DNA of 63,542 bases, the filler included, from Olpidium bornovanus S191 (Eukaryota > Fungi > Olpidiomycota), in NCBI GenBank assembly GCA_017911155.1. It is 28 parts of 28 records of this genome, joined end to end, with 100 filler letters (N's around TTAATTAATTAA, not from the genome) between each part and the next. Parts side by side here need not be neighbours in the genome. Positions count along the whole stretch, not along the records: positions 56,179 to 58,147 come from JAEFCI010005976.1; 27 more parts are not named here. One strand, given 5' to 3'. Position 1 is the stretch's first letter. Each line of letters starts with the position of its first letter. Both the position numbers and the translations under genes were made by a program. The notes under the pieces are model-generated. The model was not told the origin of the DNA. It saw nothing but the letters and a program-made list of their open reading frames with translations, and did no database searches. Shown one piece after another: positions 1-63,542 of the stretch.

Positions 1-11362: not shown

Positions 11363-12300
11363 CTGCGTTCCGAGAATGTTCGTTGCACAGCATGCTCCTT
11401 CATGCTCCTCCTTTTTGCAATCCAAACGCAGCTTTGGAACCCAGAGATCACGCTCCTGCAAAATTTTTTTGATGCCTTTGAACATCACGACGTCCTCGCC
11501 AGCAACATTTTCGGTGCAAAAGAATGAATGTTGCACTTTTTGAGCGTTCTTGATAAACCAGCCATCACGGAATTTCCACTCCAGCTTGCTAGCCGGTTTT
11601 GGATTGAGTGTCATCCTTGATGTGACCAGGGCGTTGTTCGGGTACGCGTTGTGATTAGTGCTTTGGTCGAAACAGAGGACATCAATGCAGTTGGGATGAA
11701 GAGCCTCAAAGATTGGTAAAGCTTGTTCCTTGAGCTGCTTCACCATGTCCATACTTTTCCACCAGCCATCTTTGTTTGTCCCAGGCTGAATGATCACCCT
11801 AGCTTCTTCCGGAAGATTGCGGTTCTTGGCTTCTTCCGCCGGAAGACGGAGCGGACCATGGCATGCGCACAAGAAGTCGCTGACCATTAATGATCCTCCT
11901 TGGCCTTTCTTTCTTTATGACCGATTCTCCGTCTTCCAACCACATGGAATAAAATGTGGACTCATCATGGGTGACGAGTACGTGCTTGTTCTCCCAGATG
12001 CGCAGCTGCGGTGAGACGGTGACTTCCATGTCGTCACCAGTGTAGTCGTCCATGAGCTTCCTGTATTGGAGCATCTTCTTTGCCCAATCTTGGCAATATG
12101 CAACGACGTCTGGGCGCTCGCGACCATCAAAATAAATTTGCTGGCCAGCAATGCGCTTCTTGAAGCCCCAAAGCTTCAGGAATTTTGCGACCGTCGAGAT
12201 TGCAGTCCTGGCCTCGACACCGAACTTGTCTGGAAGGATGACCGTCTGCAATTCCCGCTGTAAATTTTCAGCGGAACGGTCTTGAGGCCGGCATGTCCGC
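11363..12300 (-). pseudogene. DDE DNA transposase (fungal Tc1/IS630-like group), frameshifted and truncated
   Basis: IYFDGRERPDVVAY...VLVTHDESTFY...IKK, frameshift, then GSLMVSDFLCACHG...NKDGWW...ALPIFEALHP...CFDQSTNH...FKGIKKILQERDLW...CCATNILGTQ. Two catalytic Asp motifs are present; the C-terminal Glu segment is missing. Confidence 0.8.
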
Positions 12301-15231
12301 AGCCATTGGACGCACCNNNNNNNNNNNNNNNNNNNNNNNNNNNNNNNNNNNNNNNNNNNNTTAATTAATTAANNNNNNNNNNNNNNNNNNNNNNNNNNNN
12401 NNNNNNNNNNNNNNNNCATGAGGGCCTCGTCGTCAAAATCCTAGCCCGAGAAACAAGAGGTTAAGAGCCACAGCGCGCAAGGGCGGCGCACTGGGAAAGA
12501 TCATACGCACTGAATGCTTGATATTTCGAAGCTTTTTCTCGGTCGTCGAAGGGATTACTGACGGCTGGGTCTCGCCCTCCTGAACGCCATGCGGATGAAG
12601 TGAGGTGTGGAAGCAACGTCAGCTTCCGGCGCGTGCACCGCAGACATTTCGACCAGGCGTAACTAATCAGAAAAGCTTCAATGCTGACAGGTTTCTGCTT
12701 CGGAGCCCTGGGCATTTTTGCCCACAGACGCGACTGCTGCAATCTTGTATGCCGGAACGGAGGGCCGTCTCGTCTCAGCGCGAGTTTTTTTTTGTTGTTC
12801 TCGGCCGTGTTTCCCTTTGCCCCGGGAAACCGCGCGGCGGGACCAGGTTTTGCACGGGAAGCTGACACGGGATGGCGATCGTCTTTTTGCCTTTTCGGCC
12901 GCGGTGGCTGAAAGGTATCGCGCGGCGGAATCGTGTCGAGGTATGAAAGGGGGGTGGGTGGAAGGTGGAGGAGGGGAGGCGAGAGAAAAGCGGGGGGGGC
13001 GGGGAGGGTTGGATCGTGTTTCTGATCCGGTTTCAAACCGCAAAGTGGCGGACGGCGCCGGCTGCGCGGAGGGCGTGAAGAGTCACGCCGAATTATGCAA
13101 GTTCGGCAATTTAAGCTCCGGGCGGAGAGCCCGCCCACGGCTCGCGCGCGTCCGGGCATCGCGCCAGCATAGCCGCAGGCGGGTGACGGCCTCTGCAGCG
13201 TCTGCCGCTGCTGGACGCCGCGCGGCGGAAACGTGGAAGAACGGGCCGCAGTCGGACGAAACGTTTCCATAATGGAGAGGCGCGTCCTTCTCTCCTCACC
13301 CTCCCCCTTTTCCCCACGCTCTCCCGGTTGGGCTCCGGCCCGATTGTAGCGCATCTTCCCGTTCTACTTCCCTGCCAGATGGTCGCGCGAACGACAAACG
13401 AGGCGCACCACGTCTTGCGTGGGGCGCTGGTGACGCGCGTAACCGGCGCCGCGCGCACGACGGACTCGATTTGGCATAATCTCTCGGCCACGAAAAGCGG
13501 TCGTAGTCCCCGCTTTTTTCCCCTCGGCCTCCGGCCAACTCGCGCCGCGTCTCGCCCGCCTTGCTCCGCCGGCTGCTTCCCACCTCCCGCCTTCCGCTGC
13601 CTGCCGGCTTTCCCCCCCCGCTCCCCCCCTTGGTCCCCATCTCCCCGCGCCTTCATCCCCAGGTCGCGGGGCAACTGACGTAACGCATAAGGAAAGGGAG
13701 GGTGGACGTTCAAACGGGCCGAACGAACGCGACGCGGACCACAATCATAGCAGGTAGTAGAGCGTTTTCCAGACTTTGCGGCTGCTTCGACTCCTGCGCA
13801 ATTCCGAGCAGCATTCTGCAAACACCCCATTTCCTCCGCTCCCCTTTAGGTCTTTGCAGTTGCAAAATCCGACGCAAGGAAACCCGACAGATTCCTGGGG
13901 CGACCAAAACCTTCATTTTGAACCGGACCGATCGATGTTTTGGCCAGCCGGCGCTTTGTCACCGGCGTTCCGCGTGACCACGTACATGTGCCGTCGCCGG
14001 GAGGAGGGAAATGGAGGGGAGGAGTGGGGTATGAGCGAGCGCGAGGTAGAGGATGCCCGGATCGGCCGTGAAGATATAGGGTGTGATTATCTGCCCGAAC
14101 GTGAAACACGTGAGGTTGCAGGCGGCGACGCGGGCAGTCTGATATATTCCATGGAGGAAAAAGTTGCCCGCAATATTCTGTCTAAGCGCCATGCCGCACG
14201 AGAGGCGCTGCATATGCGGGGTACGCGGCGGCGGCTGGAGGGACGGCGAAGTGGGAACAGAAAGCTGTCCAGGTTTTCAAAATACACAATTTCAGCCTTC
14301 CCCGTTGCCCGTACCGACGCCCCGGGCACCCATTCTGCGGAAAACGGAATCAAGGCAGCATGGATTGTGAAAACATGTCTGGGGCAGATACGGCCGGGGA
14401 GAAGCGGGAGGTCGGCGCGCGGGATCCTTGCAGCTGGTGCCAGTATCATTTCGACGTCACGTGCCGAAAGAAATGTTCGGTTTTCACGACAACANNNNNN
14501 NNNNNNNNNNNNNNNNNNNNNNNNNNNNNNNNNNNNNNTTAATTAATTAANNNNNNNNNNNNNNNNNNNNNNNNNNNNNNNNNNNNNNNNNNNNCATGCG
14601 GTTTCGCTCGTTTCGAAGGTGCGGCGAGACAGAGGGTGATCGGTGTACGGGATGGGGAAGGTGAAAGGTCAATAGAGCCTAGAGCCTTCGAGTCGCGGTT
14701 GGGATCATAACTTGTTAAATTTTGAAGCGTCCGCACAGGCTTGGGGTTTTTGTTTATTGTGTTGTTCCGACAAAAAATGGGGGTTAGCTTCAGAAGGTAC
14801 GGATACTACATCGGAGCAAGCGTGGTCACGTATACTGATTTAATACTTCATTTCCTGGCCCATTTGCTAGAAGCCGGAAAACAAGCGAAAATGCGGGCGA
14901 GCACAAGGAAGACCAGCATCTTTGAGGGAGCCGAGCACGCGTGCCCCTTTGGACGCGAAAGACGTTTCTCTCGTTCCCCGCGTCGGGGGAAGATGCCGAC
15001 GCGGTATGTGGCGACGTCTCGCGTCTCCTTTCCGTCGGCCGGCAAGCGTGGCCTCGCCCTGTTCGCGCCCGGAGCGGATGGAGCTCTCTTAGCGGTCCAC
15101 TGCGGCTCCCGTCTTCGACCAACACAGTAGCGCCGGATCGGAGCCCGCTAAATTTCTCTGCCTGTATCAAAAAAAAAATCACATTGCGTTCAAGTAACAT
15201 TTTCAGAGAATTACTTTCTAGAATAAAAAAT

Positions 15232-15305
15232 TGAGCGATGGAGGACTTGACCCTCCGACCCCCTGGTTCGTAGCCAGATGCTCTATCCGACTGAGCTAAA
15301 CGCCC
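15232..15305 (-). tRNA. trnR-ACG: tRNA-Arg(ACG), bacterial/organelle-type sequence, slightly degenerate
   Basis: Minus strand GGGCGTT TA GCTC AGTCGGATA GAGC A TCTGG CTACGAA CCAGG GGGTC GGAGG GTCAAGT CCTCC ATCGCTC A folds as a cloverleaf. One U-U mismatch in the acceptor stem and G in place of T54. No intron, no encoded CCA, followed by ATTTTTT. Confidence 0.85.
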
Positions 15306-16097
15306 TTTTTCTTCTAAAGATTTCTAAAAACTCCGCTTTACAAACCTTTAAAATAGTTTTTCTGGTTACTACTGTATCGGTATCGACGAGCTTTCGTGGA
15401 AGTAGGTAGGCAGTTGAGGCAGACGACGCCGGGCTTTGTAAGTCTTTTTCCAACTTAATAACGTTAAAAACTAATTCCGTTCCTCGACTCCACTTCTAGG
15501 CCTTTCCGTTTCCGCTCACTCCTCTCTTTGCCTTCAGCTTTTCCGAACCCGCTCTTCTTGTTCTATCTTCTCTTTTCGTGATCGCCGTCCTAAGCGCTTT
15601 CTCGCCCTGTTCGACGTCCGGTTCACCGTGGGGAAGCTCCTCGGGGGGGGGGGGGGAAAACGACNNNNNNNNNNNNNNNNNNNNNNNNNNNNNNNNNNNN
15701 NNNNNNNNTTAATTAATTAANNNNNNNNNNNNNNNNNNNNNNNNNNNNNNNNNNNNNNNNNNNNCCACCAAATGACGCGAAAGGGCTGCAGTTTTGCGAC
15801 CATCCTGGCCCCGAGAAGGTAACGTCCGTTCTTGAGACGGGGCGACAATGAAAGTCGCCGGACAATCTCGTCCGTTTTTCGGTTCGGCTGCGGCGCACGC
15901 GCAACATTCCCCGCAGCCCGAACCATTTTTTTTTTTTTTTTTGCAGGCACATTCTAGGCGCGTCCCGCGCACTCGCGGATCGCGGGGCGGCCTGATGCGT
16001 CGCGGCTTACGCCGCGGGCGCGGCGTAACGCGCGCGGACGGCGGGGCTGCTTATCGTGAAGTTTTGCGATGCGTTTTGACGGCCGGCAACCGTTTAC

Positions 16098-16551
16098 AGA
16101 GAAGCTGGCCTGGCCACATTTTGCCCCGGGGCGAGGGCTTTTGTATAGGACGTTGATGTCGCGAAGTGTGGTGAAAATATATCTGAGAGTGTGTGAGCCA
16201 TCTGCGCGGTGCGGCGGCGTCCGTCGTTTGACGGATGGCGCTGCCGCCACATCGGCCCTCCGTAAGCGACCGGCGGGGGGACATGCACAAAACGCAAAAT
16301 TTGCACCAGGGATGGGTAATATCAGATCCGGTAATTCAAAACAAAACACATCACTTTCTTAATATTCGACCATTTCTAACGCCCTTTGGCCGGCATGTTG
16401 TGGCTTTGATACTCCTCGTGGATCCCGCAAGAAAAAATAGAGAAAACGTATTTGATTTTATAATAAACAGACGGCGCACATTGCTCGATAAGTGAATGTG
16501 CTGCCGCGCAACCTTCAAAGCGACATCTGCTTTGGCGTTGACTGTTGCCAT
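16098..16551 (-). CDS. Possible spliced fragments of an unidentified gene
   Basis: Two exons splice in phase (…GRILRK-YIFTTLRDINVLYKSPRPG…); the link to the upstream ATG exon is unresolved. Confidence 0.2.
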
Positions 16552-17908
16552 GTTACTACGTACGCGTTTTTTATTTACAATTGAAACAGAGCGCAACGCA
16601 AATCCGTTTATCCCGCAAAGAAAAACGCTGATAACCTGAATATTTCCAAAAAAAAAAAAAAACTAAAAACACAAAAAAGCGAATCATGAAAATCGTGGCG
16701 AATCCGGCGAATCCCGGGAGTCCCGAAAATGAGGGGAAAAAAGAAAATTGCCGATCACGCGAATCCCGAAAACGACGCAAATCCCGGGAGGGCAATGAAG
16801 AAAANNNNNNNNNNNNNNNNNNNNNNNNNNNNNNNNNNNNNNNNNNNNTTAATTAATTAANNNNNNNNNNNNNNNNNNNNNNNNNNNNNNNNNNNNNNNN
16901 NNNNCATGGAAATGCTGCTGAACTTGGACCTGTACACTAGGTCAGCGTAGACATAGGCGTCCACTTTATTGACCCCCGGCAAAGTCTATCGTAGCCCCGG
17001 ACCCCGAGCTCTTTTTGGATTCCTTGAGGATGACGAGCATCTTCGAGCCGAGGAAGGTAGGTCAGAGGCGTCGAGGCGAGCTCATAACCGATGGTTTACG
17101 TTGGTATGTTTTGTACCTTGCGCCGAGAGTTTCCTCTCATTTGCCTGACGGCGAATTCTAGAAGACGGAAAACGTCACGTGACCTGACGTCGTCAAGTAC
17201 AGCTTGAAGTGTACGGCCATTTACGGTATTTCAAATAACTGCCCTCGATTGTTGACACGGCGGTTCGCAACACACTCTGGTGCGGTGCGCCACAGCTGTC
17301 AACATAACCTAATTGGTGTGTCAAGCGAGTAGCCAGCTGTGTGTGCCATTGACCAAACGAAAATCCCATTTATTCTCCCCTTCTGGATTCCTCGCCGCAT
17401 CCAATCTGCATGTATAAATGAATACAGCTCTGCAAGCCCTTTCCCATACCAGGCTTCGACTGCACTAGAAGCATCTCTGGTGCCGCCTTTCACCCACACC
17501 GTTTTTATTGCCGTTGTCAGGCACTTGTTGATCTGGACTGAGGTACCAAATTCGGGCAAAGCCTGTTTTGATCGTTAGAAGGCGTGGTTGCACGGTGGTC
17601 TTTGCAACTGTGTCACACGAGCTCATCTCACGATCACAGACATGTTAATCTGCAGCAGCCTCGGACGGTGCCACGGCGGAAAATCGCCTCCAGTGTCACA
17701 GTCAAACCCATTCTCGTTCGAAAGCCAGCAGCAGCAGAGGCCAAGGAACTGCGGGTGCTGGGTGTCTGGTATTACGCCGGCGGCTTGATTTACGTTTTGC
17801 ATGCAACTTTCGGGTTGATTTGGTGGGGAACAACCGTCTCCCCCGCCTTCGCCTGCCCCGCAACAAACTGCACAACCACAGACACACTCGGGAAGAAGCC
17901 CAACCGCA

Positions 17909-20489
17909 ATGTCTTCCGCCGCCTCCGACCTCCACCTCCACCACCACCACCAGCAGCAGAAGCAGCAGCATCCCGACGGCCTCGCGGCACTGCCCTCGCT
18001 GCTGCTGCGCCTCGAAGCCGCCGCGGCAAAGTTTGAGGAGCTAGCCGCCGCCCGCCTCTCCGGAGGAGGAGGTGGTGGAGCGCCGGCGCACTCCGCCGCA
18101 ATTCCCCACGACCGCTGCCAGCAGCAGCAGCAGCAGCCCGCCGCTCTGACCGCCTACGACGACCTCCTGACTGGACCACTGAAGACGTTTCGGGACCTGT
18201 CCGACAAGATCGGAGATGCCGTCAAGGAACAGGTGAGCCCGCCGCAGGGAGGGAAAGGAGAGATTCGTTCCGAGACCTGGTTCTCCAGCCGTGTGTGCTG
18301 CCGCCGGAGAGGGATTCCGCCGCCGTATTGTCCCTTCCCTTTCCTCCTCCTTCCCCTTCCCCTTGCCTTTCCCTTTTCTCCGCCAGAACCGCAATTAATT
18401 TTCCCTTTTTTTTCGTTATGCCTTGCGCGAATCCCTCTCTCCGATGCGCCTACCAGGCGCAAGCAGTCGACCGCACTTGCCAGCAGCTGCGCCGCGTCAT
18501 CGAAATCGCCGGGCGCTCGCGGAAGCCCGACATCGCCTCAGCCGAGTTCGGCGAGCTTCTCGAACTCGTTTCGCGAGAATCCCGCGAAGCCTACCAGTTT
18601 TGCGAATCTCACCGCCTAACCCCTCAAGCTAACCACGTCCGCACGGTCGCGGAAGGCATTTCTGCTCTGGGATGGATCGCCGTGGTAAGCTCGGGGAGGA
18701 AGGAAGGGGAGAAGAGGGGGAGGGGAAAGGAGGGAGGAAGGGAGGAGGCGGGGTGGAGGAGCGAAAGAGCGGACAGGGAGAAGACGGGGAGGAGACGAAG
18801 AGGCAAGGAGGAGGAGACGAGGAGGCAGGGAGGAGGAGACGAGGAGGCAGGGAGCAGGGGACGAGGAGGTTAGGAGGAAAGCGGAAGTCTGCACACGTCA
18901 GGGCGGCTCCCATCGCCTCCCTGAACTCCCTCCGCCGTGCCTGATTTCCGGTCTGCAACCACCTGCATCCCACAGGAACAAAAGCCTTCCTCGTTTGTCG
19001 GTGAGATGCGCGATGCTGCGCAGTTCTACGCCAACCGCGTCATGAAGGAGTACAAAGAGAAGTGAGTTTACGGGGGAGGGAAGTGGGGGGGGGAGTGGGG
19101 CAGGGCGCAGTCGCAAGGAGTGCCTCTCCTGCCCTCGCTCCCGCCCCATCGCACGTTTCGCGAAATCTTTTTCGCCCTCACCATGCCCCGTCTCTTGATC
19201 AGAGACCTCAATCACGTCGAATGGGCGAAATCGTACATCGCCCTGCTTTCCGACTTGCAGGCGTACGTCAGGGCCCATCACACTGCGGGGCTCGTGTGGA
19301 ACGCGCAAGGCGCCGACCTCAGGTCCAACCTCTCCCAGCCCCAGGGTACGCGATCGGCACTCCCGACTCCGGGCGCAGTCGCCGCGACACCGCCCAAGGT
19401 CGCAGCCATTAGCTCGCTGTTCGGCGAGCTGAACCGTGGAAGCGATGTCACTGGCCACCTCAAGCACGTCGACAAGAACCAGATGACTCACAAGAACCCG
19501 GAACTGCGCGCCGGCTCGGTGGTGAAGGCTGACGGTGAGTGCGTGCCGACGCTCTTGGGCGTCTAACACGCCTGCTCCTGCGCGGTGTATTTCAAACTCG
19601 AGAATTGAACGGGACTGCGGCCCCGCGTCTTGCTGGCCAACGGCGGCCATTGCTAGCGCATGCCCGCTCTCCACTCTCTGGCGAACGTCTAAACCAAACT
19701 TCTTTCCGATTCCTTTCCGGATACGCTTAAGTTGCGAAGCCCGCTGCCGCACAATCCCCAGTGAAGGCTGCACCCAAGCTCCCGCCGCGGACCTGCCTGG
19801 AGGGCAACAAGTGGATCGTGGTGGGCACCCTCACAGCGTTTTTTTTTTGGGAAGGCCGCGCGTGAACGGACTGGGCAAAGCGGCCTTGCCGGACGCTGAG
19901 CTGTCGGATTGTGTCATGCGCGGGAACACACGTTTTCGCTGGGAGCACAGGAGAACCACGTGAATGCAGAGGTCGTCATCAACGACACGGAGCTCAAGCA
20001 CGTTGTGTACGTATACGGGTGCACGGGGACGACCATCCGTATAAAGGGCAAGGTTAATACGGTTTCCATTGGTACGTAACATACCGCCGCCTCCTCCGCC
20101 TGGTTCCTTGCTGCCGCTCGCGGACGACCAGTTGACGGCAATTTTCTGTCTTTCCCGCGGCAGACAACTGCAGGAAGACCGGTGTCGTCCTGGAGTCGAC
20201 GGTTGCGGGGGTGGACCTTGTCAACTGCAAGTCGGCGCAGCTGCAGATTCTGGGCGTGACGCCCACGGTGAGCGTCGACAAGACGGACGGATGTCAGGTC
20301 TTCATGAGCGCCGAGTGTGTCCGGCAGAATATGGAGTTATTAACCGCCAAGTCGTCAGAGGTCAATCTGTCCTTCCCGGAGTCCGACGCGCCGGGCAGCG
20401 AGTTTGTCGAGCGCGCCGTGCCTGAGCAGTTCAAGACCGTTATCGTCGACGGCAAACGACAGACCGTCTGCGTCGAGCACAAGGGGTGA
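17909..20489 (+). CDS. SRV2: Adenylyl cyclase-associated protein (CAP/Srv2), complete; exons 17909-18232, 18457-18684, 18976-19061, 19203-19534, 19732-19820, 19951-20071, 20164-20489
   Basis: RLE motif (LLLRLEAAAAKFE), helical domain (EGISALGWI, AAQFYANRVMKEYKE, GLVWN), WH2 (SLFGELNRGSDVTGHLKHVDKNQMTHKNPELR) and CARP domain (EGNKWIVENH...ERAVPEQFKT...EHKG*). All introns in phase. Confidence 0.97.
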
Positions 20490-20625
20490 ACGGGGTTAGG
20501 GTTCGGAGAGCTGCGGAAAACGAGAAGTCGAAGGATTCTTTCTGCCCGCCCGTTCGTCCTTAGTCGTCTTTCCTAGTTTCTGCACTCCCTCGCGTCCACA
20601 CCTCGTTTTTCTCCTTCTGGCCCCT

Positions 20626-20683
<58 letters not shown>

Positions 20684-20708
20684 CCCGGGGGGGGGGGGGG
20701 GGGGGGGG

Positions 20709-20740
<32 letters not shown>

Positions 20741-20875
20741 CGGGGGGGGCGGGGGGCGGGGGGGGGGGGCACGGNNNNNNNNNNNNNNNNNNNNNNNNNN
20801 NNNNNNNNNNNNNNNNNNTTAATTAATTAANNNNNNNNNNNNNNNNNNNNNNNNNNNNNNNNNNNNNNNNNNNNC

Positions 20876-21367
<492 letters not shown>

Positions 21368-21729
21368 AGGAAAACAGGGAGTGCAACACGTGGCGAAACG
21401 TTTTGATGAACCGGTCGGGAGCGGCTTCGGAGACTGAACTTGCTTGAATCGTTTCCCCACTTTGGTTTATCAATTTTCTGAGCAGTTTTGCTCAAACGCT
21501 TTTTTGGGCTGTTGGCAATCTGACTCGTGCCTTCTTCGGACGCGATACTATTCCGGGTTTGCGTTTGGAAGACATCTAACCGAGAGTAGATTTTTTTTTT
21601 TTTGGTCGGCCATCACTCGGGATCGAGATCCCCGCCGCGTGATAACTCGAATCCGCCAGCCCTGTCCATGGCACGCCACGCTGACGGAGAGTTACACGCG
21701 GTCGCGGTCCGTCACGGGGGGAAAGGGGG

Positions 21730-21776
<47 letters not shown>

Positions 21777-22173
21777 CGCGCCTTTTCCACGTACGCGAGT
21801 CCATCGCGCACAGTAGAACCTAACTCTGTAACGACCGCGGCGTCCGTGTTTAGCCCAACGAGTAGGCGCGAGCCGAGTTGTTCGCGGGCGGGCCCGAACC
21901 GCGGGTCGGTTTGCGCCTAGGAAGCACCGGCCGGGATCTTTTTCCTTTCTAGCCTCGCGCGCCGGCCGCGGAACACGCGTTTTGTGCGCGGTATGAGGAA
22001 CCGCTCAACTTTTGCAACCCGCCGCGACTCTTGCCGCCCCCCTTCCCTCCCCGCCCTGGTTCACGGAAAAGACACGCCGCGCGACGACGGTGACGTCGCT
22101 GTAGCCCGCTCAACTGCCCGCAGGTGCGTGTGGCCGACCGGTTTCCACCACCGTGAAGGCGTCGGCTTTCGCG

Positions 22174-22211
<38 letters not shown>

Positions 22212-22392
22212 GGAAAGTTTCCCCCCCAGAGCCTTTTTTTCCCCAAGGGCCCCCGGCCCCGGGGGCCCCCCCGCCCCCCCCCAAAACCGGGGNNNNNNNN
22301 NNNNNNNNNNNNNNNNNNNNNNNNNNNNNNNNNNNNTTAATTAATTAANNNNNNNNNNNNNNNNNNNNNNNNNNNNNNNNNNNNNNNNNNNN

Positions 22393-22884
22393 ATATGGCC
22401 ATTCTATAGCCCCTTTATTGAATGTGGGAACGCCACCACGAGGCCCGAGCGTTGCTACGACTCCACCTTGATTCCTAACACACTTCCTCAATGCGAGGGC
22501 TCAAATACCCATGGATCAGGCAAAACTTGCCCTTAATTAGAATTCACGTCTGGGCGTGCCTTGATGTGTCTTTTCGCTCGTGCGCTGATCTTCTCGCGAA
22601 ACTTCTCAATTCTGACCTTGTCTAAGGGCTTGGTCATCATGTCGGCGGGGTTTTCAATTGTGGGGCGTGCCAAATATCCATTATCCCTTCTACGGTGCAC
22701 CGTCGCAACTGGTGATGCTGATATCAATGTGCTTTCTGCTTGACACGCGCATGTCCGAAGCTAGCTCAATGGCGCCGGTGTCGTCGATATTTTCGCGCCG
22801 TTGGGGCGCGTCGGCGGCGGCCGGGTCTTCCAAGGCCATCAGTATGAATGGGCGTAACCATTTGGACCTCCCGGGCAGTCGCAT
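22393..22884 (-). mobile_element. Ty1/copia relic: degenerate RNase H, polypurine tract and start of 3' LTR
   Basis: With frameshifts it reads KWLR...IDDTGAIELAS...RKHIDI...PTIENPADMMTKPLDKVRIEKFREK (copia DN.SAI / KHIDI / ADI.TKPL motifs). Then TTGAGGAAG-TG-TGTTAGGAAT, a PPT/LTR junction near 22480. Confidence 0.75.
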
Positions 22885-23596
22885 ATTTCAGTTGCAGTTC
22901 CGCTTCGGACGTTGATGTTGCGACGCACGGTTGGCCTGGACGATTTGCATCAGATCGGCATTATAGAATATAACAAAAAACGGCCGTGGATGCCCGTGGT
23001 CTGCCTGCAGCCGGGCCCAACCCGCGTCGCAAAAAAAAGGCGCAAAAATGGATTCCCCCCCCCCCTTCCCCGCCAGGCTTCAGGACGAGAACGACAGAGG
23101 ATTCCTACAGAAAGGATGCCACAAAGCGTTTGAAAGGCAGCGGGGGCATTTCTCAATTGGTGAGAACAGAAAAGCGGCCCATCTCAAAAACTGGGCAAAC
23201 CCTGGCGCCGTTTCTGAAGGAGCAAAGCTCACCGACGTGTGGCCTGAGTCTGAATCCTCCTGGCTGATGTTGGGGTGTGATCTGTTTAGAACAGGCTGGC
23301 TACGGATCGCAGCGCGTTTCCGAAGACTTGGTACATCTGAAGCATCTGACCAGTGCCCGGTTCGGCCCGCCGGGGGGCCGATATTTGGAATCCGGCGGTC
23401 CTCCCCAACGCCGTGCGCCGTCAGGCCCGGACCATCATCCAACCCACAATAACGCAGCGTGCTCACCCTCCTGACCATTGTCGCGCGTGTGGGGCGCGGC
23501 GCGTCGTCCTCGTTCGGCCTTGGCGCGCTGGCCGGGGCGGCGTGTTGATGGTTGTCCCGCCTGCGCGCTGTATTCCGCACGTGATTTGCCAGGGTT

Positions 23597-23634
<38 letters not shown>

Positions 23635-24390
23635 AAGGGCCGGGGTTCACCCGCCGCCGCGCCCATCGCGTTGGGCTCACGTAAACAAACCTGTCGCGTT
23701 CGAGCCGCGACGCCAGCCGGGGTGCGCAGGACGCGGCGAGACAAGGACTTTTCGAAGACGGAGAATGCTGCACATTTTTCAAAGGAGAAAGGGGGCCGGA
23801 AGATTCCGACGGCGGGGCTATCTGGGGTTTTTCTCTCGGGGGGGGGGGGGGGGGGGGGGGGGGGCGGGGGGGGGGGTGGGCGGGGGGGGGGGGGGGGGGG
23901 GGGGGGGGGGCGGGGGGGGGGGGGGGGGGCCAGAGAGAAAAGACGCACGGTAGCGGGGAGGAACTGTGCGAGAACACTGGTTGCAGGAGCACAAACTTTT
24001 TGTGAAAGGAAAGACTAAAGTGGGTGGGGGGGGGGGGGGAACTCGGGGCCAAAGTGGGCTCAAAGGACCGTGGGGCAGCAGCTTAAAGGCCTGAGGCAGC
24101 TTCTGCGGCTGGCTGACCGACCGAGGCGGTTGGGCGGCGCGGCAAGCGGGCGAGCTGGGATATGGGCGGGCCCGGCGCGAAGGCGAAGCGAAATAACGCC
24201 TTTCCCGAAGCGGGTTCCCCTCCTCCCGCGCACTTTCCCCCCCGCCCCTTTTACCTCTCCTTTTACCCCTCCTTTTACCCCCCCCCCCCCCCCCCTCCTC
24301 CCCCCCTCCCCCCCCCCCCCCCCCCCCCCCCCCTCCCCCCCCCCCCCCGTCCCCCCCCCCTTTTCCCCCCCTTTTCCCCCCCCCCCCCCT

Positions 24391-24465
24391 CTTTAAACCC
24401 CCCCTTTAAAGCCCCCCTTTAAACCCCCCCTTTAAACCCCCCCTTTCAACCCCCCCTTTAACGCC
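24391..24465. repeat. About 6 copies of a TTTAAA-C6/7 tandem repeat
   Basis: Directly visible, e.g. ctttaaacccccccttt aaagcccccctttaaacccccccttt. Confidence 0.85.
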
Positions 24466-26019
24466 CCTTCTCCCTCCTTCCTTCTTCTCACCCCCCCCGC
24501 CCCCCGCTCCCTGCCCCCTTCCCCCATGTTGTAGTCCACGTGGTCTACCGGAGTGCCCAATAGGCCAAGGTACATGTGGACCTGTGATGAGCCACGGGGA
24601 CCCCCCCGCCACGGCGATCCCTCCGCCACGGGGACCCCTCCGTCATGGGGACTCCCTTTGCCATGGCCGCCACGGCGCCCATCCACTGGCCCCCTAACCC
24701 CCCCCCCTCCCCTCCNNNNNNNNNNNNNNNNNNNNNNNNNNNNNNNNNNNNNNNNNNNNTTAATTAATTAANNNNNNNNNNNNNNNNNNNNNNNNNNNNN
24801 NNNNNNNNNNNNNNNCATGGCCATTAGGGAAGATTTGACGGGCTTCAAATTTTTTTGTTTTGTTTAGCTAATGGTCTAAATCTATTTGGTTATACCTATA
24901 ATTATTGCACATTTAATTAATTAATTAATTTTTTTTCTTTGAGCGCAGTTTTCGGCAACGAGCAGCCCTGGCCGGTCTACCGGCGCCTCGCCTTCCGTCT
25001 GCAGCAAAAACCGGCCCATCCAGCAATATGCGAAGCAACTGGTAAAGTTACGTTCCCGGCCTTGTAATTTACGACACCGTCGCACCGAACTCGGCCACGT
25101 GCCCAAAGCCCCCCTCGAAATGTCCGCTGGGCCTGCCAGGTCTGGCCGTCGAACACGTCCCCATCGTCGCGTCTTTCGACCATCTAGATCTTCGCCCAAG
25201 CGTGACCTGAAATGCGCCGCAGGTACTACCCTTACAAATGCGAAGTCCAACGGACGAAGGAAGCCCTAATGCGGATAAAGGTTACTCACCTGCTCATGTT
25301 GGTTATTAGGTTAGAGTTTTGACCACCCATTGGCAGGAACAACCCCGCTAAACTCCTGCCTCCCATCCCCCCCACCCCCTCCTCCCAGATGTCCCGTTGT
25401 GGCGCCTGCGCCCTCAGCACGCCCTCCTGCCGGCATCCGCCGGCACGCTCTGCGCACAATGACGAGCTTTGTAGGAGCTCACGAAGAAACCAGCAGGAAT
25501 CCGATTAGCGAAACTCAGGAGTATCAGCGTTGCATCCATAAAAGTGCTGCGTACTTACAAACATCTGGCCAGAAATTGTCGGGCGTCAGCCTCTGGTCAC
25601 CTACTTTTGATCTGTACCGCTGAGTTTTTGCTGTAGAATCCCGCGTTAGTGCCCCGGTGCACAGCGCGCGTGAAAGAAGGGTAGACCCCGAACTCTTTGA
25701 CGCGGGCGGCCAGACAAATTTTCACCTTGACGGCCCTCGCGTCTTCCCGGAGCGTCGTACGTGCGCGCAGGGATATTTGGTCCGCGCGCACGAACCGACA
25801 GGCTTCCAGCGGTAGACGAGGGCTCCGAGGGTTGCATCAGCGCCGCTCGCCGTTGTTTTGTTTTATTAATAATGTGTTTTTCGGGAATTATTGGTATGTT
25901 ATGTTTTTCGGAGGCGTAATGCGTGAGTTGTCCTACTCGGGTGTTTTGCCGAAGCCCCGCCGCCTCCCCTTTCCCGGCGCCACTCCGCGCCAAAGCCTCC
26001 GGCGCTCGTTCTGGGGCGC

Positions 26020-26172
26020 ATGGCAGCGCGGGCCTTGAACAGGACGGCCGGCGCGCGCCCGCCCTCGTCCTTCTCGCCGCCTTTTTCTCCGTCCCGGATG
26101 CTTCCCCTGAGGACCGCCAGTTCCCGCACCACGTCGACCAGACGCACCGTCGCGGGGGCTTGTGCAGCACTT

Positions 26173-26206
<34 letters not shown>

Positions 26207-28455
26207 TGCGACTGCCGCCCTCTCAACGCTGCGCGCTTTACGGCGGACGGTCCCTCTGTTATCCCTCCCGCGCCGCCACGCTGTTCGCCGCTCTGGCGCG
26301 CGTCGCGATTATCGCCGGCGCGGCCAGCACAACAACCATTCGACATTTTTCCCACAGTCAATGGCGCGCCTCTCCGTCGTCGCCCGCTTTGCGCTCAGGC
26401 GTCGGGACGCGGAAACGGGTGCGAACTGTGACTCAGATCACCCGACGGTGCCGCTCGACGCTCATAACACCAAAGTTGGAGGCGCAGCTTGGCAGGATCG
26501 TGGAAAAGTATGAGGCCCTGCAGAAGAGAATGGTGGACGAGGTATGCCCTTTCGGCCCCCCCTCCCCCTCTTCCTCCTCCCCCATTTCCCTCCCCCCGCA
26601 CTAAGTACATCGAAGAATCAAGCGTGACGAACCGACGAAACGGGCTCATTGACGGCGGATTTTGCCATTTTTGTTTTTTCCTTTCACTGACGAAGATACG
26701 CGGGATCCGTTCGCGCAGGCAGAGACGTTGTCGGCCGTTGAGATTACCGAATTATCCAAAGAGCTGGGGAGCGTCCAGACTGTGGCTAACGCGTGCAGCG
26801 CGTATGTGCGGCTTAAAGAAGTGGGTTAGATCGACGGCGGATTTTTGCGGTCGCACATGGTCAACTGTCGCCTCATCGGTCAGCACCGCCGCCACGTTTC
26901 TGTTTTGTGCTCAATCTTTTTCCAACTTGCTTCCCCTCCGTTTTCGTCTTATCGCTCGAAGTCCCTCGTCGAAATCGAAAAGATGATGTCGGACACGCGC
27001 ACGGACGATGAAATGTACGATCTTGCGCGGGAAGAGAAGAACGAATTATTATCGCGCGTAGACGATGCCGAAAAGGCCGTGGTCAAGGCCATGCTTCCAC
27101 GGGACCCCAAAGACGACGGAAATGCCATCATGGAGATCCGGCCGGGAACTGGCGGTAACGAAGCCAACCTGTTCGCTGCGGACCTTATGAGGATGTATCA
27201 GCGCTTCGCCCTCAATGTCGGCTGGAGATTTGAGCCGCTCGTCACCGACGTCGACGGGCACGGCGGGCTAAAGGTGAAGTGTCTTTGCAGGTGAACCCGT
27301 GAAACCAACTGATGAGTCTAATCAGCGTCTGTGAGGGACAAGTCAATGCGAGTATATCTGACAACTGCCATTGTTGCGCGCTCAGGAAGGCATCATGCGA
27401 ATTTCTGGCAAAGAGGTTTTCGGTCTACTAAAATTTGAAAACGGGACCCACCGGTGCGTAGGAGTAACCCGCGCAGTGGAGTCACGTAAATGACGCTCCT
27501 TCTTTGCGTGGACTGGTCGCTCAAGCGTTTCCGACTTCCTCTACGTCGGATAGTTCGTCGTAGCTTCCGCTTCTGCCCTTTTTAAATTTTTGATTTCGCT
27601 TCTCTGTTTGCCAAATCAGCGTTCAGCGCGTCCCTTTGACCGAGGAACAGGGGAGGCTGCACACCAGCGCTGCATGCGTGGTGGTGATGCCCGAGCGGGT
27701 CGACGACGTCCCCCAGATCCGCAAGTCCGACCTCGTCATCGACACGATGCGGTCGAGCGGAAAAGGCGGGCAGCACGTCAACACTACCGACTCGGCCGTG
27801 CGGGTTGTGCATGTGCCCACGGGGATCTCGGTGGTTGTAATGGATGAGAGATCACAACATTATGTGGGTTCTTTACTCTTTCATAGCTTTTGCGAGAAGC
27901 GAGGGACAGGGCTGGGCGGAGGGGAACTGGGCGGGCGGGGTAACAGTCAAAGCAGTTAAAAAAAGGAATGTCAAAGCAGGGAATTGATCGTCTGTCCCCA
28001 ATTTGCGTAAACGCTCGTCACATTTCCCGCCGCGTTTAGAATAAGGCGAAAGCCCTCGAGATCGTCTCTGCTCGCGTGGCGCACTTGACAAGAGCGAAGA
28101 GCGATGCCTTGCATGCGGCCACCAAGAAGAGCCTTCAGGGCACCGGCGAACGGTCAGACAAGATTCGGACGTACAATTTTCCGCAGGTGAGTCGCGACGG
28201 AAACACCCTGGTCAGCCGGATTTCCGCGCAGATTGGCATTCCAGAGAGCGCAGGTCTTTGTGCTTTACCGATCCTCATATGTCTTTCTCTCAACTCCAAC
28301 GGCCCCTACAACTTTGGAAGGACCGTGTCACGGATCATCGGGTGGGCCTTAGCAAATTCGGCATTGATCGCATGATGGAGGGAGAACTACTTGCGGAGGT
28401 GATCAACGCCCTTCGGATGGACGCCGAGACGAACGCCATGGCTGAATGGCAGTGA
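26020..28455 (+). CDS. MRF1: Mitochondrial peptide chain release factor 1; exons 26020 (or 26098)-26541, 26719-26820, 26962-27273, 27386-27453, 27620-27863, 28040-28186, 28321-28455
   Basis: [45 protein letters not shown] (PxT), [15 protein letters not shown] (GGQ), [23 protein letters not shown]-rich presequence-like N-terminus; start codon uncertain. Confidence 0.95.
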
Positions 28456-29020
28456 TTCGATGCCTTTGTTCGGCGAGAAACAGCCGGAATATCCTGACTT
28501 TCTTTGCAGGAGGTCACGTTTTGGTTCCTCGCGTCCGGTCAACAGGAGCAGTTTATCTCTTAAGTAACGAAAAGGCTGAGTTCGACCGTAGACCGTCGTT
28601 TTTTTTAGATACCATAGTTTCGGAGTAAGGCGCATAAACTCATGCAGAAATATTTTGCGGTCCGTTGTCCCCGCCGATTGCGAGCCCAAGTGGACGACGA
28701 TTGGAAGCCTTGTACCGCGGCATCTATCCAGCGATTTCTTTCAACCCGCTGAGAGCGCTGACGCGGCGCCTCCGCTTGATTTAACTTTTTGGGACGATTT
28801 GCAGGACCTCGTCCAGTCATTAAAATTCGACGCTCGACGAAAATCCGTTTTGTTTGCGCAAGGACGGATGGCTGCGCCTCAGTGATTTAATGCTAGACAG
28901 TTTTTTTTTATTTGCGCAACAAATTCCGAGTTTGGGGAGAAGCGGGGAAGGGGGTACAAGGGGGAACCGGGGGTGTCGGGAAACGACGGGGACGAGCGCG
29001 ACACCGGCGCCCTCGAAACG

Positions 29021-29849
29021 ATGAACGCACCGGACAGGTAAAAGGGAGGAGGGTGACAGCCATGAAAACGGTCGGGAACCCGCGGGTTGCACGGCCCCAT
29101 TTCCCGGGAGGGTGGCGGCGGCAGCGGCGGCGGCAGAACGTGGCCCGCGCGGAGACGAGAGCTTGCGCGGCCCAGGCGGCTCTGCGCGCGGCTTCTCGTT
29201 TCGAGCACGAAACATCAGGCGCACGAGAGGCGGAGGTCGCCGCGCCGGAAGTGACGGAATTCCCGTTCCATTCTGCGGACGCCGATGGCGGGAGATACAC
29301 CCACTGCCAGGGCCGCTGGGAGACAAGGGCTTTGCATGGACGCAGCACGGGGCGGGTGGACGGGGGGAAGTGACGCTTCCCAGAAAGACTGCCCTTTCTG
29401 GACCAAACGGCGGCGGCATTTGATGCGTCGAAACGCGGTGCACGAACCTGCTTTGCGCCCGTATCGTGAAAGTATATGGCGCAAGCGGGGGTTACGCGCC
29501 GCAAACGCCCTGTGCCGTTTCGGACCGCAAGGGCTCGTGGGAGGTCGGGAAAGAAGACTGCCGTAAGCCAGGGCCTGGTCCTGACCCGGCGTTGCACGTC
29601 TGCTTCAGGTTTGAGCTTTTCATTCTACCAGAAGGAGTACCAAAGTAAGTCTGCTTCGGCCCTTATGGGCGCGTGTTTACGACCGAAGGGCGGCGGAGAA
29701 AGAAGGGTCGGGCCTCTTCCCCTGGTGCGAAGCTCTCAACACCGTGTTGTAAATCTCAGGGTCTCCGTCACAGAGGACACCAAACTCCCCAACGCAGCCA
29801 CGTTTCTAATCGAAAAGGAGGACCACACCATTGGGAACTTGATACGGCA
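29021..29849 (+). CDS. RPB11: RNA polymerase II subunit RPB11, 5' partial gene; exons 29021-29037, 29609-29644, 29760-29849
   Basis: Spliced [47 protein letters not shown], the canonical RPB11/POLR2J N-terminus. Confidence 0.96.
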
Positions 29850-29962
29850 GTGCGTATTCCGCGCGAACGTGCGGGAAAGTTTTCGCCGGAGACCACGCCC
29901 CGCCGCTCACATCGTGCTTGTTTGCGTGGACGGCGGCAAGGAGCTCATTTCCCTGTTTTGTT

Positions 29963-29993
<31 letters not shown>

Positions 29994-30233
29994 GGTCCCC
30001 CGCCTTTCCCAAGCGCGCCGCACAAAAAAAAAGGGGTGGTTTTCCGCGGGGGCAAAGGGCGAGAGGCGGTCGAAGGTCGGAGGCGGAGGCGGGATCGAGG
30101 GCAGGACCGAGGGCAGGACGGCCCCCAAACCCGNNNNNNNNNNNNNNNNNNNNNNNNNNNNNNNNNNNNNNNNNNNNTTAATTAATTAANNNNNNNNNNN
30201 NNNNNNNNNNNNNNNNNNNNNNNNNNNNNNNNN

Positions 30234-30468
30234 CCTTGGAAAGGTTTCCACGAGACGATGACGTGTCTGCCTTCTTGCGTTCCAGACGTCTCAGTTGAGT
30301 TTGGGTGTTTAACAATTCTTCTCGCAGCGCGTTCATTTCCTCCAACGAGTTCACGTATGGGGTTGGCGTATCTGCGAAGGTGCCTCCTCCTGTAAGGCGG
30401 CCGGTTGAGAAAATAGAGCCTGTGCCTCTGCCTGCCTTGTTGGCGGTATCTCCGTTGTCCATCGGCAT
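30234..30468 (-). CDS. N-terminal fragment of an unidentified coiled-coil protein
   Basis: MPMDNGDT...YVNSLEEMNALREELLNTQTQLRRLERKK, open to the contig edge. Confidence 0.4.
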
Positions 30469-31146
30469 GGACCGGGGAACTGCTCTCAACCTGGGCTTGC
30501 CGATCTTTTCCCTTTGTCGATCGCGTCGACCGAAGTAATGCCAGACCGTCGGTGAGCGGAGGTGGCGGCGGGAAAGCGCAGCGGCGGATGCGAACGGTGG
30601 CAAAAAAGATGCGGCGGCGGCGGTGAGCGCAGTGGTGGAGGAGAGGACGGCGGCCGTCAAAGTCTCTTTGGGCTCAGATGAGCGGCCGGCAGGTGAGCTG
30701 CGGCAGCGAACGAGCCGGTGAGCAGCAGCGGAGAGCGCAGGAGGGGGGGGGGGGGGGGGGGGGGGGGGCCGGGGGGGGGCGAGGGGGGGGGGGGATGGGC
30801 AGCGCGTGGGGCGGGCGCCGTCGTCAACCTAAACCCTAAGTATGTTTTGCTCAAATGGCCCCATCCCGACTCCGCTAAAAAATACCAGGGTAACCTCGAG
30901 CTCATAACCTGTCGGTTTTTATTTTTACTTAGTTATTTATTTTTGATAACAAGAAAAAGAGGGAAAGACAGGGGGAAAAAAAAAAATAAAAGAAAAAAAA
31001 GCAGCAACCCGGGTGCGTCTGTGCGAGTGTGTGTGTGTGTGTAGTGTGTGTAGTGTGTGTGAGTGCGAGTGCGAGTGTGTGTGTAAGTGTGTGAGTGTGT
31101 GTGAGTGCGTCAGTGTGAAAAGGCCCGAGCCCGGGAAGTATCTTAT

Positions 31147-31915
31147 CTACAAGCCTTGAAGGTGGTTCGCGTACGCGGCAGGGTGGTGGAGCTGGCCGTG
31201 CAGGAGCTGCTGCTGCCGTTGGCGGGCCGCGGCAGCGGCCTGCTGCTGCTGCTGCTGCTGGAGCAGCCGGTTGGCGGCGGCGGCGGCGGAGGCAGTCGGC
31301 CCGCCCGCGCCGGCGCCGTAACTGCCCAGACCGCCCTGCTGCGGCTGTGGAGGCTGGCCCTGCGGCTGAGGCGGCGGGGGCACCATGTGCTGCTGCGCCG
31401 CCATCTGAAACGGGAAGCCCATCCCGCCCGCCGCGGCGACCGCGTGCACCGCCGCGAGGTGGTTCCCCCCCGCCGCCGCTGCTGCCGCCGCCGCCGCCGC
31501 CGCGGCCATCCCGCCCACCCCCGCACCCACCACCGCCGCCGAGTTCACGTGCGGCCGCTCCTCCAGCGCCTCGTACGACAGCACGTAGTCCTTCTTGACC
31601 TTTTCCCAATTGCCCGGGTCGAAGAAGATGTAGCTGCCGCGCTCGAACGACGCAGTCTTCGCCATCGGTTCCGTCCCGGGCTCCTTGGTAAGCCAAAGCC
31701 GCAGCTCCTTATGCCAGCGCCAATTCCGGTTGTAACTAATGTGGGTGTGATCCGTCCATCCGTCCGGGGGAAAAGAGGATTAGCGGGCCGTGCCCATGCA
31801 AAAATAGTTTCCCGCGAACTTTTCTTTTTCATTTCGCTGCTGAAAGCCGCACGCGAGGACGACGGGTTTTCTCACAGCTCTTGCGCGGCCGTCTCCTGCA
31901 TCAGGTCCTTCGGCA
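31147..31915 (-). CDS. NOT2: CCR4-NOT subunit NOT2, 3' part with long low-complexity tail; exons 31915-31876, 31735-31147
   Basis: QETAAQEL-YNRNWRWHKELRLWLTKEPGTEPMAKTASFERGSYIFFDPGNWEKVKKDYVLSYEALEERP matches the NOT2-type NOT box rather than the NOT3 type. Confidence 0.92.
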
Positions 31916-32015
31916 NNNNNNNNNNNNNNNNNNNNNNNNNNNNNNNNNNNNNNNNNNNNTTAATTAATTAANNNNNNNNNNNNNNNNNNNNNNNNNNNNN
32001 NNNNNNNNNNNNNNN

Positions 32016-33363
32016 CCCTTTTCGCAGGGCATCAGCGCCGCCGGCCGCCTCTATCCGATCCAACAGCTTGGAACGGTAGTGCCACGCTGAGTAATTGCTG
32101 AAGCTTTCCGCTATCTTCTTCGACGTGAAAAGGAGCTCCGAGTTCGTAGACGCCAGGGCAGTTATCCCAGACGCGGCCGCGAGCTTCGGCGCAATGTGTC
32201 GGCGGTAATCCCACGCGTGGACTGTGCGCGCCGGACGACGGGTGCCAGGTCAAGATAAGCGTTCCACCCCGCAACGTTTCGCGCGCGAACGCGCCGGGAA
32301 CCCCTCGTTCTCGCAAGACCAGACGCTTCGTCCGCGGAAAGCGGGAGAAGGGGAAGTCAGAGTCAAACTTGCCCCGACCCACAATTCCTATCGTCCTTCT
32401 CCAGCACCGCCGCGACGAGCTTCATCTCGTGGCGCCAGTCCGGGTTGGGCATGTTCTCGAGCACCCACCGGCGGTGGTTGAGAATCCAGTACGATTTCGG
32501 GTACGCCCGCCCGGCGTCCTCCAACATGCGCAGCTCCGCCGTCAGCAGCGCCTGGGCTTCGTCCTGAGAGCTGCGACGCGGCGGGCGTCGCAAAAAGGCA
32601 AATTCAGCGCGGAGCCCCTCAGCTCCCGGGAAGACCCGCAACCTCCCCGGCGTTTCCCTTCGCCGCCTCGTTCACCGCCAGGCGCAGGCGCCTTGCCTCA
32701 ACGCACCAGGACGCCGTTCGCTTTAGTAAGGCCTTCCTTCGAAGGTTCCAGGCGGTGTACATCTCCGGGTTTGCCGAGGCGAGCTTTGCCGACAGCGCGA
32801 GCGCCTCGTCCGTGAGCGCCGGGTCCACGCTATCCCAGGCGTCCCGCCATGCTTCGTTCTTCGAACGCGTGCGAGAATCGTTGAATACTTCTTTTTTCGC
32901 GCGGAAAAACGGCCCCGTTTCAAGGCCCGTCCGGGAAAAATAACAAAGGACGGTTCCACGGGCGCCGTACAAGCGAGAAGAACTTGTCGCACAGGGAAGT
33001 GTACTCGACGATCTTCGCTTTCTCCTTCTCGCGGCGAGCGGCCTCGACCTCGGCGGACGCCTTGACTTTCTTCCTGCCGTGCTGCGGCGAAATCCCGAAA
33101 TTAACGTCGAGTGGGGAAAATTTTCGGACCGCCAGAACCCCCGGCCCACGCCTAAGTTCGCTCTGCTCGTCCGACCAGGAGAGAACGGGGGACTCCACCC
33201 GACACGTTTTGCTCTTTTTTTTTTTATCCCCCGGTCCCGCCCTTTCCCCCGCCCCAACACACAGTCTGCTAACACACGCTGCCCTTCTCTGGGGCGGGCG
33301 TGGGGGAGTTGCGGACGCTCGAGCGCCGTGAGGGCGCCCCGGCGGCGCTTCCGCGCTCACCAT
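32016..33363 (-). CDS. BET4: Rab geranylgeranyltransferase alpha subunit, 5' partial gene; exons 33363-33361 (ATG only), 33081-32971, 32858-32707, 32570-32383, 32221-32016
   Basis: M-HGRKK start and PFTA repeats [50 protein letters not shown]. Confidence 0.93.
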
Positions 33364-33497
33364 AGCGCGGCTCGGCTCCGCCCAGAGCGACTCGCGCGGC
33401 TCGAGCCGGTTTGGCGGGGGCGGAGGCGGGGGGTCAAAGAGGGCGCGCGCGTGTGTAAGTGTGGGTGCGGGCGGGTGGCGGCGGATCCCCCCCCGCC

Positions 33498-33536
<39 letters not shown>

Positions 33537-33537
33537 A

Positions 33538-33640
<103 letters not shown>

Positions 33641-33748
33641 AAAAAACANNNNNNNNNNNNNNNNNNNNNNNNNNNNNNNNNNNNNNNNNNNNTTAATTAA
33701 TTAANNNNNNNNNNNNNNNNNNNNNNNNNNNNNNNNNNNNNNNNNNNN

Positions 33749-34688
33749 GGTGGCACCGACCTGCAGGACGAATGCTGCGAGGCGTCCCGGCACACGGACG
33801 GCTCGGCGCACCGCCACGGCCGCTGCGAGCCCAGCGAGCTCAGGGCCGCGGCCGCCCTGGCGGCCATGTCTCGCCTCGGGCTCGACGCGGCCGGCGTGGC
33901 GGACAGCCTCCGCCGCGGCTTGTGCGACGCGCGCTCGGCGCTGTTCCGGCTCCTGCAGGAAAAGGCGAGCTACAGGCGGAGACCGGGCGCGCCCGCGCCG
34001 CCGCCGTCGCCGCCGTTCGGATCCGCGTCGGGATCAGTCGCGCCGGAAGGCGACCCCGGGAGCGCAGCCCCGTGGCTCTCGGGCCGGCCGGTCGACGCAG
34101 CAGACAACGTACGTGCAGGTCCGAAACGTGCTCCGAACCGTTTTCCTCAAGAAGCGGGCCGAGGGAAAAGCGGGCAAGACCCCTTCCCCGCCCCCAAGCC
34201 TTTTTCTTTCTTTCTTTTTTTATTTGGGGGGGAAGGGGGGGGACAGTTCGGTTTCTGTCCCGCCGTCCTCGGGTACCGCGGTCTGTCGCCGATTCGCCGA
34301 CGTGTCTCTCTCTTTCTCTCTCTCTCTCCCTCTCATCCCCCCGCCCCTTCCCCTCCACCCTCGCGCTGCCATTCTCTTCGTCTGCACTGGGGCTCCCACC
34401 TATGCCACGGCGGGGACCATCCAGGTTTTGGACCCCCGGCCCCGCCCCGTGCCCATATCCCTGGGCGCAGCCTCCAAGGCGCCCGCTCCGGCGGTGCGGA
34501 CCCCCGCGCAGCCGCGCCGGCAGGACACCGGCCCGTCCGGCGCCGCCCAAAGACGGATCATCCGACGCCGGCGGAACAACCAGAAAGGGCGGACCGCCAT
34601 CGAGGAGGAATCCGAGCAGGAGGAAAAAGAGGAGGAGCGCCCGGATGCGGAGGAAGAAAGCGGGACGGCGGTTACGACAAAAGCGTAA
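33749..34688 (+). CDS. 3' part of a protein with a UBA-like segment resembling AMPK/MARK-related kinases and an acidic tail
   Basis: AALAAMSRLGLDAAGVADSLRRGLCDARSALFRLLQEK resembles kinase-associated UBA domains. The last exon ends ...EEESEQEEKEEERPDAEEESGTAVTTKA*. The kinase domain is not on this contig. Confidence 0.45.
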
Positions 34689-34738
34689 AGACCAACTGGG
34701 CGAGAAAGAAAGAAAGAAAAAACAGACAAGCAAACAAC

Positions 34739-34778
<40 letters not shown>

Positions 34779-35259
34779 GGCGGGGGGAAAAAAAAAAAAA
34801 AAAAAAAAGAAACCAAACGTCCATTGATTGACGACGGTTATATTGAACGTCGGAGTTGCGGAGAACAACAGAAAAAAAAACAAATGTTCTTGTGTTCATT
34901 GTTGACGACGCTATTTGTCACCGTCCATGGCGTTCAAGAAGTCGTCCATGGTTGCCGCTAGGCCAATACTCTGGAATTCCTTGGGCGGGTTTCTCCTTGT
35001 GACGCACACTCACACCAGCTATTGACATAATCCGTCCACCATGCCTCGCTCCTATGGCTGGCGCCGCACGACGATGGAAAAACGGTGAGGAACCGCAGTG
35101 CTCGCGATAGCATTAGCGGGTTGTTGTATTGACGCACCCGCTCCAGAAAACCGTGAAAANNNNNNNNNNNNNNNNNNNNNNNNNNNNNNNNNNNNNNNNN
35201 NNNTTAATTAATTAANNNNNNNNNNNNNNNNNNNNNNNNNNNNNNNNNNNNNNNNNNNN

Positions 35260-36958
35260 CATGCCCAGAAGGGGCCGACAGTCGGTTTCAATGACGAGAT
35301 GTGCTCCAATAAGATGTCGCCGTTCTTCCCGAAGAGCTAACCACAGCGCGTACAGCTCTCTCTTTGTCTGTGCGTATGCGCTGTCGGCGCCCAAAATGGC
35401 CGCGGCGGACATCGACCCCGCCTTCGATTACCTTAGCTTCGAACCCCGTTTCCCTCGATTCCCCTCTGGTTTCGTCTCTTTTGCATCGTTTTGCTCTTTT
35501 GCACCTTTGCTCTCTTGGATTATTTTGCTCGCTTGCGCCCGCCTTTTACTTTTGCTTACCGGAGTCACGTGCAGTGACGCCCTCCACTTGCTCGAGATGT
35601 TTTGGTTTCGCTGCCCCTTTTTTTCTCTGCCCAAAAGCAAAAACCTCGACGTCGAACGCAACGGAAACCCCCCCCCCAAAACAAACTCTACTATAGCCGA
35701 ACCGTTCGCTTCGAAATAAACAAAGCCGTCAGGCTTGCTCGAGCGTCGCATTCCCCTCCGGTCCCGTTCGAGCGGAGGCGTCGGCCGCCGCTACGGGTCA
35801 AGCAGCGTCGGCTGCTCTCTGCTTTTCGTTTTCTCCTCCTTTTGCGCAGCGCCGGCTGCGGAGAAGTTCAAGGCCGCGTCGTAGAGCTATCGACGTCGGT
35901 CTGAGTGCGACACGCAAGCCCGCCTATCAACCGGATTGCTCAGAGCCCCCTGCGGGCCCGAAGCCGACCCTGCCTTCTCTGCCGCTCGAACTCGATCTCC
36001 TTGCGGCGTCGGCTTTACCGCCGACAGCGCGCTGGGCCTCGTTGAAAGTCTTGGCACCGAACCGGGCGGGCTGGCGGTCTACCCCCGCCCCCTGAGAGAT
36101 CACCCAACCAGCAGCATGGGGCCCCGCGTCGACCGTGAGGTAGACAGGTCCCGCCGCAGCCTGATAGTCCAACTCCCGAAGGCAAGGAGCCGCTGAAACC
36201 AGGGTTTTTAACTCGTCCATTGCCTCGTGACACGCGCTGTTCCAATCCCATGGGGCCCCTTTGCGGAGCAGCGAGTAAAGCGGCTCCGCCACCTCCGCGA
36301 AGTGAGGAATAAAGGCTCGATACACACTCACCGCTCCCAAAAATCGTCTTAGCTCCTTGACCGTCGAACACGGCCGATTCGCCGTGACCCCCAGGGCCTT
36401 GCGCTCATCAATCCGCTTTCCGTAAGGCCCACACAGGAAACCCAATAGCATAATTTCACGTACCCCGAAAACTGACTTAGCTCCCGAGAAGGTGAGTCCC
36501 ACTTCCTCTGCCCGTGCCAGAATCATTTCTACGTCCCTGATGTGGTCTCGGACAAACACTCTGATTCTCGGCGCAACCTCCGACGCGTCCTCCTCCCCAG
36601 CCGCGGCTCCACGCATGGGGAAATCGTCAACGAACAGCTGGACAATATGCGGGATGAATGGCTCAAAAACTCAGGTTCTCGGCATTGACCACGTGGGCCA
36701 CCGAGTTTGTGCCACCTTGTGGCACGACAGCCATACGCAGAAGCCCATACGGCGTCTGCATAGCCGTCAGATCCCGGCTGTTCTGCTCCAATTGGAACTG
36801 ATCGTACCCGCTGTACAAATCAGCGAAACTGTAGATAGCCTGCCGGAGAATCCATCGACAACGTCTTCGATCCGCGGCCCCACGCTCGCATTCCTGATGG
36901 TGACTGCGTTCACCGGCTGACAATCTTGAATGAACCGCAAGCCTCCATCCTTTTTCAG
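35260..36958 (-). mobile_element. Ty3/gypsy pol (RT-RNase H) fragment, frameshifted and interrupted by a solo LTR
   Basis: KKDGGLRFIQDCQPVN, DLYSGYDQ, TPYGLLRMAVVPQGGTNS, LFVDDF, VKELRRFLG, TVDAGP, RFGAKTFNEAQR//AYAQTKRELYAL...VIETDCRPLLGM. Two frameshifts, near 36845 and 36665. Confidence 0.95.
35382..36026 (+). mobile_element. Solo LTR, 645 bp, TG...CA ends with 8-bp terminal inverted repeat and 4-bp TSD
   Basis: Starts TGTCGGCG, ends CGCCGACA, flanked by GCGC at 35378-35381 and 36027-36030. Removing it plus one GCGC restores CAG CGC GCA TAC (QRAY) in the host RNase H. Orientation inferred only from an AAATAAAC signal near 35715. Confidence 0.9.
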
Positions 36959-37656
36959 NNNNNNNNNNNNNNNNNNNNNNNNNNNNNNNNNNNNNNNNNN
37001 NNTTAATTAATTAANNNNNNNNNNNNNNNNNNNNNNNNNNNNNNNNNNNNNNNNNNNNCATGTGTACGAGTGCGGGTTGAGCGCTGCAGCGGGAGGTCTG
37101 TACCCACTTGCGGTTCCGGAGACACAATTTTGGGGGGCCGGTGCGTCTGCCGATTGACCGGCGACGTTTTGGGGCGGAGGGATGGACGTCCTCGCGCAAC
37201 CACTAAAGCGGGGCGGCGTGGCTGACATGCTTCGTGTGTGCATCAGCGCGTTCTCGGCGCAGGAGCTTGCTCCCGCGCGTGACGGCGCCGCACACAAGGG
37301 CTCGCTCGGACTCGGCTCCAGAGGGGCGCGGTGTGCTGGCAAATCACTCCCGGTCTCGCGCACCCGTGGCAGCAGGGGCGTTTCCCCCCGAGAAACCTCT
37401 AGCCTCTGTCGCTGCTGGCGTGGGGGGGGGGTTGGCTCCTTCCGCCCCGCCCGTCTCCACCGGGTCCGCGGCCGGAAGTGTCGCAGTCCCGCCGCCGCCG
37501 TACGCCGCCCCACCCCCTTCGGCCCGGCTGGGGAGGAGCAGAGACTGGTGCGTCACAAAAAAAAAAAAAAAAAAAAAAAAAAAAACGGGTTCAGGGAAAA
37601 ACCGCCCAAGGGGGGAAAAAACTCTAAAAAAAAAAAAAAAAAAAAAAGGTGAACGC

Positions 37657-39912
37657 ATGGACAACTCCCGGCCGTCCGGGAACATCACGGGGCCGGTCTC
37701 TGGCGCCCCCGGCCGCCGGCCGCAGGAGGGGGCCGCGGCCGCCACAAGGGTCAGGACGAACCGCATGACCATGTTTCTCCCGCCGTCCAACAGGCTGAGC
37801 TTGGCCGTGAAAAAGGGAGGGCCGGCGGCGGCGGCGGCGGCGCAGCAGCCTCCGCTTCCCGCGCCTCCGCTGCCTGCAGAGTTAGCGGCAGCCGCCGCCG
37901 CCGCCCAGGCGCCGCCGTACGGACGGTCGTCCTCGCCCGCTCCCGATTCCCCCGTGCGGTCGAATTCCCTCCCGCGCGCGGGGGCGAAACCGCCGGCACC
38001 GCAGTCGACAGCGAAAGCCCGGCTGCAGGCGGCGGCCGCCGCCGCCGCAGATCCTAGCCAGCCGCGGCTGCAGTCGCCGCCGCCGCCGCCGCCGCCGCGC
38101 GGCCCCGCCTCGGCCGGGGCGGTCCGGGCTGCGGGGAGGCTGGAGCCTGCGAAGGCGACGAGCAACAGGATGTCCATTTTCGTCCCCAACCGCCGTCCGA
38201 AGACGGCCGAGGCAGACGGCACCCCGCCGCCGCCGCCGGCGCTCCCTTCGTTTGCCTTCGAGAAACCGCTGCCGTTGCCGCACCAGCGGCAGGCGTTGCC
38301 AAAGGACCGAGGTCCACCTGAACTTCCGACGACGCCGCCGGGCGGCAGGCGGACCGCCCCGGTTCCGCAGAAGCGCCTCGGCCCGGTTCGCGGCGCAGAC
38401 TTTCCGGCCGGGGAGCTCGAGGCGGCCCTCCCGGCGGGTCCCGAAGCGGCCGGTGGGGCGGCAGCAGGGAGCCCTCCCCAGGGAGCAGCACGGCCCGAAC
38501 AGAAGAACCTCCCTCTTCTCCCGCCGAACCTTCGTCCTGCCCGGCCCGCGGACGGGCCCGGCATCGAGGACGCCAGGCCGGACCCGATCGAGGACCTCAT
38601 GCGGGAACTCGAGGCCGCGCAGTCGCAGACCAGGATGCAGCTTGACGTACCGCCGCTGGCCGGCGCGAGCCAACAGGGCCAGAGCGAAGGCGAGGAGAAC
38701 ATCTTTGACGAGACGGACGATTCGGACTTTTCGCCGGGCGACGCCGAGCGGAACTTCGCGGGCGCCGGCATGACCCCGGAGGGAATCGTCCTCCGGCGCC
38801 TCGACGTCGACCTCGGCACCGGGGCGGACCGGCCGTCGTCGTTCGACCTCGGCGAACTGCTGAGCGCCCTGACGCGGTCGGCGGAACCGGAGGCGTACGA
38901 CGACGGCCTCGCGGAGGGTCAGAAACGGCCGGCGAGCCGAGCGGGACAAGATCCTGTCAAAAAGGAGCCCGGCGTCACCCCCTCCGGCGACCAGCGTGCC
39001 GCGGGCGGCGGCGGCGGCGGCGGCCAGCGGGCACCGCTCGGCCCGCCGCTTACCAAACCGGCGGCTGCGGCCCTCCAACCCGGAGCGCAGCCGTCTCCGC
39101 CGGCGGTTTCCGCGGGCGCGGAACCCGGCCGCCGAAACAACGCGGTTCTGCCGGGCAAACCCGCCGCGAAGAACCCCAGGATGACGTCGTTGGGGCCGCC
39201 GCCCAGGCGACAAAGGGGGCCGGGCGGCGGCTCTGCCCCGGGTTCACCCCAGCCGGGTTCTGACGCGGCGGCGGCCTCCTCGGCGCCCGCCTCGCCCGCG
39301 GCTGTCGCTGGTACTGCCAAAGTCGACGAGTACGACGCAGCGGCTGGCCCGGCCTCTCAAACCGGCGACGCGAGCGAGGGCTACCGGCTCGCGCCGCCGG
39401 CAGAAAATCGGCTGCGGCCGAAGTCGTTCAGCGCAACGAAAGTTTCCACCACCGTCGCCGCCGCTCGGGGACGAGGAGGGCAGGCCGGCGTAACGTCGGA
39501 GTTCGCCGCGTCGCTCGCGCTGCAGCCGCAAGACTCCTTTCCCGAGCCTCCGGCCGACGCCGCCGACGCCGCCAATGCTGCCGCCGGCCCGACAGCGACG
39601 CCGCCGGAAGCGGGACCGCCGGCGCGCGCCGCTGGTTCCCTGCCGCTGCGAAGGACTTCCACGGCCGCCCAACCCGGCGGCGGGCCGCCTCCGATGTTGA
39701 CGATGTCCTCGGAGTCGCCGTCGCCGTCACCGTCGCCGTCGCCGTCGCCCGCCGCTGCCCCGGATTCTCGGGACGACCCCAACGCAATCTCGCGCGGCTT
39801 CATGGCGAAGTTCGGCAACTTCGGCGGGATGCTGGACATCGACGTCGAGCCCGACGTAAATGTGACGCCCGTGAGCGAAAACAGTTTGACGGACGAGATG
39901 GACCTAAGATAG
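37657..39912 (+). CDS. Large Pro/Ala/Ser-rich disordered protein region, probably the first exon of a larger gene
   Basis: About 750 codons open from ATG 37657 with GC3 bias. Likely donor GTAAAT at 39856 after ...MLDIDVEPD. No folded domain recognised. Confidence 0.7.
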   Translation: MDNSRPSGNITGPVSGAPGRRPQEGAAAATRVRTNRMTMFLPPSNRLSLAVKKGGPAAAAAAQQPPLPAPPLPAELAAAAAAAQAPPYGRSSSPAPDSPVRSNSLPRAGAKPPAPQSTAKARLQAAAAAAADPSQPRLQSPPPPPPPRGPASAGAVRAAGRLEPAKATSNRMSIFVPNRRPKTAEADGTPPPPPALPSFAFEKPLPLPHQRQALPKDRGPPELPTTPPGGRRTAPVPQKRLGPVRGADFPAGELEAALPAGPEAAGGAAAGSPPQGAARPEQKNLPLLPPNLRPARPADGPGIEDARPDPIEDLMRELEAAQSQTRMQLDVPPLAGASQQGQSEGEENIFDETDDSDFSPGDAERNFAGAGMTPEGIVLRRLDVDLGTGADRPSSFDLGELLSALTRSAEPEAYDDGLAEGQKRPASRAGQDPVKKEPGVTPSGDQRAAGGGGGGGQRAPLGPPLTKPAAAALQPGAQPSPPAVSAGAEPGRRNNAVLPGKPAAKNPRMTSLGPPPRRQRGPGGGSAPGSPQPGSDAAAASSAPASPAAVAGTAKVDEYDAAAGPASQTGDASEGYRLAPPAENRLRPKSFSATKVSTTVAAARGRGGQAGVTSEFAASLALQPQDSFPEPPADAADAANAAAGPTATPPEAGPPARAAGSLPLRRTSTAAQPGGGPPPMLTMSSESPSPSPSPSPSPAAAPDSRDDPNAISRGFMAKFGNFGGMLDIDVEPDVNVTPVSENSLTDEMDLR

Positions 39913-40778
39913 AGGAGATAGAGGCGGAAGTCACCCAACCTCATCCCCCCCCCCCCTTCCCCCTTTTTCCCCATGAGAGTGCATATTTATCTAGATTTCG
40001 CCCCGGTTTAGAACGGGACCCCGCCTGCGAAACGGGCGTATTTGGCTCAGCTTCAAAAAGGGAAATATTCTCGGCAACTTGCGACGTGCGGAGACAGAAA
40101 GCGAAAACCGCGTCCCCGGGGAAAAAGACAAGACTCTTGTCCCCGGCGCTTTCGGGGCAGGGAGGAACGGCGACCCCCCGTTCCGAGGAAGACGAAGAGC
40201 GCCGACGCGCACGCCAGACCCCGCCGGCCTTCTTCTCGGGTCGTGCTGCGCCCTGCCGCCACGGGAAGGACCGCCGCCCAATTTTTTTTTTTTTTTTGAC
40301 GCGCGCGTCCTTCCCCACGCCCCCGCTCGCGCGCCCCCCGGCGCCTGTGCGGTCCCGGTACAGAGAGAGTGCTCCTTTTCCGCGCGCGCCGCTTGCCGGG
40401 CAGAGCAACGCCGGGGAAGGAATAAGGTCGGGGAAGCCGCGTGGAACGAAGAGTCAGTCACAAGGCGTGGGGCGGGCGGGGAGGCCGCCAGGATCGCGCC
40501 ACGTGGCGATTCTGGCGTAAGGAACGGCGATGAAGCGGGGGTAAGCTGAGGCCAAAAAAACACGCACAGGAGAGAGGGCGGAAACAAGAAAAAAAAAAAA
40601 AAAAAAGACAGAACGAACGGAACTGGCGCGGAGGCAAAAAAACCACGCGCGGGGGCGCACAGGCGCAGCAAGACCAAAAGGCCGAAAACTCAAAAATGGC
40701 TTTCCAGAGTGGGGGGTTGGGGCCGACGCCACCACAGGCGGCCGGCCGCGGCTTCTTTGGGATGCGGGGCGAAGGGAA

Positions 40779-40853
<75 letters not shown>

Positions 40854-40985
40854 GGGGGGGGGGGGGGGGGTTTTTTGGGGGGGGGNNNNNNNNNNNNNNN
40901 NNNNNNNNNNNNNNNNNNNNNNNNNNNNNTTAATTAATTAANNNNNNNNNNNNNNNNNNNNNNNNNNNNNNNNNNNNNNNNNNNN

Positions 40986-41252
40986 TTGTGGCGGCGCACC
41001 GACATCCCCGCCTCAAAGTTCACGGAGGAGGGAATCTCCGCCTTCTTCATCCGAATGATTTACAACGGGCGCATACCTACATTTTACCAACGCTGGTGCG
41101 ACATGAACCGCTGTCCGCTCAACGTGTTCCTTCGCCGGTTGAACGACGTCGTGCCGAAGGATCCGATCGCGGCGTGCCGTGGTGATTCCGGCTCGGCACC
41201 TGCGGATGAGGCGCCCGGGAAAGAATCGAGCATCGAACAAACGCGAACATAG
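40986..41252 (+). CDS. C-terminal fragment of an unidentified protein
   Basis: Open from the contig start: ...GISAFFIRMIYNGRIPTFYQRWCDMNRCPLNVFLRRLNDVV...QTRT*. Confidence 0.45.
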   Translation: MWRRTDIPASKFTEEGISAFFIRMIYNGRIPTFYQRWCDMNRCPLNVFLRRLNDVVPKDPIAACRGDSGSAPADEAPGKESSIEQTRT

Positions 41253-42158
41253 TAGGACCATCGCAATTACTGTGGCGCTTGCGTCTCAGATTTTCAGGGC
41301 CAACAATCCCTGGGAAAAAGCGCAGGGTCTCGGTACACTTCTACCCGTAATTGTAATCAGCAATAATCAGCCATCCCACGACGGACCACGAACACGTAAA
41401 ACCTCGATACGGTCATCCAATTATCTGCGCTCGAATTTCAATTTGCACTTTCCTGAGCAAATGGGCTGCTACAGTTGATTTGAGACGATTTAAACGAAAT
41501 GAACTGTTGGATTGCTCGATGTTCTCCGCTTTGGAATCCGCAGAGATTGGTTACACCGCCAATTGCCGGATTGTCAATCATCTCTTACGCAGAGCGGAAT
41601 CAAGAAAAAAAAATAGCACCACAAAGACGCTCTTCTTCACCAGACACTGCCCGGGATATTTCACAAAAATCGTCGAAAGCAACGCGGGAAAACCCAACTC
41701 CGGTTAAATTCGGGTGGGGAAAGATGTGCCGGGAGGAAGCGTTTTCTCGGCGGGTAACCCGTGTGACGTGCGTGGCTCCGCAGAACCGAGTCCGCGACCG
41801 CCGGGAAGAGGACGGACGCTACAGCGGGCCGCCGAGGCCCACGCTCTGAGCGGCGTTTCGAGGATAATTCTAATTGGTGGCCCCGATCCTGTGCGTCGGC
41901 ATTTCGAAACGTGGTGAATGGCTCAATCTCTGAAAAGTCCTGGTAATAATTATGCCCTGACCCTAAACACAAGGAACGATCTCTCAGATGGCATTCTCAT
42001 CATTTGGTCCCGGCAACGAGGCACTGCAGAGAAAAGCATTGGAAAGCAGTCCAAGGCCAGACGCTTTCCGCCTAGCAGTGGCCGATGCGGTCACACAAGC
42101 TGGAATCTCAAATGACCGACTAATTCTTTTCGTTTTAAGGCAGAAAAGGGAGGGAGGG

Positions 42159-42159
<1 letters not shown>

Positions 42160-42193
<34 letters not shown>

Positions 42194-42228
42194 CGTGTGT
42201 GTGTGTGCGTGCGTGTGTGTGTGTGTGC
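42160..42228. repeat. (GT)n/(GTGC)n microsatellite
   Basis: Directly visible. Confidence 0.95.
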
Positions 42229-42496
42229 AGGAGAAGCTGTATTGCCAACGACAAAAAGCTCCGATTATCTGATCTCCTTCCCGTTGTGCGGAAGCCACCG
42301 TGCAGTTTCTTGCCCGGTTCGCAACCGACCGGCAGGGCAAAAATGCCGTCTGCGGCCCGCGCGAACGCCGCAATGAAATGACTTCATCGCGCGCGGGGCT
42401 AACCGGCGGGGCGAGAATCCGGTAAAAAAGGAAACGCCGTCCGGTCGTTCGTTCGCGTCGTTTTTCGGTTTCGCATTACGGCATAAAAACAAGCTG

Positions 42497-43389
42497 TCAG
42501 AGGTATTTTTTCGCCAGCAGGCGCACTCGCTGGTCAAACACCGGAGACCGTATCGGCGAATTCACGTCGTAAAATGGGTTCAAGAGAACCTGAGGGACGG
42601 AAGACCGGAGAGCTACTTGTGAGTCCACGGTCGGCAGAAGAAGGGGGGTGAGGCGGAAAGTTTCCGTCAGGTTGCTACTCCCTGCCGGCTCGGCCAACTG
42701 GCCTGTTCCCTTCACCTTGATATACAACTCGTGGCATTCCGTAAAGAAGTTTTTTATCCCGTCGTCCGCCTTTGTTTCATGCAAGAGGACGAATTTCACA
42801 TCTGCGCGCCGCCATTTGCGTTACCATTGAATCCGATGCACTCCCAGCTAGTGAACACTTTTCTCCGAGGACCGTCCCCCCTCTTGTCCACTTACTGCTG
42901 GCGGTGACGTACGCGGATATATAGTAGTCGTTGAATTTGTCGACGACTTTCAAGTACCTTGTTCGCAACGCGAAAGCGGGTAACAGCGTTTTTGGCCCCT
43001 TATCGACATACGAGACCAACAGAGCCTGAGGCAACCACCCTCCCCCCCGCGGGGCCAACTATAGTGACACGAAAAACCGGACGGGCGTACATCGAAGTGG
43101 TGGTCCACAGGACTTCTTCCACGAGGTCGAGCGCGGCGTGGACGATGAACTGGTTGAGGTGCCGGTGGTCTCCGTCGACGCGCTTGCCCGGCTCCGCGGC
43201 GGCGGAGGCGGCCCGCGCGCCCGCCTGCTGCGGCCCGCTGCCCTGCGGCTGGGCCGGGTGGTGCTGCAGGGGGCCCACGCCCGGCACCGGCTGCTGCGAC
43301 TGCGGCTGCTGTTGCGGCGGCTGCCCGAAGTCCGGCAGCTCGTACAGGGGGTTGTCCCTGGTCCCGACGATGGCAAAGTAGGTGGCCAT
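42497..43389 (-). CDS. TRS20: TRAPP subunit Trs20/sedlin, complete; exons 43389-43091, 42957-42896, 42801-42716, 42589-42497
   Basis: [14 protein letters not shown]...[18 protein letters not shown]...[26 protein letters not shown]...[20 protein letters not shown]...[13 protein letters not shown]. Confidence 0.97.
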
Positions 43390-43526
43390 GGCCTCGATCC
43401 CGTCCCCCCACCCCCTCCCGCGTCAAAGAAACGAGAAAAAAAAGATGCAGACGCTGGGGCGCGGGGGGCCAGCCACGGGGACGTGGGGTTGGTGGGGTTG
43501 GTGGGGGGGGGGGGGGGGGGGGGGGG

Positions 43527-43605
<79 letters not shown>

Positions 43606-43707
43606 AANNNNNNNNNNNNNNNNNNNNNNNNNNNNNNNNNNNNNNNNNNNNTTAATTAATTAANNNNNNNNNNNNNNNNNNNNNNNNNNNNNNNNNNNNN
43701 NNNNNNN

Positions 43708-45117
43708 CATGCGATAGATACGTGGGTGGAATGACAACCTCCGGTACCCTTGGGTGTCAATTGTCATCACGGGCACTGTCCGCCCCGCTCCGGCAGCAGC
43801 AGCAGCAGCAGCAGGGTTGCCGTCAGAACGACCGGGCTTTCTGATCTTTATGCCGCAGTAGTGGTACTTGCTCTGTCCGCGGGTCCCAAGTCGGCGCGTC
43901 TTCAGGTCGGGAAAGACGGAGCGGATAAGCTTGCCAAAGGAAGCCGAATTGACCGGACGCAGGCCCTGCTGCTGGCAGTACTTGAGGTAGTGGGAGTAGA
44001 GGCTGATCCTGGGGACGTTGTGGTCCTCCTCCACCTCGTAGTTTTCCATGAGCCTGAGGGAAGAGGATCGTCGCGAAACGTGATGAGCAACCGTATGCGC
44101 GACCGGCGGGCAGCGATACCAAAGTAGTCAAAGGAGCTAAGCGTGTGATTACCAGGATGTCACGAAAAGAGATCTCGCACGGTCCGCGGCGGCGCCGGTG
44201 GCGGCTGCGTTGGCTTTCTTGGCCAGCTGCTCGAGCGTGTCGGTGTTCTCCAAGGCCAGCCGGCGCAGGTCGCCCTGGGTTTGGGAGTCGATGTTGATGC
44301 TATGGCCGGATATCGTGGGCGAGTTGGCAAAGCTCTCGTCAACGTCCATGAGATCGTCCTTGTCGTCTGACACGTCCCACTCCTCCTCAACATGCGTGAC
44401 GTCGTTTGCGCCGCCGTGGCCCGCGCTTCGTTCCTCGGACGCACTGTGCGCCGAGAAAGGCTGTGCGGCGGGAGGTGTAAAACGCGCTTCCGGCGGCGCG
44501 GCATCGGCGGAAAGCGGCGGAGCCTTCGGCGGAACGTCTTCCCTTGTTGGAGCCCATGCGCAAGAAGTGTCGACGGCCGCCTGCGGCCCGAGGGAAGCCA
44601 TCTCGGCAAGTTTCGGTCCCTCTCGGCGCCGGTCGTCCCCCGCGTCGTTGCCGCTGTCACGCTTGTCCAGCAACGCTCGCACCTCGCCAAGCGCACGGGC
44701 AACGGTATGCGGGTCTTGCGGCTGCGGCTGTCGGTTTGCCGGCTGCTCCTTGTCGCACGCGTCCCCCTTGCAGTCAAGCCGCGCGGACGGGGATGCAAAA
44801 CCGGTCGGCGCTTGCCGCGTTGCCGAGATCATGGAAACGGGCGAGCCGGCAGCCGGGCCGCTCGGGGTTGCCTGCCTCTCTTTGCCGGGCGCCAAACAGG
44901 CGTTTCCACCGGTGCCCTCTTCCTCCCTCCCTCTCTCTATTTCTTCCCCGCGCGCCGCGACCGCGCTCTTCCGCAAGGCGCCGGCTTCTGTTGCCTCCGC
45001 GGCCTGAACCGCCGCCGTTACTGCCACTGCGGCGGCTGCCACTGCCGACGGCGCTGCTGCCGCGGACACCAGCAGCGGCGAACTGGCAGCGCTGTCGGCC
45101 GTCGCTCCCGTGATCAT
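43708..45117 (-). CDS. RFX: RFX-family winged-helix transcription factor, 5' partial gene; intron 44152-44054
   Basis: SW-LMENYE...VPRISLYSHYLKYC...PVNSASFGKLIRSVFPDLKTRRLGTRGQSKYHYCGI is the RFX DNA-binding domain. Start codon uncertain. Confidence 0.95.
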
Positions 45118-45971
45118 CGGGGGCCCGTCTCCGGCCTCCTCTCTCCCCTCCCGGTCCTTCTTTCTCTCTCTCTCGCTCTCTACCGCTCTCTCCCGCCCTC
45201 TCCCGATCTCTCCCGCTCTCTCGCCCCTCTTCGCCTTTTCTCGCTCTCTCCCTCTATCTCCTCCCGACGCACGCGGGGGCGGGCCCGCCGCCTCCAAACC
45301 TCGGCTCTCAGGACGTGTCGCCCTCGGGGTACCGGCGATGGGGCAAGCCGGGAAAGGGAGGGAAAGGAGCGCCAGGCGGAGGGGGGAAAGGGGGGGGNNN
45401 NNNNNNNNNNNNNNNNNNNNNNNNNNNNNNNNNNNNNNNNNTTAATTAATTAANNNNNNNNNNNNNNNNNNNNNNNNNNNNNNNNNNNNNNNNNNNNCCG
45501 CCTTATTGATTTCGCCAAAAATGTTGCTTTTCCTTTTTTGACGTTCAAGTCGTGTGCGCTGACCAATTTACCAACTGTCACAGCGTAAAACATCATTCAC
45601 TGATTCGTATAATACAATGCAAAATCTCTTGTTTTTGTTGTTGTCGTTCGCGCCGAAGCGACGAAATGAGACAAACGGGAAGGGGGTCAAGTCCCCCCTG
45701 TACCCGCGGGACCGAAACGCAAAAGAAACGCCGCGCATTCACATGATTGTTCTCCCATCGCGTCGCCTCCTCCCGCCTGCCACCCTTGCTTCGGGAGCCG
45801 GCGCCGTGGGAGTAAATGGTCTTGGGTTTCCCGTGCCATCGCGACCAACTGCTGTTAGCTCTGTCAAGAGGAGGCGAAATAAACCCACCCCCCCCCCTTT
45901 GCCGCCAGGGTTCACCGAAGAACGGCGCGAGAAACGCCCTAACGCTGACTAATTGATCCTCATATTATCAG

Positions 45972-46340
45972 GTCTTGGAGGCGCAACCAGCAAACCTGGA
46001 GTTTTTGACTCAACTGGGCCACATTCTCTACAGCTATATAGCCGCCTCTCCACCTGAAAAGTGCATTCATACGCCTCCGCTGTCGCAGATACTTCATTCA
46101 AGTCAAGAAGTCGGTCCACTTCTGCTCCGGAGCAGGGGACAATCCATCTCTGCACCACCCAACTATTGGAGACGTATTGTACGTGGTTACCATTCTATTT
46201 CACAGTCGACAATGACAAGCTTTCCGCCCACACTGTTGACCTTACACCTGGTGCAATACTTCCTCAGCCTCAATTACGCCCTCCGTTTCTGCTCAAGGAC
46301 AGTCCGGGTAACCCCTAAACCTGTAGTCCTTTCGTTTTGA
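45972..46340 (+). CDS. Possible 3' exon(s) of an unidentified gene convergent on LCL2
   Basis: Branch-like CTGAC/CTAAT and acceptor atcag, then VLEAQPANLEFLTQLGHILYSYIAASPPEK. Downstream structure ambiguous. Confidence 0.3.
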   Translation, partial: VLEAQPANLEFLTQLGHILYSYIAASPPEKCIHTPPLSQILHSSQEVGPLLLRSRGQSISAPPNYWRRIVRGYHSISQSTMTSFPPTLLTLHLVQYFLSLNYALRFCSRTVRVTPKPVVLSF

Positions 46341-46490
46341 TGACATATCCTTGTCGAGGTTCCTCCACCGTTATGTCGACTCGGTTCCAGAACCGTGCTC
46401 GACCACTTGCGGAAGCCCTCTGCGTAAACAACGCAAGATCTATTCTTTTATATTTAGGTACTGCAGATCTGAGACCCCGTTGCAAACCCC

Positions 46491-47401
46491 TTATGTCCGA
46501 AGGCCCGTCCAAGAGTCGCAAGTTTGGTCGCCGCGAACACAGTAGTGCCAATTTCCTGTCGGACACCTTACGTCCGTCGGACTGGGACACGGGCAGGCGG
46601 CTGGGGATGATACTGAGAAGGTGACGTGGGCCCGCATAGGTCGTTGAGCAGACCGGGGTTAAGCTCAGGTCCGTACGACAGCAGAATGGGCGGGAAAACT
46701 TGGGCTCGAAAGCACACTCACCACAAACTCTGGTGTTGGCGCAGAAGTATTCCCTGCAATCTTTTTCGATTTTGTCTTCAGTCGGACGGGAGGATGCAAA
46801 ACCGTGGTGAGCGTTCAACAGACCAGGAGAGCCTCAGGGAGGGGGATTTACGCATGAACCCGGCGAGCGGCAGGGAGCGGGGGGGATTTTGCCGGAGGGG
46901 CTCCAGTTCGTTCTTTTCCGCGGTCTGCGGAAAGCGACGACTCATTTCCTACTCCTCGACAGAACATCTCGCGGCCCCCGATAAGCGCCTCGCCTCACCC
47001 CTTCTCGGCGCAGGATGTCTGGCGAACCCGAACTGCGCGTTTTGCGAGTCTGGCGAAGCGGAGTGGGGGTAAAAGTCTCGAGCGCCCGCGGCGCGCGGGG
47101 GGGAATCGCCTGGGCGGTCGGCGCGTCCGGCGCCGCCGCCGCCGCCACCGCCTCCGCCGCCAAAGAAGTCGAAGAAGTCAAACGCGGCGGCCGCCCCGTA
47201 GCGACCGCGCGCGAAGGGGGAGGGAGCGGCGTCGTCGGCGAAGAAGGACGAGGGCGGGGAGGGCGGCGGAGACGGCAGCAGGACCAGCAGCAGCACATGG
47301 AGGGCGAGGAACAAGGCGGCCGGACGCCCGGCTGCGCGGCAGGAGGAACGGGCAGCGCCTGACGCGGGCTGCGTCCGCGCGGCTTGCGCTGCGGCGACCA
47401 T
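46491..47401 (-). CDS. LCL2: LCL2-like (long chronological lifespan protein 2) secretory-pathway protein; exons 47401-46999, 46775-46722, 46612-46491
   Basis: Hydrophobic N-terminal segment, FDFFDFFGGGG, then spliced CREYFCANTRVCVSSPAACPCPSPTDVRCPTGNWHYCVRGDQTC. This fits the C..YLC..T..CV..P..CPCP pattern I recall for LCL2. All phases match. Confidence 0.7.
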
Positions 47402-47563
47402 GGCCAGAAGGGGCGTGCGGGCCTGGCGGACAGAGAGACGTCGTCGGGTGCGGGCGGGCGGTCGGCCGGCCTTTTTGCCGTCGTCTCTCGTTTGGGGCGC
47501 GAGCGGTTTTTTGTGGACGTCTTTTCAGCGGCGACCGAGGGAGGAAGAGACGCCCGCCCCGGC

Positions 47564-47595
<32 letters not shown>

Positions 47596-47625
47596 CCCGC
47601 CTTTTCCCGTTTGCCCCCTGCTCCC

Positions 47626-47706
<81 letters not shown>

Positions 47707-48156
47707 CCCCCCGCCGCGCNNNNNNNNNNNNNNNNNNNNNNNNNNNNNNNNNNNNNNNNNNNNTTAATTAATTAANNNNNNNNNNNNNNNNNNNNNNNNN
47801 NNNNNNNNNNNNNNNNNNNCATGCCTTGTTCTTAATGGCGTGCCGGTCGCTAATGACGTAACGTAGTATACACCAGGTGCCGTCGGCGCAGAGGTTGTTT
47901 GAACAATACGGACGAAAGAGATAAAACATTCAGAGTTTACGATGACACGGGCGGCGCCGTCCAAAAGACGCCTTGGCGCCGCCGCGAAATTTCGTCTTTC
48001 CGAATCACCTTTCCCCGCCCTTCGAATTAGGGACGGCGTCCTTACGACCGTAAAAAAAAACAAAAAGAAACAAACCGAACTTCGATAAAACGTGAAACAA
48101 AAAGCGGTACAAGAAGCGCTTGTTAACGCAGGAGGTCCATCAGGGGGGCCGAGCAG

Positions 48157-49845
48157 TCAGACGAATGCGTCGCGGGACAGCGCGAGCAGCTTGACGAGGC
48201 CCTTCGCGGAGACGGTCGCCGCCGCACGGTCCCCGCCGTTGGTAAGAGCCGTCTCTGGAAATTGGCCAAGTGAACGTTTTAATTTCGGCACGGCGCGGCG
48301 TAACCGGCGGACGTCAAAGCACGGCTTGAACAAAACTTTGACAAAAAAAATAAACAGAAACGAAAAAAAAAAATCCCGGAACATCGCGGGTACCTCCGAA
48401 GTAATGCCCCCGTCGCAGGCTGGGCAACTCCTGTTGGGCGCCGCGTTCGTCGGTCCTCGTGACCTTGCATTGGCCGGAATGGACCAGGTAGAAGCGGTCG
48501 ACGGTCGCCCCCTGCGCGAGTATCACCTCGCCGTCCTCGTATTCGACGGATTTCAGAACGTCCGCGGTCTTGACAATCTCCGCTCGATCGAGAAACGAAA
48601 AAAACGGCACCGACGCGAGAAGATCCTGGGGGATCGAGAGACCGCGTCCCCACTTTGTCGTAAGCGGGGCTTGACCCGTTCCTGTTTTTCTCCTGCGGCA
48701 TCTGCCGCCCGGGTTTGGGACGAGGCGAGCCGCACCCCGGCGTGCTCACCTCGTACATTTTCCTTTTGCGGAGTGTGTAGTTGGCCAAGGACCGCTGGAA
48801 GGTCACGCGATCAACGGTCCAGAGTACGCCGTCTTCGGCCGCGACAACAGTCGCGGCGCGCGGAGTCTGCTCGCAGCAAAATTTTTCAGAGTTGTTCGTA
48901 AGTCACGTAATTCTTCGGCACGGCGTATCACTGCGCGCGACTTACGCTGTACATCAGCGCCAGCTCCCCGATGGTTCCCCCTTGCATGATGGTCACGACC
49001 TTAATCACCTCGCTTCCCCTTTCCACGTACACGAAAAACGCTCCCCGATCAATGACGTAGAAGCTGTTCCCTTCTTCGCCCCGGTTTATGACGACCTCGT
49101 CTTTCTTGACCTTGCGCTCAAACATCGCGTCAACCTTGATCGTCCGCCCGCGTTTTCATGAGCGGCCGGGTGGGGAAATGAAACGAGGTGAGTCGGAGAA
49201 ACGCAACCCGGCCACTCTGCCGCCCGCGGATTTCGCCCGCCAGTAATTTTTTTCGACTGCTTAAACTCTAACCAAGAAAACAGAAAAAGGAAAATATATA
49301 TATATATATATATAAATAAAACACCCACGATCTCAAGCCGCTCGTCTGCGTCCATGTTCCGGAAAAGGATGTTGTTAGCGATCGCCGTGGCGATGCGCGC
49401 CTTCGTGGCGTCGTCCTTGGGAAACACGATCCTGTCCGCCGCCTTCGGCGACGGGCTGATGGATTCCGCCGAAACGCTGCCGCGCCTTTTCCTGTTGTGC
49501 GCCGCCTCGGGCCCCTTCGCTCCTTCGATGTGCGCGGACGCCGCACGCGTGAACCTTTCTCCGGCCTCGAAAAAAGCGTCCCGTTCTACGTCGACGAGGC
49601 TCTGCTCCTGAAGCGTCGACGCCTGCAACGTCGCACGTACTTTTAAGAGTCGCACGACGAGGAATCAAAAGGGGGATACTCGCGGGACGTTAGGACAAGC
49701 ATTTTGACATTCGTTCAAAAGAAAAAACCAAACGAAAAAAAACCCCCCGGCAATTTTCCCGGGACACACCAGATTCCGCGGTTGCCGTCCGTCTGGTATC
49801 GCCGTCCTCGGACGGGCCCAGTTTCCCGAGGCCGCCGCTGATGAC
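48157..49845 (-). CDS. PKAR: cAMP-dependent protein kinase regulatory subunit with truncated C-terminus
   Basis: Inhibitor site RKRRGSVSAES; CNB-A (FYVIDRG...GELALMYS-TPRAATV); CNB-B (FYLVHSG...YFG-ETALTNGGDRAATV). TGA at 48157-48159 precedes a residual LLGP..MDLLR. N-terminal D/D exon not resolved. Confidence 0.93.
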
Positions 49846-52035
49846 CTGCATTGACGTGGTCAGTTCGTGCGTTTCGAACGATCAAGCTTTCTTCACTGCG
49901 ATGGCCCCGCACCATGCTTCCTTGCGAGCGGATTTCAGTTGATTCCGCCTAAGCGCCGAAACGACAACGTTCCGGTCGGCTATTTTTTTTTTTTCCCGAA
50001 ACCCCTAACAGAAGCGCAGCACAGACTTCAGACGTTGTTTTGCAGCGAGGACGGCCGCCGCTCATGCGCGACCCGACAGAAACGCACAGGGACCGTACGG
50101 GACCGTTTCCGCTGTTCGCCAACTCAGCAAGGGAAGCCGGCGGGCGCACGAGGAATTGGCTGCGAAGGAGCGCGGAACGCAGGCGGGGGAAGCGGGGAAG
50201 GCTCGTGGGGTCGGGTGGGCGGGGAGGGTGCGTGGGAAAGGGGGCCCACCAACTTACCAAGATTGTTCTCTGAGTGCCGTGACAGCGCGTTATCCGTGGT
50301 TTTTTTTTTTTCTCTTTGCCTTTCGGGTTTTCGCTTAATATATAGTCCCTGCTCCTTATATATCTCCCGGTTTCCTTGTATGACGCATGCGCGAGGCATC
50401 GGCGCTTTTTGGTGGTTTCGACGGTCGGCGGGACTTCGATAAAGAAACCGGCGCCTTTGGTCGCTCGACGGGGCGTTTGCATCCGCGCGCTCGACATGAG
50501 GTCCTGGGCACGAAGCGCGCTGGGGACGACGACGGAGGGAGGGAGGAAGGCGGATGAGGCGTCCCTGCTGCGCGAATAGACCCGCGGTCTCGACCAGCCT
50601 TACAACCCGGGCGGTTGAGACCCCCGAGCAGGGGGGGGGGTCCTGTAAGGTCACGGTCGCAGCCAGCAGATAACGGCATCATGTCCGAACGCTCTCGGCC
50701 GAAAAGGCAATTTACGTCAGCCTGAAAACAGACGCCGCCCGGGCGCAACGCTTTTTTCGCAATCCCCGGCCTCCTTTGCAGAAAGGAACAGAGCCAATCG
50801 TGGCAGGGCGACCCTCAAAGGAGTAGCGCTTGCTGGAGACGAGGCCGGACCCCCTCCCCCCCCTCCCCCGGTTGAAAAATATGCAGCGCCGACACACAGT
50901 TGACGTCATCTGACCGCGGGCCCCCGGATCATACGCCCAGCACGCCCCCGGAAGCCTTTTACGAACTTGGTTATGTTATGGGCGGCTTGGCGGAGACCCT
51001 GAATGGCGCTTGCTCGATCTTCATTTCAGCCGCTTCCGTCGCCTACCTCCCCGAGGCGGGCGGTACTTCACGCCCGACGTTTTTCATTCGGACCTTTTTT
51101 CAAATAATCGGGCGTTTGACGCCGGCTCTGTTACCTCGAGTTTCATCCGCTGCGTATGTGCCCGGTTACCCTGGATCAAAAGTCACACGGCTCGACGGGT
51201 TCGCCGCTCGGAAGGGAAAGAAAAACCGTGGACCGACGGCAGAAAAAGGGTGCGCAGCGGGGGCGAAAGTGGTGGGGCGTGGGGGAGAACAGAGAGCAGG
51301 CGAGAAAATAAAAAAAAAAACACGGAACTGCCATCCACTGCCGTCACCGCCGGCTGTTCTCCGTCCAGGTATTCGCCGTTATTGTCGGTCTGGTAATTCA
51401 TCCTTAAGCCTGTCCTCGGAAAACGTTGCAACGTTGCCCCGCCGTCGAATACCAGTTGCGAGTTTCATTTTCACAACTCCTACAGGCGGCGCCCGCTGAC
51501 TTCACCCGTCCGGCGGACTTCTTGAAAGAAGCCGTCCGTCCAGATTTTCTGTTCTCGCCGCGCTCTCGTGCGGGGACCGTTTCACAACGTCACGGCGTCG
51601 GAAACAAGCGTTGCGCTTCGGGCGTTCATCCCGAGCAGTCACGGTCTGGTACGACTAGGAACACAATGCGAGCGCGTCTGCTCAAATGAAAAAAAAAATG
51701 CCCCACGACACCGGCGGGGGGGGCTTGATGGTGGGGGGGGGGGGGGGAAGAGGGGGGGGGGGGGGGGGAGAAGACGGGGGGTGTCCCGGAGGGGAATTTA
51801 CTAATCCTACACCGTCTCCGGCCCGGCAGCCCCTCGCCGTTCTCCGCAGCACTCTGAAATACCGCGAGACCGAGCGGATGCCCGACTCCGAAGAAGTTTC
51901 GTCAGACCGGTCTTCTCTGCGTCGGCTCTCGTGAAATCCGAAAAAAAAACGCCCGCTTAGAGTCAAAGCAGAACCGCCCGGCGGGCGAGGTTGAGTGGAG
52001 AAGGGGGGGGGGGGCAATAAAGGGAGTGGAATCCC

Positions 52036-54195
52036 CTACTCGTCTCCGGTCAGGAATCCCGCGCCGTTCTCCGCGAGATCCTGAATGATCGCGAGGGCGT
52101 GTGGATGCCCAGCTCCGAAATGGTCGCATACAATCTTCTGCGTGGCCATGAACACTGCCAGGCGGTCCGCGGGCGTCGGGTGCGCGCACTCGCTGCCGCG
52201 GCCCGCCACGGCCTCCTGGAGGGCGGCCTGGCTGTGGGTCAAGCCCTTCTCTGAAAAGTAGCGCCTAAGCTGCTGCCCGATGATGATGTTCGCGCGCGCC
52301 GCGTCAGGCGTGATCGGCGCGAAGGCCGGGTGGTCGATGGTGCCGCCGACGGGCGCGGGTCCGTGGTGGATCCGTCGCGGCGGGGATTGACCGGACGGGC
52401 TCGTTTTCCTGATCATCAAGCAAGGCGACACCAACGTCAGCCGCTGACCGGCGGTCTGGCTTCTTGTCACTGGCCGCCGGGAATGTGGTCGATGCCGTCA
52501 CGCGACTCCCGGCAGCCGCCAATTTGCCGCCGCCGTTCCCTGTAACGTCAGGCGGCGACCGTGAGGCATGTAGCGAACTGAGCGCACGGATGGCGGCGAT
52601 TCGGACGCCGACGCAAAGAGTGGCTCGTGGAAATAAACTCACCGCAGTCAATCGCCTCGGGTTTCGCCGACTTGCTGGCCTTCTGCGCCTTCTTCACCGC
52701 GGAGCGCTTGGCCGCCGGGGCCTCTTCATCTGAACCGCAGATGTCAGAAACGGATACGCCGCGCCGCCGCATCGTTAGGAAAATCATATTAACACCTACC
52801 AAGGCGGCTCGGAGGTCTTCCGCGCTTCCTCTTGTGCGGTTGAAAGAAAACGAAAAAAAAAACGAAGATAAAAAAGAAAAAGAAAAAGACAAAAAAATAA
52901 AGAAAAAGAAAAAACGGGATAGAGAAAAAAAATGAAAATGAAAATATATGCAGGCCTTAATAGATTTGTGTATATTGCGCTTTAAAGAAAAAAAAGGACG
53001 GAAAAAAAAGCAGCAACAGATGAACGGAGGAGACATCACGCACCACCCGATTCATTGCTACCAGTCTTTTGGCGGTCGCGAAAGACCCGAGTGCGGACGG
53101 CTTTACAGCCTCGCCAGATGCGCGGATCCAACGCGCCGGGGGGGCGGACGGTCAGCTTGCTTTTTCTCCCGCAAAGACGCATCGAAATCCGACGGCACCA
53201 CGCGCCGCTCGACGTCCGGGGCGGGCAGCGAGCGGGAACGGCAGCTCGAACCGGCGCACGCACGCGCTGTGCCGGCAGACGGCGTTTCGTCGAGTTTCTC
53301 GATCAAAGCCGAGGCGTCGTACCTTTACACGGCGCGAGCGTGCTCGGGCCGTGACGGCAGCCTCGACCGGCTGCCGCGCGGGCTGCGCAGATATCAACGC
53401 CCGGTTCCGGACAGCTGTCGCAGTGGAACCACCTGTTAAACGCGTGGCCGCGGCAGAAACCGCACGTCGCGGACTCGCTGGCGCCTGAGAGGACCAAGCG
53501 AGAGTCTTCGGGCGCCCCGGGCGAGTCCCCGGCATGCTGGTCCAAAAGGATCCGACCGAGGCCGACGATCAGCCCCCGAAGTTCTGCGAACGCGTACGGA
53601 AGCACGTCGCCTTTCTCGGGACCGAAATCGAAATTGTCAGGATCGATCATGCTGTCGTAGACGTCAAATCCCGCCAATCTCGCGGCTCTTGTGTCATACG
53701 TCAGCAACTTGCACATACTGCGGAAAACTTGTATCAGAAGCCTGCTCCCCACAAATGGGTAAAACAAATCTCCCCCCTCGGCGAAACAAGCAGTTGGGAT
53801 TACTATGGCAGCGTCGGGAGCTCTGTTCTCAGACGAGCGACGGCGTCCTGCGCTCTCATCCTGTTCCGGGCGATCGTAATGCTGACCCCTTCCTGCCGGT
53901 TCAGCGCTTGGTGGGCGGACCACGGCGGTATGATCACAAGATCCCCCGGCTTCTAGTCGATAACGAGGATCGGGACCGGCGACCGCTCCAACAGGGAGAG
54001 CGGGCACACCTTGTTATCGAACTCGACGCGGGTCCCCAACTCTCGCTCAACGTAGTCGTCGAACGCCGTGCTATCTCGGCTCGCCGTTATGAACCACAAA
54101 GAAGAGGCGTCTACATACCAAGAAGATGCACAAAAGGACAAGGGTTTTTAGTTGCCGGCTGTCACATAAACTGACCTGCGCCGGTTTCCAACATG
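52036..54195 (-). pseudogene. Fungal JmjC-domain protein with Cys-rich zinc-finger region, disrupted by in-frame stop(s)
   Basis: MLETGA-DASSLWFITA...PILVID*KPGDLVIIPPWSAHQALNR...ITIARNR (JmjC core with TAG at 53953-53955), then TCGFCRGHAFNRWFHCDSC...DIC...GRGC. Downstream frame continuity needs further shifts or introns. Confidence 0.7.
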
Positions 54196-54295
54196 NNNNN
54201 NNNNNNNNNNNNNNNNNNNNNNNNNNNNNNNNNNNNNNNTTAATTAATTAANNNNNNNNNNNNNNNNNNNNNNNNNNNNNNNNNNNNNNNNNNNN

Positions 54296-55020
54296 GCATG
54301 CGCCAGGAATCGCCTTTTCCAGCTACCTTTCTGTTTGTGGCTTTTCTTCTTCGCCGCGGAACGCTGCTCGTCGGGTGCGGACGACTCAAAATCGCCATCG
54401 GCGCCGGGCGCCCGAACGCCTCTGCGCTCGCTTTCCAGCGCCTCGTGCACGTAGTCTTGCCAGTGTTTCACCAGGTACGCAAGGAAGTCAAGATCTGAGA
54501 AAATTTGGTCCTGGAGACGCTGGTGCTTTTTCGGCATCTTCGCGGCGGCGCAGATGGCCGTTGACACGAATTGCGGCAAGGTGCGGTTCAGCGCGTCCTT
54601 CACGCCCGAGACGGCCGACTGCTTCTCTTCGACCGGCGCATCCGAGAGGACGGCGCTGACCGCCTTGGTCAGCGGGGGGGCCAGACTAATGGTCAGCATC
54701 GCCAGCCGACCCTTGAACGTGCCTCGGCCTGCGACAATGTGCGCCAGCTCAGCCACCGCTTCGCCGTCGTTATCGGGATTCCCGTCCCCCAGCTTGGAAG
54801 CGGCGTCGGCGACGTGCCAGACCAGACCGTTTAGCTCCTCCACTTCCCGATGCACCCAGGAGGCGGGATCCGTCCCATCGTTGCCTTCGCCCTTAAATCC
54901 GATCGCCTTGCACACGTCATGGGCGATGCCTGCGGCAGGCAGACTGGCGAGCGATCCTTGTGACGCCTTTGCCTTGTATGCCGCAATGAGTTCCGCGAGG
55001 TTGTTGCCGACGGCGGCCAT
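54296..55020 (-). CDS. Orphan helical protein, intronless 5' part
   Basis: About 240 codons open from MAAVGNNLAELIAAYK to the contig edge, with amphipathic helices and a basic tail (KKKSHKQKGSWKRR). Confidence 0.65.
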
Positions 55021-56464
55021 CGCCGTCGGTACGGGTTTTGCCGCACCAGATTCACGCAAAGCGTGTGCCTGGTCGGCCCCTTAAGACTCCAAAGGCCAAA
55101 TCTCCGGGTGGCCCCCGTTTTCGGAGGAGCGCCTGTTTTGCTCGTAAAGATGCCGGTTCGAGATAGCGGCCGGAACGCCGGGTCTCAGCCCCGTTTCACG
55201 CAACGCGTGAAAATTATTTTTTGTGAGAAATTAACGAGGAGGGAGGAGGAGGTTGGGCAACTTCGCGGCGAATTGACGAACTGCGCTGCGCAAACGTGTG
55301 GCAACCAGTGTAACATTTGGCTGGTCTGTCAGATCGCTGTTGAGCCGCCGGCACGGCCTTCGACAGCTTGGCACTGCCCGATGGGCCACTGCAAACAAAT
55401 TCGTATCCGTCCCCTGCACACCCTTTCGAACATTGGTCTCATCTACGGTGTGCTGATCCGCTGTAACATCGGCAGAGAGGGTTCTCCAAGCAGCAGAACC
55501 CCGGAGGCACGGGCCATGGACATGTTGCGATGCAATTGGTGTGGCTGACGACTACCATTGAAGTCGGTGGGCGTCACGCTCAACGGTGTGAGGCGGTCGC
55601 CGAACCCGAGAATGGCCCTTTCCGTTCGTGTCGGCGAGGACGCATTCTCGCCTCGGCTCAGGCGGCAGTTTTTAGTCCCAGAGGGACGAATCGGGAATGT
55701 GGTGGACCTCCGGCCCCGCGCAGCGGCCATAGTGCGCCTCCGCTGGCCGAGGTGGCCAAGAGTGGGGCTTTTGCGGATGGCGTACTCCAAGGATGACTGG
55801 AATTTGATGAACTCGCCAGGCTTCCGGCACTGATCGGACGGCCGGGAGTTTTGTCCGGGAGAATGCGACCGTAAACGCATTGGGAAGTGACACCATGTCA
55901 TGTCAGCGGGGCGGGGAGTACGCCGCCCTTGGCCGCTCGTAATTCTTTTCCCAGAAAAAACTCCTTCACTCCCACGACTTCCAGGGGAAAGCGTCTGAGA
56001 AAAGAGGGCAACGAGGGGTTTCGCGGGGGGTCACGAATGTCGGGTTGTGAAAATTGTATAAATCACGGCGCGTCATGANNNNNNNNNNNNNNNNNNNNNN
56101 NNNNNNNNNNNNNNNNNNNNNNTTAATTAATTAANNNNNNNNNNNNNNNNNNNNNNNNNNNNNNNNNNNNNNNNNNNNCCCCCGGGGGCCCCCCAAAAAA
56201 AAAAAAAAAAAAAAAAAATAAAGCCACCGGCTGCCCTACGCGGAGTGCCTCGTCGCCCGCACACACCACTTACTCCTGGTTTCCCGCACGCGCCACCCTC
56301 GGCAAGGACCCCTCTCTGTGTCGGTGATCTCGCGTGCGCGAACTCTTGGTGCGGGTTTGTCGGTGGCAGTGTGGAGCAGCAGATCACAAAAACTTAAGAA
56401 ACGGAAAGCGCTTTGCGCTTGCGGTGGCAAAAGTTAAAAAGGGGGGGGAATCAAAGTCGCGACT

Positions 56465-57992
56465 ATGACCAACGACCGCCTCGCGACGGCGGCCGCGCCG
56501 GCGCAAAAGAGAAAGCCCATCTCCTGGGAAAACATCGCCCTGGGCGCCTTCATCCAAGTTTTTGAGGTGACCACGCTCGGCCAGGTGTTCGAGGTCGTGA
56601 AGACGCACATGGCAGGGGCGCGGACTTTGAATACCGTTTGGCGAGTCGGCTCAGACGACCACGGCATCTGCTCGTGCGCGCAGTATTTTTTTTCCCGCCC
56701 CGTCGCACCTGTCATCTTTCCATTTTGCTCGGTTGGCACTTATCTTTTTTTCGTTTTTCTTTCTTTCTTTCTTTCCTCAACGCCACGTCGCCTGTGTTTC
56801 TACTTCTCCCCCGCCACTTCGCCACCTATTTTTCTTTCTTTCTTCCTTTTCTACCCGCCTCGTCGTACTTGTTTTTTTTTTCCCGCTCCGCCGCACCTGT
56901 TTATTTTCGTTCCGGTGTTCTGACGGAATTTTTTGGTCCGTTGTGTTCAGCGAACCGGGGAGACAACCTTGTCCAGGCGTGCAAAGCGATCCACGCGCGG
57001 GGCGGCCTGCCGGCTTTTTACCAGGGCCTGATCCCGGTGAGCGGCCCGCGCCCGCCCGTTCCTTCGCCCTCTGTTGCTTCGCCGGTCACGCACAAACCGG
57101 CTTAACGCGTCTGCCGCCTGACCTGTTTGACCGTCGCCCGCCGCCAGTGGGCGTGGATCGAGGCGTCCACGAAGGGAGGAGTCCTGCTGTTCTCGTCGTC
57201 CGAGATAGAGGGGCAGGCGCGCCGCGCTGGGGCGTCGAAGGAGGTCGCGGGCTTGCTCGGAGGGATGGGCGGAGGCGTGTGCCAGGCCTGTGAGTTCCTG
57301 GGGAGCGCAACCGCCTTGGCGGATCCGGTCTGTACAAGCGTTTGTCCCCGGGTGCGTCTCAAATGACCTTTTTCCGCCGAAAAAAACCGGCCGCGGGCGC
57401 TTTCTAGAGTGAGTGCGGCCTCGACGCGGGGGGTTTTTTTTTTAATTGGCGGGTCGTTCTTTTGAGGGCGGTTACGGACGTACGCAGGAGAGAACCACGC
57501 TGATGCTAAATAAGCATTTGTATGTTCCGCGACACTTGTCCCCCGTCCGCCGGCTCGCCGGCGCGCGCAGCCTCGGGATGGGCGTCTGCACGTTCATGAA
57601 AACCGTCGAGGTCACGCGCAAGAAGTCCGCGGGGCAGGTCAAGAGCACGTGGCAGGTGGCGGCGGAGGTCTGGAAGAAGGAGGGAATCCGCGGGCTCAAC
57701 AAGGGCGTTTCGGCCGTCGCCCTCCGGCAGATGACTAACTGGGGCTCGCGCTTCGGTAAGGCCGCGGCGCCACGGACGGCCAGTTTTTCTTTTTGTTTTC
57801 GCGGCCTTCCGCTCGACCGTTCCTCCTGATGGAGGCAGGGTGCGGGTCGCGGGGACGGAGGAACGCGCGCGCGGATACCACGGCTCACTTTTGCCGTACC
57901 CGGCTCGACCGCAGGGATCTCGCGGTTCACTGAGGGTCTGCTGAAAGGTTCCGACAAGGACCGGAAACTCAGCACCGCAGAGCGCATCGCAT
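56465..57992 (+). CDS. YHM2: Mitochondrial citrate/oxoglutarate carrier YHM2, 5' partial gene; exons 56465-56615, 56951-57036, 57148-57289, 57408 (1 nt), 57571-57755, 57915-57992
   Basis: [22 protein letters not shown]...[68 protein letters not shown] are YHM2 signatures. Confidence 0.95.
57408..57408 (+). other. YHM2: Single-nucleotide exon (A) of YHM2
   Basis: Context gcgctttctAG|A|GTGAGT. Upstream exon ends GCC T, downstream exon starts C CTC GGG ATG, so T+A+C gives Tyr and restores the frame. Confidence 0.8.
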
Positions 57993-58247
57993 GTAGGTGT
58001 CGTGTGCCCCCCCCCGGGCCCCCGACCCCCCCCCCCCCTCTTCCCTCTCCCCTCTCCGCTCCTGACGAGTGGACACCCTCCGGACCCGGTTTGCGGATTT
58101 TTTTTTTTCTCACTCGGACCCCCTGCGCGGCGGACTTCCCGGGCCGANNNNNNNNNNNNNNNNNNNNNNNNNNNNNNNNNNNNNNNNNNNNTTAATTAAT
58201 TAANNNNNNNNNNNNNNNNNNNNNNNNNNNNNNNNNNNNNNNNNNNN

Positions 58248-60035
58248 CGTCCGACGGCTTCGCCCGCGGTGGCGGTCGCGGAGTGCGCACAGATGTCCGT
58301 CGAAAAGACATCCAGCGCCTCCCGGAGCAGCTTCGAAAAAAGAAAGGGGGGGGGCGGGTTAACATGCGGGGCAGATAACGTCCACGATTCCGCAGCTGAC
58401 GAAATCGCGGATACCGGACCGCAGTCTCGGAGTATCCCGTACCATTCCCCGTTCGTAAGCGTCGTCGAGATCTTCCCAACTGGGGACGAAAGCCGGCTGC
58501 ACGCAGTACCCGCCGGCGGCCATGTTTCCGGGAGTCGCACGTCGCGGCGGGACAGCGGCGGCCTCTTCTCGGCGCCCCGAACCCGTTCGCGATGCCGAGC
58601 ACGTCTCCGCAATGCTTGCGCTCCCTTCCGAGACAGGCGAACAGGAAAGCGACGGCGAAGAGGTGCGTTGTGGCGGCGGCGGCGGATCGTCTGCAGCGAA
58701 CCCCGTAGGAACGACTGTCCAACAAGGCAAAGTGTCACATTTCCGCTCCGCCATCAGTAATCTAGAAACGGCTCCGCCGGTACGAGGTTTTTGGGGCATA
58801 CACATTGGCTTGCCCGGCCGCTTCCTCTTTGGCGGAAGCGGTTTCAGCTTTTCTTGGCGCAGGCGCTGGACGTCCCGTTCCTGTTTTCCGCAGCAACCCC
58901 CGGGACGCGCGTAATGGCGTCAACGGGCGGACAGGCCAAAAGGTGACTGAAGCGCTGTGAAAAAAAACCTGCGAAACGCACTTTGAACGACAGCTCCGTC
59001 TTCAGCTTGTCCACCTCCTCCTGCTTCGACCGCAAGATTTGTCGCTTCTCCGCCTCGCTGCCTTCCCGCTGGGCTTTCAGCGAGGAGCGAGCCTGCGCCG
59101 CCTCGGCCTCCAGCTTGGTTACCTTCTCGCGCAGGAGCGCGGTTTCGCCTGCTTTTTCTTCCCGGTACCGCTGATTCTCGGCCCGCAACTGGAAAAAAAA
59201 ATAAGGCGATTCAGACCCGTTTGCTTGTCACCTCAGGACGCCGGCAGACAGAGCACAACGAGAGATTCTGCCGCTTCGCGCAGAACCACGCCCTGACCTT
59301 CTCCAACGCTCTCTCCAACTCCCGCAATTTCTCCGCCCAAGAGGCATCTCCGGCGGCGTGATTGATCGATGGCCACTGCGCGGATGAGCGTACGGCTTCC
59401 GCGCTGCCTTTGCCGCCAAAGTCGAACTGGGACGTTGAGCTGCGGTGCACATGCAAGTTCAACAGGGCAGCACCGCCGTGCTGCGCGGAAGGAGCGCCGT
59501 TGGGAAGCGGTCCGCCCGGCGGCACGGGCGACGCCGGTCGCTCGCTTTTCCGCCACGACCGGCCTACCGCAGCGGGTGGTTGCCCCGCGGCAGGCGCCGG
59601 CCTGCACAGCTCGAGACCGCAACCGAGCGCGGGCCCGTCCACCCCTAGACGATGTTGTCCCGCAGGCGGTCCGCGGGCGACGTGCGCGCCGGAAGACGCG
59701 GACGCCGCGTCGGCTCCCGCGCCGGCGCGGCCGCGCTCGGTCGCTCCGGAGCCCGCCGCGCCGCGCGTCGACGGGCCGGCCGGCCTGGCAATTTGCGAGG
59801 AGATTGCCTCCCGCTCGAGCTGCCGGGCCTGCTCCTCGTCGATCGGGAAGTCGCCGAACTCATCATCGTCCAGGTTGAAGTCGCCGCCTTCGCCGCCGGC
59901 GAAAAACGCGGCGCCCGAGCCGCCGCCGCCGCCGCCGCCGCCGCTGCCGGGGGCATCGGAGCCGGAGCGGGAACCACCGCCGAGCGCGGCGGACGCCGCG
60001 GGCCCGACGCTCGAAGCAGTGTGGCCGTAGGGATG
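58248..60035 (-). CDS. ATRIP: ATRIP/Rad26-like checkpoint protein, partial
   Basis: Acidic N-terminal motif DFNLDDDEFGDFPIDEEQARQLEREAIS and coiled coil ALEK-LRAENQRYREEKAGETALLREK...EKLKTELSFK-ERDV, similar to ATRIP K.GEI.ILR...SELQFK. By-eye match. Confidence 0.6.
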
Positions 60036-60279
60036 CTGGGGGCGCCGCCGCCCCGGCTCACCACGCGGCCCGCCGGCGTGCGCCAGTTTTTTTTTTTTTT
60101 TTTTTTTTTGGACTTCCTTTCTTGACCCGTCCTTTCTTGACCCCGCTGCGAGACGGCTACGCGACCGGCGGGAGCGTGTTTACAGGGATGCTGGGTGCCC
60201 GGTCTCTCTCGCTCTTCTTTCTCGTCCGGAGCAAACGGTCGTCAGACACGGTAGTGGATGGTGGTTCCCCAGAAAGAAG

Positions 60280-60341
<62 letters not shown>

Positions 60342-60459
60342 NNNNNNNNNNNNNNNNNNNNNNNNNNNNNNNNNNNNNNNNNNNNTTAATTAATTAANNN
60401 NNNNNNNNNNNNNNNNNNNNNNNNNNNNNNNNNNNNNNNNNCCGCACGGCCGTCAGAAG

Positions 60460-61570
60460 GTTGGTTTCGAGGAAGTTTCAACACCAGAGTCAATGCTGTA
60501 CGCACCTGCAGGAACTGACCAAGCGTATGCAGAGGGCTGGCGTTTCCGCCCGTTCGTCATGGAGAAGTGGTTCAAGGCGAAGAGTTTTGCAGCCGGCGGG
60601 TGGTGCGGCGGCAAGGGCAATGTTCCCCGTTTGGATTTACCGCGGGCAACCGGCACGCCAAAAAAAAATGTTGTCATCTTGGATCCCCGGAAATCCTCAG
60701 GTCACGGGGAAGATAGCATTCTAAACGACGGGATGTAAGGAAGGGGTGCCCAGTTTGCCTTTGAAACATATCTCCACTTCGCACGAACAGCGGGGATTTT
60801 TTGTTTTTGCAACGTGCCTTGGCATTACGTCGAACCTCGCGCGTTGCCTCTAATCTCGGGAGTATTTGCTTCTCTTTGTTGCAGCCACGAGGACGAAAAG
60901 GTCCACAATTTGCGCCGGAAAGACAAAAACGAACAGCGCGACGCGGAGGTTGTGGCAGCTGCACCCGAGTACAGTGCGAAGGAAAACGCTGGGCCGAGCG
61001 AGCTGCCGAAGGACTGTTCATCCTTGGAAGAACTGTTTTCGCGCTTCCGAGAACAGTACCTCCTCACTGTTTACGACATGGTGCGGAAATCGGCCCGTTC
61101 GCACCATGTCGCTTCTCGGCATTGTTCGGGATTGTGGGTTCGGGATTGTGTAACTTTCTCGTCTCTAGACTTCTTTAGTGTCGTTCGTTCAGCACACGCT
61201 TCGGCCCACAGAAGCCGAAGCTCGCCGCCTGGACCCACGGGTAGCAAAGGTATGGCGTTTCGAACCGGAAACGCTCAAAAAAAACCAAGAACGCCAAGAG
61301 TGACGGTCTATGCTTTCGCAGGATTCGTTCTACCTCTACCTTCGATCAAGTGTCCTGGCCAGCCTGGACACACTGGATGCGAAACACCAGCATATTCTCC
61401 GTGTCATTAAACACGACGATCCGGGATCGTCAGCCGGGGGGCCTGCTGCCGGCCGAGTCATGGATAACGCGGAGGAGTTGGTCCTACAGGCGTGGAAGGG
61501 ACGCGTGCCAAGAACCAACTCGCTTACAAGAGAGGCCGCAACCAAAGCGTTCAAGGCCCTTCGCGCTAAG
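60460..61570 (+). CDS. Internal exons of an unidentified gene
   Basis: Exons with canonical splice sites, e.g. ...LEELFSRFREQYLLTVYDM-DSFYLYLRSSVLASLD... spliced in phase. Family not recognised. Confidence 0.45.
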
Positions 61571-61752
61571 GAGTGAGGANNNNNNNNNNNNNNNNNNNNN
61601 NNNNNNNNNNNNNNNNNNNNNNNTTAATTAATTAANNNNNNNNNNNNNNNNNNNNNNNNNNNNNNNNNNNNNNNNNNNNACGTTGTCCCCGCGAATTGAA
61701 CGGCCGGATCAACGCGCCATTCCCCTCCCCCCTAACCTCGTCTTACGCGCAG

Positions 61753-63542
61753 GGCAAGCTTTACTTCCTCTTGTCGGAAACCACGCTGAAGGCGTTCATG
61801 GCGAACCCCGACAAGTTCATCGCACAGTCGCCGCGCGTCGCTTCGATGAAGATGTGCATAATGGGCGGCCCGTTTTCCGGAAAGTCGTCTCACGCAAAGC
61901 TCATGGCGGAGCGGTACAAGCTGAAAGTCGTTGACGTCGACGGATATCTCAGCGAGTGGGACCGGTCACCGGCTCAAGAAGAGCTCATGAAAAAGAGCCC
62001 GGTGTACGCCAAGGTTAGGTCCTTACGGTGGATCCTGGCTTAACCCCGTGCGCTCGACCGGATGCCGCCAGACAGGAAGCTGGCGCGCTGACTTACTCAC
62101 GGCCGTCGGACGAACGCCCCGTCGACCCCGCCCAGATCGTTCGCAAGTGCAAAAGCGGCAAGCCAATAACGAGCGACCTCCTCGTGGACGTCATCAAACT
62201 GAACCTGAAAGACAACTCGCAAGTGCGAACGGGTGGCGGTCTCCAAAACCGTGGGCCCGGCCGTACCCTTATCTTTCGACTCGACTAACAACGTGTTTTT
62301 CTATGACCCGCCCCCTGCAGGATTACCGGGGCTGGGTCTTGGACGGATTTCCAAGAACTGCAGACCAGGCGCAGAATCTGATCAACGCGGGGTTGATTCC
62401 GACCTACGCCGTGGTCCTCCAAAACGGTACGGCTCGGCCCGTTTTGCTGGGGTTTGCGGCCACAGTTTGGGTTTTTGCGTTCTTGAGCAGGGCCTTAGCC
62501 GCTTCGGCCAGACATCAACGAGCAGGCGGTGCGGGATCGCGGTTACAACTTCAAGGTCAACTCGAGAACCGGGTGTCCGTCCAACAAGGCGGCGCCGCCG
62601 CCGCCGCCGACCACCGGCAGGAGCGCGGGCCGCTCCGAGTCCGCGACGCGAGCTGCGGCCCAAAGCATTGACATCCTAGAGTTGCCGTTTTTCGACAATC
62701 TTTACAACGGCTTCAAGGAGGAATACGTCGAGGTCATCAGAATCTTGGAGGACGCAGACGTGCAGGTGCTTTCGCTCCAGGCGGAGTTGAAAAAGATGAC
62801 GATTTTCAGCATGATCCAGAACGCGGTCGACCCTTTCGTCCACCGAGCCAGTAGGTGGCCTTGCCGGGCGACCCTGGTTGGAAAACCGGCCCGGAAAATC
62901 TGCAGCTGACGCGGCCGCCGGCCCGGCGGGTACAGAACTTTTCCAGTCCAGCAAGCTGTTGGAGGGAGTCGCGATGGAACTTGGGGCTACGGGGGAGTAC
63001 TGTCCTCACACGCTGAAGACGAGCAAAATCCTTCGCAAAGGGGCGAAGCAACTGGCGTCCATGTACAAGGTTGGCGCCCCCCGCGTCGGCCCCTCGACCT
63101 TCGTGCGAATCCAAAAGCGACGTTGGCCGTAGTCTGTGTGCATCGCACACTTTTCGGGGCAGCTGACGCTTTCGGCCCGTGATCGCAGTCACGGATCTAC
63201 TACGCCGCGAACGAAGACGCGAGGGCTGCGTTCATCACGGAGCCCCACAATTACCTTGCGCAGGACGACGGAAACCCTCTGCCGATCCCTCCGATCAGAG
63301 TTGCAGTTATTGGCGCTCACGGGGCCGGGAAGGTGAAAGCCCTTATATTCAGAAGCCGTTGGGACCACCCGGAACCGTCAAAAAAGTTGACCCCCACACA
63401 CCCCCCTTCTGCCCGAAAGACGACCATACTTTTGCACCCGCAGTTGAGCGCATTCGGTGCGCCCCACGTGGATTTTGATGAATACCTTGAGGCTTACAAG
63501 AACAGGCAGCAACCCGACGTCGCGGCCGAGATCGACTACATG
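61753..63542 (+). CDS. AK9: Adenylate kinase 9-like multidomain axonemal kinase, internal fragment; exons 61753-62013, 62136-62222, 62321-62426, 62512-62850, about 62911-63069, about 63191-63332, 63420-end
   Basis: Tandem AK modules (GGPFSGKS, GWVLDGFPRT..QA, IGAHGAGK-TT) alternating with YHS-like segments (GKLYFL......AFMANPDKF; GEYCP..L...IYY......AF..EP..YL), the AK9 architecture. Confidence 0.85.

Follow-up and report, generated by a model that had tools for sequence, protein, structure and literature searches.

Introduction

A single-nucleotide exon, A333, is known from the APC11 gene of Arabidopsis thaliana, where the available text of the report gives mutagenesis and GFP reporters as proof (Guo and Liu, 2015; PMC4674806). 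In that text the authors proposed sequential removal of the introns, by intron definition plus recursive splicing (PMC4674806). Among fungi, a one-nucleotide exon in the Fusarium gene CYP621A has been described as the second example of its kind and the earliest from a fungus (Nelson and Syed, 2026; PMC12940212). This exon is a G in the arrangement AG/G/GT (slashes mark splice borders throughout), it provides the middle of a Gly codon and it is conserved across about 20 Fusarium orthologues (PMC12940212). The available part of a long-read annotation of Coprinopsis cinerea gives 13 more exons of one nucleotide (PMC12230235). The original prediction for the locus described here had named APC11 as the known example, a statement that the Fusarium gene (PMC12940212) and the Coprinopsis set (PMC12230235) have made outdated.

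We have analyzed a candidate of the same kind in Olpidium bornovanus S191, a fungus that parasitizes roots. The window, that is, the whole stretch of DNA analyzed, measures 63,542 nucleotides with filler included, and all the coordinates given below count along it.

The gene and its deposited model

YHM2 is the mitochondrial citrate/oxoglutarate carrier in the SLC25 family. Comparison with homologues identifies the piece at 56179-58147 as the probable 5' two-thirds of its orthologue in O. bornovanus, with the following features.

56179-58147 (JAEFCI010005976.1), + strand: piece carrying the YHM2 gene; start ATG at 56465, the 3' side leaves the contig
56465..56615, + strand: exon 1; starts with ATG 56465 and ends ATG GCA G, phase 1; RNA contigs join 56615 to 56951
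56616..56950, + strand: intron 1, 335 nt; GG..AG in this assembly, with the non-canonical donor G/GGGCGC
56951..57036, + strand: exon 2; from homologue reading and RNA contigs
57037..57147, + strand: intron 2, 111 nt, GTGAGC..CAG; RNA joint GT..AG
57148..57289, + strand: exon 3; ends CAG GCC T/GTGAGT, the last T being base 1 of the Tyr codon
57290..57407, + strand: sub-intron A, 118 nt, GTGAGT...CTTTCTAG; missing from mature contigs
57362-57367, + strand: candidate branch of sub-intron A, AATGAC, 41 nt 5' of the acceptor; guessed from the motif
57408..57408, + strand: very probable one-base exon A, middle base of the Tyr codon TAC; context CTTTCTAG/A/GTGAGT
57409..57570, + strand: sub-intron B, 162 nt, GTGAGT...GCGCAG; excised alone in one X2 contig
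57499-57510, + strand: candidate branches of sub-intron B, GCTGAT and GCTAAA; guessed from the motifs
57571..57755, + strand: exon 4; starts GCGCAG/C CTC GGG ATG, the first C being base 3 of the Tyr codon; contains NWGSRF
57756..57914, + strand: intron 4, 159 nt, GTAAGG..CAG; from RNA contigs
57915..57992, + strand: exon 5; from homologue reading and RNA contigs
57993..58147, + strand: start of the next intron, GTAGGT..., truncated at the contig end

Sub-introns A and B are of normal size for this gene, whose other introns measure 111, 159 and 335 nt, and GTGAGT, found at the 5' end of both, is the best donor in it. RNA contigs extend past 57992 into sequence that lies off the piece, a loose end that begins CGTCGGTGATCGGAGG... 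and reads SVIGGALAC.

Searching with exon 4 gave a 100% identical stretch in KAG5459986.1, a hypothetical protein of 295 residues from O. bornovanus, whose contig of 1969 nt is the present piece. This deposited model (56465-57829) continues through three introns. It translates intron 1 at its beginning, intron 2 in full and portions of the two sub-introns, and it stops within intron 4. It is wrong at this locus and misses the one-base exon. While KAG5459986.1 shows 45-50% identity to its best relatives, the corrected model can be aligned with nine homologues over 175-213 residues, at 59-72% identity, which is a gain of about 20 identity points to orthologues. In their source records, several of the nine carry the name YHM2 or citrate/oxoglutarate carrier. 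Exon 4 alone matches the Pfam family Mito_carr with 27.6 bits (cut-off 22.3), and about two of the three carrier repeats are on the piece. Generic carriers were found at about 1e-6 versus 1e-20 for the YHM2 group, and the motif GGxxQAY..MG.CTFMKTV is common to the Olpidium model and the YHM2 homologues. The correctly spliced protein was absent from a large protein collection, in which the best non-self match was one of 50% to the deposited model.

A reading frame that needs one more base

The original prediction placed a single-nucleotide exon inside the apparent intron between exons 3 and 4, and both its coordinates (57289, 57406-57414 and 57571) and the positions of its branch-like motifs match the sequence. 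The borders of exon 3 and exon 4 are both in phase 1, so that joining 57289 directly to 57571 shifts the frame, as had been claimed, and a stop is met soon afterwards. When A57408 is added, the reading frame is restored and the codon becomes TAC (Tyr). The A is found in CTAG/A/GTGAGT (57404-57414), where the acceptor AG and the donor GT are both canonical and the acceptor is preceded by ctttct. Over the 281 nt of the interval 57290-57570, AG-A-GT occurs a single time (57406-57410), and there is only one other AG-N-GT, at 57337-57341, with a C as its middle base. YAGAGTRAGT was present in a fraction of 6e-5, and YAGNGTRAGT in one of 7e-4, among 200,000 first-order Markov sequences with the composition of the interval.

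In an alignment of the corrected model with full-length homologues, the Tyr obtained from T-A-C is invariant (108 of 108). The preceding Q is also invariant and the Ala between them is kept in 106 of the 108. Aligned in this way, the corrected model indicates that frame and length are exactly conserved. The motif given for this site in the original prediction, QAYL.MG, was close to correct: its first three residues vary little or not at all, while the consensus of the homologues is QAYTTMGFCTF, and the Olpidium residues LG just past the junction are unusually divergent from the homologues.

The single base in RNA contigs

We compared the window with assembled contigs of two RNA sets from different studies, X1 and X2; contigs of this kind hide rare forms and their depths are rough. 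About one third of the sampled words of the stretch were present in 12 runs belonging to 5 studies, a proportion equal to the exon share, and eight RNA runs (X1-X8) contain the gene. The isolates from which the RNA came differ from the assembly at several sites of exon 1 and the 5' UTR. Two raw runs under the same species label, X22 (RNA) and X29 (DNA), contained no reads of this organism, and in their case the label probably refers to the plant host.

In both sets the contigs have the single letter A between 57289 and 57571, with a depth of 74.4 in X1 and of 9.2 in X2. The exon proposed at 57408 is therefore seen as T-A-C in the RNA of two studies. No contig of X1 or X2 joins 57289 to 57571 without the A, the kind of transcript that the original prediction had regarded as contrary to it. 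Altogether, we hold it very probable that A57408 is a real one-base exon of the Olpidium YHM2 gene.

Past 57289, the graph of X2 divides in two. The spliced T-A-C form makes up the first branch (60 nt, depth 9.2). The second one, of 178 nt and depth 4.6, runs continuously through 57290-57408 with zero differences from the window and then goes to 57571, skipping 162 nt with GT..AG borders, and the two branches reconverge at A+CCTCGG. The joint from 57408 to 57571 shows that the donor immediately 3' of A57408 is used with the acceptor of exon 4, in a contig with 29 letters on the exon 4 side, which is as expected for a k=31 graph and below the 31-letter rule. Depths are roughly additive (11.2 ahead of the fork and 15.1 past it), and the half-spliced form, in which sub-intron A is kept, accounts in X2 for about one third of the k-mer depth at this place, while it was not seen in X1. 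Of the two half-spliced forms that had been predicted, the one with only 57409-57570 removed is thus present in X2, and the one with only 57290-57407 removed was not seen in the contigs, which cannot show absence.

Retention of sub-intron A brings an in-frame stop (57363-57365) into this form, which therefore has to be either an intermediate or a non-productive isoform. We infer that it is an intermediate on the pathway rather than a dead-end isoform with a retained intron. Its steady-state abundance reflects the slow step and not the flux. Its presence in X2 and not in X1 may mean that removal of the upstream intron is slow or depends on conditions.

The first intron and the 5' end of the contig

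Intron 1 is spliced precisely in both RNA sets, from 56615 to 56951. The joint itself can be written 56612 to 56948 with three ambiguous letters, and no placement starts with GT, GC or AT. The only possible borders are GG..AG, GG..CA, AG..TC and CA..TT, the best being G/GGGCGC...TTCAG/. Four relatives (L001, L002, L013 and L054) have an intron at the same phase-1 position, each of them with G/GT. For a check of the GG donor, no other contig with the reading frame of exon 1 and intron 1 was on record. Substitutions between RNA and assembly were found at 56278, 56279, 56448, 56506 and two more sites, all of them within 56230-56612 (383 nt), and the one at 56506 changes Gln14 to His. They are restricted to the first 440 nt of the contig, with none in the remaining 850 nt or so that were covered, a distribution that points to either a divergent haplotype or an assembly of lower quality at the 5' contig end. 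Given the G/GT of the relatives and the confinement of the RNA differences to the upstream part, we lean towards considering base 56617 a variant or an error of a short metagenome contig, and not part of a true GG donor.

A 30-nt T-run plus CCCGCYCCGYCGCACCTGT motif is present three times in intron 1 (56683, 56843 and 56871), which also contains CTTT repeats. One RNA contig is short by one T in the run at 56872.

Alternative explanations for the additional A

The A of the transcripts could have been lost from the assembly at the exon border (e.g. cag/ACCTC), in which case one intron of the ordinary kind, about 280 nt long, would be enough; the original prediction had itself raised a lost A at 57570-57571. 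The source is a short MEGAHIT metagenome contig (PMC7865070), and it disagrees with the RNA contigs at several sites near its 5' end, both of which would fit such a loss. However, the X2 contig that keeps 57290-57408 is equal to the window across the border of exon 3 and goes from 57408 to 57571 without any intervening letter. With an extra genomic A, either the donor of this joint would have to be other than GT or its acceptor other than AG, which is decisive against the loss. In addition, a perfect CTAG/A/GTGAGT would have to stand at the correct position by coincidence, with a probability of about 6e-5, and base loss outside homopolymers is rare in Illumina assemblies. We regard a base lost from the assembly as very improbable.

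The differences between RNA contigs and window at 56278, 56279, 56448 and 56506 would also fit a situation in which the window copy is a frameshifted pseudogene and the mRNA with the A comes from another, intact copy. Actually, there are zero substitutions with respect to the window in exons 2-5 (about 490 nt), in sub-intron A (118 nt) and in 168 nt of intron 1, where the sole difference is the missing T in the T-run of the intron 1 contig, and the half-spliced form carries the intron sequence of this very locus up to the A. A second copy as the source of the mRNA is extremely improbable in our view. The A might also be added or kept in a non-canonical way, through a single splice with odd borders, template switching of the reverse transcriptase or editing, and the GG-AG border that intron 1 of the same gene has in this assembly could be quoted in support. 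Against this, two GT-AG introns account for both RNA forms with no special event, the junction is identical in two independent studies, and the junctions have no repeat that would favor template switching, so that we give next to no credence to a process of this type. The preferred reading is a one-base exon between two introns.

How the exon may be spliced

With A57408 as an exon, the Tyr codon TAC would be spread over three exons, the T being supplied by exon 3, the A by position 57408 and the C by exon 4, and on either side of the A there would be an ordinary U2-type GT-AG intron, 118 nt long upstream and 162 nt long downstream. In U2-type splicing, the U1 site consists of the last three bases of the exon and the first six of the intron, and the acceptor takes in the first base of the exon. 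The acceptor CTAG/A and the donor A/GTGAGT overlap physically, so they cannot be recognized simultaneously and the introns would have to be removed sequentially. Whichever of them leaves first, A57408 would then stand as a normal terminal base of a long exon. In the case of the downstream intron leaving first, a 186-nt exon would begin with the A, and the intron left upstream would be a normal one. In the case of the upstream intron leaving first, it would be the last base of a 143-nt exon before a perfect donor. Such a scheme would resemble recursive splicing with one base kept, the same model as that proposed for Arabidopsis APC11.

We also considered a hairpin around the A (arms at 57380-57395 and 57425-57440) and rejected it, since it was no better than shuffled sequences (z -0.74 over 81 nt and -0.24 over 301 nt). 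An Rfam search of the piece with E up to 1 gave no RNA family.

A one-base exon and a true, accurately spliced GG-AG intron in one gene would point to a spliceosome that is unusually permissive as a trait of the Olpidium lineage. We consider this unlikely, although, if it were true, many more ultra-short exons or odd borders would be expected behind broken Olpidium gene models.

Origin of the split codon

The original prediction had suggested that the arrangement could be general in its lineage and that YHM2 of related early-diverging fungi be checked for the same AG-A-GT. In about 45 related YHM2 loci from metagenomes and genomes, among them Paraphysoderma and the locus closest on exon 4 (84% identity), this Tyr codon had no intron wherever it was readable. 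The split is therefore a derived state of the Olpidium line.

In metagenomes, YHM2 genes of other fungi carry introns 2-4 codons 3' of the same Tyr, after QAYAT or QAYATMG (loci L029, L032-L040, L044-L046, L048 and L049). The conserved helix at QAY thus appears to be a recurrent intron site. More speculatively, these downstream introns, together with the divergent LG of Olpidium, might hint at an old intron whose borders have moved. The called protein of one relative (P0006, from a Logan contig) has ten extra residues between QAYT and MGFCTF, and this insert looks like a very short intron close to the same site, of about 30 nt, that has been translated. An origin of the two sub-introns by tandem duplication was tried and rejected: their best local alignment was about that of shuffled sequences (p about 0.3) and other introns scored equally.

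Significance and relation to known systems

The Olpidium gene provides one more RNA-supported one-base exon beside the few described gene by gene, and its natural half-spliced form bears on the open order of intron removal. The public gene model KAG5459986.1 is corrected, and phase mismatch at a conserved codon can be used as a signal for such exons. Olpidium proteins serve to place the loss of the flagellum in the fungal phylogeny, so that broken models in this assembly carry a practical cost.

The likeness to APC11, as far as the available text of that report describes it (PMC4674806), is close. In both genes there is a constitutive one-base exon, an A, between AG and GT within a supposed single intron, and in both it is essential to the frame and was overlooked by annotation. 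On the other hand, APC11 is a different gene of a plant, with flanking introns of 332 and 89 nt (PMC4674806). A half-spliced form is seen for Olpidium YHM2, whereas the available text reports none for APC11 (PMC4674806). With CYP621A the Olpidium gene shares a fungal host, a single base in the middle of the codon of a conserved residue, the clue of a phase mismatch and support from public RNA. They differ in that the Fusarium exon is a G shared by orthologues, while that of Olpidium is an A, in a zoosporic, early-diverging fungus, and was found in no related locus examined. The Coprinopsis catalogue indicates, in its available part, that fungal spliceosomes manage exons of 1-3 nt and that gene models break if these are omitted (PMC12230235). 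It is a genome-wide set from Basidiomycota, and the part of it available has no analysis of order or origin at the level of the gene and does not mention YHM2 (PMC12230235).

Recursive ratchet points and RS-exons (PMC6224609) have, like the Olpidium site, an adjoining acceptor and donor, and the first splice makes the substrate of the second. However, classical ratchet points belong to very long animal introns and leave nothing in the mRNA, whereas here the introns are short and one base is kept. The original prediction had also seen a kinship to stwintrons (PMC5587772, PMC9024468), which are similar in being spliced consecutively in fungi with signals that are bases apart. In a stwintron the internal intron splits a signal of the external one and nothing is retained, whereas the Olpidium introns are complete and placed side by side. 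Both have an intact GTGAGT and YAG in the primary transcript and the A is kept in the mRNA. Since no signal of either intron is broken up by the other one, and there is no nesting, this is not a stwintron.

Our literature search did not find an earlier one-base exon in a zoosporic, early-diverging fungus. Since exons of one base are already documented in APC11, CYP621A and Coprinopsis, no new mechanism is involved. What is new here is the host lineage, zoosporic and close to terrestrial fungi, the gene, and the presence of the half-spliced form in public data.
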